A stretch of 63,590 bases of DNA, the filler included, from an uncultured Gemmatimonadota bacterium (GTDB taxonomy: Bacteria; Blakebacterota; Blakebacteria; Blakebacterales; Blakebacteraceae), in assembly GCA_964576115.1 (NCBI GenBank). It is 22 parts of 22 records of this genome, joined end to end, with 100 filler letters (N's around TTAATTAATTAA, not from the genome) between each part and the next. Parts side by side here need not be neighbours in the genome. Positions count along the whole stretch, not along the records: positions 17,659 to 20,827 come from CAZNUA010000119.1; 21 more parts are not named here. The stretch is one strand, 5' to 3'. Below the pieces are notes generated by a model, which searched no databases, was not told the DNA's origin, and saw only the letters and a list, made by a program, of their open reading frames with translations. Shown here in pieces: positions 1 to 63,590 of this stretch; position 1 is the stretch's first letter; every line of letters begins with the position of its first letter. The translations under genes and the position numbers were made by a program.

Positions 1-1460
1 AGCATCCCGCCGGCCCCCAACAACAGAAAGATCAGCGACTGCACCACTGTCTTGAACTGCACCGGCGAAGCCACCAGTCCCATGACGAGAAAGGCCACGC
101 CGAGCAGAGCGATCAGGCCGTACACCAGGTTCATGACCCGGGCCGCCTTGACCCGGGTTTCGGGGGTGTCCTCGCCGAAGCGGCGGGCAAAGAGGATCAT
201 CGCCCCGGCCGCGCCGATATCGAGCACGGCGAAGAGGAGCCAGAAAAGAGTCGCTTTGCCGCCTACGGCGGCGGTGCCGATGAATGGTTCGATCATGCGG
301 GCGTAGAGGAAAGCCCCCAGATTGGAACCGAGCAGGGAGCCGAAAACGCCGTAGAGGAAAGCATAGCCCATGTAGACCGCCTTGCGATCCTGCGGCGCCA
401 CCAGACCGATGAAGCTGTAGTACTTCGGGTGGGCGGTCATCTCGCCGACGGCAAAGGTCGCCATGCCGAGGATGAAGATCCAGGGGCTGGCCGAGAGGGC
501 CAGCAGGGTGAAGCCCAGGGCCCCGAGCAGCATGCCGGTGACCATCGTGGGCAAGGCCTTGCGGTTCAGCACGATCCGGCTGACCAGCACCTGCAGCAGC
601 ACGATCGTGCCGGCGTTGATGACCGTGATGTGTTCGATGTCGAAGTGGAAGGTCCAGTTCAGGCCGAGCCAGGAGAAAAACGCTGTCATGGCCTCGCTTA
701 CCGGAGCCTTGTCGATGACGTCGCGCAGGTACCAGAGGGCCGAGCCGAAGATCTGGAAGTAGAGAACCCAGAAGATCGAATAGACCACGATCATGAGCAC
801 GAAGCGGGCGTCTCCGAGCACTTCGGCTGCGCCCGAGAGAACCTCCCTGAGCTTCTTGGTACTTTCCGGTTTGGGGGGCTCGCGGTAGACGAAGAGAGTG
901 GGCAGGATCATCAGGGCGGTGTAGGCCGCCGAGGCCACGAAGACGTACTGCCAGTCGAAACCCTTGAGAACGCTCACCACCAGCGGGCTGATGAAGGCCC
1001 CGAGGTTGATCATCCAGTAGTAGATACCGAAGCCGAACCCCGAAGTGCGCTCATCGGTGGTGCGGGCCACGGTGCCGGTGATGATCGGCTTGAACAAGCC
1101 CGAACCGGTAGCCATGACGAGCAGGGCCAGGAAGACCAGGGCGTAGGCCGAGGAATAGCCGGCCGCGAAGTACCCCACCGCCAGCAGGCTGAAGGCGAAG
1201 AGCAGCATCCGGCGGTAGCCGTAGCGATCGGCCAGGGCCCCGCCCAGGATCGGCAGGATATAGGTGCAGGCATAGACGATCCCCTGCAGGAACCCGACCG
1301 ACTGAGTGCTGAAACCCAGCCCGCCGACGGCCACCTCGAGGGTCAGGTAACCGGCCAGGATGGAATTCATGCCGTAATAGGCCGCCCGCTCGAAGAGCTC
1401 CATGGCGTTGGCGGTCCAGAAAGTCCGGGAGTAATCCCGGAACAGATTCACTTTCGGCAT
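1..1460 (-). CDS. MFS transporter, POT/peptide-transporter-like (3' end beyond window)
   Basis: Manual translation from ATG at 1460 gives MPKVNLFRDYSRTFWTANAMELFERAAYYGMNSILAG..., with the ExxERxxYYG POT-type motif, GALADRYGYRR MFS loop and many hydrophobic helices. Absent from the ORF track because there is no stop in the window. Confidence 0.85.
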   Translation of the reverse strand, partial: MPKVNLFRDYSRTFWTANAMELFERAAYYGMNSILAGYLTLEVAVGGLGFSTQSVGFLQGIVYACTYILPILGGALADRYGYRRMLLFAFSLLAVGYFAAGYSSAYALVFLALLVMATGSGLFKPIITGTVARTTDERTSGFGFGIYYWMINLGAFISPLVVSVLKGFDWQYVFVASAAYTALMILPTLFVYREPPKPESTKKLREVLSGAAEVLGDARFVLMIVVYSIFWVLYFQIFGSALWYLRDVIDKAPVSEAMTAFFSWLGLNWTFHFDIEHITVINAGTIVLLQVLVSRIVLNRKALPTMVTGMLLGALGFTLLALSASPWIFILGMATFAVGEMTAHPKYYSFIGLVAPQDRKAVYMGYAFLYGVFGSLLGSNLGAFLYARMIEPFIGTAAVGGKATLFWLLFAVLDIGAAGAMILFARRFGEDTPETRVKAARVMNLVYGLIALLGVAFLVMGLVASPVQFKTVVQSLIFLLLGAGGM

Positions 1461-1750
1461 CGGATGCCCTCCCCTTCAGGCAGTGGCAATACACACCGGC
1501 GGTGGCGGGAAACCGGTGGTTGTAGCACGGTCCGGCGGCGGCAGGGTGCCGCAGAGACCGGATTCCGTTGACCATAGCGGCTCCGGACCGCAGCCGGGAG
1601 ACCAGATATGAGTAGCAGATGAGGTCCGACAGGACAAGTCACGCTGTGAGACAAAGCCCAGCCGCTCATCCCTTCCGCCCGAATGGTCGAGGCGGTATCA
1701 GAGCGGGAAACGATCGATCAGGATCACCGGGCGCCCCCGGGATGCGGTTC

Positions 1751-2656
1751 TCAGCGATCCAGCCGGGCCTCGAGCACCAGGGCCAGGAATGTGCCGAAAT
1801 CGCCGTGCGAGACGTTGTGTCCCTCCCAGGTGTTGACCCGGTGGACCACCACCAGATCCCAGTCGGGGAAGATGACGATATAGTGCCCCCCCGCCCCGCG
1901 GGCCGAATAGGTACCTTCGGGCACGCTCACGTTCGGGAAGTGGGGGTAGCGGTTGTGGTCGTGAGCCACCCACCACATATAGCCGTACCCGTCGCTGCGG
2001 TAGATGGTGGCGTCGGAGTAGTAATCGGTNNNNNNNNNNNNNNNNNNNNNNNNNNNNNNNNNNNNNNNNNNNNNNNNNNNNNNNNNNNNNNNNNNNNNNN
2101 NNNNNNNNNNNNNNNNNNNNNNNNNNNNNGCATGCATGCTCTCGCTTTCGGCCAGGGCGGTATGGAAGACTCCCGAACGCGCCTTCAGGCAATCCCGGAC
2201 CGTAGCCTGCTTCTCCTGCTCCGACAGGCGCGGGACGTCGTCGATCCCCAGTTCGGCCAGGGTCAGATCCAGATCGATGGTGCCGTCAGCGACGTAGATG
2301 CCGTAAAGGGCCGAAAGGAAGCTCTTGCGGCAGGAATGAGTCAGATATTTCTCCTCGACGTCACCCCACTGTGCTGCGATCCGGCCGTCGGAGACGATCA
2401 CCACCGCCGCCGTGGCAATACGGTCGGTGAAGGCCCGGGCCGCAGCGAGTCCTTCGGAAGAGAAACCCAGTTCCTCGGGTTCATCGGCGATCTCCCACGT
2501 CCGGCCCGGGAAGGTCTGCTGAGCACGGCAGGACAGAGTCGCAGGTAGAGTGAGCAGGATGCTGAAGCTCAGGGCGAGGCTGCAGGGGACGAAGAACCGG
2601 GAACGGAATAAGAACCAGAAACGGGAGGAAACAAACGGGCGGCTGGGAATAGGCAT
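1751..2656 (-). CDS. Serine hydrolase, beta-lactamase class C/NylB-like, secreted (contains scaffold gap 2030-2129)
   Basis: SCRK (SxxK) motif, GYGYMWW and ARGAGG motifs, N-terminal signal-like region. Confidence 0.8.
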   Translation of the reverse strand: MPIPSRPFVSSRFWFLFRSRFFVPCSLALSFSILLTLPATLSCRAQQTFPGRTWEIADEPEELGFSSEGLAAARAFTDRIATAAVVIVSDGRIAAQWGDVEEKYLTHSCRKSFLSALYGIYVADGTIDLDLTLAELGIDDVPRLSEQEKQATVRDCLKARSGVFHTALAESESMHXXXXXXXXXXXXXXXXXXXXXXXXXXXXXXXXXXTDYYSDATIYRSDGYGYMWWVAHDHNRYPHFPNVSVPEGTYSARGAGGHYIVIFPDWDLVVVHRVNTWEGHNVSHGDFGTFLALVLEARLDR

Positions 2657-2733
2657 CGTGACGTTCTCCTGATTGGGGTGTCTCTGTCGGTTGAGTACGG
2701 CTCGATACAACCCGGCGTTTCATGATAATATAC

Positions 2734-2745
2734 GTAAGTACTTAC
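2734..2745. promoter_or_regulatory. Perfect palindrome GTAAGTACTTAC in divergent promoter region; putative regulator binding site
   Basis: 12-bp perfect inverted repeat in an AT-rich patch between the divergent serine hydrolase and SSS genes. Confidence 0.45.
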
Positions 2746-2873
2746 ATGCAATATGGGGACTGCCGGTGACAGCGGAACCATCGCACCCGGCAGCCGGCAT
2801 TTTCCGGTTGCACCGCCGGGTCTACCCGGGGTGAAATCCAGAGGTCCGCCCCCACCGAAGCCCGCGGAGGATC

Positions 2874-3553
2874 ATGCAAACTCTCGACTGGATCGTCATC
2901 GCCCTCTACTTCGCCATCCTGATCGGAATCGCCTGGTGGGTCATCAGGAAGGGCAAGGATACCCCTGATGATTACTTCCTGGCCGGACGCAACCTCGGCT
3001 GGTTCATCATCGGGGCTTCGATCTTCGCCTCGAATATCGGCTCGGAACACCTGGTGGGGCTGGCCGGTTCGGGCGCCACCGACGGCGTGGCGATGGCCCA
3101 CTACGAGCTGCACGCCTGGTGCCTGCTCGTGCTGGGCTGGGTGCTGGTACCCTTCTACATGCGCTCGAAGGTCTTCACCATGCCCGAGTTCCTCGAGCGG
3201 CGCTTTTCACCCACCGCCCGCTGGGTGCTTTCGATCATCTCGCTCGTGGCCTATGTGCTGACCAAGATCGCGGTCGGTATCTTCGCCGGGGGGATCGTCT
3301 TCAGCACTCTGCTCCCCGAACTTACACTCGATCTCGGTTTCGTTGTCATGAACAGCTTCTGGACCGGTTCGATTCTGGTCATCGTTCTGACGGGGCTCTA
3401 CACCGTGCTGGGCGGGATGCGGGCGGTGGCTTACACCGAAACGGTGCAGACCGTGGTCCTGGTCGTGGGCTCGGTGCTGGTCACCATCTTCGGCCTGCAC
3501 GCCATCGGGGGCTGGGGCGAATTCCGGGCCATCCTGGGCTCGGACATGTTCAA
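2874..3553 (+). CDS. Sodium:solute symporter (SSS/SGLT-like), 3'-truncated
   Basis: DYFLAGR, ASNIGSEHLVGLAG, TMPEFLERRF and GGMRAV motifs; GGAGG RBS upstream. Confidence 0.92.
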
Positions 3554-3653
3554 NNNNNNNNNNNNNNNNNNNNNNNNNNNNNNNNNNNNNNNNNNNNTTA
3601 ATTAATTAANNNNNNNNNNNNNNNNNNNNNNNNNNNNNNNNNNNNNNNNNNNN
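3554..3653. other. Artificial contig-joining spacer N44-TTAATTAATTAA-N44 (first of 21 such spacers)
   Basis: The same 100-nt linker, with stops in all six frames, recurs between all contigs; contig lengths decrease monotonically. Confidence 0.98.
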
Positions 3654-3980
3654 GGCGAGCTCCTCAGGGGCACCCTCGACATCCTGCTCCTGCGCACCAT
3701 GAGTGGCGGCGCCAAGCACGGTTATGAGATCTCGAAATGGATCCGGCACCGCACCGCTGACGCCATCCAGGTCGGCGAGGGTTCGCTCTACCCCGCCCTG
3801 CGGCGGCTCGAGCGCAAGGGGTGGCTGGAATCCGAATGGGGTCTGTCCGATACCAACCGGGAGGTGAAGTTCTACCGCCTGACCCGTTCGGGCCGGCGCC
3901 AGCTCGCCCGCCAGGTCGAAGCCTGGAACAGCTATGTGGCGGCCATGGCCTGCGTTCTCGATCCCGCGGAGGCCGAGTGA
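3654..3980 (+). CDS. PadR-family transcriptional regulator (acidobacterial-type), 5'-truncated
   Basis: LLRGTLDILLL...HGYEI...GSLYPALRRLE...FYRLTRSG; stop overlaps the permease start (TGATG). Confidence 0.92.
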   Translation, partial: GELLRGTLDILLLRTMSGGAKHGYEISKWIRHRTADAIQVGEGSLYPALRRLERKGWLESEWGLSDTNREVKFYRLTRSGRRQLARQVEAWNSYVAAMACVLDPAEAE

Positions 3981-6694
3981 TGGGTAACGGTCAGAATACA
4001 GAGGACGGGAAGCAGCGACGGCTTGCCCACATCGCCGGCCGCCGCCCCCGGGTCACCGACCTGCCCCCCGAGCGGGATGTCGAGCGTGAGATCGAGATCC
4101 ACGTCGCCCAGCTGACCGACGAACTCATGGCCGAGGGCTGGTCACCCGAAGATGCCCGCCGCGAGGCGCTCGAACGGTTCGGCGACCGTCACGAGATCGA
4201 GACTGCCTGCCGGGCTGAAACCCGCCGCAAGGACCGCCGGCTGCATCTGGGCAACGTTCTTTCAACCCTGGTCTTCGACCTGCGGTTCGGTTTGCGTCAG
4301 CTGATCCGCAATCCCGGCCTGAGCCTGGTCATCGTCCTCACCCTGGCCATCGGCATCGGCCCCACCGTGGCCATCTTCAGTGCCGTCAAGGCTCTGATAT
4401 TCGATCCTTTTCCCTACCCCGAAGCCGATCGGTTGGTCGAGGTCTGGAGCGATGCCATTGGTAACCGATGGGGCAATCCCGCCTCGATGCCCGACTATGC
4501 CGATCTGCGCGAGCAGAATACGACTTTCGAAGAAATGGGTCTCTACACGACCGTGAGCGTCAATTTCAGTGCCCAACAGGCAGATCTGATCAACGGTATT
4601 GCCGGTACCGCCAGCCTGCTCGAGGTCTTCGGCGTCCAGCCTGCTCTGGGACGATGGTTCACCGTGTCTGAAGAAGCCCCGGGGCGCGATCAGGTGATCA
4701 TCCTCACCAACGGGCTCTGGCGGCGACGCTTTGATGCCGATCCCGACCTCATTGGCCGTACGGTCCGCATCAATGGCGATGGCTATGAAGTGATCGGCAT
4801 CATGCCGGCCGGTTTCGAGATTCTCTCGCCCTGGTACCGGGGTCAGGCTCTGGAGTTCATCGTTCCAATCGCGGTCGATCGCGACGAATCCCGGCGAGAC
4901 AGCCACAGCTGGCTCATCGCCGGCCGTTTGCTGCCGGGGGTATCGGTTGCAGCGGCCGAGGCCGACGTGCAGGCCATCGCAGCCCGTCTGGCCGAGCTTT
5001 ACCCCGGCTCCAACGCCCGCGACACTTTCTGGCTGCAGCCCTTCGCTCAGGTAGCCGCCCGCGGCGGCCTGCAGCAGCTCTCCCTCTTCTTCTACATCAG
5101 CGCCCTGGTCCTGCTGGCGGCCTGCACCAATGTGGCCGGCATACTCCTGGCCCGGGGCGCCGGGCGCCGGTCGGAGGTGGCCATCCGGACCTCGCTCGGC
5201 GCCAGCCGCCGGCGGATCGTCGGTCAGTTGCTCGTCGAAAGCCTCCTGTTCGCCGTCATCGCCGGCGGGGCCGGGATCGTGCTGGCTCTCTGGAGCCGCG
5301 ATCTACTGCTCACCCTGCTGCCTGACACCATGCAGCGCACGGCCGGGATCGGCATCGATTCGGGGGTGCTCTTTTTCGCTCTCGGTCTCTCGGTGCTGAC
5401 CGGGCTCTTCTTCGGTCTTGGCCCGGCCCGGATCGCCTCCCGGACCGAAGTTGCAAGCGTGCTGCGGGAAGGGGCTCTGAGCCGCACCAGCGGTCGGGTC
5501 CGGAACCGGGCCCTGCGCCGGCTGACAGTCGCCCAGCTCGCCATCGCCCTGATGCTGGCTAACGGCGCTATCATTCTGGTGCAGAGCCGATCAAACCTCG
5601 ATCGGGTACCGCTGGGGTATGACGAGGACGAGGTTCTCACGGCCGAGGTCTGGCTCGGCGGCGAGAGATACGCGGAAGATTCAGCCAAGGTCGCTTTCTG
5701 TGAAGAGTTGATCGCACGACTCGAGGAGCGTCCGGGGATCCAGCGGGCCGCCGTGACGAACAAACTGCCGATGCAGGGCGGCACATCCTGCACGATCCTC
5801 GTCGGTGATGAGGTCTACGAACCGGAAACACAACGCTCGCATATCGAGGTTTCCTATGTCACCCCCGGCTATTTCGAGACCCTGGGGATCGACCTGCTGG
5901 CCGGTCGGGATCTGCAGCGTGACGACGGACTCACACTCCTCTCCGACCGGACCCGTGCAAATGTGGTCGTCAACCGTGTCCTGGCCGAAGGCTACTGGCC
6001 CGGCGAGAACGCCATCGGTCGTGTGGTCCGCTACAACGGCGATCCCTCCCGCTGGTCGGCTGTCATCGTCGGGGTGGTCGAAGGCACTCGCCAATGGGGT
6101 CCGCAGTACGGCATCAGCGGCGAGATGTACTTCCCCTATCCCTTCAATCCCTGGATGAGGTTCCAGCTGGCGGTGCGAACCAACGGTGATCCGATGGCCC
6201 TGGTACCTGAGGTCCAGGCCGTCCTGGGCGACCTCGATCCCGATCTGGCCCTCTCACAGGTCGGCACCATGGGCGATGTCACCGCTGAGCGTACCCGCAA
6301 CCTGCACATCGTCGCCCTGTTGGTGAATCTCTTCGGTATCATTGCCCTGACCCTGGCCATGATCGGCGTCTATGGCGTCATGTCGTACTCGGTCGCCCGG
6401 CGCCGTCACGAACTCGGCATACGCAGCGCCCTGGGGGCCGGCCGGGAATACCTGGTGCGTCTGGTCGTCCGGCAGGCGGTACAGCTGGTGGCGGTCGCCA
6501 TCGGACTGGGCACCCTCGCCACGATTGCCGGAGGAATCATCTTCCGCTCACTCGTTTTCGGGATCGGCATGCTGCACTGGCTGTACGCTCTTGTCGGAGC
6601 GGGGATCGTTGTCGTCCTGACGCTGGCAGCGGCGAGCCTACCCGCCTGGCGGGCGGCCGGGGTGGATCCGGTCGAAGCGCTGCGAACCGACTGA
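3980..6694 (+). CDS. Duplicated MacB/FtsX-type ABC permease (ADOP-like) with N-terminal permease-prefix domain
   Basis: EIEIH...ARREALERFG prefix, DLRFGLRQL, ACTNVAG...LGASR, HELGIRSALGA and terminal VDPVEALRTD. Confidence 0.93.
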   Translation: MGNGQNTEDGKQRRLAHIAGRRPRVTDLPPERDVEREIEIHVAQLTDELMAEGWSPEDARREALERFGDRHEIETACRAETRRKDRRLHLGNVLSTLVFDLRFGLRQLIRNPGLSLVIVLTLAIGIGPTVAIFSAVKALIFDPFPYPEADRLVEVWSDAIGNRWGNPASMPDYADLREQNTTFEEMGLYTTVSVNFSAQQADLINGIAGTASLLEVFGVQPALGRWFTVSEEAPGRDQVIILTNGLWRRRFDADPDLIGRTVRINGDGYEVIGIMPAGFEILSPWYRGQALEFIVPIAVDRDESRRDSHSWLIAGRLLPGVSVAAAEADVQAIAARLAELYPGSNARDTFWLQPFAQVAARGGLQQLSLFFYISALVLLAACTNVAGILLARGAGRRSEVAIRTSLGASRRRIVGQLLVESLLFAVIAGGAGIVLALWSRDLLLTLLPDTMQRTAGIGIDSGVLFFALGLSVLTGLFFGLGPARIASRTEVASVLREGALSRTSGRVRNRALRRLTVAQLAIALMLANGAIILVQSRSNLDRVPLGYDEDEVLTAEVWLGGERYAEDSAKVAFCEELIARLEERPGIQRAAVTNKLPMQGGTSCTILVGDEVYEPETQRSHIEVSYVTPGYFETLGIDLLAGRDLQRDDGLTLLSDRTRANVVVNRVLAEGYWPGENAIGRVVRYNGDPSRWSAVIVGVVEGTRQWGPQYGISGEMYFPYPFNPWMRFQLAVRTNGDPMALVPEVQAVLGDLDPDLALSQVGTMGDVTAERTRNLHIVALLVNLFGIIALTLAMIGVYGVMSYSVARRRHELGIRSALGAGREYLVRLVVRQAVQLVAVAIGLGTLATIAGGIIFRSLVFGIGMLHWLYALVGAGIVVVLTLAAASLPAWRAAGVDPVEALRTD

Positions 6695-6750
6695 GCAGCG
6701 GTCAGGCGTCCCTCGGCCAAAGGCGACGTCATGACCACTGTACAATCGGT

Positions 6751-7180
6751 TCAGTGCCAGAAGGTATACCGGATCGAGAGCGCGAAGGCGTCGACCCAAC
6801 GCCCCGACCAACCGATCAGGTTCAGGGTGGGTTTCCAGTCCAGGCTGAGGGCGACAGGCATCTCTTCGAAGGCATATTCGATCCCCACGATCCCGTCGGC
6901 ACCCACGACGACATGGCTGTCGCCGGGATCGGTCCAGGTGACATCATCGCCGCTCCAGAACCCCACATGGCAGCCGAAGCCGTAAAACCATCTCAGTCGT
7001 TCGGGATCGAGATCGTCGAAGTGGGCTTCGTAGAGTCCGGTCAGGACCAGATTGAAACCGTTCCAGCGGGTGGTGAGCAACACTTCGGCGGCGTATTGCT
7101 CGGTCAGGAAGTGCTTGGCCGTCAGGCCGTTGAAGAGCCCTGCCCGCAAACCGATCCCGGAATGATAATCCTGAGCGGCC
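6751..7180 (-). CDS. Small outer-membrane beta-barrel-like hypothetical protein, 5'-truncated
   Basis: Alternating amphipathic strands (GIVGIEYAF, LSLDWKP) and aromatic C-terminus (SIRYTFWH). Confidence 0.6.
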
Positions 7181-7280
7181 NNNNNNNNNNNNNNNNNNNN
7201 NNNNNNNNNNNNNNNNNNNNNNNNTTAATTAATTAANNNNNNNNNNNNNNNNNNNNNNNNNNNNNNNNNNNNNNNNNNNN

Positions 7281-7591
7281 TACCGGCAGGTGGAGAGCAG
7301 GTTGGCGAGCTGATTCAGCGCCAGAACCAGGAAATCAACCCGCTGGTGCACGTGTACCGGCCGCAGCCCGTTGATGGCCGCACCCAGGCCGAACCCGGTC
7401 ATGGCATCTTCAGAAAGCGGGGTCGTAAAACATCGCTCGGGACCGAATTCTTCACCCAATCCGAGGGTGGTGCCGAAGGCTCCCCTGTGGTCGGCTACAT
7501 CGAGCCCGTACACGAAGACCGCAGGATCCCGGGCCAGCTCGTGGCGTAGGGCCGCCCGGACGGCTTCCCGGTAGGTCATGACGGTGCTCAC
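7281..7591 (-). CDS. TPP-dependent dehydrogenase/transketolase-like E1 beta subunit, 3'-truncated
   Basis: TYREAV...GLDV...FGPERCFTTPLSE...GAAINGLRPV pyrimidine-binding domain. Confidence 0.88.
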
Positions 7592-8541
7592 GGCACGGCC
7601 TTCCGTCTTGGGATCGGCTCCCCGGGAACGGGGTCAGCCGACGCTTCAGCAAAAGCCGCTTCGATGGAGGCATCGACCTCCTTGACCAGGGCTGCAATAC
7701 GCGCCTCGCTCTCCCCCGCGGCACGCAGCCTGCGCCGGGCGGTGTCAACCGGATCGTTGGCGTACCATTCCTCATAGTCCTCGCGCCGGCGGTAGCCGGC
7801 GTCGTAATCCTCGTTGATACCAACGTGTTCGAGGTAGCGGTGACAGGTGAGGTGCAGGAATCCGGGCCGGCGCTGCTCCCGGATACGGGCGAGCATGGCG
7901 GCTGCGAGAGCGTGGACCTGGACCACATCGGTCCCGGTTGCCGAGGCGACCTCAATCCCGAACAGTCTGGGGGCCTGCGGGATCTCATAGGACTGACGGT
8001 GCTGCCGGGGAATGTGGATAGCCATGCCGTTGTCCTCGCAGACGAAGAGCACCGGCAAAGAGTGCAGGGCCGCCATGTTGAGGGTCTCCCAGAATACCCC
8101 TTCCTCTGTGGCTCCATCCCCGAAGAACACAGTAGCTACCGCGCCGGTGGCGCGGCGGACGGCAGCGAAGGCGGCCCCTAGCGCGACCGGCAGGATCGTA
8201 CCCACGATTGCCGAAGACATCACGAACCCCGTCCCGGGGCAGGCCAGGTGCATCGAACCCGCCCGCCCTCTCGCCACTCCGGTTCCCCTCCCCAGCAGTT
8301 CGGCGAAAAACTGTCTCAGATCTCCCCCCATGGCCAGATAGAGACCGTGGGTACGGTAGGTCCCGTAGACCTGATCGTCCTGGTGCAAGGCACTGCAGAC
8401 TCCCGCCTCGATAGCTTCGGCCCCCACACTGAGGTGGACCGGTGTTTTCATCTCGTCCTCGGGGTAGACCGATCGGATCTTTTCCTCCACCGCCCGGATC
8501 AGATAAACCGTTCGGAACAGCTCCAGGACCGGGAGCGACAT
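7588..8541 (-). CDS. TPP-dependent dehydrogenase E1 alpha subunit-like
   Basis: HLSVGAEA, GRAGSMH and GDG...EDN TPP-binding motif; ATG at 8541 overlaps the upstream stop (TGATG). Confidence 0.9.
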   Translation of the reverse strand: MSLPVLELFRTVYLIRAVEEKIRSVYPEDEMKTPVHLSVGAEAIEAGVCSALHQDDQVYGTYRTHGLYLAMGGDLRQFFAELLGRGTGVARGRAGSMHLACPGTGFVMSSAIVGTILPVALGAAFAAVRRATGAVATVFFGDGATEEGVFWETLNMAALHSLPVLFVCEDNGMAIHIPRQHRQSYEIPQAPRLFGIEVASATGTDVVQVHALAAAMLARIREQRRPGFLHLTCHRYLEHVGINEDYDAGYRRREDYEEWYANDPVDTARRRLRAAGESEARIAALVKEVDASIEAAFAEASADPVPGEPIPRRKAVP

Positions 8542-9557
8542 CAGCGGCTCAGGAAGACCCGGCCCGAAGCAACCCGTCCGCGCCAGTACTCCAGAAGATC
8601 TTGCATCGTCTGCTCGAAGGGTATCTCCGGCTTCCAGCCGGTGTGCTGTCGGAAACTCCGGGTGTCGGGTACCTGCAGATCGGCGTCGAGGGGACGGAAT
8701 CGTTCCGCTTCGATTTCGACCTCGATTTCGTGCCGGCGAGGTGAGAGAGAGAGCAGGTGATCCAGCATCTCGCCTACGGTGCACGAGTACTCCCCGCCGA
8801 TGTTGTAGCAGGCGCCGGGGATCGGATCGACCGTGACCAGCAGGTAGTACGCCCGTACGGCATCCCGTACGTCGGCCCAGGTGCGTAGCGAGTCGAGATT
8901 GCCGGTCCTGACTACCGGAGGGATGAGGTCCCGTTCGATCATGGCGATCTGCTTGGCGAAGGTCGATTCCACGAAAACATCGCCCCGTCGGGGTCCAGTA
9001 TGGGTGAACATGCGGGTCACAACCACCTTCTGCTGGTAGGCCTCGGCGTGGAAACGCCCGACAAGCTCGGCGCCTATCTTCGAGATGCTGTAGGGGGAAG
9101 CCGGGTGATAGGTGCAGCTTTCATGGATGGGCAGCTGCTCACTAGGAACCCGTCCGAAAACCTCGGAGGAGGAGCACATATGTATCACCGGATCTATGCC
9201 TGTGTGCCTTCGGAGGATCTCCAGCAGGCGCTGGGTACCCTGGACATTCGTTTCCAGGGTAGCCAGGGGAGCGGTAAAACTGATCAGGGGATAGCTCTGA
9301 GCGGCCAGATGGAAGACATAGTCGGGACGGCTGTCGGCTATCGCTCGTTCGAGAGAAAAGGTGTCCCCCAGATCACCATAGAGGAAGAACAGTCGATCCT
9401 TTCGGTTCACGCGATCCAGCAGATGCTCCACGTTTTCCAGCGGGCTGCGCCAGCGGCAGATGCCGTAGATGTCCCAGTCGGTACGCTCCAGCAGGTAATC
9501 CGTCAGATGAGATCCGACCATCCCTGTGATACCCGTGATCAGGGCGCGCGTACTCAA
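8541..9557 (-). CDS. NDP-sugar dehydratase/reductase (GDP-mannose 4,6-dehydratase/Rmd-like extended SDR)
   Basis: GITGMVGSH Rossmann motif, HLAAQS, SSEVFG, YSISK (YxxxK), DVRDAVRAY; probable TTG start at 9557. Confidence 0.88.
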   Translation of the reverse strand: MSTRALITGITGMVGSHLTDYLLERTDWDIYGICRWRSPLENVEHLLDRVNRKDRLFFLYGDLGDTFSLERAIADSRPDYVFHLAAQSYPLISFTAPLATLETNVQGTQRLLEILRRHTGIDPVIHMCSSSEVFGRVPSEQLPIHESCTYHPASPYSISKIGAELVGRFHAEAYQQKVVVTRMFTHTGPRRGDVFVESTFAKQIAMIERDLIPPVVRTGNLDSLRTWADVRDAVRAYYLLVTVDPIPGACYNIGGEYSCTVGEMLDHLLSLSPRRHEIEVEIEAERFRPLDADLQVPDTRSFRQHTGWKPEIPFEQTMQDLLEYWRGRVASGRVFLSR

Positions 9558-9574
9558 GGGCTCGTCTCTCTCTT

Positions 9575-10786
9575 TCAGAACGGCCAAACAGCCGGCACAA
9601 GTAACACGATAGCGATGAGGACCATGAAGGTCAGCGGCAGTCCCAGACGCATGTAATCAGTATAGTGGTATCCACCCGGACCGTAGACCATGATGTTGGT
9701 CTGATACCCGATTGGAGTCAGGAACGAGGTTGCTGCAGCCAGAGCCACGGCCATGACGAAGGGCCGGGGATCGAGCCCGAGGTAAGCTGCGGTTGCCACC
9801 GCGATGGGAAACAGCAGCACGGCGGCAGCATTGTTGGTAATGAGCTCGCGCAGCACGACGGTGGCCAGGGCCAGGCCGAGCAGAACCCCGTGCGGACCCA
9901 GGAAACTGAAGGTGCCATTGAGCGACAGAGCGATCTTTTCGGCCAGCCCGCTGGTTTCTACCGCCGCCCCGATCCCGAATGCGGCCGCGATGACGATGAT
10001 GACATCGAAGTCGATGGCGCCCCGGGCCTCGGCCGGGGTCAGCACCCCCAGCAAGACCAGCAGGATGCCGGCCAGCAGGGCGGCGTGCAGGATCGGCATC
10101 AGGTTCAGACCGGCGGCGAGTACTACCGCCAGGGTGATGAGACCGACCTGGGTGCTTTTCTTCGTTACCGAGGGCGGTACTCCGCCCATGCGGGAGATCA
10201 GCAGAAAATCCCGTCGGTAGCGCCAGCGGTCGCGAAAGCCGGGATCGGTGAGCAGAATCAGGTTATCACCCACCCGCAGGCGCACCTCGCCCAACTTGCC
10301 AGACACGCGCTCGCCGGCCTGATGGATGGCGATCACGGCCGCCTGGTACTTGCCCCGGAATCCGAGTTCTTTCAGAGTCTTACCGACCAGGGGGGAAGCG
10401 GCTCCAAGCACAGCTTCGAAAAAGGTGTGGTGAGCGGTATCGAACTGGTCAAGGTGCTTGCGTTCGGTCGAGACCAGACCCGGCGTGCCCTGCAGGTCTA
10501 CGACCAGGTCGGCGTTGCCCACGAAGGTGAGCAGATCGCCGCCGCGCAGGACAGTGTCGGGCGAAACCGGAGCGATGGTCTCACCGTTGCGAGCGATCTG
10601 CACCAGGAAGACCCCCTGCAGCTGTCGCAGGTGCCCTTCGGACACCGTCCGGCCGTCGAGTGCGCTGCCTTGTTGCACCTCCATATTGACTGAAAATTCG
10701 CGCTCCGATTCTTCGAGGTCGCGCCGGGCCGGAACGCGCTCGGGCAGCAGGCGGTGGGCGAAAAGGACAATCACGAGCAGACCGCA
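9575..10786 (-). CDS. SLC13/CitMHS-type anion permease with TrkA-C domains, 5'-truncated
   Basis: Two TrkA-C-like segments, ITNNAAA and TPIGYQTNIMVYGPGGY. Confidence 0.9.
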   Translation of the reverse strand, partial: CGLLVIVLFAHRLLPERVPARRDLEESEREFSVNMEVQQGSALDGRTVSEGHLRQLQGVFLVQIARNGETIAPVSPDTVLRGGDLLTFVGNADLVVDLQGTPGLVSTERKHLDQFDTAHHTFFEAVLGAASPLVGKTLKELGFRGKYQAAVIAIHQAGERVSGKLGEVRLRVGDNLILLTDPGFRDRWRYRRDFLLISRMGGVPPSVTKKSTQVGLITLAVVLAAGLNLMPILHAALLAGILLVLLGVLTPAEARGAIDFDVIIVIAAAFGIGAAVETSGLAEKIALSLNGTFSFLGPHGVLLGLALATVVLRELITNNAAAVLLFPIAVATAAYLGLDPRPFVMAVALAAATSFLTPIGYQTNIMVYGPGGYHYTDYMRLGLPLTFMVLIAIVLLVPAVWPF

Positions 10787-10886
10787 NNNNNNNNNNNNNN
10801 NNNNNNNNNNNNNNNNNNNNNNNNNNNNNNTTAATTAATTAANNNNNNNNNNNNNNNNNNNNNNNNNNNNNNNNNNNNNNNNNNNN

Positions 10887-11714
10887 CGTCGTGGATGTCG
10901 TCTGCAGTGTGGCCGGTCTGCGCGAACTGGGTCCCGAACGGATCATCGCCACTCCTCCCCGTGAAGGGCACGGCGAGGTGCAGGCGAGTCACGGAACCCT
11001 GCCGGTACCGGTACCGGCGACCCTGGTTCTGCTCGAGGGGGTCGAGCTGGAACGCATTGATGTCGAGGGAGAACTCGTCACTCCCACCGGCGCCGCTCTG
11101 CTCGTCACCCTGGCCGATGAGATCACCCGCACCTTCACGATCCGCCCCGAGCGTATCGGGTACGGGGCGGGCTCGCGCGATCTGCCCGGGCGGCCCAACC
11201 TGCTGCGCGGCACCCTGGGCGAGAGTGAATCACCGACAGCCGGCGGCAGAGACGAGGTCGTCGTCCTCGAAACCGTGGTGGACGATGCGGTGCCCGAGAT
11301 CTGGCCCCGGGTGATCGAGAGACTGATCGAGGCCGGCGCTCGTGACGCCTGGCTGACACCGGTTATGATGAAGAAGGGACGGCCGGGAGTTCAGCTGACG
11401 GCTCTGGCCGAACCCGGCCGGGAAGCCGAAATCGCCCGATTGATCTTCTCCGAATCGCCGACTCTCGGTCTGCGCCTGAGCCGGACGGAACGGATCGTCA
11501 CACTCAGGGCGGCCGGAACTCTGAGAACTCGCCTGGGTCCGATAGAGGTCAAACTCTCCCGGGTTTCGTCCGATCAGGCCTGGGAGATACACCCGGAATT
11601 CGAGGCCTGCCGGGCGGCCGCGGACCGCCACGGCCTCAGCCTGCGCCAGGTCTATGCCGAGATCGCACGGGCCGGTGCCGAGCCGGAGGCCCTCGAGGTG
11701 GAGGAGGCCGAGTC

Positions 11715-11718
<4 letters not shown>
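10887..11718 (+). CDS. larC: Nickel pincer cofactor biosynthesis protein LarC, 5'-truncated
   Basis: HGTLPVPVPAT, GELVTPTGAA, GYGAG, MKKGRPG and PEFE motifs. Confidence 0.9.
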
Positions 11719-14019
<2,301 letters not shown>

Positions 14020-14020
<1 letters not shown>

Positions 14021-14212
14021 TGGGCGGCGGCGAGGCCGAGCGCGGTTTCCGGCGATTCAGACGCCCCCGCATGCCAGATCGTCTGCCGGCCCGCCGGCTG
14101 GTCTGGATAGTGGCGGCCGCGGTCCTCTTCTACCTGCTGGTCCTGAGCGATTTCGGTCTGCTCAGACGATGGCGTCTGGCGCGCGAAACGTCGGCTTTCG
14201 AAGCCCGCCTGG
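14020..14212 (+). CDS. ftsB: Septum formation initiator FtsB/DivIC, 3'-truncated
   Basis: Directly after eno (conserved order); one TM helix then DFGLL and start of a coiled coil. Confidence 0.7.
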
Positions 14213-14312
14213 NNNNNNNNNNNNNNNNNNNNNNNNNNNNNNNNNNNNNNNNNNNNTTAATTAATTAANNNNNNNNNNNNNNNNNNNNNNNNNNNNNNNN
14301 NNNNNNNNNNNN

Positions 14313-14795
14313 CGGGGCGAGATGGCGGTCTGGCTGGCCCGTGAGGAGTCCGCGGCCCGAGCGCGCGGAGCCCCCACCCTGGCTTCGCAAGCCCGGGTGT
14401 CGACGTCGTACGGTTCGAATCCGGGAGCGGTGAACGACCTGCTCGAGCCGGCCTCCTCGGGCGATCACGACGTACCCTACTATCATTTCTGGCCGCACAA
14501 GGGGACCACCGAGTGGCTGCAGTACGATTTCGACTCACCGGCCGAGATCTCGACGGTCGAGGTCTACTTCTTCGACGACACCGGCCGGGGGGAGTGTCGG
14601 ATCCCGGCCTCGTGGCGCCTGCTCTACCGCGAGGCCGGCCGCTGGCGACCGGTCTGGACCGGGCAGACCTGGGGCACCGAGATCGACGCCTGGAACACGG
14701 TCGTTTTCGAGACGGTCCGCACCGACGCGGTGCGCCTGGAAATCACCGCCCGGCCCGACTGGGCCGGCGGAGTGCACGAATGGAGGGTCAGGTGA
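14313..14795 (+). CDS. C-terminus of a GH127-family hydrolase with discoidin/F5-8-like accessory domain, 5'-truncated
   Basis: GEMAVWL end of GH127 domain followed by WPHKGTTEWLQYDF...YFFDDTG.GECRIP.SW. Confidence 0.75.
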   Translation, partial: RGEMAVWLAREESAARARGAPTLASQARVSTSYGSNPGAVNDLLEPASSGDHDVPYYHFWPHKGTTEWLQYDFDSPAEISTVEVYFFDDTGRGECRIPASWRLLYREAGRWRPVWTGQTWGTEIDAWNTVVFETVRTDAVRLEITARPDWAGGVHEWRVR

Positions 14796-16906
14796 TGAGC
14801 CACCGGACTTCTTTCCCCTGCCGTGTCTCCTCTCTCTCCTTCTTCCTCTGTATCTCGGGTACCCTCATCCTGCTCGCCGCCTGCACGCGGGTTCCCCGGG
14901 AGGGTTACCCCATCACGCCGGTGCCCTTCGCCGAGGTCGAGGTGCACGACGACTTCTGGTCGCCGCGTCTGGAGACCAACGCCACCGTGACCCTCGATCA
15001 CGTCCTCGATCAGTGCCAGCAGACGGGGCGGCTGGCCAACTTCGACGCCGCCGCGGCGATGATCGAAGCCGGCCGCACGACCGCGGCCGAGCCGGCCGCC
15101 GCCGATGCCGCTGCCATTCCGGGGACGGTGACCGTTGGGCACCAGGGCTATTTCTTCAATGACTCCGATGTGTACAAGATCATCGAGGGGGCGGCCAACT
15201 CGCTGCGCCTGTACCCCGATCCCGGCCTGCAGGCCCGGGTGCAGGAGATCGTGAACCGGATCGCGACGGCCCAGGAACCCGACGGCTACCTCTACACCGC
15301 CCGCACCGCCATGACCCCCAATCACCTCCCCCCCGGGGGCGTCGAGCGCTGGTCGGATGTGCAGTGGGGACACGAGCTATACTGCGCCGGGCACCTGTAC
15401 GAAGGGGCGGTGGCCTGGCACGAGGCCACCGGCGACCGGACCCTGCTCGAGGTCGCGGTGCGCAACGCCGACCTGATCGATGCCGTCTTCGGGCCCGACG
15501 GACGGCGCTATCCGCCGGGGCACGAGCAGATCGAGATGGGGCTGGTGCGGCTCTGGCGGGCCACCGGGCAGGAGCGTTACTTCGATCTGGCCGCCTTCTT
15601 CATCGCCGCCCGCGGCGACTCGACCGGTCACCCCCTTTACGGCGAGTACGCCCAGGACCACAAACCGGTCTCGGAGCAGACCGGGGCCGTCGGGCACGCC
15701 GTACGGGCGGCCTACCTCTACTCAGGCCTGGCCGATGTGGCGGTCGTGACCGGCAGGGCCGGCTACCTGCAGGCTCTGGACCGGATCTGGACCGATGCGG
15801 TCGGCACCAAGCTCTACGTCACCGGCGGGATCGGCGCCACCGGGGGCAACGAGGGTTTCAGTCACCCGTACGTGCTGCCCAACGAGAGCGCTTACTGCGA
15901 GACCTGCGCCTCGATCGCCAACGCCATGTGGAACCACCGCCTGTTCCTGCTCAAAGGTGAGGCCCGCTATCTCGACGTGCTCGAGCGGACCGTCTATAAC
16001 GCCTTTCTGTCCGGGATCTCGCTCACCGGCGATCGCTTCTTCTATCCCAACCGGCTGGCGTCAGCTGAAGGCGCCGAGCGCTCGGCCTGGTTCAACTGCG
16101 CCTGCTGCCCCTCCAACGTGGTGCGCTTTCTGCCCGCCCTGCCCGGTTATGTCTACGCCCACGCCGGCGACAAGCTCTACGTCAACCTCTTCGTTGCCTC
16201 CACCGCCACCGTCCCCCTCGCGGGAGGCCCGGTCCGGATCACCCAGCAGAGCCGCTACCCGTGGAACGGGGTCATCACCGTGCGGCCCGTACCGGCCGAG
16301 GCGGGGCAGCGCTTCACCCTCAACCTCCGCTGCCCCGGCTGGGCGCAGAACGAGGTGGTTCCGAGCGATCTCTACCGCTTCACCGACACCTTCGAGGTCC
16401 AACCGGCCCTGTTCGTCAACGGCGAGCGGCAGCCCCTGCGCCTGCACCACGGGTTCATCCGCATCCGGCGGGCCTGGCAGGAGGGCGACGAGGTCAAACT
16501 GCTGCTGCCGATGCCGATCCGCCGGATCACCGCTCACCAGGCGGTCGAAGCCGACCGCGGCCGGGTGGCCCTGCAGCAGGGGCCGATCGTCTACTGCCTG
16601 GAGGCGGTCGATACCGACAACATCACCGTCGGCGATTTCGTCCTGCCCCCCGAAGCCGGCCTGAGATCGGAGTTCGTGGTCGACCTGCTGGGCGGGGCGC
16701 AGGTCATCCACGGCCGGGGTCTCTCGACCCGCCGGGGGATAGACGGCACCACCATCGAGGAGCGCCCGGTGGCCTTCACGGCCATCCCCTATCATCTCTG
16801 GGCCCACCGCAGCCGACTGCCGATGCAGGTCTGGCTGGCCGCCTCACCCGGCGCGGCCGAGCCGCTGTCAGCCACGGCCGACTCCACGACGGGAAACCAC
16901 CACTGA
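14795..16906 (+). CDS. GH127 beta-L-arabinofuranosidase-like lipoprotein
   Basis: DSDVYK, HELYCAGH, GHAVRA, YCETCA and CACCP motifs; lipobox LAAC. Confidence 0.93.
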   Translation: MSHRTSFPCRVSSLSFFLCISGTLILLAACTRVPREGYPITPVPFAEVEVHDDFWSPRLETNATVTLDHVLDQCQQTGRLANFDAAAAMIEAGRTTAAEPAAADAAAIPGTVTVGHQGYFFNDSDVYKIIEGAANSLRLYPDPGLQARVQEIVNRIATAQEPDGYLYTARTAMTPNHLPPGGVERWSDVQWGHELYCAGHLYEGAVAWHEATGDRTLLEVAVRNADLIDAVFGPDGRRYPPGHEQIEMGLVRLWRATGQERYFDLAAFFIAARGDSTGHPLYGEYAQDHKPVSEQTGAVGHAVRAAYLYSGLADVAVVTGRAGYLQALDRIWTDAVGTKLYVTGGIGATGGNEGFSHPYVLPNESAYCETCASIANAMWNHRLFLLKGEARYLDVLERTVYNAFLSGISLTGDRFFYPNRLASAEGAERSAWFNCACCPSNVVRFLPALPGYVYAHAGDKLYVNLFVASTATVPLAGGPVRITQQSRYPWNGVITVRPVPAEAGQRFTLNLRCPGWAQNEVVPSDLYRFTDTFEVQPALFVNGERQPLRLHHGFIRIRRAWQEGDEVKLLLPMPIRRITAHQAVEADRGRVALQQGPIVYCLEAVDTDNITVGDFVLPPEAGLRSEFVVDLLGGAQVIHGRGLSTRRGIDGTTIEERPVAFTAIPYHLWAHRSRLPMQVWLAASPGAAEPLSATADSTTGNHH

Positions 16907-16928
16907 CCGATCAGGTAAGGAGAGAAGG

Positions 16929-17558
16929 ATGAGGACACCTATCGTACCACTCGCCGCGGGCGCCCTCCTGCTCGTGGCGGGAACCCTCCTGCTCGTCCCG
17001 GCTCCTGCCGCAGCCCAGCAGCCCCTCTTCGACGAGTGGTTCGAGGACGCCACCATGCGGGTGGACTTCCACCAGACCGGCAACGCCGAGGAGTTCTTCT
17101 TCTCGATCGACCAGATGTACCGACAGGGCCGCTGGGCGGGCAACCCCCGCCGCCCGGTGGACGATTTCAACAGCGGCATGTACTACGTCAAGGTCTACAG
17201 CCTGGCTTCGAACCGGCTCATCTATGCCCGTGGTTTCCAGACCCTGTTCGGCGAGTACCAGACCACCGACCCGGCCATCGACGGCGTCATGCGTTCCTAC
17301 CTGCAGACCGCCCTCATCCCCTGGCCGAAGGCGGCGGTGCGCTTCGTGATCGAAGGCCGGGGGCCGGGCAACCTGCTGGTACCGCTGTTCAGCGCCCGAA
17401 TCGATCCGGGCGATGTGAACATCGTCCGCGAAGCATCGGACGAACGGATCGAGGTGTTCGAGATCGAGATCGGCGGCGACTGTCACGACATGGTCGACTT
17501 CGCCCTGGTGGCCGAGGGGTACACCGCGGCCGAGAAGGAGAAGTTCCGGGCCGATGCG
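16929..17558 (+). CDS. M64 (IgA peptidase-like) metallopeptidase, 3'-truncated
   Basis: Signal peptide, TMRVDFHQTG N-terminal domain, VAEGYTAAEKEKF start of the M64 domain. Confidence 0.82.
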
Positions 17559-17658
17559 NNNNNNNNNNNNNNNNNNNNNNNNNNNNNNNNNNNNNNNNNN
17601 NNTTAATTAATTAANNNNNNNNNNNNNNNNNNNNNNNNNNNNNNNNNNNNNNNNNNNN

Positions 17659-17909
17659 GGGGGCGGGTGGCGCTGCTTTTTCTCGGCCGGGCGGGCCGGC
17701 TCGTTCTGCCCGGTCTGGTGGTCGGCCTGGGCGGCACCCTGGCCCTGGCCCGGGTTCTGGGCAGCATGGTTTTCGGGATCGGCGCCCTGAATCCCCTGAT
17801 TCTGACCGCCACGGCCGGAGTGATGGTCGCGGTGGCGCTGGCGGCGACGGCTCTGCCGGTCCGGCGGGCCACGGGTGTGGATCCACTCGCGGTCCTGCGG
17901 GCGGAATAA
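17659..17909 (+). CDS. C-terminus of ADOP-like ABC permease (copy A)
   Basis: PVRRATGVDPLAVLRAE terminus. Confidence 0.85.
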
Positions 17910-18020
17910 CCACGGAGGGTATCGGATCTGGAATCGGGACCGGGCCCGGGCCTGCGAGGTGAGAGGGAAAGGTGATTCCGTTCCGTGAAACCCGGGTGCC
18001 GAAAACACCGTTTCAATGGT

Positions 18021-18059
18021 TACGAAGAAAATCGTAGACTATACGAAACTATTCGTATA
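18021..18059. promoter_or_regulatory. Tandem putative BlaI operators: TACGA-N6-TCGTA and TATACGAA-N4-TTCGTATA
   Basis: Two inverted repeats 21 bp apart, just upstream of the BlaI RBS; arms conserved in copy B. Confidence 0.8.
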
Positions 18060-18092
18060 TACTCTCGTAGAGTTCTTCACGGAGGGCACGCA

Positions 18093-18503
18093 ATGGCACG
18101 TACACCGAGCACCAGACCGACCGACGCCGAACTGGCGATCCTGCAGATTCTCTGGCAGCGGGGGCCGAGCACGGTCCGCGCCGTGCACGAGGATCTGGGG
18201 CGGACCACCGGTACGGGCTACACCACGGTTCTGAAAACGATGCAGATCATGTTCGAGAAAGGCCTCGTGGAACGAGACGAGTCGCAGCGGGCGCACATCT
18301 ACACCCCCGCCCGACCGGCCGAGGAGATGCAGCGCTCGCTGGTGCACGATCTGGCCGATCGCGCTTTCGAGGGTTCGGCCGCCCGGCTGGTGATGCAGGC
18401 TCTGTCATCCGAGCGCGCCTCGGCCGAAGAGCTGGCTGAGATCCGGCGCTACCTCGACGGGCTCGAATCACAGGCCCGGGAAGACAGGGAGTCTTCGGGC
18501 TGA
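18093..18503 (+). CDS. BlaI/MecI/CopY-family repressor (copy A)
   Basis: PTDAELAILQILW..GPSTVR.VH...GYTTVLKTMQIMFEKGLV...AHIY. Confidence 0.95.
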   Translation: MARTPSTRPTDAELAILQILWQRGPSTVRAVHEDLGRTTGTGYTTVLKTMQIMFEKGLVERDESQRAHIYTPARPAEEMQRSLVHDLADRAFEGSAARLVMQALSSERASAEELAEIRRYLDGLESQAREDRESSG

Positions 18504-20827
18504 TGTTCCCGGGTCTGGCCGGCATCTTCAGAACCCTGATTCTGCCCGTCACGTGGGGCCTGCTCCACTTCATCTGGCAGGGGGCTCTGGTAGCGCTTCT
18601 GCTGGGCGGCCTGCTCCTGATCCTGAAACGAAGCCGGCCCCAGCTGCGCTACCTGCTCAGCTGTACCGCCCTGCTGCTCATGATCGTCCTGCCGATCGTC
18701 ACCGCCCTGCAGCACATCCAACCGCTCGCAGTTGACGAGAGTGGATTGCTACTGCTGGGGGATGAAACCGATCTCGGGCTCGTACAGGCGGAAACCGGGG
18801 CCGAACGCGCGCTCGCCGAGAGCCCGATCACCCGACCGACCGAGGGCGACCTGGCGACGGAGCCGGCGAGTGACGACCGAAGCCGCGCGGTGCCCTGGCT
18901 GGTGCGCACCCGGCTCTTCACGCTTCTGCCCGGGCCCGATTCGTTCATGATCATCTTCATGCTCTGGTTCACCGGCGTGATCGTCTTCGGGTTCGTCCAC
19001 CTGCTTGGCTGGCGGCGGGTGCATCACCTGGCCCACCACGGTACCTCGCCCCTGCCCGAGAACTGGTCCGAAACGGTCGCCGAACTCACCGCCCGGCTGC
19101 ACAACGTGGGCCGGGTGCGCGTGGTGCAGTCGGCTCTGGCCGCCGTACCGACCGTGATCGGCTGGCTGCGTCCGGTGATCCTCGTACCGGTCAGCGCCTT
19201 TACCGGCCTCGACCCCGAACACCTGCGGGCGATTCTGGCCCACGAACTGGCCCACGTGCAGCGTTTCGACTACCTGGTCAACCTGCTCCAGGTGGGCGCC
19301 GAAACCGTGCTCTTCTACCACCCCGCCGTCTGGTGGGTCTCGCGGCGGATCCGCCGCGAACGCGAACTGTGCTGCGACGATATCGCCGTCGCCCTGTGCG
19401 GTGACCGTCTGCTCTACGCCCGGGCGCTGCTCACGCTCGAAGAGCTGCAGCCCGATCCGCGGCCTGCTCTGGCCGCCACGGGCGGCTCGGTCACCGAACG
19501 CATTCACCGTCTTCTGGGAGGTATTCCCATGTCCGCACGACATCGTACCCGACCGTATCTGGCCGGACTCGTCCTGGTTTCGACCCTGCTGCTCGGTTGC
19601 TCGGTACTGGCTCTGGAAGCCGATGCCACTACCCGCCGGGCCGACGACCAGACCGCCCAGGCGTCCGCAGTGCCGCCTGTTCCGAGCGTTCCCCCTCCGG
19701 CGTCGACGGCCGAGGTGCCGGCCGTCCCCCCACCCGCCACCTGGCAGGGTAGCGAGCAGGAGCCGTGGCAGGGCCGGTGGGAGATCCACACCGGCGAGAA
19801 CGGCGTGCACCTCCAGCTGCGCTACGGTCCCGAGGGCGAGCGCGAGAGCGGTTGGGGCACTGCGATTGCCGAGAACCGTTTTACCGGTCTGGAGTACAGC
19901 GACCGGGACGAGTTCGAACTGCGCGCCGAGGCCGGCACCATAAGTTTCACCGGCACCTTCTCCCGTACCCAATGGGGCCATGAGGGCGCCGGCACCTATA
20001 CCTTCAGCCCCAATCGCGATTTCCCCCGTAGTCTGGAGCGTCTGGGAATCGGCGACGTGCGCGACCGCCACCTGCTGGGCTATGCCATGGGCGGGGTCAC
20101 GCTCGAGATGGTGCGCGGCGTACAGGATCAGGGGTACCGCGACCTGGATGCCGACGAAGTGATGGAGATGTCCATCTTCAAGGTCACGCCCGCCTTCATC
20201 CGCGAGCTGCAGCAGCTCGGCTACCGGGATCTGTCTTTCCGGAGTCTGGTCGAATTCCGCATCCACGGCGTGACCCCCGAGTACATCCGCGAGATGGGCC
20301 GTCACGGGTTCGAACTGGACGAGCGGGGGCTGGTCGAGTTCCGCATTCACGGCGTGAATCCCGAGTTCATGCGCGAGATGGCCGGACTGGGCTACCGCGA
20401 TCTGGGTTCGCGTCAACTGGTCGAGTTCCGTATCCACGGCGTGACCCCCGAGTTCGTGCGGGCTCTCAGCGAACTGGACTACAGCAATCTCGACGCCCGC
20501 CAGCTGGTCGAATTCCGCATTCACGGGGTGACCCCCGAGTTCATCCGGGGCCTGCAGCGCGACGGGTATGAGGATCTCACTCCCCGCCGGCTGGTGGAGT
20601 ACCGCATTCACGGTGTGAGTCCCGAATATGCCCGCGAGATGGAGCGCAGCGGCGTGGAAGGGGTGGACCGGGACGACCTGGTCGAGTTCCGCATCCACGG
20701 GGTGACCCCGGAGTTCGTCAGCGCTCTGGCCGAGCTCGGCTACACCGACCTGTCGGGTCGCGATCTGATCGAGTTCCGCATCCACGGGGTGAGCGCCGAG
20801 TACGTGCGCGGTCTGAACGGTATGGGC
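18503..20827 (+). CDS. M56 (BlaR1-like) membrane metallopeptidase with C-terminal tandem-repeat extracytoplasmic domain (copy A), 3'-truncated
   Basis: LLHFIWQG, HELAH (HExxH), FYHPAVWW, ERELCCD; TGATG coupling to blaI. Confidence 0.93.
20069..20827 (+). repeat. ~29-aa (87-nt) coding repeat, at least 9 units, consensus LVEFRIHGVTPEF/YIRxLxxxGYxDL
   Basis: Seven units contain RIHGV, plus two degenerate leading units; array runs to the contig end. Confidence 0.95.
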
Positions 20828-20979
20828 NNNNNNNNNNNNNNNNNNNNNNNNNNNNNNNNNNNNNNNNNNNNTTAATTAATTAANNNNNNNNNNNNNNNNN
20901 NNNNNNNNNNNNNNNNNNNNNNNNNNNGGTGCGATGAGTTCTTGTCGCTGTTCCTCCGAAGGCGTTGATTGCCTCTGTC

Positions 20980-21960
20980 ATGCGTTACGTATTCGGACCC
21001 GTTTTCTCCCGCCGTCTGGGACAATCCCTGGGGGTCGATCCGATCCCGCAGAAGACCTGCAACTGGAACTGTGTCTACTGTCAGCTGGGACGGACCACCC
21101 CGATGACCAACGAGATCGCCGAGTGGGTCCCGGCCGAGGAAATCGTGGACCAGGTCGAGGCCGCGGTCACCGCGGCCGGCCCGGGGGGGGTCGACTGGGT
21201 GACTTTCGTGGGTTCGGGGGAACCCACCCTGCACGTCCGGATCGGGTGGATGATCACAGAGGTGAACAGGCGGACCGGTATTCCGGTCGCCGTCATTACC
21301 AACGGTTCCCTTCTCTGGCGGCCCGAGGTGCGGACCGCACTTGCCGCCGCCGACGCGGTTCTGCCCAGCCTCGATGCGGGCAGTCCCGAACTGTACCGGA
21401 AGGTCAATCGGCCTCACCCCGAGATCACCTTCGAGCGGCTCGTCGAAGGTCTCGAGGCTTTCCGGAAGGAATACTCCGGCCGGCTCTGGATCGAAACGGT
21501 TCTGGTCGAAGGGCTCAACGACACCGAGGAAGCCCTGCGCGACCTGGCTGTCGTGCTGGAACGGATCGGTCCCGACGAGGTCCACGTCAACGTTCCTAAC
21601 CGTCCCCCGGCCGAAACCTGGGTTCGACCGGCCGGTGAAGAAGGGCTGCTTCGGGCGGCGGCGATCCTCGGGGATGTGGCCCGCATCGTGCATTCCGAGA
21701 GCGGCCGGCACAATCTCGATGGATATACCGATGTGGTGGAGGCCATCCTCGACATCATCAGCCGGCACCCGATGCGCGAGGACGAACTGATCCGAACGCT
21801 CGAAGAGTATTTCCCCGGCCAGGCCGAGAGTGCCCTGGAAAAGCTCCGGACCAGCGGTCGGGCCCACCTGGTGGAGCGGGTCGGTACCCGTTTCTGGAGT
21901 GGTGCGGAAGGGTACTACCCCGACCAGCCCGGCGACGATTCAGACGATCGGGACGGTTAA
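20980..21960 (+). CDS. Radical SAM protein (TYW1/COG0731-like, function unknown)
   Basis: YVFGPV.SRRLG.SLG, CNWNCVYC (CxxxCxxC), GSGEPTL, ITNGSLL. Confidence 0.92.
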   Translation: MRYVFGPVFSRRLGQSLGVDPIPQKTCNWNCVYCQLGRTTPMTNEIAEWVPAEEIVDQVEAAVTAAGPGGVDWVTFVGSGEPTLHVRIGWMITEVNRRTGIPVAVITNGSLLWRPEVRTALAAADAVLPSLDAGSPELYRKVNRPHPEITFERLVEGLEAFRKEYSGRLWIETVLVEGLNDTEEALRDLAVVLERIGPDEVHVNVPNRPPAETWVRPAGEEGLLRAAAILGDVARIVHSESGRHNLDGYTDVVEAILDIISRHPMREDELIRTLEEYFPGQAESALEKLRTSGRAHLVERVGTRFWSGAEGYYPDQPGDDSDDRDG

Positions 21961-22093
21961 CACATTCCCGTTCGGGACTGATTCCTGGTTGCGNNNNNNN
22001 NNNNNNNNNNNNNNNNNNNNNNNNNNNNNNNNNNNNNNNNNNNNNNNNNNNNNNNNNNNNNNNNNNNNNNNNNNNNNNNNNNNNNNNNNNNNN

Positions 22094-22444
22094 GGTGGAG
22101 GTGGAGGTCGCCGGCGGCGGGTGGTGAGTTTTCTGCAGCCCTGCCTGCTGACCCTGCTCGCGCGGGAGCCGGCCCACGGCTACAACCTGCTGCAGGGTCT
22201 GGCCGAGTTCGGTTTCGAGACCGAGGGCCTCGACCCGAGCCTGGTCTACCGCGCCCTGCGCGATATGGAAGAACAGGGGCTGGTGCAGTCGAACTGGGAC
22301 GAGGAGAGCCTCGGACCGCAGCGGCGGGTGTATGCCCTGACCGGTGACGGCGAGGATGCTCTGGCGACCTGGGTGCAGGATCTTGAGAGAACCCGCGGGG
22401 AGATCGACCGCCTTCTCGCCGGGATGCAGAACAGCGGTCAATGA
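22094..22444 (+). CDS. PadR-family transcriptional regulator (start inside scaffold gap)
   Basis: LQPCLLTLL...HGYNL...VYRALRDMEEQGLV...GPQRRVYALT. Confidence 0.9.
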   Translation, partial: GGGGGRRRRVVSFLQPCLLTLLAREPAHGYNLLQGLAEFGFETEGLDPSLVYRALRDMEEQGLVQSNWDEESLGPQRRVYALTGDGEDALATWVQDLERTRGEIDRLLAGMQNSGQ

Positions 22445-22465
22445 AAGAAAAGGGTGGTGAGAACC

Positions 22466-22729
22466 ATGCCGAGAGGCGATAGAACAGGACCGGAAGGTAG
22501 AGGCCAGAAGACCGGTCGAGGCGCGGGCTACTGCGCCGGCAACGACGAGCCGGGGTACACCGACCCGGGACCCCGCCGTGGCGGCGGTTTCGGATTCGGA
22601 GGCGGCCGGGGCGGATGGGGCGGCCGGGGACGCGGAGGACGTGGCCCGGGACGCGGATTCGGCGGCCGGGGACGCGGTTTCCGATTCTGGCAGCGACCCG
22701 TACAGGAACAGGAAAAGGAGACGGAGTAG
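22466..22729 (+). CDS. DUF5320-family Gly/Arg-rich small protein
   Basis: MPRGDRTGPEG.G..TGRGAGYC signature followed by an RGG-rich tract. Confidence 0.85.
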   Translation: MPRGDRTGPEGRGQKTGRGAGYCAGNDEPGYTDPGPRRGGGFGFGGGRGGWGGRGRGGRGPGRGFGGRGRGFRFWQRPVQEQEKETE

Positions 22730-23194
22730 ATGCGAATCGCGGTTCCCGCCGAAGGTGACGGCGGTCTACAGAGTACGGTCAGCCATCATTTCGGGCGCTG
22801 TCCGTTCTTCGTCATTGTCGAGATCGCCGATGTGGAGCAGGGGCGTATCGGTACCGTCGAGCGGGCCGATAACCCGTTCTATGGCGCCCACCAGCCGGGC
22901 GAAGTGCCCGGCTTCATCCACAGCCAGGGAGTCGACCTGATGCTGGTGGGGGGCATGGGCCAGCGGGCGATCGCGTATTTCAACCGCTTCGGGATCGAGG
23001 TGTGCAGCGGTGCCGCCGGCAACGTTCAGGAGGCCGTGCAGGCCTGGCTCGACGGGCATCTGTCGGGTTTTGAACCATGTGCCGAAAGTAAGCAACATGC
23101 CGGGCATCACTCTCACCGGCATCACGATCATCCCCACCACGGATCCGAGTCCCGGGGCCCGGGTCGTGGATCAGGGCAGAGGAGAGAACCGTGA
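22730..23194 (+). CDS. NifB/NifX-family (FeMo-co-binding-like) protein with His-rich tail
   Basis: MRIAVP...HFGRCPFF...GGMG.RA; tail HAGHHSHRHHDHPHH. Confidence 0.9.
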   Translation: MRIAVPAEGDGGLQSTVSHHFGRCPFFVIVEIADVEQGRIGTVERADNPFYGAHQPGEVPGFIHSQGVDLMLVGGMGQRAIAYFNRFGIEVCSGAAGNVQEAVQAWLDGHLSGFEPCAESKQHAGHHSHRHHDHPHHGSESRGPGRGSGQRREP

Positions 23195-23529
23195 TTCTCG
23201 TCATTCCCGTTTCCAATCCCGACAACCCGGCCGAGGTGGACGACCGCTTCGGCCGGGCAGCCGGTTTCGTCGTCATCGATACCGAGAAACAAAGCCGTTC
23301 GGCGATATCGAATCCGGCGATCTCGGAACCGAGCGGGGCGGGTGTCAAGGCCGCCCGTCTGGTCCTCGACAGCGGTGCCGATGCGGTGGCTGCAAATTAT
23401 GTCGGGCCGAAAGCGGAACAGATCCTCAGAAGTGGCAAGGTGGAGATCTTCAACCTTCCGCCGGGCGATCTGACCGTCGAGCGTGCCCTCGAACTCTTTA
23501 CGGCCGGCGAGCTTCCCCGACAGGGGTAG
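23191..23529 (+). CDS. Second NifB/NifX-family protein
   Basis: RFGRAAGF...NPA....GAGVKAA...VGPKA. Confidence 0.88.
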   Translation: MILVIPVSNPDNPAEVDDRFGRAAGFVVIDTEKQSRSAISNPAISEPSGAGVKAARLVLDSGADAVAANYVGPKAEQILRSGKVEIFNLPPGDLTVERALELFTAGELPRQG

Positions 23530-23619
23530 CTCATCGGTGCGGTTTCGGCGAGCCCTGCCGCCGGCGGGAGCAGTTCGGGGCCGGTACTGAGTTCGACCGG
23601 TCGTACGGGCGAGGCGGTA

Positions 23620-23991
23620 TCAGCCGGCCGATCGGGGCGGAATCCCTCCCGAGGGTGGATGCTCGACCCAGTACGCTCTGATAATGTCCTCGATATCGCT
23701 CATGGTGAAATTATAGCTGCGGCGTATCCATCCGAGCCGCTCCCGGCCCAGCCGGGCATCCTCGATCCCCAGTTTTTCCAGCAGGTGACTGACAGGCACT
23801 TCGTAAAGCTCTGAGACCTGCTGCAGGCTCATGTATCCCTGAATCAACAGGGTGCGTTCGTGCTCGGCTTCGTGTTCGGTCGCGGTCGTGTCAACCGGAA
23901 GGACCGCCCGCCGCTGCCCGCCGGCTCCCCGGTCGGCGGGCGGCAGTACGGCTGCCGGTGCGGGCAGCGTGTCGCCCCGGGCATAGCGTCC
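23620..23991 (-). CDS. C-terminus of hypothetical protein (resembles the tail of DUF4405-type proteins), 5'-truncated
   Basis: Open frame from the contig end: EHEAEHE...IQGYMSLQQV...ERLGWIRRSYNFTMSDI. Confidence 0.5.
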   Translation of the reverse strand, partial: GRYARGDTLPAPAAVLPPADRGAGGQRRAVLPVDTTATEHEAEHERTLLIQGYMSLQQVSELYEVPVSHLLEKLGIEDARLGRERLGWIRRSYNFTMSDIEDIIRAYWVEHPPSGGIPPRSAG

Positions 23992-24097
23992 NNNNNNNNN
24001 NNNNNNNNNNNNNNNNNNNNNNNNNNNNNNNNNNNTTAATTAATTAANNNNNNNNNNNNNNNNNNNNNNNNNNNNNNNNNNNNNNNNNNNNTATGTA

Positions 24098-25081
24098 TCA
24101 GAGTCGATCCATCGGACTACTGACGCCGGAGGGGCCACGGTTGAGGACGTGGGTGTAGATCATGGTGGATTTCAGGTCCTTGTGCCCAAGCAGTTCCTGA
24201 ATGGTGCGGATGTCGTAGCCGCTCTCGAGCAGGTGGGTGGCAAAGGAGTGCCTCAGGGTGTGGCAGGTGACGCGCTTGGAGGTTCCGGCCCGGTGAGCAG
24301 CCTCCTTGACGGCTCGCTGGATGATCGATTCATCCATGTGATACCGGCCCTCTCTGCCGCTGGTGCGGTCCTTCCAGCGCCGCTCCTGGGGGAAGACCCA
24401 CTGCCAGATCCATTCGGCAGCTGCGTTGGGGAATTTCCGGTCCAGGGCATCCGGCATCACAACCCGACCGAATCCCTCCCGAAGGTCTGTATCGTGAATC
24501 GCCCTGACCTTCTGCAGGTGGTCGCGCAGGGGCGCCTGGAGGCTGACGGGGAGCATGGTGACCCGGTCTTTGTGGCCTTTACCGTCCCGGACAATGATCT
24601 GGTGGCCCCCGAAGTCGATGTCCTTGACGCGCAGCTCCATGCATTCCATCAGTCGCACTCCGGTACCGTACATGAGAGCTGCGGCGAGCCATTTCACACC
24701 GTTGAGTTTCTGAAGAACGTCTCTGACCTCTTCCCGGCTCAGCACAACCGGCAATCGCCGGGGTCGATGGGCCCGAACCAAATCGTTCAGTTCTCCGATC
24801 TCCCGGTGCAGGACGTGACGGTAGAGAAAGAGCAGGGCGCTCAGGGCCTGGTTCTGCGTGGAGGCACTGACTTTGGCCTCAACAGCCAGGTGATTCAGGA
24901 AGGCGTTGACTTCCGCCTCGGCCATATCGGCCGGGTGCTTCATATCATGGAACCGGATATAACGGATGACCCAGTTGATGTAGGTCTCTTCTGTCCGCGG
25001 ACTGTAGTGCCGCGATCGGAAAGCAGCCCTCATCCGCTCGAGCAGTTTCGGGGGTCGCGAGTGGTGATCAGTGTTCTTCAT
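24098..25081 (-). CDS. intI: Integron integrase (tyrosine recombinase)
   Basis: [26 protein letters not shown]/HxxR/H/Y catalytic set and the IntI-specific insertion [24 protein letters not shown]. Confidence 0.95.
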
Positions 25082-25310
25082 GACCTGGCCTCCGGCGTGA
25101 CATGTCTTCGATACTCCTCATCTGTCCCTGGAAAGCCGAGCAGTGGTAAGGCTGAAGACATACCCCGTTCCGCTTCAGGGAAGGGAGGATATGCAGGAGG
25201 GCTGTTTCGTTGCCGTCGTTCGTGAGGCTGATTGAAAGTTGCTTACAGGTAGTTCGGTTGACGGCAGTCCATCAGGGGAGCTTGTCGGACGCGATCGGGG
25301 GGTGACAGCA

Positions 25311-25328
25311 GCTAAACAACTACTAGGC
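25311..25328 (+). other. Possible degenerate attI site (GCTAAAC-AACTA-CTAGGC)
   Basis: Expected position 5' of intI and resemblance to an L-box/spacer/GTTAGGC core, but the invariant GTT is missing. Confidence 0.3.
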
Positions 25329-25493
25329 CGCATGTCAAGTTTGCATGCACAACAAGGTCTTTACCCCTGGCGGGGCGGCGGCCGGTATCCAGGGAGATCC
25401 GGGAGTCTGCGGGAGCCGGCGGGAGCCAGCGATATGGACGATCCGAATGCCGGTCATATCCGCTTTCCATGTATCGCGCCTCAGTTCAGGTTC

Positions 25494-27038
25494 TCACTCC
25501 ACGTTCCTGACCCTCTCCAACAAGTCTGCGAGAGCTGTTACCCGTTCGGGATATTCGGTGGCGAGGTTGTGCCGTTCGGCTCGATCGTCGAGCAGGTTGT
25601 AGAGTTGCGGTTCGGGATTCCGGCCCAGTTCGATGTTTGTGTAGCGGCTAATCGGTGCTCCTCCGTGCGGTTCGATGTACTTCCAGCCGTCCGAGATGAT
25701 CCCGAGTAGATTGCCGGACGAGTGCTCGATGACGTATTCCCGGCTCTCGTCCGATAGTCCCAGCAGTGTGTCGAGCATGTCGCGGCTGTCGGGCGCAGCG
25801 CCGGGGGGCAACGTCTGCTCGGTCAGGTCTGCCAGGGAGGCGAACAGGTCGATCTGGCTCACCAGCGCATCCGAGGTACCGGGGCGGACCCACTCGGGCC
25901 AGCGCACCAGGAAGGGCACCCGCGTGCCGGCTTCGAAGGCGCTGTACTTGCCGCCGCGCAATGACCCCGAGGGGTCGTGGTCCCCCAGCAGTTCCACTGC
26001 CTGATCGCGGTAGCCGTCGTCCACGACGGGGCCGTTGTCGCTGGTGGCGATCACGATGGTGTTCTCCGCCAACCCCAGCCGGTCCAGGGTGTTCAGGATC
26101 TGCCCCACGCACCAGTCGAATTGCAGAATGGCGTCGCCCCGCGGTCCCATGCCGCTGCGTCCGACGAAGCGGGGGTGTGGCACGCGCGGTACGTGGATGT
26201 CGTGGGTCGAGAAGTAGAGGAAGAAGGGCCCGGCCCGGTTCTCTTCCAGGAACCGCACCGCCCGGGCGGTGATCACGTCGGCCATGTCCTCATCGACCCA
26301 GCGGGCGGATGTGCCGCCGCTCATGTAGCCGATGCGGCTGATGCCGTTGATGATGGTCATGTCGTGGCCGTGGCTGGGATGCATTTTGAGCAGTTCGGGA
26401 TGCTCCCGTCCGGTCGGTTCGACGAGGATCGGGTCGGTGAAACTGACCCGGATCGGATCGGCGGGATCGAGGCCGACGACCCGTTGGTTTTCGACGTACA
26501 CGCACGGTACCCGGTCTCCGGTGGCCGGGACCAGAAAAGCGTAGTCGAACCCTATCTCGAGCGGACCCGGAGTGATAACGCCGTTCCAGTCCGGGCCGCC
26601 CTCCGGTCCCAACCCCAGGTGCCATTTGCCCACCACACCGGTCGTATAGCCGGCGTTCTGCAGTGTCAGGGGCAGGGTGACGCGGTCGGGAGTGATGATG
26701 GCCGCAGCATCGCCCCGGGCGACTCCGGTGCCCTCCCGGCGCCAGGCGTACTCCCCGGTCAGCAGGGCGTAGCGCGATGGGGTGCAGGTGGCAGAACCGG
26801 TGTGCGCGTCGGTGAACTGCAGTCCCTCGTCGGCCAGGCGGTCGACGTTGGGTGTCCGGAGCCGGTGGGCGCCGTAACAGCTCACATCCCCGTAGCCGAG
26901 GTCGTCGGCGTAGATCAGGACGATGTTGGGCTGCCCGTTCCGGTTCCGGCTGCAGCCGGTCAGGCCGGTGAGCAGGAAGCCGGTCACTCCCGTGCCGGTC
27001 AGGTGGATGAAGTCGCGGCGGTTGTATCGGTCTGTCAT
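25494..27038 (-). CDS. Arylsulfatase (Cys-type formylglycine sulfatase), Tat-exported lipoprotein
   Basis: CTPSRYALLTG, DDLGYGD, GKWHLG, SDNG; NRRDF twin-arginine motif and LTGC lipobox. Confidence 0.95.
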   Translation of the reverse strand: MTDRYNRRDFIHLTGTGVTGFLLTGLTGCSRNRNGQPNIVLIYADDLGYGDVSCYGAHRLRTPNVDRLADEGLQFTDAHTGSATCTPSRYALLTGEYAWRREGTGVARGDAAAIITPDRVTLPLTLQNAGYTTGVVGKWHLGLGPEGGPDWNGVITPGPLEIGFDYAFLVPATGDRVPCVYVENQRVVGLDPADPIRVSFTDPILVEPTGREHPELLKMHPSHGHDMTIINGISRIGYMSGGTSARWVDEDMADVITARAVRFLEENRAGPFFLYFSTHDIHVPRVPHPRFVGRSGMGPRGDAILQFDWCVGQILNTLDRLGLAENTIVIATSDNGPVVDDGYRDQAVELLGDHDPSGSLRGGKYSAFEAGTRVPFLVRWPEWVRPGTSDALVSQIDLFASLADLTEQTLPPGAAPDSRDMLDTLLGLSDESREYVIEHSSGNLLGIISDGWKYIEPHGGAPISRYTNIELGRNPEPQLYNLLDDRAERHNLATEYPERVTALADLLERVRNVE

Positions 27039-27054
27039 TGATCTGGTCCAGGGG

Positions 27055-27126
27055 CTCGGGTGGATCGTGTCCGGTCCGGATCCGCGGGTGGATCATGTCC
27101 TGTCCGGATCCTCGAGTGGATCGTGT
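27055..27126. repeat. 28-bp tandem repeat, ~2.5 copies (CTCGGGTGGATCGTGTCCGGTCCGGATC-like)
   Basis: Units start at 27055, 27083 and 27111 with few mismatches. Confidence 0.8.
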
Positions 27127-27254
27127 TTGGGTCGGGTCTTCAATCCTCCAGGATNNNNNNNNNNNNNNNNNNNNNNNNNNNNNNNNNNNNNNNNNNNNTT
27201 AATTAATTAANNNNNNNNNNNNNNNNNNNNNNNNNNNNNNNNNNNNNNNNNNNN

Positions 27255-29590
27255 TGGGCACGGCCGGCACGATCCTGTCTTTCGGCGCTTTCGTCACCAC
27301 CTTCATCCGACCGGCACCCTGGCTGGCCGAACCCGACCAGGTGATCTGTCTCTTCAAGGTCGAACCGGAGGGGCGTTATCTGCGATTCTCGTATGGCGAT
27401 TACCTCGACGTGCGCGAGGGGCTCGATGACCTCGCCGAACTGGCCGCCGTCGGTCTGATCTTTCCCTTCGTCGGCTCCCCCTCCGGAGTAGCCGAGGAGA
27501 TCACCGCCGAACAGGTCTCGCCGGGCTACTTCCGGATCCTGGGGATTCCCCTTGCTCTGGGGCGCGGATTCATCCAAGCCGATTTCGCCTCCGGAGGGCA
27601 GGTGGCGATCATCAGCCACCGCCTCTGGGAGCAGGAGTACGGCGGTGCCCCGGATGTCCTCGAGGCCACCATCCGGCTCGACGGACGCGAATACAGCATC
27701 GTGGGAGTGGCTCCCCCCGGTCTCTCGCCCCTGGGCAGCTACCTGATGCGGACCGAAGCCTGGATTCCGATCCGCCCGCTCTGGCGGCAGAACCGGGACT
27801 ATGAATCGCTGCAGATCGTGGGACGGCTCAGACCGGACGTCGATCTGACCCGGGTGCAACTCCAGGCCCGCACCCTGGCTGCCGGCCTGGCTGAAAACCA
27901 TCCGATCTATTGGACCGATCGCCAGGACCGGGGGCGGTCGATCGAGGTGCTGACCGAGCGGGGCGCCCGCCTGCCGCCGCCGGTGCGTCTGCAGGTCATC
28001 GCCGAGAGCGTGATGGTCGCCTTCTTCATCGGACTGATTCTGATCGTCGCCTGTGCCAATGTCGGCAACCTGCAGCTGGCCCGCGGTCTGGCGCGCGATC
28101 GGGAGATCGCGGTACGCCTGGCACTGGGCGCGGGGCGGCGGCGCCTGCTGCGTCTGTTGCTGACCGAGAGTCTGATGCTCTCGCTGCTGGCAGTGGCTGT
28201 CGCTCTGGTTCTGGTGGCAGGCCTCTCCTGGATGGCGAGCCGATTCCCCGGGGTAGTGGGTCTGCCGGCTGAAATACGGGTCGTGTGTGATGGCCGGGTG
28301 GTTCTCTTCACGATCGGCCTGGCCGTGCTGACGACTGTCATCGCCGGCCTGGTCCCGGCCCGGCAGATTGTACGCCCCGATCTCGCCGCGGCCCTGAAAG
28401 GGCATCAGTCGGGTGGGCTGATGAAAGGCCACCGGCTCAGACACCGGTTCGTCATCGCCCAGGTGGCCGGGTCTCTGGTCCTGGTGATTCTCGGCACCCT
28501 CTCGGTGCGCAACTACCAGCAGCTGCGCCGTGTCGATCCCGGATTCCAGACCGAACAGGTGGCCCTGCTGACCCTCGATCTCAGTCATGCGGGATACACC
28601 GAATCCGGCGGTCGGGTCTTCGCCGGCGATCTGGAGAGCCGGCTCGAAAATCTGCCCGGGATCGAGCAGGTGGCGGTAGCGCTGCAGCCGGCCATGGGTC
28701 CCCTGCGCCGGCGTGTCAGCGATGTCGTCCCGACCGGATATGAGTTGCCGCCGGAAGAGTCGTACTACTGCCCGGTCACGCCGGTTGGTCCGGGCTATTT
28801 CGACCTGCTCGGGATCGGCCTGCTCAGGGGACGCGATTTCAATTCCGGCGACACACCGGCTTCCGAACCGGTTGCGATCGTCAATGAATCGTGGGCCGCC
28901 CGGTTCTTCCCCGACGCAGATGCAATCGGCCGAACGATCTCACTCGGCACCGGCGCCCGGATCGTCGCCGTCGTGCGCGACACCCGCTCCGTTTCACTGG
29001 CCGAGCCCCCGGTTCCGCAGGTCTGGATACCCTTCGATCAGAGTTTCGCTGCCGGTATGACCTTTCATATTCGAACCGAACCCGATCCGCGGATCATGGT
29101 GACGGCGATCCGCGATCTGGTCCGGGCCATGGATGACCGGCTGCCCGTTCCCGAGATCGGTCTGCTGGCCGAGCTGGCAGCCCGTGAGACCAGGCAGGCC
29201 CGTTCGATGCTGCTCCTTCTCAATACCATCGCTCTGGTCATCCTCCTGCTGGCCATGACGGGCCTGTACGCCGTCATGATCTTCACGGTCGGACAGCGTC
29301 GCCGGGAATTCGGCATCCGTATGTCTTTCGGAGCTCGATCGAGGGATCTGCTCGGCCTGGTTGTCTCCGAAGGGATCGGACTCTCACTCAAGGGCGCGGC
29401 GGCCGGAATACTGGTTATTCTCCTCCTCACTCCGCTCCTGGGCTCGTTCTTCGCCGGGGTGTCGGCGGCAGATCCACTGGCTATCGGCGCCGCTCTGATC
29501 GTGCTTCTCGCCACCGCCCTGGCGGCCAGCCTCCCGTCGGCGTTGCGGGCCACCCGAATCGATCCGGTCGAAGCGATGCGGCAGGAATAA
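27255..29590 (+). CDS. ADOP-like duplicated ABC permease, 5'-truncated
   Basis: ACANVGNLQLARG..R.REIAVRLALGA, RRREFGIRMSFGA, IDPVEAMRQE. Confidence 0.92.
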
Positions 29591-29650
29591 TGATTGTCGC
29601 GCGATTTATCTATGTCCCATCGACGAGCCGCCGGAGTGGAGGCCGTCCCC

Positions 29651-30278
29651 TCAGAGGCGGTTTTCCTCGATCTCCCTGATCCAGATATTCCGGAACCGGA
29701 CCGGATAGCCGTGGTCCTGCAGCGAGAGCGGTAGCCGAGCGCGGTGGGCTTCATACGGCGGCCGCTCGCGCCAGGCGGTCGGGCCGGTGAGTTCGACCGC
29801 GTCGTGCACGAGCACGTCGTTGTGGAATACGGTCATCCGGGCCTTGCGCACCACTTCGCCCTCATCATTAAAGAGCGGCCGGTGAAAAACGATGTCGTAA
29901 CTCTGCCACTGTCCCGGCGGGCGGCAGGCGTTCACCAGAGGCGGGTACTGGCCGTAGACGGCCGCGCTCATCCCGTCGGCGTAGGTCTCGTTTTCGAAAC
30001 AGTCGAGGATCTGCACTTCGTAGAGATCCATGAGGAACACCCCGCTGTTGCCCCGGCCCTGCCCCTCGCCCTGGGGCGGATCGGGCATGCGGAACTCGAT
30101 GTGGAGCTGGCAGCTCCCGAAGAGCTGCCGGGTTCGGATCGAGCCCGAACCGCCCACGATTTCCATATACCCGTTCTCCACCTTCCAGCCCGGGGTACCT
30201 CCCTCGGACCGTTCCCAGGCCTCCAGATCAGAGCCGTCGAAAAGAACGACGGCATCGGTGGGGATGGGCCGGGACAGG
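29651..30278 (-). CDS. DUF1080 (3-keto-glycoside hydrolase-like) protein, 5'-truncated
   Basis: GRGNSGVF, YEVQILD, WQSYDI, LQDHG.PVRFRNIWIR. Confidence 0.9.
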
Positions 30279-30378
30279 NNNNNNNNNNNNNNNNNNNNNN
30301 NNNNNNNNNNNNNNNNNNNNNNTTAATTAATTAANNNNNNNNNNNNNNNNNNNNNNNNNNNNNNNNNNNNNNNNNNNN

Positions 30379-31100
30379 GGTATTGAGTATGATCGGCCAT
30401 CGATCTGGATGATGTCCTGCGACCACGAAGTATCCATCGGTGTGGCGATGATCTGGAAGTGCGGATCGAGCAGATTGAGTCGGTATCCGGTGTGCATGGT
30501 GACGGCATCATCCGAGGTGGGACGGTCAGCATGAAAATGCCAGACCATGAACCGGCGCTCAGAAGGCGGCCCCCAGATGCTCCAGTAGGGAGATCGTTCG
30601 GCATCGGCCGGAATGGTGATGGATCGCAGCCAGGTGCCGTCAGGGTCGAAAACGTTCATGCGGTTCAGGATCAGGTCAGCCGAATAGAGATAGGGATCGT
30701 CCACCACCAGATCCTGCAGCATCGTGAATTCCCCCGGTCCCTGACCCCGCTGATAGAATTGCCCCAGGTGAGTACCGTCGGGACCGAAGCGATGGACCGC
30801 CGTCATGAGATCCATCACGTACAGGATGCCATCTCCGTCGATGCCGGTCGGAAAAGGGCGGGAGAGCAGGTAGGTGTCGGCTCCCTGGTCGGTTCCGTAG
30901 GTCACCGCTTTCTCGATCGTGAAGGGATTGAGTTGTGCCTGATGCGAGACAGCGAACCGTTGCAGGCGTACGCCATTCAGCATTTCAACGGTGTAGCCTG
31001 CGTGGTCATTGTGACCTGATCGCGAGCAGCTCCCGGTTGACAGCACGATACATATCAGCAGGCTCCGGATATAACCGTGCCCGGTTTGGAAACGTGGCAT
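30379..31100 (-). CDS. 6-bladed beta-propeller (NHL-like) lipoprotein, 3'-truncated
   Basis: Signal region with Cys, IDGDGILYVMD, RGQGPGEF. Confidence 0.8.
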
Positions 31101-31287
31101 TGTCAGACCCCTCTTCCGATACCCGATGAACATGAATGTCAATTCAGGGACGAACCGGGTGAAAGAGGTGTTCAGTTGTTTCCGGATACCCGGACAGGTC
31201 GGTCACCTGCCGATCACCGCACCTCCCCCCGTCGGTCCCCCGCAGCAGGTCGCCGATGCGGCGCTTGTGTATGATACGGATGAATTT

Positions 31288-32796
31288 CTACCTGATCCTG
31301 GACATCACCAGCATACCATCCATGAGGGATATCGTTGAGATCAGGCCCTCTTCATCGCGCTCGAAGGTGAGCTTGACGCCGTCCAGTTCCTGGTAGAAGT
31401 CGCTGGCCGAGGCCGGCACGAGATAATCCTCACCCTCGAAATGAGAAATCTTCAGGCGACCGGCTTCGAGGCTGATCGTCACAATGTAGTCCTCGTTGAT
31501 TGCATAGCGCCCTGTGTATGCCTCGAGTTCATCCGTACTGAGGGAGTACGGTTCCAGTTCCATTGGCGCCGGTCCGGGCCAGTCGTACACTTCGGCCACC
31601 GCGAAAGTCAAGCCGGTGAGCAGTGGTATCGCCCGGTTGGAATTGGCGAGGATGACGACTCCCTGGCCGCTCCTCATACGCCCGGCAATCTGACAGAAGA
31701 ATCCGGTGTTGTGTCCGCCGTGAGTGATTTTGAGATCGCCGTCTTCCTCTTCATGAATACCCAATCCCAGTCCCACGCCGTCGGATACTTCGGTCAGCAT
31801 CGTTCGAGCCATATCGCGGGAGAGCACCCGGCCGCGGTCTCCGACCAGGGCGTCGTGGATCTCGATCACGAAACGGGCCAGATCAGCCGGAGTCGTCCAC
31901 AGCCCCCCGGCCCCCAGGTCGGGGTAGATCCGGCTCCCGCCTGTAACAGGTTCCCCTGCCCCGATGTGGCCGCTCGCCGCGTTCGTCTGCAGATCGTCCG
32001 GCAGAGGTTGCTCGAAGGTGCTCTGTGTCATCCCCAGCGGCTCCAGGACAAGATCGTGCATGATTCCGGGAAAGGGTTTCCCCACGACATCGATGAGAAG
32101 CTGCTGGACGACGGCGTAGCCGCGGTTGGAATAGCGATACCCGCTGCCGGGCACCTGATCGACCGTCGTCGGCGGTGTTTTCGCCGGCGGTTCGCCGTTG
32201 AGGAGCTGCAGCAGAGTCGGCACCTCGCCGGCAACGGCCCCGTCGTTGGCATTGAACGTGGAAATCCCGGCCGTATGACTGAGCAGATGCCGCAGGGTCA
32301 CCTTCCGCTGACCGGTGAATTCATTCTCCGGCACCTGCCACGAACGCAGGTAGGTGTTCACATCGGCATCGAGATCGAGAATCCCATCCTGAACCAATCT
32401 CAGTACGGCCATGGCGACGACCGGTTTGCTGACCGACGCGGCCTGCTGGAGATGATCGTCACTGAGTTCATCACCGTCCACGAGCCGCACTCCCCAGCTC
32501 TTCCGCCATTCGATGCGTCCTTCATTGATGACGGTGACACTTACGCCCTGAACAGCACACCGCTCCATCATCGCCCGGATCGTGTACCGGGCAGCGTCGT
32601 CACCGCGCACCACCACCGCCGGCATGATACCCGTTTCTACGGCCCTGATACGGGCATCAAGGTTCCTCTGCTGCTTCGGGGCAAGGGTGCGAGTACGGGG
32701 TACGGTACGGTCTCCGATCGCTGCTGTCGTCAGACCGATCGCCATGACCGCGATCGCAGTAACCGCGAGCGCTCCGACACGAGTTGCTCTGCCCAT
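31288..32796 (-). CDS. Serine hydrolase (class C beta-lactamase-like) with C-terminal accessory domain
   Basis: SVSK (SxxK), LLSHTAG, YSN and HGG motifs; signal peptide. Confidence 0.92.
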   Translation of the reverse strand: MGRATRVGALAVTAIAVMAIGLTTAAIGDRTVPRTRTLAPKQQRNLDARIRAVETGIMPAVVVRGDDAARYTIRAMMERCAVQGVSVTVINEGRIEWRKSWGVRLVDGDELSDDHLQQAASVSKPVVAMAVLRLVQDGILDLDADVNTYLRSWQVPENEFTGQRKVTLRHLLSHTAGISTFNANDGAVAGEVPTLLQLLNGEPPAKTPPTTVDQVPGSGYRYSNRGYAVVQQLLIDVVGKPFPGIMHDLVLEPLGMTQSTFEQPLPDDLQTNAASGHIGAGEPVTGGSRIYPDLGAGGLWTTPADLARFVIEIHDALVGDRGRVLSRDMARTMLTEVSDGVGLGLGIHEEEDGDLKITHGGHNTGFFCQIAGRMRSGQGVVILANSNRAIPLLTGLTFAVAEVYDWPGPAPMELEPYSLSTDELEAYTGRYAINEDYIVTISLEAGRLKISHFEGEDYLVPASASDFYQELDGVKLTFERDEEGLISTISLMDGMLVMSRIR

Positions 32797-33155
32797 GATT
32801 CCCGCCTCCTTGTGGATTGATTGTTATTCGGGCGACAGGCTGGCTGTACGACCCGGGCGATACTCCTGCTGTGATACCCTGACAGGTGCCGGGGTGTTAT
32901 CGAATCATGACCAACCGGTCGGGATCAGGGACCGAAAGCACGAGAAGCGGGACCAATGGGGTTCAGGATACTGTATTCCGCCGTTATCACCGTTTCCGGG
33001 ATTTCCGGCCTTTCCTTCACGATACGAAACAGGCTGTGACCTCGATGACCCAACCTCTCCGTTGCCCGGAGAACTTTTCCTGCGGTACACTTCGCTCTCC
33101 CCCGAGCGGAAATGATCCCTTCAGCGCTGCTACCCTACCGGGCGAGAATAGAGCT

Positions 33156-33332
33156 TCACGTGCTCTCTTCCACGATCCGGTAGACGTGGACACAGGCGTT
33201 ATCAACGGGATCGATCAAGAGAAGTCTGATGTTTCGCCGTTCCCGATGGTCAGTTCATGTTCAAGGGAAATTTCAGGCGTGTCACCCCAGATTGGTGCGA
33301 GGTTGCGAACGTGCTCGACTCCATCGATTAAT
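33156..33332 (-). pseudogene. Probable internally deleted remnant of a 6-bladed beta-propeller gene
   Basis: One frame reads IDGVEHVRNLAPIWGDTPEISLEHELTIG then stops at 33215; an overlapping frame reads LIDPVDNACVHVYRIVEEST*. Confidence 0.45.
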
Positions 33333-33432
33333 NNNNNNNNNNNNNNNNNNNNNNNNNNNNNNNNNNNNNNNNNNNNTTAATTAATTAANNNNNNNNNNNN
33401 NNNNNNNNNNNNNNNNNNNNNNNNNNNNNNNN

Positions 33433-33875
33433 GCCAGGAACTGCTCGCCGAATTTCTCGATATGCTCGCGCTGGGTATCGAAGCTGTCCCAGTGATTTTC
33501 CTCGTCCACGACCAGATTCTCGAAGAGGGTCTTCGAGACCGAATCCGAAGCCGCGGAACACTCCTGAGCCCAGATGTTGTAATCCTTCACGGCCTGCTCT
33601 TCCATGGCCATGGCCTTCTCGAGCATGGCCCTTACCTCGGTGATGTCCTCCACTTCGTGGGAGGCTTCGAGAATCACCTTCCCGTTCAGAAACAGGATCC
33701 GCTCAGCCAGGTCCTCGGTGTGCAGCATTTCCTTGATGGCGGTCTGTTTGAAGAGGCTGGCCAGCAGATCGTACCCCTGATCGTCGCAATGAAAATGAAA
33801 GTACATGTACTGGTGCACGGCCCACATCTCGTCGGCCACGGCTTTGTTCAGAAGCTCGATGCTTTTTTCGTGCAT
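33433..33875 (-). CDS. bfr: Bacterioferritin, 3'-truncated
   Basis: Ferroxidase ligands DE..A, EMLH, EE.AV, DEENH; heme-ligand Met within EMLH. Confidence 0.9.
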
Positions 33876-33973
33876 GATGGGCAACTCTCCCTGTGCGATT
33901 GGGGCAAGATTCTGCTACAACCGGTGGTAAAGTAACACAGAGCACAGCCGTATCAAAGACCAAGGGGGAGACT

Positions 33974-36190
33974 ATGCGCACACGAACCATGACGGCGGGA
34001 CTGGCTCTGCTCCTGCTCGTCATCTCCGCCACCCCGGTCATGGCGCAGAAAGCGCCCTACCGGGTGGACGGCGACCGGATCAAGAGTTACATCGCCTATC
34101 TCTCGACCGATGACTTCATGGGCCGCCAGAGCTGCACGCCGGAGTATCAGCAGTCGGCCGAATGGGTCGCGGCCAGGTTCGAGGAGTGGGGTCTGGAACC
34201 AGCCGGCGAGAACGGCACCTACTTCCAGACCGTTCCGATCCGCGGCTACACCTTCAACCGTGGAGTCCCGACACTCAGTGTCGGGGGATACTCCTTCGAC
34301 GTGCTCGAGGGGGACTTCTCGCTGATCAGCCCCTCCACCGCCGCCACCCGGGTGAGTGCCGAGATAGTGTTCGTGGGCTACGGCATCTCGGCGCCGGACA
34401 AGGGGCTGGACGAATACGCCGGGGTGGACGTGCGCGGCAAGGTCGTGCTGGCCCTGCAGGGCGACCCGACCGACTTTGAGCGCTCGGGCGGCCGGGGGGG
34501 CAGCATGGCGCCCGAGGCGCCGGACCAGGCCCCGCCGGAGGTGGACCTGTCGGCCGAATCGGAGAACGCGGCCAAGATCCGCACCGCGTACGAGAAAGGC
34601 GCCGCCGCGATCCTGCTGTATGAGCCCGACGAGGAAGACCCGATGGCCCGCTACATGCGCGGCCGCCGGGGGGGACAGGAGGCGTTCGAGGCCGAGCGCG
34701 ACTTTCTGGCCTTCACCATCACCGCCCGGGTCTTCAACCGGATCATGCGGACCGATCCGCAGGAATCGATCGGCGGCCTGGGGCGGCGGCTGACCGGCTA
34801 CCGGCAGCAGGTCCGGTACCTGAATCCTGTTTCCTTCGCACCCGGTACCCGCGTGGCGCTCACGGGTTATGACAGCAGCACCGTGTACAGCGAGGAGAAC
34901 GGGAACAACACCGCTCCCAACGTGATCGCCAAGATCACCGGCCGCGACCGTCGCCTGCGCAACGAGTACGTCATCATGGGAGGCCACCTCGACCACCTCG
35001 GGGTGCGCAACGGACTGGTCTACAACGGNNNNNNNNNNNNNNNNNNNNNNNNNNNNNNNNNNNNNNNNNNNNNNNNNNNNNNNNNNNNNNNNNNNNNNNN
35101 NNNNNNNNNNNNNNNNNNNNNNNNNNNNCTGCGCCCCAGCACCGGCGGTTCGGGGGGCAGTGACCACTCCGCCTTCATCACCCGGGGGATCGAGGCCATG
35201 GCCCTGATGACCCGCGGCGGGGTCGGCCACCCCGACTACCACCAGCCCGAGGACGACACCGAGAAGATCGATCCCGAGATCCTGCGCAAGACGGGGCAGT
35301 TCGTCCTGCAGGGCACCTTCAACCTGGCCGACGAACGGCGGGTTGAGCTGCTCATTCCCGACCGTCAGGCTCTCTTCAACGCCGTAATGCTGCGCCTGCA
35401 GTCGTTCAACCCCGGTGCGGAAGGGAACCGCTATCAGGTCATCGAGATGCCCTTCGCGAACAGCGCGGATATAGCCGTCGCGATCCTGGACAGCGCCCGG
35501 GCCCAGATCGCGCGGGCGCGGGAGCAAAGTAGCGCCAACCAGCAGATGCAGCGCATGATGCGGGCCTACGGCGGCGGTCGGCCCGGCGGGGGCCGCTCGG
35601 TCTACCGCGGCATCGATGACATGTCGCTCTTCGGGGACGAGGAACTCTTCTTCGCAGCTTCTGAATTCCTCGGCTTCGGCCGGGTGGATCTGGACGGGAG
35701 CATGTTCGGTGCCGTTCCCACGGGATCGGAAGCCGAGCAGGCCGCAAACCTGATCGCCCGGATGGAAGAGGAAGGGATCGCCATCCATCTGACGAGTCCC
35801 TCTTCACAGATGCTGACCTGGTTCCTGGACCACGCCGGCCGCCCCTTCATCGTCAGCGGCGATTATCAGGTCGAGGCCGGCCAGGCCGAGAAGATCAACG
35901 AGACCGGTGCTCTGTTCGCCGTAACGTTCAATCCGGCCGCCGTGGATGCCTGCATAGCCGACCTGAATCGACTGAAAGCCCAGATCGGCGACGCCGACAA
36001 CCTGGTTCTCTCGATCACCGACGAGAGCGATCTCGACGAAGCCCAGAAGGCTCTCTACATGGGTTTGATCGAGTCGGGCTGGACGCACGAGGAGATTGCC
36101 GGAGCCCGGCGCGGTCAGGGGGGCATCGCCGGCGGTAACCTGGGCACACTGGGCGGTGGCGGGGGCATGACGATACGCTACCGCAACTGA
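33974..36190 (+). CDS. M28 peptidase with PA domain and extra C-terminal domain (contains scaffold gap ~35029-35128)
   Basis: Signal peptide, VFVGYGI...Y.GVDVRGK PA domain, GGHLDHLG, SDH, DYHQPED. Confidence 0.9.
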   Translation: MRTRTMTAGLALLLLVISATPVMAQKAPYRVDGDRIKSYIAYLSTDDFMGRQSCTPEYQQSAEWVAARFEEWGLEPAGENGTYFQTVPIRGYTFNRGVPTLSVGGYSFDVLEGDFSLISPSTAATRVSAEIVFVGYGISAPDKGLDEYAGVDVRGKVVLALQGDPTDFERSGGRGGSMAPEAPDQAPPEVDLSAESENAAKIRTAYEKGAAAILLYEPDEEDPMARYMRGRRGGQEAFEAERDFLAFTITARVFNRIMRTDPQESIGGLGRRLTGYRQQVRYLNPVSFAPGTRVALTGYDSSTVYSEENGNNTAPNVIAKITGRDRRLRNEYVIMGGHLDHLGVRNGLVYNXXXXXXXXXXXXXXXXXXXXXXXXXXXXXXXXXXLRPSTGGSGGSDHSAFITRGIEAMALMTRGGVGHPDYHQPEDDTEKIDPEILRKTGQFVLQGTFNLADERRVELLIPDRQALFNAVMLRLQSFNPGAEGNRYQVIEMPFANSADIAVAILDSARAQIARAREQSSANQQMQRMMRAYGGGRPGGGRSVYRGIDDMSLFGDEELFFAASEFLGFGRVDLDGSMFGAVPTGSEAEQAANLIARMEEEGIAIHLTSPSSQMLTWFLDHAGRPFIVSGDYQVEAGQAEKINETGALFAVTFNPAAVDACIADLNRLKAQIGDADNLVLSITDESDLDEAQKALYMGLIESGWTHEEIAGARRGQGGIAGGNLGTLGGGGGMTIRYRN

Positions 36191-36223
36191 ACCGGAACCG
36201 TCGTTCTACCGGTCGTCATCTCA

Positions 36224-36257
36224 AACACGGCCGGCGGCTGCAGCCGCCGGCCGTGTT
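36224..36257. terminator. Perfect 34-bp palindrome after the M28 gene, likely terminator or stabilising hairpin
   Basis: AACACGGCCGGCGGCTG/CAGCCGCCGGCCGTGTT, 33 nt after the stop. Confidence 0.65.
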
Positions 36258-36422
36258 GATTCACACCCCGCACGATGCGACCGTTACGCGAATCCTGATC
36301 CCCCGTATACCGTATCAGGTATNNNNNNNNNNNNNNNNNNNNNNNNNNNNNNNNNNNNNNNNNNNNTTAATTAATTAANNNNNNNNNNNNNNNNNNNNNN
36401 NNNNNNNNNNNNNNNNNNNNNN

Positions 36423-36673
36423 GGGGGCGGGTGGCGCTGCTTTTTCTCGGCCGGGCGGGCCGGCTCGTTCTGCCCGGCCTGGCGGTCGGGCTGGGCGGCA
36501 CCCTGGCCCTGGCCCGGGTGCTGGACAGCATGGTCTTCGGGATCGGCGCCCTGAATCCCCTGCTCCTGGCTGCCACGGCCGCAGTGATGGTCGCGGTGGC
36601 GCTGGCGGCGACGGCTCTGCCGGTCAGGCGCGCGACCGGTGTGGACCCGCTCGAGGTTCTGCGGGCGGAGTAA
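36423..36673 (+). CDS. C-terminus of ADOP-like ABC permease (copy B)
   Basis: Near-identical to 17659..17909. Confidence 0.85.
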
Positions 36674-36824
36674 CCACGGGGGGTCGGATCCGGAATCGGG
36701 ATCGAAACCGGGCCTGGAATCGGGATCTGGTCTGGGATCGTGACCGGGTCCAGGCCTGCGAGAGGAGAGGGAAAGGTGATCCTGTTCCATGAAACCCCGA
36801 TGCTGAAACGACCGTTTCAATATT

Positions 36825-36863
36825 TACGAAATAAATCGTAGATTATACGAAACCATTCGTATA
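36825..36863. promoter_or_regulatory. Tandem putative BlaI operators (copy B)
   Basis: TACGAAATAAATCGTA and TATACGAAACCATTCGTATA. Confidence 0.8.
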
Positions 36864-36896
36864 TACTCGTGTAGAGTTCTTCTCGGAGGGCACGCA

Positions 36897-37307
36897 ATGG
36901 CACGTACACCGAGCACCAGACCGACCGACGCCGAGCTGGCGATCCTGCAGATTCTCTGGCAGCGGGGGCCGAGCACGGTCCGCGCCGTGCACGAGGATCT
37001 GGGGCGGACCACCGGTACGGGCTACACCACGGTTCTGAAAACGATGCAGATCATGTTCGAGAAAGGCCTCGTGGAACGAGACGAGTCGCAGCGGGCGCAC
37101 ATCTACACCCCCGCCCGACCGGCCGAGGAGATGCAGCGCTCGCTGGTGCACGATCTGGCCGATCGCGCTTTCGAGGGTTCGGCTGCCCGGCTGGTGATGC
37201 AGGCACTGTCATCCGAGCGCGCCTCGGCCGAAGAGCTGGCCGAGATCCGGCGCTACCTCGAGGCGCTCGAAGCGGGAGAACAGGACACCGCGGGGAACCC
37301 GGGCTGA
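36897..37307 (+). CDS. BlaI/MecI/CopY-family repressor (copy B)
   Basis: Protein identical to copy A except the C-terminal tail. Confidence 0.95.
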   Translation: MARTPSTRPTDAELAILQILWQRGPSTVRAVHEDLGRTTGTGYTTVLKTMQIMFEKGLVERDESQRAHIYTPARPAEEMQRSLVHDLADRAFEGSAARLVMQALSSERASAEELAEIRRYLEALEAGEQDTAGNPG

Positions 37308-39308
37308 TGTTCCCCGGCCTGGCCGGCATCTTCAGGACCCTGATCCTGCCCGTCACGTGGGGCCTGCTCCACTTCATCTGGCAGGGGGCCCTGGTGGCGC
37401 TTCTGCTGGGCGGCCTGCTCCTGATCCTGAGGCGCAGCCGGCCCCAGGTGCGCTATCTGGTCAGCTGTGCCGCCCTGCTGCTCATGATCGTCCTGCCGAT
37501 CGTGACCGCCCTGCAGCATGTCGAGCCTCTCAACACCGATGACGGCCGGCTCATGGCGGCTGAGAAGCGGACCGATCTCGGTCTCACGGAGGCGGCAACC
37601 GGGACCGAAGGCGCAGCCGCCGAAGGTCCGGTCACCGACCGCCCGGACACCCGCCCCACCGACCGCAGCCGGCCGGCCGGGTCGGCCAGCGGCGAGCCGG
37701 AGAGCGAACTGCCCTGGCTGGTGCGCACCCGGCTCTTCACCCTGCTGCCCGGGCCGGATTCATTCGTCATCATCTTTGCCCTCTGGCTGGTCGGGGTGCT
37801 CGCCTTCGGGATCGTTCACCTGCTCGGCTGGCGGCGGGTGCACCACCTGGCCCGGCACGGCCTCTCGCCCCTGCCCGAAGCCTGGGCCGAAACGGTCGCC
37901 GAACTCACCGCCCGGCTGCGGTCGGTGGGCCGGGTGCGGGTGGTGCAGTCGGCTCTGGCCGGCGTGCCGACCGTGATCGGCTGGCTGCGTCCGGTCATCC
38001 TCATCCCGGTCAGCGCCTTCACCGGCCTCGATCCCGAGCACCTGCGGGCGATCGTGGCCCACGAGCTGGCTCACGTGCAGCGCTTCGACTACCTGGTCAA
38101 CCTGCTCCAGGTGGGGGCCGAAACCATACTCTTCTACCACCCCGCCGTCTGGTGGGTCTCGCGGCGGATCCGCCGCGAGCGTGAACTCTGCTGCGACGAC
38201 ATCGCCGTCGCCCTGTGCGGCGACCGCCTGCTGTACACCCGGGCCCTGCTCAGGCTCGAAGAGCTGCGGCCCGATCCGCGGCCCGCTCTGGCCGCCACGG
38301 GTGGATCGCTCGCCGAACGCATTCACCATCTTCTGGGAGGTATCCCCGTGTCCGCACGACCCCGTCCCCGGCCGTATCTGGCCGGACTCGTTCTGGTCTC
38401 GACCCTGCTGCTCGGCTGTTCGGTGATGGCCATCGAAGCCGATGCCGCCGCCCGCCGGGCCGACGATCAGATTCCGCCGGTGACCGCAGTGCCGCCCGTT
38501 CCGCCCCCGCCCTCGCCGGCTGAGGTGCCGACCGGCGCCCCGGGCGCGCCGAACATCCCCGACACCTCCACCGCCCCCGGTGTTCCGACGCCTCCGGGTA
38601 CTCCGATCACGGCGTCCGCTCCGGGTACGCCGACCGTGCCGAACCCTCCCGCTCCCCCCCCATCCGCCATCTGGCAGTCGGGCGGACAGGAGCAGTGGCA
38701 GGGCCGGTGGGAGATCCATACCGGCGAGAACGGCGTGCACCTGCAGCTGCGCTACGGGACCGCGGGCGAGCGCGAAGGCGGCTGGGGCACAACGGTTGCC
38801 GAAAGCCGCTTCACCGGTCTGGAGTACAGCGACCGCGACGAGTTCGAACTGCGCGCCGAGGCCGGCACCATCAGCTTCACCGGTACCTTCTCCCGCACCC
38901 AGTGGGGTCATGAGGGCGCCGGGACCTATACCTTCACCCCGAACCGCGATTTCCCCCGCAGTCTCGGGCGTCTGGGCATCGGCGACGTGGGCGATGAGCA
39001 CCTGCTCGGTTATACCATGGGCGGGGTCACGCTCGAGATGGTGCGCGGCGTGCAGGAACAGGGCTACCGCGACCTGGATGCCGACGACGTGATGGAGATC
39101 GCTATCTTCGACGTCACCCCCGCTTTCATCCGTGAACTGCAGCAGCTCGGGTACCGCGATCTGTCCTTCCAGGGGCTGGTCGAGTTCCGCATCCACGGCG
39201 TGACCCCCGAGTACATCCGCGAGATGAGCGGTCTCGGCTTCGAACTCGACGAGCAGGGGCTGGTCGAGTTCCGCATCCACGGCGTGACCCCCGAGTACAT
39301 CCGCGAGA
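37307..39308 (+). CDS. M56 (BlaR1-like) metallopeptidase with repeat domain (copy B), 3'-truncated
   Basis: HELAH and ERELCCD, longer Pro-rich linker, LVEFRIHGVTPEYIRE repeats. Confidence 0.93.
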
Positions 39309-39408
39309 NNNNNNNNNNNNNNNNNNNNNNNNNNNNNNNNNNNNNNNNNNNNTTAATTAATTAANNNNNNNNNNNNNNNNNNNNNNNNNNNNNNNNNNNN
39401 NNNNNNNN

Positions 39409-40324
39409 CTACCTCGATATGGAGGTTGATCGACTCGACGATGGTCGGCTGGGGATTGCGCACCTCCGGCGGGGTGGGTTCGGGTTCCCACTGGACGGTG
39501 AGGGTGTCGGTCACCAGCGTGTTCAGATCGAGAACGATCAACCGGTAGAAACTCCCGTTTTCGGTCTCCCCCCGATCGACATGGGTATCGGAGTAGACCA
39601 GACGACCCTCGTCGAGCAGCGACCAGATCAGCTCGCCCTGGAAATCGGCGCTGTTGTTGCTGTTCTCGTTGATCTTGATCTGGCTGTAATTCACATACCG
39701 GCAGAGTTCGATCAGAGTATCGCGGCTCGCACAGATGAGCTGGGCGGTTGCGGTGTAAGGCCCGGGCCGGGTGTTGTCCATGCCGAAGAGATCGATCAGC
39801 AGGCGCTCGGCATCCAGCGCCACGATACCCTCCATCATCGTGAATGTGAAGCCGCGCTCCTGCAGGTAGTCTCGGTAGGGCTGCTGGTTGCGGTAGCGGC
39901 AGCGGTAGAGAAACTCGCCGTCGGGGGCGTAGATATTCGCATCCCACAGGATGTCCATGGCGGCGATGTGGCCCCGGGGCCCGACGTGGGCGGAGAAGGA
40001 AGCCACGAACTCCCCCGGTCCCGAACCCTCCCGGCCGATTTTCTTCAACGGTTCCCCATCGGGGCGATAGACCTTCAGGGCGTGTTCGTCGGCCAGGTAG
40101 ATGTTCCCCTCGGCGTCCACCCCGATCCCGTCGGGACTCACGACCTGGAAGTCCCCCAGCGTCGGATCGTCCTCGATCGAGGCTTCGAGGGTCAGCACTC
40201 CGGTCAGCACCGGAACCCCGGCTGAGCCCCGGTCGCCCGAGGCTCCCGAACAGGCGGCGCCAAGGACGCACAATCCCGCCAGCAGCGGCAGGGCGGTTTC
40301 CCGTATCACTCTCGCATCGATCAT
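39409..40324 (-). CDS. 6-bladed beta-propeller (NHL-like) lipoprotein, 3'-truncated
   Basis: LGAAC lipobox, VDAEGNIYLAD, IGREGSGPGEF; GGAGG RBS. Confidence 0.82.
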
Positions 40325-40531
40325 ATCCGGCTGATAACCTCCGGTGTTCACCGCTCGCGGCGGTGGTATCGGGCAGCAGATTGAGTGTGACAATCCATTT
40401 CTTGGATGCCGATCGGCCGGCCGGAGTTGGAATATGTTTGACGGCAGTCGTCGGATCGGGTGGCACACGGGTGCTGAATGGGTTGATGATCGCCGGCGGT
40501 GAAGTGTAGAGCAGGAGAGGAGGGCCGGGCC

Positions 40532-41116
40532 GTGCCGAGAGTGATCGCCGTCAGCCTGCTGGTACTCGCCCTGACCGTCCCGGTGACGGCCCAGGAAAGG
40601 TCTGCCGGTGACCGGTACAGGGTTGTGGCGCCCGGACCGATCGCGAGCGCTCTCTACAGTCGGCTGCCCGACATCCCGGCCGCCGGTACGCTGCCGGTCG
40701 AAACGCATCCGGTTTCACCCGGAGTCATGACGCAGGAGGTCCCGGACCCTCCCCTCTGGCACAGTGTCGTCTACGGTCTGGGAGCCAAGATCCTGATCAA
40801 CTATGTGTTGATCGACATGGCCGGCGATACTTTCCACGCCCTGCCGTCACTGCTCTTCATCGATCCGGTCGTCACCGCGGCCGGGGTGCATATCGGCAAT
40901 GACACCCGGGGCAGTTTCTTTTTCGACCTGCTTGCCTCCTACGGCAGTCTCTATTTTTTCACAACCCTCGCCTACGGCGAATTTATGCCGGCCGGGCAGT
41001 TCGAAGATCCGACTTCCTACGACGAGTACTGGACCAGCGTGGGTTTGCAGTTCCTCGTCACGGTTGTGACCGAGCAGATCACCGGTCACCGAACCGGCCG
41101 TCTGCGCCATCCCTGA
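40532..41116 (+). CDS. Hypothetical exported/membrane protein (copy A)
   Basis: Signal peptide ending VTA-Q and hydrophobic C-terminal segments; frame conserved in the twin copy. Confidence 0.7.
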   Translation: MPRVIAVSLLVLALTVPVTAQERSAGDRYRVVAPGPIASALYSRLPDIPAAGTLPVETHPVSPGVMTQEVPDPPLWHSVVYGLGAKILINYVLIDMAGDTFHALPSLLFIDPVVTAAGVHIGNDTRGSFFFDLLASYGSLYFFTTLAYGEFMPAGQFEDPTSYDEYWTSVGLQFLVTVVTEQITGHRTGRLRHP

Positions 41117-41144
41117 CAGTCGGAGGTGACACTCTTTCTCCTAA

Positions 41145-42083
41145 TCAAAGGTCGCGATACAGGGCTGTCGCCAGGGCGGCCAGATCGCCGATCTGCTCGC
41201 CCAGCGTGGCAGCGAGGATCCGGCAGGCGGCCAGGGTGTGTGGCAGGCACTCGGCACGTAGCTCCGCCTCCATCGGCGGCCGCAGGATGTCCTCGAGTCG
41301 GATGAAGAGGCTGCCCAGCACGATGACCTCGGGGTTGAGGACGTCGATCAGGATGGCCAGACCCCGGCCGAGCCAGCTTCCCGACTCCTCGAGGATCTCC
41401 CGGGCCGTATCGTCTCCGGTCCGGGCCGCCTCGGCGACCAGCTTGGTGGTCACGCCCTCGATGCCCTCGGGCGGCACGAAAGCGGCTCCCGGTCGGGTCC
41501 GGGCGGCGGCTTGAGCCAGCTGCGCAATCCCGCCGCCGCTCACCAGGCCTTCGAGCGATCCGGCCTTGCCGTAACCAACCGGGCCGTCGGGAGCCAGGCG
41601 CATGTGCCCGATCTCGCCGGCGCTGCGGGTGGTGCCCTCATACAGCCGCCCGTCGAGGATGAGACCGGCCCCCATACCGGTGCCGTGAGTGCAGAAGATC
41701 ATGTTCCGGGTGCCCCGCCCGGCTCCCCAGTACCATTCCGCCAGGGCGCCGGCGTTGGCGTCGTTCATGAGATGGGCCCGGCCGCCGAAGCGTTCGGTGA
41801 GCAGGGCGGCGATCGGAACCTCGTCCCAGCCGGGGAGGTTGGGGGGGCCGAGTATAATTCCCCGTTCCGCATCCTGCGGGTCGCCGCAGGAGATTCCGAA
41901 GAGCGGCTCACGACCGGGGTCGAGTTCCTCAATGGCGGCGAAAATGGCCGCCAGGGTCGGCTCGACCGAACCCGTTGCGAATGATATCCGCTCGTACTCC
42001 GGCCGGGATTCCCGATCGGGCCGGCGGGCGGCTTTGAGTACCGCCGACGTGGTGCCTCCGATATCGATACCGAAAGTGCTCAC
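41145..42083 (-). CDS. ROK-family sugar kinase (copy A)
   Basis: GIDIGGT, NDANAGALAE, GTGMGAG, AGEIGH. Confidence 0.93.
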   Translation of the reverse strand: MSTFGIDIGGTTSAVLKAARRPDRESRPEYERISFATGSVEPTLAAIFAAIEELDPGREPLFGISCGDPQDAERGIILGPPNLPGWDEVPIAALLTERFGGRAHLMNDANAGALAEWYWGAGRGTRNMIFCTHGTGMGAGLILDGRLYEGTTRSAGEIGHMRLAPDGPVGYGKAGSLEGLVSGGGIAQLAQAAARTRPGAAFVPPEGIEGVTTKLVAEAARTGDDTAREILEESGSWLGRGLAILIDVLNPEVIVLGSLFIRLEDILRPPMEAELRAECLPHTLAACRILAATLGEQIGDLAALATALYRDL

Positions 42084-42373
42084 CGCCGGACTCCTTTCTA
42101 CCTGCCGTCGATTGTATCGGTGCCGCCGGTCCGCGTCCCAGGGTATTTCCGCCGGGAGCTTTGACCTGCTACTCTGGACACCGGGGTGTCGACGCCCTCA
42201 CGAAGCCGGAGTCGCTAAATGAGCCGAACCCATGCTGTTACCCGCCGTCGCTTCGTACGTACTGCCTCGGCCGNNNNNNNNNNNNNNNNNNNNNNNNNNN
42301 NNNNNNNNNNNNNNNNNTTAATTAATTAANNNNNNNNNNNNNNNNNNNNNNNNNNNNNNNNNNNNNNNNNNNN

Positions 42374-42447
42374 TCGGCGAGGAGACCGAGAATTGGGACA
42401 CCGTGGTCGGAGCGATCACGCGTGTTCTGGAGATATCGTCGTCATGA
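42374..42447 (+). CDS. C-terminal end of a PadR-family regulator
   Basis: GEETENWDTVVGAITRVLEISSS* immediately before an ADOP permease. Confidence 0.6.
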
Positions 42448-42508
42448 CACGCAGAAAGCGGTTTATGACAGGGTTGGTGACAGGAGCAGGTGAAAAAGGA
42501 GCACGGCG

Positions 42509-45133
42509 ATGCGAAGTATTTCCCGTCTGATTAGCGTTGTCAGGAGAATGCGCAACCGGGAGATGGTTGAGGGGGAACTCGACGATGAAATCCGGGCTTG
42601 GATCGATATGCGCACAGCCCAGCTGATCGAAAGCGGTTTTTCCGCCGACCAGGCCCGCCGTCGGGCACGGCTCGAGCTCGGCGGGGTCGAGCAGGTGAAG
42701 GAAGATGTGCGGCGGGAACGGGCCGGTTCTCTCCTCGAGGAGTTCGCGCGGGATATGCGCCACACACTGCGCTCACTGCGTACCGAACCGGGGTATGCCC
42801 TCGTTGTGATCATGATTCTGGCGCTCGGTATCGGCGCCACCTCGGCTCTCTTCAGCCTGGTGGATCGCGATCCGCCCTTCACCGAACATGAGCGGCTCGT
42901 CATCGGTCGCGCGACATGGAACGGCAACCTCGCCAGCGGGTGGGTATCGCGGGTGGATTACTACGACTTTCTCGATCAGAACCGCACGTTCGAGAACCTG
43001 GCCCTGCTGACCGATTTTACCCAGCCCTTCCCGATGATCACCGAGGGAGAACCGAGCCTGATCGAGGTCGGCTGGGTGACCTGGAACCTCTTCGAAACTC
43101 TGGGTGTCGAACCCCTTCTCGGACGGCTCTACCGACCCGAAGAGGCCGAACCGGGTACCCCGCCGGTGGTGATGGTCAGCTACAGGTGCTGGCAGAGCCG
43201 CTTCGGCGGTTCTCCCGATCTGGTCGGTTCCACCATCCAGGTGGCCGGTGCGCCGATCACTGTTATCGGCATTCTCCCCTCCGACTATCACTTCTTTGCC
43301 GAGGCCGATCTCTGGAGCCTGATCAACCGCGAGGGGCCGTGGGATACCTCGCGCGGCTCGCACAGCCATGCCGTCGTCGGGCGCCTCGCCGGCGGGGTGA
43401 CGCTGGAGCAGGCTCAGGCCGAGCTGAGTACCATCGCCCGGGTTCTGGCTCAGGAGTATCCCGACACCAACGAGGGCAAGGGGATCGCCCTCATCCCCCT
43501 GCGTTCCTTCCTGATGTTCAATATCCGAGCCGTTCTTTTCACCCTTCTGGCGGCAACGGCTCTGGTTCTGCTGATCGCCTGCGGCAACGTCGCCGGGCTC
43601 TTCCTGGCCCGGGGGCAGAAGCGGCTGCCCGAACTCGCTGTCCGGTCGGCCCTGGGAGCCGGCCGGGGGCGTCTGGTCCGGCAGCTGCTGACCGAGAGTG
43701 TCTGCCTGACTGCCTGTGCGGGAGTGCTCGGGATCGCCCTCGCCTGGCTGCTGCTGCGCCTGATCCTGCAGCTGCCCTCATTCGGTTACCCCGGACTCGA
43801 GCCGCCCCGTATCAACGGTGATGTTCTTCTCTTTGCACTCGCACTTGCGCTCGTGACCGGACTGGTAGTGGGGATCATCCCGGCCCTGCGGGTCTCGGGC
43901 TCAGATCTCAGCCGCAGAATCGGCACGGGCGTGAGAACCTCGGAGCATCGGCGAAGTACCCGCCTGCGCAGCGGCTTCGTCATCGGGCAGGTTGCGCTCT
44001 CGGTGGTTCTGCTCGTCGTCACCGGTCTGCTCATAACCAGTCTTACCCGCCTGGCCCGGGTCGATCCGGGCTTCGATGCCGACAATCTCTTCACCTTCGG
44101 CCTGCAGGTGTCGCCGGCTGACTATCCCGATCCGGAGCAGCGCCGGCAGTTCTATGACGAACTGCTCGGGCGCATCCGGACTCTTCCGGGAGTCGAAGAT
44201 GCCACCATGATCAACAAGGTGCCGGTGCGGCACCCGTATCAGGACTGGGGGGTATATCCTCTCTCGGGTTCCGAGGTCCAGACCGATGCCGGAGTCAGTT
44301 CCCTGGCGCGCTGGGTTCCCCCGGGGTACTTCGCAACGATGCGCATGCCCCTGCTCGAAGGTCGGGATTTCAATGAGGCTGATGTCAGTGGGGGAGGACT
44401 CAAGATCATCCTGAGCGAAGATACCGCCCGCCGGCTCTTCCCCGACGGCGATGCCATCGGCCAGCTGGTCACGATCGACTTCACCGACGGGGCGTTCCTC
44501 GAAGTCATCGGTATCGTCGGCGACGGACGTCTCAACGGGATCACCAGCGATCCCTTCCGGGCGATGTACATGACCTATGCTTATATGCCTTCGACCCGGA
44601 TGCAGATCGTGGTGCGGGCCGAACGCAATGCCGCCGCTCTCGCCGCACCGATCCGCGGGATCGTGCGCGGGATGGACCGCACCATCCCGCTCGATTCTTC
44701 CACGACCCTCGAGGCGGTCATCTCCGAACAGCTCGGTCCCTTCCGGATCGCGATCCTCGCCCTGAGTCTCTTCGCCCTGCTGGCGATCGTGCTGGCGGCG
44801 ATCGGTCTCTACGGCGTGCTGGCTTTCCACGTGCGCCAGCGCAGCCGGGAACTGGGGATACGCATGGTCTTCGGAGCCGGGCGGGGCGACATCATCGGCC
44901 GGGTCCTGCGGCAGGGATACCTGCTGGTTCTGATCGGGATGGTGGTGGGGCTGGTCGGGGCCGGGTTCGGCGCCGGCCTGCTCCGGCAGATCCTCTTTCA
45001 GACCAGCGCCCTCGAGCCGGTCACCTATCTCATGGCTGCTGCGTTCTTTGCCGCGGTGGCTTTCGTGGCTTGTCTCGTGCCGGCCTCGCGCACGGCCCGC
45101 ATCGACCCGGTCGAGAGCCTGCGGGCGGAGTAG
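42509..45133 (+). CDS. ADOP-like duplicated ABC permease with permease-prefix domain
   Basis: ELDDEI...ARRRARLELGGVEQVKE prefix, ACGNVAGL, RELGIRMVFGA, IDPVESLRAE. Confidence 0.93.
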   Translation: MRSISRLISVVRRMRNREMVEGELDDEIRAWIDMRTAQLIESGFSADQARRRARLELGGVEQVKEDVRRERAGSLLEEFARDMRHTLRSLRTEPGYALVVIMILALGIGATSALFSLVDRDPPFTEHERLVIGRATWNGNLASGWVSRVDYYDFLDQNRTFENLALLTDFTQPFPMITEGEPSLIEVGWVTWNLFETLGVEPLLGRLYRPEEAEPGTPPVVMVSYRCWQSRFGGSPDLVGSTIQVAGAPITVIGILPSDYHFFAEADLWSLINREGPWDTSRGSHSHAVVGRLAGGVTLEQAQAELSTIARVLAQEYPDTNEGKGIALIPLRSFLMFNIRAVLFTLLAATALVLLIACGNVAGLFLARGQKRLPELAVRSALGAGRGRLVRQLLTESVCLTACAGVLGIALAWLLLRLILQLPSFGYPGLEPPRINGDVLLFALALALVTGLVVGIIPALRVSGSDLSRRIGTGVRTSEHRRSTRLRSGFVIGQVALSVVLLVVTGLLITSLTRLARVDPGFDADNLFTFGLQVSPADYPDPEQRRQFYDELLGRIRTLPGVEDATMINKVPVRHPYQDWGVYPLSGSEVQTDAGVSSLARWVPPGYFATMRMPLLEGRDFNEADVSGGGLKIILSEDTARRLFPDGDAIGQLVTIDFTDGAFLEVIGIVGDGRLNGITSDPFRAMYMTYAYMPSTRMQIVVRAERNAAALAAPIRGIVRGMDRTIPLDSSTTLEAVISEQLGPFRIAILALSLFALLAIVLAAIGLYGVLAFHVRQRSRELGIRMVFGAGRGDIIGRVLRQGYLLVLIGMVVGLVGAGFGAGLLRQILFQTSALEPVTYLMAAAFFAAVAFVACLVPASRTARIDPVESLRAE

Positions 45134-45332
45134 GGCAAACACTCAGCCGGCGGTTGTTGATCGGGATCATGGAAAGAAATCCGGCACCCTGCCTCGGAAC
45201 ATGGTGTAGGTGAAGAAGGCACAGTAGTCGGGNNNNNNNNNNNNNNNNNNNNNNNNNNNNNNNNNNNNNNNNNNNNTTAATTAATTAANNNNNNNNNNNN
45301 NNNNNNNNNNNNNNNNNNNNNNNNNNNNNNNN

Positions 45333-46947
45333 CCAGGACGGTGATCTCCGAACCGGCGAAGAGATCGGGCAGTTCGGCCGGATAGAGCTCGAAGTCCCCG
45401 GCTCCGGGGAAAGAGAGCTCCAGGTCGGTCAGCAGGGGCGTGCTGACCCCGCTGAAGAAAGCGCTGACTTTTTCTTCCAGATGCTCGTGCGGTTCCACGT
45501 AAGCACTCTGCCCCCCGTGCTCGGCGGCCAGACGATCGAGCAGGAAGGCGTTCACGTCATAGCCGACTCCCCAGGTGAAGAGGCGGACCGTACGGGGCAG
45601 ATCCCCGGCGGCCAGATCGAGCAGGGCGTCGGGATCGTCCTCGCCCACCGTCGGCAGGCCGTCGGTCAGGAAAATGACATAGGCCGGGTGCGATGAACCC
45701 CGACCGGCCGGACCGCGGCGGTTGTCGTTGTCCTCCAGGGCCTGGTGGGCCAGCCGCGCCGAGAGCTCCAGGGCTCCGGCGATGTTTGTTCCCCCCCCGG
45801 CCCGCAGGCGTCGAATGTACTCGCGCGCGGTGGCTACCGTGCGTCGATCGGCCGGGGCGATCCCCCTCCCCCAGTCAGCCACGGTGCTGTTGTAAGTCAC
45901 CACCGCGAAACGGTCCTCGGGGCCGAGAGTGCCGAGTCCGAAGTCGAGAGCTGCGACCGCCTGGGCAAGTTTGTTGTCGCCCTCCATCGAACCCGAGGTG
46001 TCGAGCACGAAGATGACGTCACGCGGCAAGCTGGTACGCCGGTGCCCGTCGGCGGGGGTGATGGTCAACAGAAACCAGCCGTCCTCGTGCGGCGGCCGGT
46101 GGGTCAGCAGGCTCAGACCGATCTCGTCGCGCTGGCCGGTATCGTAGTACAGCGCAAACCCTTCGCGGTCCCAGAGACTGCCCTCAGCCGAGAAACGGGC
46201 CCGGGTATTCTCGTCGGAATGCTCTACCGCCAGGGGGTGGGTGGGCGAGTAGATACTGCGCACCGGGTAGTCCTCATCGATCGTGCCCTCGACCACGAAG
46301 ACGGTGCGTCGATCCTCGCGGCGATGCTGTCGCGGCGGATCGTCGAGCACCGGCCTGATCCGGTCGGGTACTGCGGGGCGATCGCGCCGCATGATCAGGG
46401 GGCCGCCGACACCGCTGCGGCCCTGCCCGGTCAGGTAGCGGAACACCCGGTAGTCGCCCTCTCGCGGCAGGGACTGGGCCCACGAAAGATGCAGCTCCCG
46501 TTCTCCCCGCGGCTCGAAGGGGAAGATCCGCGCCCGGAAGACCCGGTGGCCGACCCACTCCATCAGGGCCGGATCGCGAATCCTCCTGACGATATCGAGA
46601 TAGATCGAACGGGCCCGCTCGGCGCTGAGCACCTCGCCTCGCACCGGTTCGCCGTTCATGGTCAGGCGGAAATCGGTGACGGTCGCCCCCTCGGGCAGGG
46701 GAAAGAGATAGATCCCTTCGGCCCGCCAGGGATTGGGGTTGGCGAAGGTCTGGTGCAGAACAGCATGGGCGACACCCTCGCGGATCTCGATCGAGAGTTC
46801 GGAGGCCGTCAGGTATATGGCGTGGTGATCGGGGTGATCAGGGTGGGCGACGAGATGGACCTGCTGGGCGCGGCCGGTGACGGGAAGGACCGCGGCGAGC
46901 GCGAACGCCAGAGCGGCGGCGCTCTTCATCCTGTTCCGGTTTTGCAT
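45333..46947 (-). CDS. Secreted VIT + von Willebrand factor A domain protein, 3'-truncated
   Basis: EGIYLFPLP (VIT), DTSGS MIDAS motif, GGTNI, FLTDGLPTVG. Confidence 0.92.
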
Positions 46948-47208
46948 GATACTGCCCTCCACGTGCGGCCCGGCCGGCGCTCCTCGACTCCGGGCGGGAT
47001 CCGCATCGTCTGGCAGCTCACGCTCTGCCCTCACTCTGTATTCATCCAACGAACCCGAATCCGGATAGTTCATTCAAAATGATTCCGGCCGGGAAACCGG
47101 AACGGTGACATCTCCGTGCCAAGGTGTGAGTGGTGAGACGGACGGGCGTTGATTACTATGTGCACCTGTCCGGACGAACGAGGGAGACACAAGAAGGAGC
47201 TGACGTTC

Positions 47209-47802
47209 ATGCTGAAGATCCCGGTACGCTTCGGGACCGGCCTGGCGGCGGGTGCGCTCATCGCCGCGACCGCAGCCGCTCCGGTCCAGACCCAGCAGGA
47301 CCGGTATGCCGATTATCTCACCTACGAGCAGCTCACGAGCGCCCTGCGCACGATCACCGGTAACTCCGACGGGGTGGCCACCATGGCCCCGCTGGCGACC
47401 ACCGCGCAGGGGCGCGAGATCTGGCTGGTGACGATCGGTTCGACCGACGCCGGGCGCCGCACCGAAAATCCGGCCGTACTCGTGGTCGCCAACCTGGAAG
47501 GAAACCACCTGATCGGAAGCAGTGCAGCTCTGCACCTGGCCGAGGAGCTCATTACGAGACAGGCCGAGGACAGCGCCGTTGCCGAGCTGATTGCTACGAC
47601 CACCTTCTACATCATCCCCCGCCTCAACCCCGATTCCGCCGAACTGGTCTGGAACCTGCCCGAACACGAACTGCCCTGGAAAACGGATCCCGAAGACGAC
47701 GATCGGGACGGCGAAGCGGACGAGGATCCCGGGGACGATCTGAACGACGACGGGTGGGTGACCCTGATGCGGGTGCGCGATCCCGAAGGGATCTGGATGG
47801 TC
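47209..47802 (+). CDS. M14-family carboxypeptidase-like protein, 3'-truncated
   Basis: TAQGREIW, YIIPRLNPD, Asp-rich DDDRDG...DLNDDG loops; zinc motif region reads NLEGNH. Confidence 0.78.
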
Positions 47803-47902
47803 NNNNNNNNNNNNNNNNNNNNNNNNNNNNNNNNNNNNNNNNNNNNTTAATTAATTAANNNNNNNNNNNNNNNNNNNNNNNNNNNNNNNNNNNNNNNNNN
47901 NN

Positions 47903-48858
47903 CGGGCGGTGTAGCCGCCCCGGTAGGCGGGCGGGGTGTCGGGGCCGTCGAAGACCCACCACATGTAGCCGTAACCGAACTCCCCTCCGCGGTAGTGGTC
48001 TGGATTCATCTCGTCATACGGCGTCACCACGCTCACGATCCGGCGGGCCCAGTCGCGCGGAATGACCTGGCGGCCGGCCCAGTTCCCCTCATGCAGCATG
48101 CACAGCCCGATCCGGGCCATATCGCGGGTGGAGAGGGTCATGTGGTAGGCCAGGTAGCGGGAGCTGCGCATGTTGCCCGATTTGCGGTGGATGTCGCGGT
48201 TCCAGTCCTGGAAACCGAGGGGGCGGGCGAGTATGAATCCCAGCATGTCGTAAATGTTCCGCCCGGTGGTGAGCTCGAAGCAGAAACCTGCGCAGTTGAA
48301 ATCCCAGTTGTTGTAGAGGAAGTAGGCTCCGGGCTGCTGCGAGCCGCGGGGGGGTGCGTCGGCCAGGTTGTCTCCCGAGTTCGAAGCCGGGTGATAGATC
48401 CCCGAGCGGGCGGTGATGAGGTTCTCGATGGTGGCCTCCTTCTCGATCTCGAGCAGGCCTCCGTTGTCGTCGATGTAGAGATCGCGCAGGGTCAGCGAGA
48501 GATCGATGGTGCCGTCCTCGACGAAGCGGCCGTAGAGCATGGCCAGCACACTCTTGCGGCACGAGGCCAGGTAGGTGAGGGTGTCGAGATCGCCGTATTC
48601 GACAAGTACCCGGCCGCCGACTGCCACCATCAAGGCGGTGGTGTCCAGCGTCTCGAGATAGGCGGGGAGTTCGGCCAGCCGGGTGGCGTCATAGCCCGCG
48701 TCGGCCGGATCGGCGATCCGTTCCCATTCCGCTCCGGGGAAAACCGCCTGCTGGGCGGTGACCGGCAGGGATGCAACCAGCCCCAGGCAGATGATGAAGG
48801 TAACCGCGTGCAGCCCGCGGTGACCCCGGCGTCGGACGATATCTTTCACTGAACTCAT
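47903..48858 (-). CDS. Serine hydrolase (class C beta-lactamase/NylB-like), 3'-truncated
   Basis: SCRK, YNN, RDMARIG, GYGYMWW; paralog of 1751..2656. Confidence 0.88.
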
Positions 48859-49050
48859 GATCGGACCTTTCCTCTCAGGCCTGTATCAAGCACGAAACTC
48901 ACCCCTGTCTTATCACCGCCGGGCACTCACGGGGAACCCGAATCCAACCGCCGGAAACAGAAATCCGGTTTCATGCTCGGCCTGAATCGATAATCTTGTT
49001 TACATTGCCGCCCGGGACATGACGGCTCGACATCACGCAGAAAGGGCATC

Positions 49051-50184
49051 GTGGAATCCAGAACGCACATGATGCAGGGGAACCAGGCGGTGGCCGAAGG
49101 GGCTATCGACGCGGGTTGCCGGTTCTTCGCCGGTTACCCCATCACCCCCTCATCCGAGATCGCCGAACATCTCGCCCGCCGACTCCCTGAGATCGGCGGG
49201 CGTTTCATGCAGATGGAGGACGAGATCGCCGCCATGGGAGCGGTGATCGGCGCCTCGCTGGGCGGCAAGAAAACCATGACCGCCACCAGCGGTCCGGGCT
49301 TTTCTCTCAAACAGGAGAACATCGGCTTCGCCGCCATCACCGAAGTGCCGGTCGTGATCGTCAATGTGATGCGCGGCGGGCCCTCGACCGGCCTGCCGAC
49401 GCTGCCGGCCCAGGGTGATGTGATGCAGGCCCGCTGGGGTCCCCACGGCGATCACCCCGTCATCGTGCTGGCCCCGGCCGGGGTCCGCGAGGCCTACGAC
49501 ATGACCATACGGGCCTTCAATCTGAGCGAAACCTACCGGGTGCCTGTCATCCTGCTGCTCGACGAGATCATCGGCCACGTGCACGAGAAGGTGATTCTGC
49601 CCGATCCCGCCACCCTCGATATCAGGGACCGCAAGAAACCGAGCGTACCTCCCGAAGAGTACCTGCCGTACGAGATCGACGAGACCATGATCCCGGCCAT
49701 GGCCAACTTCGGGGAGGGTTACCGCTATCACGTAACCGGCCTGGTACACGACCAGACGGGTTTTCCCACCAACAAGACCGACCAGATCAACGCTTTCCTG
49801 ATGCGGCTGAACACCAAGCTCGACCGTTACCGCGACGATATCGTCCAGGTGGAACGGACCGATCTCGACGACGCCCGGGTGGCCGTGATCACTTTCGGTT
49901 CGAGCGCCCGCAGCGCCCGTCAGGCCGTCCGGGCGGCCCGGGCCGAAGAGCTGCCGGTGGGGATGCTGCGGATCCAGACCCTCTGGCCCTTCCCGACCGA
50001 GGAGATCCGGGCCCTGCGGGGTCAGATCACGCACGCCATCGTGCCCGAACTCAACCTCGGACAGGTGGCTCACGAGGTCGAACACGCCCTTGGGTGCGAT
50101 GTCGACGTGGTACGCATCAACCGGATCTCGGGTGACCCGATCCCCCCCGACGAGATCCTCGAGACGATCAGGAAGGTGGTGTAG
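49051..50184 (+). CDS. korA: 2-oxoacid:ferredoxin oxidoreductase alpha subunit
   Basis: GYPITPSSE, QMEDE, TSGPG, RGGPSTGLPT. Confidence 0.93.
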   Translation: MESRTHMMQGNQAVAEGAIDAGCRFFAGYPITPSSEIAEHLARRLPEIGGRFMQMEDEIAAMGAVIGASLGGKKTMTATSGPGFSLKQENIGFAAITEVPVVIVNVMRGGPSTGLPTLPAQGDVMQARWGPHGDHPVIVLAPAGVREAYDMTIRAFNLSETYRVPVILLLDEIIGHVHEKVILPDPATLDIRDRKKPSVPPEEYLPYEIDETMIPAMANFGEGYRYHVTGLVHDQTGFPTNKTDQINAFLMRLNTKLDRYRDDIVQVERTDLDDARVAVITFGSSARSARQAVRAARAEELPVGMLRIQTLWPFPTEEIRALRGQITHAIVPELNLGQVAHEVEHALGCDVDVVRINRISGDPIPPDEILETIRKVV

Positions 50185-50186
50185 AC

Positions 50187-50365
50187 ATGAATTACCTGCC
50201 TTACCTGCGCCAGGACAAGTTCCCGCACATCTGGTGCTCGGGGTGCGGCGCCGGGGTGGCCACCAAGGCGATCCTGCGGGCCATCCACAACCGCGGTCTG
50301 GATCAGAACCAGGTGGCGATGGTCTCGGGCATCGGCTGCTCGTCGCGGACCACCGGGTATGTGGA
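50187..50365 (+). CDS. korB: 2-oxoacid:ferredoxin oxidoreductase beta subunit, 3'-truncated
   Basis: WCSGCG and SGIGCSSR motifs. Confidence 0.9.
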
Positions 50366-50465
50366 NNNNNNNNNNNNNNNNNNNNNNNNNNNNNNNNNNN
50401 NNNNNNNNNTTAATTAATTAANNNNNNNNNNNNNNNNNNNNNNNNNNNNNNNNNNNNNNNNNNNN

Positions 50466-52782
50466 AGGTGATCCGGAGATGATCGGACATGGTCCGGGCA
50501 TCGAAGAGGGTGATGTTCTCGTTGATGGCTCGCAGCTCGGCCCGCAGGCGGGAGATGAGCAGGCCCGGATCGCCGTCGGTCCTGGCCACCAGCGTCGCCA
50601 TCGGTTCGTAGTGCTGGTTCGCGGGCAGATAGAACCAGGGTTCGGGCCGCTCCGGATCCATCGAGAAATTGGACATGTCCGCGACAACCCCGATGACCTC
50701 CAGCGACCGGGTTTCGCCGAACTCCCCGGCCAGCAGTCGCCGGCCGACGGGATCGGGTATCCCCCAGATCTGCCGGGCCAGGGCTTCGCTCACGACCGCG
50801 ACGGCCGGAGCCGAACGGCTGTCACGATCCGAAAAAGTACGACCGTGCAGGAACTCCAGACCGAGGGTCGAGAAAAAGGTCTCTGACACTATGCTGTAGC
50901 CCACCTCCTCGGGCTCTTCCGCTTCCGTTTCGGCTCCGGGGCCGGTGGCCGGCTCCAATCCTTCTCCCCGGACCGGGACGTGATCGCCGGCATTCCAGAG
51001 ACCGAAGGGGATCCGGGAGGTCCAGGCGGCCTCGGTCACCTCCGGCAGAGCCCGCACTCGCCCGAGGTAGGAATCGAAGAACGTCTGTCCCGCCGCTTCC
51101 TCCAGATGACCGCCCAGGGAAGCATCGAGGACGGCGATGGCGAGCCGTTCGGCATCGAAACCCAGATCTGCCCGGCGGCGGAGCCCGAAGCTGCGCATGA
51201 AGAGACCGGCCCCCACCAGCAGAACCAGCGAAACCGTCACCTGGGCTACGATGAAGGCGTTCCGGGTTCCGAAGCGTTCCCGGCCGGCGGTGTGGAAGGC
51301 GGCACTGTCCTTCAGGACCGCGACCAGGTCGGGTTTCGAGGCCTTGAGGGCGGGTGTGAGTCCGAAGATGAGACCGGTCGCAACCGAGAGGGCCAGCGTG
51401 AAGAGCAGGACGGTCGAGTCGATTGCGAAATCGAACGAGGTCGGCACCGGGAGCGGCAGCCGGGTCGAGACGACCGCTCCCGCGATCCCGAAAGCCACGG
51501 CGATCCCGAACAGGCCTCCCAGGACAGCCAGCAGAATGCTTTCTGTGAGCAGTTGTCCGATCAGCCGGCCCCGACTGGCGCCCATCGACAGGCGCACGGC
51601 GATCTCCTGCTGCCGGGCCGAAGCCTGCAGAAGCAGGAAACCGGCCAGATTGGAGCAGGCCACCAGCAGGACCAGCCCGACCACGATCATCAGGAAGCCG
51701 GAGACCGGGGCGAGGATCCGGTCCATACGGGGATCGAGCCGGACCTCGTTCATCCGGTACAGAGCGATACCCCGTCCCGCGTTCGTTTCGGGGTACTCCT
51801 CGGCCAGGGTGGCGGTGATCACCTCCAGCTCGGTCCGGGCCTGTTCCAGGGTCGTCCCGGGCCGGAGCCGGCCGAAGATGTTGTACTCGCGGATGTCCCG
51901 ATGCCCCGACCAGTGGTGACCCGGATCGACGCGGTCGGCACTCCCCCAGGGGAGCCAGTAGTCGATCATGAAACCCAGAAAACCGCCGTTGAAATCCTTC
52001 GGTCCCACTCCCACCACCGTCACGGGATGTCCGTTGAGCCGGATTGTCTGCCCGACGATAGCCGGATCGGAACCATGCCTCCGGTGCCAGGCATCATAAC
52101 TGACGATGGCCACCGGGGGGGTCGCACCCGGTACATCTTCTTCGGGCAGGAAGGACCGTCCGAGAAGAGGAGAGACCTGCATGACCTCGAAGAAATTTGC
52201 AGAATAGTAGGCACTCATGACCGATTCGGCGCCTGTGTCGGTCAGCAGGCTCAGCAGCTGGATATCTCCCTCGGCGGCCAGCCCCGAAAAGACGGTGCTG
52301 CGCTCCCGGTAGTCGAGGAAGTCGGGGTAGCTGTTCCACTCCGGCTCCCCCGATTCGGGAATGACCGAGTAGATCCGGATCAGGGTGTCGGGATCGCCGC
52401 AGGGGATCGACTGGATGAGCAGGCTGTTCACCACGCTGAAGATGGCCGTGTTTGCCCCGATGCCCAACCCCATGACCAGCACCGCCACAAGCGTGAAACC
52501 GGGATTGGTGACCAGGTGACGCAGGGCGTATTTCAGGTTCTGTCCCGCGTTGATAAGCAGGCGCACCCCCCTTTCGTCGCGCACCTGCTGCTTGCGCCGT
52601 TCCAGGCCCCCGAAATCACGCAGGGCTTCGGTACGGGCTTCGTCGGGCTTCATCCCCCGCTCGACGTTCCGTTCAATCGCCGCCTCGAGGTGGAACTGCA
52701 GCTCCTCCTTCATCTCGGCCTCGAGTTCGCCATGTCGCAGCAGCGCCCGCAAACGCTCGCGGAGTCCTCTGAGAAAGGCCAT
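50466..52782 (-). CDS. ADOP-like duplicated ABC permease, 3'-truncated
   Basis: EELQFHLE...ALRDFGG prefix, ACSNLAG, EIAVRLSMGASR. Confidence 0.92.
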
Positions 52783-52785
52783 CGA

Positions 52786-52895
52786 CTACCCCTCCTGCCA
52801 GCCGGGTTCGAGCACGCGGTTGACCGCCCCCGAAACCCGTTCCCATTCCTGCATCGCCTTCTCGAGCTGCCGCTGCCCGGCACCGGTGATGCTGT
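52786..52895 (-). CDS. C-terminal part of a PadR-family regulator
   Basis: SITGAGQRQLEKAMQEWERVSGAVNRVLEPGWQEG*, 3 nt before the permease ATG. Confidence 0.75.
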
Positions 52896-53019
52896 NNNNN
52901 NNNNNNNNNNNNNNNNNNNNNNNNNNNNNNNNNNNNNNNTTAATTAATTAANNNNNNNNNNNNNNNNNNNNNNNNNNNNNNNNNNNNNNNNNNNNCATTC
53001 ATTTATGAGAGGTGATGCT

Positions 53020-53334
53020 GTGACGACTCTAAATGTGTCGCTTCCCGATTCGTTGCGTCGCTTTGTGGAAGAGCAGGTCGAACGGGGCGGTTTCAGTACG
53101 ACCAGTGAATACATCCGCCATCTCATCCGCCAGGCCCGGGAGTCCGAGGCCTTCGTTCGACTCGAGAACCTCCTGCTGGAGGGGTTGCACAGCGGACCCG
53201 CAGAACCGATAACCCGGTCCCAATGGGATGCCCTGCGTCTGCAAGTCGCTGAAGAAAGGGCGGAATACAGACCGGAGATTGACACTCAACGCGAAGGGGA
53301 AGGCACGGGAACGATCGAAACGGAATCAGAATGA
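53020..53334 (+). CDS. ParD-family (RHH) antitoxin
   Basis: LNVSLP..LRRFVEEQV..GGFST.SEYIRHLIR; overlaps the toxin start. Confidence 0.88.
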   Translation: MTTLNVSLPDSLRRFVEEQVERGGFSTTSEYIRHLIRQARESEAFVRLENLLLEGLHSGPAEPITRSQWDALRLQVAEERAEYRPEIDTQREGEGTGTIETESE

Positions 53335-53651
53335 ACGTGGCGGTCCTGTTTCGCCCCCGGGCTCGCGAAGACCTGGAAGCCCACGCTCTCTGGATTGCGC
53401 GCGAGAGCAGTGAGCGGGCACTGGCGTTCCTTGAAGCGGTAGAATCATCACTGCAGCACCTGAGCGCTTTTCCCGAACTGGGCACCTCTCGGGATTGGCT
53501 CGCCCCTCACTGCCGGGGGATCCGCTTCTTTCCTGTGCGGGGCTTCCCCCGCTATCTGCTTTTCTACCGACCTGTTGCAGACGGTCTCGAGGTGATTCGT
53601 ATCCTGCATGCGGCTCGTGATATCGGAGCGATTTTCTCCGAAGAACCCTGA
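53331..53651 (+). CDS. RelE/ParE-family toxin
   Basis: AREDL...L..FPELG...YLLFYR...LEVIRILHAARD. Confidence 0.9.
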   Translation: MNVAVLFRPRAREDLEAHALWIARESSERALAFLEAVESSLQHLSAFPELGTSRDWLAPHCRGIRFFPVRGFPRYLLFYRPVADGLEVIRILHAARDIGAIFSEEP

Positions 53652-53757
53652 GCCGGCATCAGGCCCCTCTGATCGAGGTTCTCCGGCTGGCGCCCGACCA
53701 GTGGAGCCGCTATGATCGGCGGTGAACGACGGGGCTTTGACAACAGGAGAGACTTCC

Positions 53758-55396
53758 ATGCGCGTCCTCGGCACCCTGATCGTTGCCATCCTCCTCGCTC
53801 CGGCCCTGATGATCATCGGGCTGAGCGGCCTGCCCGCTTCTCCACAGCTGCCCGGCGCCGGTCGCACCGATCCCGAGGAGTGGGATGAAGAGGAAATCTG
53901 GCCGTACCGGCTGGAGTGGTACCGGGAGATGAAGGGCATCACCGGTCCGGAGGATGAGGACGAGGCTGCAGCCGCGCGCCGGGCGGCCCGCGCCGTCAGG
54001 GATGGCATGAGACGCACCCGCATCACCGAGCGCGATCCGGGGCCGACAGCCTCGCGGGCATGGTTCGAAGGCCGGGCGGGCTGGAGTCCGGTCCCGCCCC
54101 CGCACGGCCGGCAGTTGACGGGCGATCTCGGGCAGTGGCTGGTCGTGCAGGGTGCCGGAGAGATCCCGGAGGGCGTCATCCGCTTTCCGCTCAGCGCCGA
54201 GGATGCGCAACGGCACCGTCTGGACGAGGCGCGTATCTTCCGGTTCGATCCCGATACCGGGCGCTTCGCCCTGGTCGAGCTCAGCGGGATCGGGCGCGAC
54301 TCGCGCTACATCTGGGCCCGGGTCCGCCAGGCCGGATACTACGGTGTCTTCGCTCCACCTCTGACGCCCGGTGAGGAGATCACCCCGGCGGCCCTGCTGG
54401 GCGAACTCGGCCCCGCTGTCACCCATCCCCTCATCACGGTCAATCCGAATGAGTTCGAGACCTGGTCGAATATCGGGCCGAACAATTTCGCCGGTCGGAC
54501 CAAGTGTCTGGTCGCTCACCCCCACGTCGGCGGGCGGGTCTATGCCGGAGCAGCGGAAGGGGGGCTCTGGCTGACAGAGGACGCCGGTCTGTCGTGGCGG
54601 CCTCTGACCGACGATCAGCCCTCCCTGGCGATCGGCGCCCTGAGGATCATCGCCGATCCCGACTTCGGCCCCGACCACATCTATGCCGGGTTGGGGGAGT
54701 ACACCGGCTCTGAAGGCAGTGTCGCGACCTATCCCGGTGAGGGGATTCTGCGTTCGATGGACGGAGGCGAGAGCTGGGAGCATTTCGCCTGGAAGGACAT
54801 GCCGACCCGCATCAGCACCATTCTCGTCGATCCCGACCATCCCGGGCACATCTGGGTCGGCGGGAACAAAGGTCTCTGGCGCTCGACTCCGGGGCCGACG
54901 ACCCTGATGTGGGAGAAGATCATCAGCGATCCGGTCAGCGGCGGAGTTCTCCATCCGACCGATCCCGGCCTGATCTATATCGCCCGCCACGACAAGGGCT
55001 TTCTCATCGTGACGCACGATCCCACCAGCACCACTCCCTGCGTGTTCGACACTCTCGGGATGAACGACGGGATAGCCCCGGCCGATCGCACTCATTCGGC
55101 CGTCATCGACGTTTCCCCGACCGATCCCGATGTGATCTTCGGACGGATCGATCATTTCGTCTACCGCTGGGATCCTGACTCCGGATCGTGGAGCCGGCTG
55201 GAATCGGACGTCTTCCACTGGGATGACACGGAGCAGATATGGGAAAAGGAAAATACGACCGGTGATCTCGCCAAAACCCAGAAGGGGTGGGATATCACCC
55301 TGCGGATCTCGCCGCACGATCCCGACATCATCTACACCGGGGGAGTGAACCTGTACTGGAGCCATGACGGCGGCGCGACGTGGTGGCGCGAGGATG
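53758..55396 (+). CDS. Secreted BNR/Asp-box (VPS10/xyloglucanase-like) beta-propeller protein, 3'-truncated
   Basis: WSNIGP.NFAGR, TEDAGLSW, SMDGGESW and SHDGGATW Asp-boxes. Confidence 0.8.
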
Positions 55397-55513
55397 NNNN
55401 NNNNNNNNNNNNNNNNNNNNNNNNNNNNNNNNNNNNNNNNTTAATTAATTAANNNNNNNNNNNNNNNNNNNNNNNNNNNNNNNNNNNNNNNNNNNNGATG
55501 CCCGGTCGGATAT

Positions 55514-55672
55514 CTACTGTCTGGTGAGTGAGAACGTCCCCCCGTCGGCATAGAAATCGGGACCGATGGAACAGCCGCCGCTGCGGGCCGATGCGGCACA
55601 ACCGGCCGCGCCGAGAGCGAGAACGAGGGCGAGGGCGACTGATCCGTGACGGATCTGCTTGGTTCGGTTCAT
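55514..55672 (-). CDS. Small 52-aa putative lipoprotein (not in the ORF track)
   Basis: MNRTKQIRHGSVALALVLALGAAGCAASARSGGCSIGPDFYADGGTFSLTRQ; GGGAG upstream; basic n-region, h-region and AAGC lipobox. Confidence 0.6.
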   Translation of the reverse strand: MNRTKQIRHGSVALALVLALGAAGCAASARSGGCSIGPDFYADGGTFSLTRQ

Positions 55673-55711
55673 GATCGTGTCCGCTCCCGGAGAAGAAGTG
55701 AAATGCGATCA

Positions 55712-57702
55712 CTATGGTACGCGGACCCTCCGGGTGGAGTTATCCGATTCTCTCGAGCGCCGCCGGGCTGCGATGAGACCGCCGAGCAGGACCATGATCA
55801 CACCGGCCCAGAGAATGCTCATGAGGGGTTTCTCGCTCAGTTCCACCGAGAGAATTCCGCCTTCGGCGCGCCCGTCGAGGTCAGTGCCAGGAACGAGGTA
55901 GAGCAGGACGATCCGCCCGGCGTCGGCATCGATCCGCTGCAGCCTCAGCTGACCGCCGATGTCACCGGGCAGATCCGCCGGCGGCGGAGCTTCGCCGCCC
56001 GTGGAACTGCGGGGAACAATCACTCCCTTTCCGGATCCGGCGGTCACCGCCACCCGGGCTCCAACCTGCCCGGCTCCCTCGCCGCCGGGACCGTGCCCGC
56101 CCAGATCGAATTCTTCGAAGGTGAAGGTGATTCCCTCAACCGTACGACTCTCCCCCCTCGCCAGAGTGAAGCTCCGGCCGAGGGCTCCCAGGGCTTCGGC
56201 CGGGGGCAGGTACCGGATCGGGGCGAGATAGAGATCGCGAGCCGGACCGCGGGAAATGTGCGGTTCGGCCCGGATCATCATCTGCCCCGAACCGAACTGA
56301 CGGTAGAGCCTGGGGTACAAAATCAGCCGGCCCGGACTGCCCGGCCGTGAAAGTTCGACTTCGGCAGCCTGCTTGCCGTCCGGCAGACCGATCCAGCCGG
56401 TGAAGGTGAGATCGTAGTCCAGCACCCGGGTCGGATCCCGATAGATGAGATCGGCTCGACCGGTGCGGCCGGTCGTCGCCGCTGCAATGGCGATCAACAT
56501 CAGGGCGGCTCCAGCATGCGACAGATACCCGCCGGTACGACCGGGAGCCGATTGGGCGAGGGTTCGCCCGAGGCCAATCAGGTTCACCGCCAGGGCGAAG
56601 GCGGCACTCCCGGCAAGACACACATGCAGAGCAGGACGTATTCCGGCTATGAGAGCCAGCGCTGTCGCACCCCCCCCCACACCGACAGCGGCCAGCAGAG
56701 AAACCGTCGAGAACTCGCGCCCGCCTTTCCAGCGCAGCATGACCGACAGGCCGATTCCCAGTGCCAGAAAAATCCCCAGCGGCAGGGTCGTACGGCCGTA
56801 ATAAGAGATGTCGACCGCGGCTCCCTCACCGCCGCTGAGACGACTGATGATCGGGGCCGAGGTACCGAGCCCGATCAGCAGGATGATGGCCACGGTGACG
56901 AGCAGGCCGACGACGAGCAGGACCTCGCGGCTCAGGAAGGGTTCGTCGAGTTCGTCGCTCTGGAGCTTTCCCACGGCTCGGGAATAGCGGTACAGACCGT
57001 AACCGAGAACGGCGAGGAGCCAGAGGAGCAGCCAGGTGCCCACACTGCTCGCACCGAACGTATGCACGCTGGCCTCGGCCAGCACACCGCTGCGGGTCAG
57101 GTAGGCGGAGTAGATGACCAGGACGAAAGCGAGAAGCGCCAGCAGGACATTGCTCCGGGCGAGCTTTGAGCGGGAGCGCTGCAGGAGCAGGCCGTGGACC
57201 AGAGCCAGGCTCATGAGCCAGGGCAGCAGACTGGCATTCTCAACCGGATCCCAACCCCACCAGCCTCCCCAGCCCAGCACCTTGTAGGCCCAGAAACCAC
57301 CCATGATGATCCCGGCTCCCAGAGTGAGCCAGCCGATCAGGGACCATCGCAGAGCGGGTGCGATCCACTCCTCCGGCCGCTCACGGTCCATGGCGGCGAA
57401 GGCATAGGCGAAGGGGATCGCCAGGATCACGTATCCCAGGAAGGTTACCGGTGGGTGGATTGCCATCCACGGATCGCGCAGCAGCGGGTTCAGCCCGGCT
57501 CCATCGGGCGGGATCTGCGGGAGAAGCCGGAAAAGTCCGCTGACGAGAGTCAGGATGACCAGTATGACAACCGAGGGCAGATAGAGGCGCAGGACCGGCA
57601 CCGCCCACTCACCGGCGGTACGGGACACGACCCGGCCGAGTACCGCCGCCAGCAGGGCCCAGAGCAGGAAGCTGCCCTCCTGTCCGGCCCAGAAGGCGGA
57701 AA
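55712..57702 (-). CDS. ccmF: Cytochrome c biogenesis heme lyase CcmF, 5'-truncated
   Basis: FWAGQEGSFL, GLNPLL...IHPP, WGGWWGWDPVEN, LTRSG, SVHTF. Confidence 0.93.
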
Positions 57703-57802
57703 NNNNNNNNNNNNNNNNNNNNNNNNNNNNNNNNNNNNNNNNNNNNTTAATTAATTAANNNNNNNNNNNNNNNNNNNNNNNNNNNNNNNNNNNNNNNNNN
57801 NN

Positions 57803-59752
57803 CGATGGCGATCCGGATGCCGAACTCGCGCCGGCGGCAGCTCACCGCGTAGGCAGCGACACTGTACAGACCGGCCACCGACAACAGCAGCGCCAGGACG
57901 GCGAAGATCCCGGCCAGAATTCCGGAGAAGCGCTCCGCAGCCGTGGCCCTGCGCACGATCGACTCGAAATCGAGCACCCGGGCCAGGGGCAGGTTCGGAT
58001 CTATCCCGGCCAGACGCTCACGCAGCCCGGTCAGAACGGTTTCCCGATCGCCTTCATAGCGCACCACATGCGATAAGGCGGGTAAGGGTAGCTGGGCGGC
58101 GGAGAGATAGATGGCCGGGTTGGGGGGAGCGTTCAGGGCCTGCTGACGCACCGTTCCCACCACCCCGATGATACGGGCGCTCCCGATGCTGCCCAGCGGC
58201 ATTTCTATCTCCCGAGCCAGGGGATCGGTATCGGGCCAGAAACGATCGACCATGGCCTGGTCCACGACGGCGACACTGGGACTGCCCAGGATGTCATCCC
58301 TGGTGAAGGCCCGGCCGTGCAGCACGGGGATCCGCATGACCTCGAAGTAATCGGGAGTGACACTGCGGTAGCTGGCGTTGGCGCACTCGTTCCAGGGTGT
58401 CGCCTCGCCTGCCTCCCGCCAAACGATCACCCCCCGCCCGTCGATCAGGGGCAGAGTGTTGGTCGCGGCCATCCCCGTCACCCCCGGCACGGTCGGCAGT
58501 TCGGTGTGCAGGGCGGAATAGAAAGCCTGCACCGGTTCGAGCTGATTGTAACGGGTATAGGGCAGTTCGAGCCGGAAGGTGAGCGTACCGTGGGCATCGA
58601 AACCGGGATCGGAACGCATCAGACCGGCAAAGCTGTGCAGCAGCAGACCGGCCCCGGTGAAAAGCAGCAGGGCCAGGGCGATCTCAACCACCACCAGGCC
58701 TTCCCTGAGGCGGCTGCGGGGTGAGACCGAGCGGGTTCCGTAGAGGGCATCGCGCAGACGGTCGCGACCGAACTGCCGTACGCTGCGCAGGGCGGGCAGG
58801 AGTCCGAAGATGAGGCCGGTGGCCAGGGCCACCGCCAGGGTGAAGAGCAGCACCCCGCCGTCCACGGCGATCGGATTCTGATGAGGGAGCATGCCGCCGG
58901 CCAAGTCGAGCACGGCCGGGGTCATGAGCAGGGCCAGCCCGATGCCGAGCCCGGCCCCCGCCAGGGCCAGGATCAGGCTCTCGATGAGGAACTGCCTGAT
59001 GATATCCCGGCGCGAGGCGCCCAGGGAGATGCGGATCCCGATCTCGCCCCCCCGCTCCAATCCCCTGACCAGCAGCAGGTTGGCCACATTGGCACAGGCG
59101 ATCAGCAGCACCAGCCCCACCGCCGCGAAGAGCATCAGCAGCGGTCGATCGACCTCGCCGATAATATCTGTCCGCAGGGTAATGAGAGTCGCATCCCAGC
59201 CGGGAGCGTCGTCGGGAAATCTCTGGGCCAGGGTGGCCGAGATCGTCGAGAGTTCCTCTTCGGCGTCGGCCATGGCAAAGCCCGGGGCCAACCGTCCGAT
59301 CACGCTCAGAAAGTGATTACCCCCCTGCACATGGGCCCAGTCGGGGAGCGGCCAGGGGGTCCAGAACTGGATCTGATCGCCGGGCTGACGACAGCGATCG
59401 GGCATGATCCCGACCACGGTCAGGGGGACCTCATCGACCATGATGGTGCGACCCAGGAGCGCTTCCTGGGCCCCGAAGCGGGTCCTCCAGAATCCTTCAC
59501 CGAGTACGGCGACATTCTCCTGACCTGTGTGACAGTCATCGGGTGACAGGGTTCGGCCCAGCAGCGGCGGCAGGCCCAGCACCTCGAAGAATTCCCCCGA
59601 GACGTAGGCGGCGCGGATGACCTCGGGATCCCCCTCACCGGTCAGGGCCGCATTTCCGGTCAGATAGTACGCCATCTTTTCAACAGTGCGGCTGTGGGCC
59701 TGCCACTCCAGAAAGGCCGGACCGGTCACCGAGAACGAGGGGAAACCCAACT
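57803..59752 (-). CDS. ADOP-like duplicated ABC permease, truncated at both ends
   Basis: LLIACANVANLLL, LGASR, RREFGIRIA. Confidence 0.92.
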
Positions 59753-60200
59753 NNNNNNNNNNNNNNNNNNNNNNNNNNNNNNNNNNNNNNNNNNNNTTAA
59801 TTAATTAANNNNNNNNNNNNNNNNNNNNNNNNNNNNNNNNNNNNNNNNNNNNGTTCTCTCCCCCCGTTCATCGTGAATGGCTCCTACCGTTGAGCGTGAA
59901 TGGAACCGAACCGGAATCTACCCGGTGCAGGTGTAACGCGATTTCAGGCTCCGAGGCCCGTCATCGGCCCGCCCAATGTTGCGAAACGACCCGTCGGTGA
60001 TGCAGGACGGCATGCGTCCGCCGGATCGGAATCGGTATTTTCGGGCGGAGCCGCCAGCAGGGTTGTTCCGACCGTCAGGGGCCGGTACAATGCGCGGGCT
60101 CTGACCGCTGTTCCGGTTCACCCGTACTGGTCCGTCGCGACCGGTTGCGACACCAAGCCCTGCCCCTGCGAACCGCCGCTGCGGACCGCCGAGGTTGAGT

Positions 60201-61616
60201 ATGTCACAGGCAGACGACGTCCTCGCCCGCGCAGTCGCCGCCGCGACCGCCTACCGAACTCTCGACCAGACCGCCACCGATGAGATCGTCCGCTCCATCT
60301 ACCTCGCGGCCCTCACCGCCCGGGTGGATCTGGCTGCGATGGCTCATGAAGAGACCGGTATCGGGATCATCAAGCACAAAGTCATCAAGAATGTCATCGC
60401 TACCCAGCTGGTGTACGAGGATATCAAGGGTGAACGCACGGTCGGCATTATCGCCGACGATCCCTGCGGTGGGATCCTCGAGCTGGCCCAACCGATAGGA
60501 CCCATCCTGGCATTCATACCGATCACCAACCCCACCTCCACCACCCTGTTCAAGGCCCTGATCGCAGCCAAGACCCGCAATCCGATCATCCTCAGCCCGC
60601 CGCAGGCGGCCCGGCGGTGTACCGTCGCCGCCGCCCATATCTGTTTTGACGCCGCCCGGGAAGCCGGCGCTCCCGAGGGAGCGATCCAGTGGCTGGAGAA
60701 ACCCTCGCCGGAAACGATGGAAACGATCATGAGCGATCACCGGGTGGCGCTGATCCTGGCGACCGGTACCGACCGTCTGGTGCGCAAAGCCCAGCGTTCG
60801 GGCCGACCGGTTCTGGGGGTCGGACCGGGGAACGTACCGGTCTACATCGGCGCCTCGGCCGATGTGCCTTTCGCCATCGAGAGCATTCTGGAATCGAAAC
60901 TCTTCGACCACGGTTCGGTCTGTGCCAGCGAGCAGGCGGTGGTGGTCAAGGAATCGGTCGCCGACAGGGTCATCGCTGAATTCGAACGGCAGGGAGCCTA
61001 CTTCCTCACACCCGAGGAGACCGCCCGGCTCGAACGGATCGCCTGGGAATCAGGCAAGGGGATGAATCCGCTCGTGGTCGGACAACCGGCTCCCCGGATC
61101 GCTCGCGCGGCCGGATTCGAGGTCCCCGACGAGACCACCCTGCTGATCGCCACCCTCACGGAGGTGGGACCCGAATGTCCCCTCTCGGCCGAGATTCTGG
61201 CCCCGATCCTGGCCTTCTATGTGGAACGGGAATTCGACGAATCCATCCGCCGCTGCAGTCAGATCACCTGGTTCGGGGGAATGGGGCACACTGCCGTCAT
61301 CTACTCCAACACCGACGAGCGGATCGAGTACTTCAGCCGGGCGATCGATGCCGGCCGGATCCTGGTGAACATGCCCGCCACCCAGGGTGCGCTGGGCGGC
61401 ATTTACAATTCTCTGCGTCCCTCATTCACCCTGAGCTGCGGTTCGGGAGGCGGGAACATCACCACCGACAACATCACCACCCGGCACCTGCTCAACATCC
61501 ACCGTATCACCCGACGGCGCCCCAATCCCCGCTGGTTCGGATTCGAGACCGACCGCTACCTCGATCCGGCGGCGACCGCCGAAACGATCGCCGAGGAGTA
61601 CAACCGCAATTTCTGA
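60201..61616 (+). CDS. CoA-acylating aldehyde dehydrogenase (stand-alone AdhE N-terminal-like)
   Basis: [21 protein letters not shown] catalytic Cys, [16 protein letters not shown]. Confidence 0.9.
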
Positions 61617-61989
61617 ATCCTGCCGGCTGCTGGAAAAAACCGATGCCCGGTCGGATATCTACTGTCTGGTGAGTGAGAACGTCCCCCCGTCGGCATNNNN
61701 NNNNNNNNNNNNNNNNNNNNNNNNNNNNNNNNNNNNNNNNTTAATTAATTAANNNNNNNNNNNNNNNNNNNNNNNNNNNNNNNNNNNNNNNNNNNNCGGC
61801 CGAGGCAGTACGTACGAAGCGACGGCGGGTAACAGCATGGGTTCGGCTCATCTGGCAACTCCGGTATCGGAAGGGCGTCGGCACCCCAGAGTAGCAGGTC
61901 AGAGTTCCCGGCGACCAGGCGCCTGAATGCCCTGGGACGCGGACCGGCGGGACCGATACAATCGGCGGCAGGCAGAAAGGAGCCCGACG

Positions 61990-62928
61990 GTGAGCACTTT
62001 CGGCATCGATATCGGCGGCACCACGTCGGCGGTACTCAAAGCCACCCGCCGGCCCGATCGGGAATCACGACCCGAGTACGAGCGGGTGGCCTTCGCAACG
62101 GGTGAGGTCGAACCGACCCTGGCGGCCATTTTCGCCGCTGTCGAGGAACTCGGCCCCGGTCGTGAGCCCTTCTTCGGAATCTCCTGCGGCGACCCGCAGG
62201 ATGCGGAGCGGGGAGTAATTCTCGGCCCCCCCAATCTCCCCGGTTGGGACGAGGTTCCGATCGTCGCCCTGCTCACCGAACGCTTCGGCGGCCGGGCCCA
62301 TCTCATGAACGACGCCAACGCCGGCGCCCTGGCGGAATGGTACTGGGGAGCCGGGCGGGGCACCCGGAACATGATCTTCTGCACTCACGGCACCGGTATG
62401 GGGGCCGGTCTCATCCTCGACGGGCGGCTGTATGAGGGCACCACCCGCAGCGCCGGCGAGATCGGACACATTCGCATGGCTCCCGACGGCCCGACCGGTT
62501 ACGGCAAGGCCGGATCGCTCGAAGGTCTGGTGAGCGGCGGCGGGATCGCGCAGATGGCTCAAGCCGCTGCCCGAACCCGCCCTGGAGCCGCTTTCGTGCC
62601 GCCCGAGGGCATCGAGGGGGTGACCACCAAGCTGGTCGCCGAGGCGGCCCGGACCGGAGATGATACGGCCCGGGAGATCCTCGAAGAGTCGGGACGCTGG
62701 CTCGGCCGGGGCCTGGCCATCCTGATCGACGTCCTCAACCCCGAGGTCATCGTGCTGGGCAGCCTCTTCATCCGACTCGAGGACATCCTGCGGCCGCCGA
62801 TGGAGGCGGAGCTACGTGCCGAGTGCCTGCCACACACCCTGGCCGCCTGCCGGATCCTCGCTGCCACGCTGGGCGAGCAGATCGGCGATCTGGCCGCACT
62901 GGCGACAGCCCTGTACCGCGATCTCTGA
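61990..62928 (+). CDS. ROK-family sugar kinase (copy B)
   Basis: Near-identical to 41145..42083. Confidence 0.93.
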   Translation: MSTFGIDIGGTTSAVLKATRRPDRESRPEYERVAFATGEVEPTLAAIFAAVEELGPGREPFFGISCGDPQDAERGVILGPPNLPGWDEVPIVALLTERFGGRAHLMNDANAGALAEWYWGAGRGTRNMIFCTHGTGMGAGLILDGRLYEGTTRSAGEIGHIRMAPDGPTGYGKAGSLEGLVSGGGIAQMAQAAARTRPGAAFVPPEGIEGVTTKLVAEAARTGDDTAREILEESGRWLGRGLAILIDVLNPEVIVLGSLFIRLEDILRPPMEAELRAECLPHTLAACRILAATLGEQIGDLAALATALYRDL

Positions 62929-62953
62929 GGAAGTGGAGTGTCGTCTCCTGCCG

Positions 62954-63538
62954 TCAGGGATGACGCAGACGGCCGGTTCGGTGACCGGTGACCTGCTCGG
63001 TCACGACCGTGACGAGGAACTGCAGTCCCACGCTGGTCCAGTACTCGTCGTACGAGGTCGGATCCTCGAACTGCCCGGCCGGCATGAATTCTCCGTAGGC
63101 GAGGGTTGTGAAAAAATAGAGGCTGCCGTAAGAGGCGAGCAGGTCGAGAAAGAAACTGCCCTGGGTGTCATTGCCGATATGAACCCCGGCCGCGGTGACG
63201 ACCGGATCGATGAAGAGCAGTGACGGCAGGGCGTGGAAGGTATCGCCGGCCATGTCAATCAACACATAGTTGATCAGAATCTTGGCTCCCAGACCGTAGA
63301 CGACACTGTGCCAGAGGGGAGGATCCGGGACCTCCTGCGTCATGACTCCGGGGGAAACCGGACGCTTTCCGACCGGCAGCGCGTCGGCAGCCGGGATGTC
63401 GGGCAGCCGACTGTAGAGAGCGCTCGCGATCGGTCCCGGCGCCGCAACCCGGTACCGGTCACCGGCAGACCTCTCCTGAGCCGTCACCGGGACGGTCAGG
63501 ACGAGTACCAGCAGACTGACGGCGATCACTCTCGACAC
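62954..63538 (-). CDS. Hypothetical exported/membrane protein (copy B)
   Basis: Near-identical to 40532..41116. Confidence 0.7.
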   Translation of the reverse strand: MSRVIAVSLLVLVLTVPVTAQERSAGDRYRVAAPGPIASALYSRLPDIPAADALPVGKRPVSPGVMTQEVPDPPLWHSVVYGLGAKILINYVLIDMAGDTFHALPSLLFIDPVVTAAGVHIGNDTQGSFFLDLLASYGSLYFFTTLAYGEFMPAGQFEDPTSYDEYWTSVGLQFLVTVVTEQVTGHRTGRLRHP

Positions 63539-63590
63539 GGCCCGGCCCTCCTCTCCTGCTCTACACTTCACCGCCGGCGATCATCAACCC

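Follow-up and report, generated by a model that had tools for sequence, protein, structure and literature searches.

A BlaI-M56 signalling module with a predicted sensor made of a beta domain and a 29-residue-repeat alpha-solenoid

In an uncultured Gemmatimonadota bacterium, the genes for a BlaI-family repressor and an M56 membrane zinc protease form a two-gene operon, with two 16-bp dyads lying across its promoter. The protease carries an intact HExxH...E zinc site; its model shows four membrane helices, a fold like that of BlaR1 and, in the C-terminal region, a beta domain capping an alpha-solenoid of roughly ten repeats. The presence of a BlaI-M56 module with a repeat sensor, as given in a preliminary description of this DNA, is confirmed, and the module is a real variant of a known design. 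It probably works (probability about 0.78) as a non-canonical switch of the BlaI/BlaR1 type, in which the protease would cut the repressor. Signal, cleavage and regulon are proposed here by analogy.

The window, i.e. the whole stretch of 63,590 nucleotides analyzed, is made up of short contigs joined by runs of N and TTAATTAATTAA linkers, and the module sits on a single contig of about 3.2 kb (17659-20827). The blaI gene (18093-18503, plus strand) encodes a winged-helix repressor of 136 aa of the BlaI/MecI/CopY family. The match to PF03965 (E 3.4e-28, 98.8 bits vs. a gathering cut-off of 22.6) runs from residue 10 to 122, on profile positions 2-114 of 115, taking in both the winged-helix and the C-terminal dimerisation parts. 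Among solved structures the repressor is closest in sequence to 2g9w (E 1.9e-13, residues 7-126 aligned), named in the PDB record a conserved hypothetical protein, which we take to be the BlaI of M. tuberculosis; MecI is aligned over residues 10-121. The TGA stop of blaI and the ATG of the M56 gene overlap by one base at 18503, an arrangement which, along with the PF03965 and PF05569 matches, bears out the coupling of repressor and protease genes described earlier. Directly upstream of the M56 gene, blaI was found in 79 of 80 M56 loci, and in all 30 loci featuring the repeat sensor.

A second copy of the module, made up by the same dyad pair, blaI, and an M56 gene with beta domain and repeats, resides on another contig (36825-39308, plus strand). 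Its dyads, detected by the operator pattern search, are at 36825-36840 and 36846-36861, its blaI gene at 36897-37307 and its M56 gene at 37307-39308. The two copies are 85-88% identical at the DNA level, the BlaI proteins being identical at 124 of 136 residues, and in both the M56 gene is ended by the contig end. Upstream of the first blaI lies the C-terminus of an ADOP/FtsX permease (17661-17909, an 82-aa fragment; TIGR03434, E 1e-16, profile positions 723-803 of 803), the neighbour described earlier as an orphan MacB-like permease. Only 10 of the 30 related loci have an ADOP gene within 8 kb, its position and strand varying, and at least 48-56 ADOP matches were counted per genome in five related genomes. 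The link of the module to the permease is at chance level.

The M56 open reading frame, 775 aa long in the window and open to the contig end, matches PF05569 (E 4.8e-28). Its N-terminal part (aa 1-385; 18503-19657, plus strand), delimited by this match, the alignment to BlaR1, the AlphaFold2 helices and Foldseek, features in order TM1, TM2, an outer loop, TM3, a cytoplasmic gluzincin domain and TM4. Helices were modelled by AlphaFold2 at residues 2-40, 46-70, 145-178 and 351-385, the loop (aa 76-139) and a Pro-rich linker (aa 385-418, pLDDT below 50) being disordered. The gluzincin domain includes HELAH at residues 247-251 (nt 19241-19255) and E288. Residues H247, E248, H251 and E288 are invariant across 42 sequences, and H247, H251 and E288 align, in sequence alignments to 8exp/8exs, to BlaR1 His201, His205 and Glu242, zinc-site residues the roles of which are described for S. 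aureus in PMC9834060 (reference structures 8EXP-8EXT). The best PDB matches of the full-length model are BlaR1 structures (8exs_A, Foldseek E 1.5e-5), and superposition on 8exr_A gave a TM score of 0.61 and an rmsd of 4.4 A over 180 columns.

The likeness to the BlaI-BlaR1 and MecI-MecR1 pairs of S. aureus extends to the plan of the system. According to PMC9834060, a winged-helix repressor is found there too beside a four-helix membrane gluzincin of the M56 type with HExxH...E, operators overlap the promoter, the TM2-TM3 outer loop is long, and the sensor is outside, after TM4. In contrast, the sensor is a class D beta-lactamase-like domain in S. aureus BlaR1, and a beta domain plus a 29-residue alpha-solenoid here; the order of genes is here blaI then M56, neither a beta-lactamase nor a PBP gene was seen as target, and the hosts are diderm environmental bacteria. 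The scissile bond of staphylococcal BlaI/MecI is Asn101-Phe102 (PMC9834060). In the HMMER alignment MecI reads ...lvlnf... and the repressor analyzed here ...lvmqa..., so that the residues aligned to the Asn-Phe pair, n-f being taken as Asn101-Phe102 from the alignment, are Gln-Ala. The pair not being conserved, cleavage of this BlaI, if any, would occur at another site.

Upstream of blaI, a sigma-70-like promoter (TAGACT-17 nt-TATACT; 18035-18063, plus strand) was predicted for the operon, with 9 of 12 matches to the consensus hexamers; the search returned 1 site vs. 0.1 expected in shuffles. Dyad 1 (TACGAAGAAAATCGTA, 18021-18036) overlaps the -35 hexamer and dyad 2 (TACGAAACTATTCGTA, 18042-18057), which is perfect, fills the promoter spacer; no strand is assigned to either. 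A GGAGGG ribosome-binding site, read from the sequence, is found at 18081-18086 (plus strand), 6 nt ahead of the blaI ATG. The pattern TACGAA-N4-TTCGTA, with up to 2 mismatches, matches the window 4 times vs. 0.51 expected, none of 100 shuffles reaching 4, and all 4 matches are at the two blaI copies. The dyad pair is kept in the same position upstream of blaI in relatives, dyads being found within 250 bp of the gene in 67 of 79 loci. Their conservation in 29 of 30 repeat-type loci, and the presence of the tandem dyad exactly once per genome, always at the blaI-M56 locus, in 5 of 5 genomes (3.9-7.7 Mb), point to a module which is autoregulated via the predicted operator.

The sensor follows a Pro-rich linker predicted to be disordered (aa 386-421; 19658-19765, plus strand). 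Between the M56 match and the beta domain lie 83 residues, TM4 included, of which 16% are Pro vs. a family median of 5.5%; a Pro-rich stalk was rejected as a family-wide feature. The beta domain (aa 422-503; 19766-20011, plus strand) starts with GxW, is modelled by AlphaFold2 with six strands, pLDDT being mostly above 90. An HMM made for it in this analysis detected the domain in 185 of 250 homologues. The array of 29-residue two-helix repeats (aa 506-775; 20018-20827, plus strand), recognized by motif, HMM and AlphaFold2 and ended by the contig end, is modelled as pairs of 9-residue helices up to the end. At least nine units had been reported; the motif matches eight canonical LVEFRIHGV units plus a degenerate one starting at residue 553, and a still weaker unit is discernible by eye at about residues 521-549. 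In the DNA, the array repeats every 87 nt (3.5 copies, score 258). The sensor model is of high confidence (pLDDT 95.9, pTM 0.86), and the structure prediction agrees with the proposal that the extracytoplasmic part is a helical solenoid. Placement after TM4, and the signal-peptide-like N-termini of M56-less relatives and of split partners (see below), suggest that the sensor is outside the cytoplasmic membrane.

The missing 3' end of the gene could be read from P0004, a database protein of 825 aa which starts with all 775 window residues, identical, and continues for 50 more. These 50 residues are further repeat only, the full-length protein featuring nine HMM-detected units and a C-terminal half unit. 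Neither the window protein nor full-length P0004 matches penicillin-binding or transpeptidase families among Pfam and NCBIfam profiles. Since only 50 residues are missing, no penicillin-binding domain is hidden beyond the contig end, and the earlier statement that the sensor lacks one stands for the entire protein. Domain matches and model likewise support the idea of a protease-switch regulator with a solenoid, rather than a penicillin-binding, sensor.

Repeats were compared over 2530 units from 250 proteins. Conservation is highest for G (98%), followed by H (88%), I and L (82% each) and V (77%). The E is conserved in 27% of the repeats only, and the R position is occupied by R in 36% and by K in 32%, figures which do not sustain the suggestion of a ligand groove lined by conserved E-x-R-x-H residues. 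The His is found at the end of helix A, right before the G-V-T/S-P turn, and a structural role would fit it better than contact with a ligand. A ladder of His residues serving as metal or pH site is disfavoured because in L012, a relative of the split type, the M56 repeats have Q at this position and the repeats of the secreted partner mostly F.

The sensor module is widespread. At E<=1e-3 it was found in 3618 cluster representatives; among the best 150 of these, 130 are fused to M56 and 20 are not, most of the latter having a signal-peptide-like N-terminus. Homologues listed by the protein search include proteins of Aquimarina, Lewinella and 'Acidobacteria bacterium Mor1'. No recognisable signalling domain was found in 10 M56-less homologues (9 of those 20, and P0045). 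One M56-less homologue starts with a Ham1 domain, which may stem from two genes called as one. Of 9 genomes from the phylum to which the nearest genome belongs, a very small sample, the module was detected in 1, the nearest genome itself. A search with an HMM of the repeat and against Pfam had been recommended, and no characterised family came out: the repeat module has no sequence-family match in Pfam, NCBIfam or PDB, the best E-value of the sensor against PDB sequences being 0.84, and no description of it was found in the main texts of open-access papers. Named small helical families (HhH PF14520, UBA PF00627 and others) do not match the window protein at E<=0.1. In 10 homologues, small-helical Pfam rows nearly all had 0 stretches passing on their own, a few had a single short one, and the families matched varied from homologue to homologue. 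Matches in the ESM Atlas were confined to Acidobacteriota clusters without a name (scores 0.91-0.92) and to clusters bearing spurious Pfam-sum names, with a recognition value of 1439, under the 2300 mark of the tool.

M56 proteins lacking a transpeptidase domain are not rare: they are reported to make up about 94% of some 15,000 InterPro entries in a 2026 survey (PMC13492132), which names as the commonest M56 class the one with no identifiable C-terminal domain. Such BlaR-like proteins are assumed to sense other cues (PMC13492132; 10.64898/2026.08.03.742534). Non-canonical BlaIR systems are delimited in the survey as an M56 protein without transpeptidase domain and a BlaI-like gene within five genes, usually upstream; here the M56 protein lacks the domain and the BlaI-like gene is directly upstream. 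CenIR of C. difficile (PMC13492132), PvmSR of P. aeruginosa (10.64898/2026.08.03.742534), BlaIR of M. tuberculosis and M. abscessus (cited in both) and PetR/PetP of Synechocystis (10.1101/2020.07.31.226407) belong to this group. In CenIR, PvmSR and BlaIR, too, a transpeptidase-less M56 protein is paired with a BlaI-like repressor and the signal is not a beta-lactam, but the sensors are short, largely disordered or absent, whereas the sensor analyzed here is predicted to be a two-part, confidently folded structure of about 400 residues, recurring in thousands of proteins. Similar in layout are the M56-TonB_C proteins of diderm bacteria, in which protease and linker are followed by a folded periplasmic C-terminal domain (PMC13492132); yet that domain is unrelated, and the linker, Pro-rich in this clade, is not so throughout the family.

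By analogy with S. aureus BlaR1, a BlaI dimer bound to the dyads would keep its own operon silent. A signal from beyond the cytoplasmic membrane, other than a beta-lactam, would alter the beta domain and solenoid, possibly pushing aside the long outer loop predicted to be disordered (aa 76-139), much as loop EL1 of BlaR1 is displaced by beta-lactams. Via TM4 this would reach the cytoplasmic protease, BlaI would be cleaved, and the operon derepressed. As to the ligand, a periplasmic or envelope protein or polymer, accommodated along the solenoid together with the beta domain, is our guess.

Beta domain and repeats tend to stay together, either fused, as in 5 of the 30 related loci, or as adjacent genes, as in 19. 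In these 19, a secreted protein with a signal-peptide-like N-terminus carries the beta domain; its gene directly follows the M56 gene, stop and start codons often overlapping, and the M56 protein has repeats only. This association, the abundance of the sensor and the confidence of its model speak for a real module under selection. The predicted complex of the L012 M56 solenoid with its secreted partner scored 0.00, a value not readable for or against pairing. The split arrangement fits a tentative reading, possible though on the whole unlikely, in which the solenoid is a docking scaffold, a partner protein gives the signal by binding or coming off, and the ligand itself is bound by the beta domain; the partner might be the secreted beta-domain paralogue of split systems, or an outer-membrane or periplasmic protein. 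M56-TonB_C, the second most common M56 architecture (PMC13492132), offers an analogy, these proteins being thought to contact outer-membrane transporters. The beta domain also resembles ligand-binding small beta folds of the Bet v 1/ARO-CYC-like (Foldseek E 0.1-0.5) and avidin/Alt a 1-like (Z 4.3-4.5) types, but every such match is weak. The window form, moreover, is fused and has no detachable partner, and in L001, the nearest relative, there is no downstream partner gene, the next gene being convergent.

The distribution of operators bears on what the switch would control. The exact single dyad is almost confined to the blaI-M56 operon in 2 of 2 genomes, and no second operator-bearing gene was found by searching exact single dyads in these two genomes and tandem dyads in five. 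One more single dyad, lying between genes for a RecD2 helicase and a UPF0149 protein, is probably a chance occurrence. Since the tandem operator is unique in each of the genomes examined, no direct target other than the module itself can be recognised; any others would carry weaker or single sites. Uniqueness of the operator, and the co-transcribed secreted paralogue of split systems, would agree with a self-contained loop in which the product is its own output, derepression making more solenoid, membrane-anchored and, in split systems, also secreted, to bind and sequester the inducing envelope component. We consider this doubtful: a search for exact single and tandem dyads could miss weaker or single operators, and canonical BlaI proteins autoregulate and also control other genes.

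Neither sensor domain has a convincing fold neighbour in Foldseek searches against PDB or in wide VIA-align searches, which returned generic alpha-solenoid likeness and gave no ligand clue. In the model, short two-helix repeats are stacked into a superhelix as in TAL effectors, BurrH, mTERF and designed alpha/alpha toroids; the best neighbours of the solenoid are TAL effector 4hpz (Z 8.0, rmsd 12.6 A), BurrH 4cj9 (Z 7.9, rmsd 13.7 A) and mTERF (Z 5.0-5.3), Foldseek E-values for solenoids of these types being 0.1-0.4. Along with sub-threshold HhH-type Pfam sums in homologues, these neighbours would speak for a solenoid that binds extracellular nucleic acid in the manner of TALE or mTERF proteins. 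Such a binder is very improbable, as rmsd values are large, Z scores of the TALE and BurrH neighbours are below the level which VIA-align deems meaningful for repeat proteins, sequence similarity is missing, and the sensor, predicted to be extracytoplasmic, is acidic (pI 5.29; family median 5.33, only 22 of 185 homologues being above pI 7.5). Repeats of TAL effectors, BurrH and mTERF are also longer, 33-35 vs. 29 residues. A cryptic sensor of beta-lactams or cell-wall fragments acting as canonical BlaR1, suggested by the homology of protease and repressor parts only, is scarcely credible, given a full-length protein devoid of transpeptidase or beta-lactamase-like domains, an NF000326 score of 75.4 bits vs. 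a cut-off of 400 over profile positions 105-253 of 585 only, and the lack of beta-lactamase and PBP genes among the neighbours scanned at L001.

The module adds by itself no new principle, and it is not a resistance determinant. More speculatively, and with little likelihood, beta domain and 29-residue solenoid might represent a new modular class of periplasmic receptors, fused or split, reading a linear envelope component, such as a protein tail or a glycan strand, along the superhelix. The operator being unique in the genome, BlaI and M56 would act on their own operon in a closed feedback loop, with more receptor or a secreted decoy as main output; if true, this would be a sense-and-sequester device which does not switch a separate regulon. 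Few one-step transmembrane signalling systems are as poorly understood as the BlaR-like proteases, and for part of their unexplained transpeptidase-less majority this module supplies a sensor domain which is defined, very abundant and folded with confidence in the model. The conserved operator, together with the natural fused and split pair, provides a practical entry point to the cues sensed in soil and marine diderms.

The window (1-63590) consists of some two dozen short contigs, each roughly 1.8-3.5 kb long, linked by runs of N and TTAATTAATTAA stop-codon linkers, and gene neighbourhood is therefore informative only inside one contig. The BlaI-M56 finding is confined to a single contig (17659-20827) carrying three features: the final 82 codons of an ADOP/FtsX permease gene (17661-17909; TIGR03434, 1e-16, profile positions 723-803 of 803), directly upstream of blaI and on the same strand; blaI itself, coding for a BlaI-family repressor of 136 aa (18093-18503; PF03965, 3.4e-28); and an M56 protease gene (PF05569, 4.8e-28), the start codon of which shares one base with the blaI stop codon (TGATG), and which is open to the contig end after 775 aa. 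The M56 protein is organized as proposed in the preliminary description: a hydrophobic helix leads into a Pro-rich linker, after which come a beta-rich domain and the 29-residue repeats. The adjoining contig encodes a GH127 beta-L-arabinofuranosidase-like protein (14798-16906; 8e-99) and the N-terminus of an M64-type peptidase (16929-17558; 3e-31); an enolase (12731-14020), a radical SAM protein (20965-21960) and two Nitro_FeMo-Co domain proteins (22730-23529) reside on other contigs.

The missing 3' end of the M56 gene might have encoded a normal transpeptidase sensor, as the preliminary description had allowed. This is excluded, because P0004, an 825-aa protein found in a 5.8-billion-protein collection, opens with all the 775 window residues and continues with 50 more, corresponding to one further repeat and a short tail, and a family scan of full-length P0004 matched neither transpeptidase nor beta-lactamase-like families.

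Both the protease part and the repressor are orthodox. HELAH (residues 247-251) and E288 of the M56 protein align with His201, His205 and Glu242, reported as the zinc ligands of BlaR1 (PMC9834060), and an alignment of 42 homologues shows no variation at H247, E248, H251, E288 and D292. The full-length AlphaFold2 model (mean pLDDT 83.5) features long helices at 2-40, 46-70, 145-178 and 351-385, a well-ordered domain between helices three and four, and disorder at 76-139 and 385-418. Its best PDB matches are cryo-EM structures of S. aureus BlaR1 (8exs_A, E 1.5e-5; 8exr_A, TM 0.61, rmsd 4.4 A over 180 columns). The nearest PDB entry to the window BlaI is 2g9w (E 1.9e-13), and the protein aligns with MecI end to end. 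Staphylococcal BlaI is reported to be cut at an Asn-Phe pair (PMC9834060), whereas the window BlaI has Gln-Ala at the aligned position.

The sensor, in contrast to these parts, matches no characterised family: residues 424-775 hit no Pfam or NCBIfam family and no PDB sequence in profile and sequence searches, and ten sensor homologues gave only incoherent sums of weak matches to Pfam. The AlphaFold2 model of the sensor obtained from a 70-sequence alignment (pLDDT 95.9, pTM 0.86) starts with six strands, after which come paired helices of 9 residues each. The repeat consensus, derived from 2530 repeats in 250 proteins (median 8 per protein, range 3-14), is DDLVEFRIHGVTPEYIRELKELGYKDL, the strongest columns being G23 (98%), H9 (88%), I8 (82%), L27 (82%) and V11 (77%). 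The T/S-P-E following the repeat turn looks like a helix N-cap. Conserved E-x-R-x-H residues had been suggested as possibly lining a ligand groove; we read the motif as structural instead, because the conserved residues occupy core or turn positions, and L012, a split-type relative, has Q or F in place of the His. The sensor is acidic (pI 5.29 in the window protein, 5.33 as homologue median). Fold neighbours of the solenoid are generic (TAL effector, Z 8.0; BurrH, 7.9; designed toroids; mTERF; rmsd 12-14 A), all Z scores lying below the level counted as meaningful for repeat proteins. Fold matches of the beta domain are weak as well, and include the RpfR FI domain (Z 5.2), avidin/Alt a 1-like folds (4.3-4.5) and Bet v 1/ARO-CYC-like folds (Foldseek E 0.1-0.5).

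Sensor homologues number at least 2329 proteins at E<=1e-3 among 8000 candidates scored; as cluster representatives at 50% identity they number 3618, and 798 at E<=1e-30. Source names point to Acidobacteriota, Bacteroidota (Aquimarina, Lewinella), Zixibacteria and Krumholzibacteria, to which the genome-locus search adds a record labelled Eisenbacteria and L001, a Gemmatimonadota-labelled record that is the nearest genome locus (65% identity). Among nine species genomes searched in the phylum group of the nearest genome, G005 (labelled uncultured Gemmatimonadota), the sensor was found in G005 only. An M56 N-terminus is present in 130 of the best 150 representatives; the other 20 lack it and mostly start with a signal-peptide-like sequence, and no other signalling domain was detected in ten M56-less forms scanned (nine of the 20, plus P0045).

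Fused and split forms were compared in 30 related loci with a repeat sensor. Five loci resemble the window in having the beta domain within the M56 protein. In 19, it is found with 3-7 repeats on a separate protein with a signal peptide, the gene for which directly follows the M56 gene (L012:10088-10882, and L002, L007-L010, L013-L015, L017, L018, L020, L022, L038, L044, L047, L052, L068 and L076); the stop and start codons of the two genes often overlap. The beta domain was not found in the remaining six, three of which end at a contig edge. Being either fused or encoded by adjacent genes, beta domain and solenoid belong together functionally. In an Acidobacteriota chromosome (L003:7932-11847) two tandem M56 reading frames both encode a beta domain. 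The overlap between them, about 115 nt long, may reflect a frameshift or a true duplication.

The whole arrangement (ADOP tail, operators, blaI, and an M56 gene encoding beta domain and repeats) recurs in a second window contig (36423-39308), also broken within the repeats and featuring a longer Pro-rich linker. The two copies are 85-88% identical in DNA, and their BlaI proteins at 124 of 136 residues. The second copy is either a paralogue or derives from a co-binned related strain or population; the tandem operator is single-copy in the nearest genome. The permease had been placed next to the module in the preliminary description. ADOP genes are found within 8 kb in only 10 of 30 related loci, in varying position and strand (divergent, not co-directional, in the nearest relative), and at least 48-56 ADOP matches occur in each of five related genomes, which amounts to roughly one every 70-160 kb, or more; we therefore regard the adjacency, at chance level in relatives, as uninformative.

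Two 16-bp dyads, TACGAA-N4-TTCGTA, start at 18021 and 18042, 21 bp apart. Given a predicted sigma-70-like promoter (TAGACT-17-TATACT, 18035-18063), the first overlaps the -35 hexamer and the second fills the spacer. Four sites in the window fit this pattern, against 0.51 expected, and all of them precede one of the two blaI copies. At least one dyad lies within 250 bp upstream of blaI in 67 of 79 related loci having blaI, and in 29 of 30 repeat-sensor loci, the sequence of the exception beginning 15 bp before blaI. Just 18 further sites were found elsewhere in 1.07 Mb. A degenerate tandem-dyad pattern has exactly one site in each of five genomes (3.9-7.7 Mb), always at the BlaI-M56 locus. In four of these, all Acidobacteriota (G001-G004), the sequence between the dyads reads TTGACA, the consensus -35 hexamer, and the operator/promoter overlap is thus conserved across phyla. 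The exact single dyad, searched in two genomes, has one extra site, between a helicase and a UPF0149 gene, probably by chance. The module is predicted to be autoregulated via this operator, because the dyads overlap the putative blaI promoter, are conserved in relatives and occur in tandem once per genome.

The tandem dyad in five genomes and the exact single dyad in two reveal no operator target besides the module itself. An operator unique to the module motivates, as a rival to a BlaR1-type switch, a sense-and-sequester loop; we consider this loop unlikely. The best-supported reading of the analysis follows the BlaR1 paradigm, where a cytoplasmic gluzincin is reported to receive the state of the sensor and to cut the repressor directly (PMC9834060), with a different cue: the sensor would perceive a non-beta-lactam signal, and the gluzincin would cut BlaI directly. 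The long disordered outer loop 76-139 occupies the position of the BlaR1 EL1 loop, and may play an EL1-like competitive role.

M56-BlaI systems lacking a transpeptidase domain are a known class. In a 2026 survey of about 15,000 M56 proteins, as reported in PMC13492132, a transpeptidase domain is present in just about 6%, no C-terminal domain can be identified in the most frequent architecture, and a BlaI gene is close by in about 96%. Non-canonical examples studied include PvmSR (10.64898/2026.08.03.742534), CenIR and mycobacterial BlaIR (PMC13492132). The beta-domain/29-residue-repeat module was not found in the open-access literature and family libraries searched. What appears to be new within this class is the particular sensor module, which is real, abundant and well defined.
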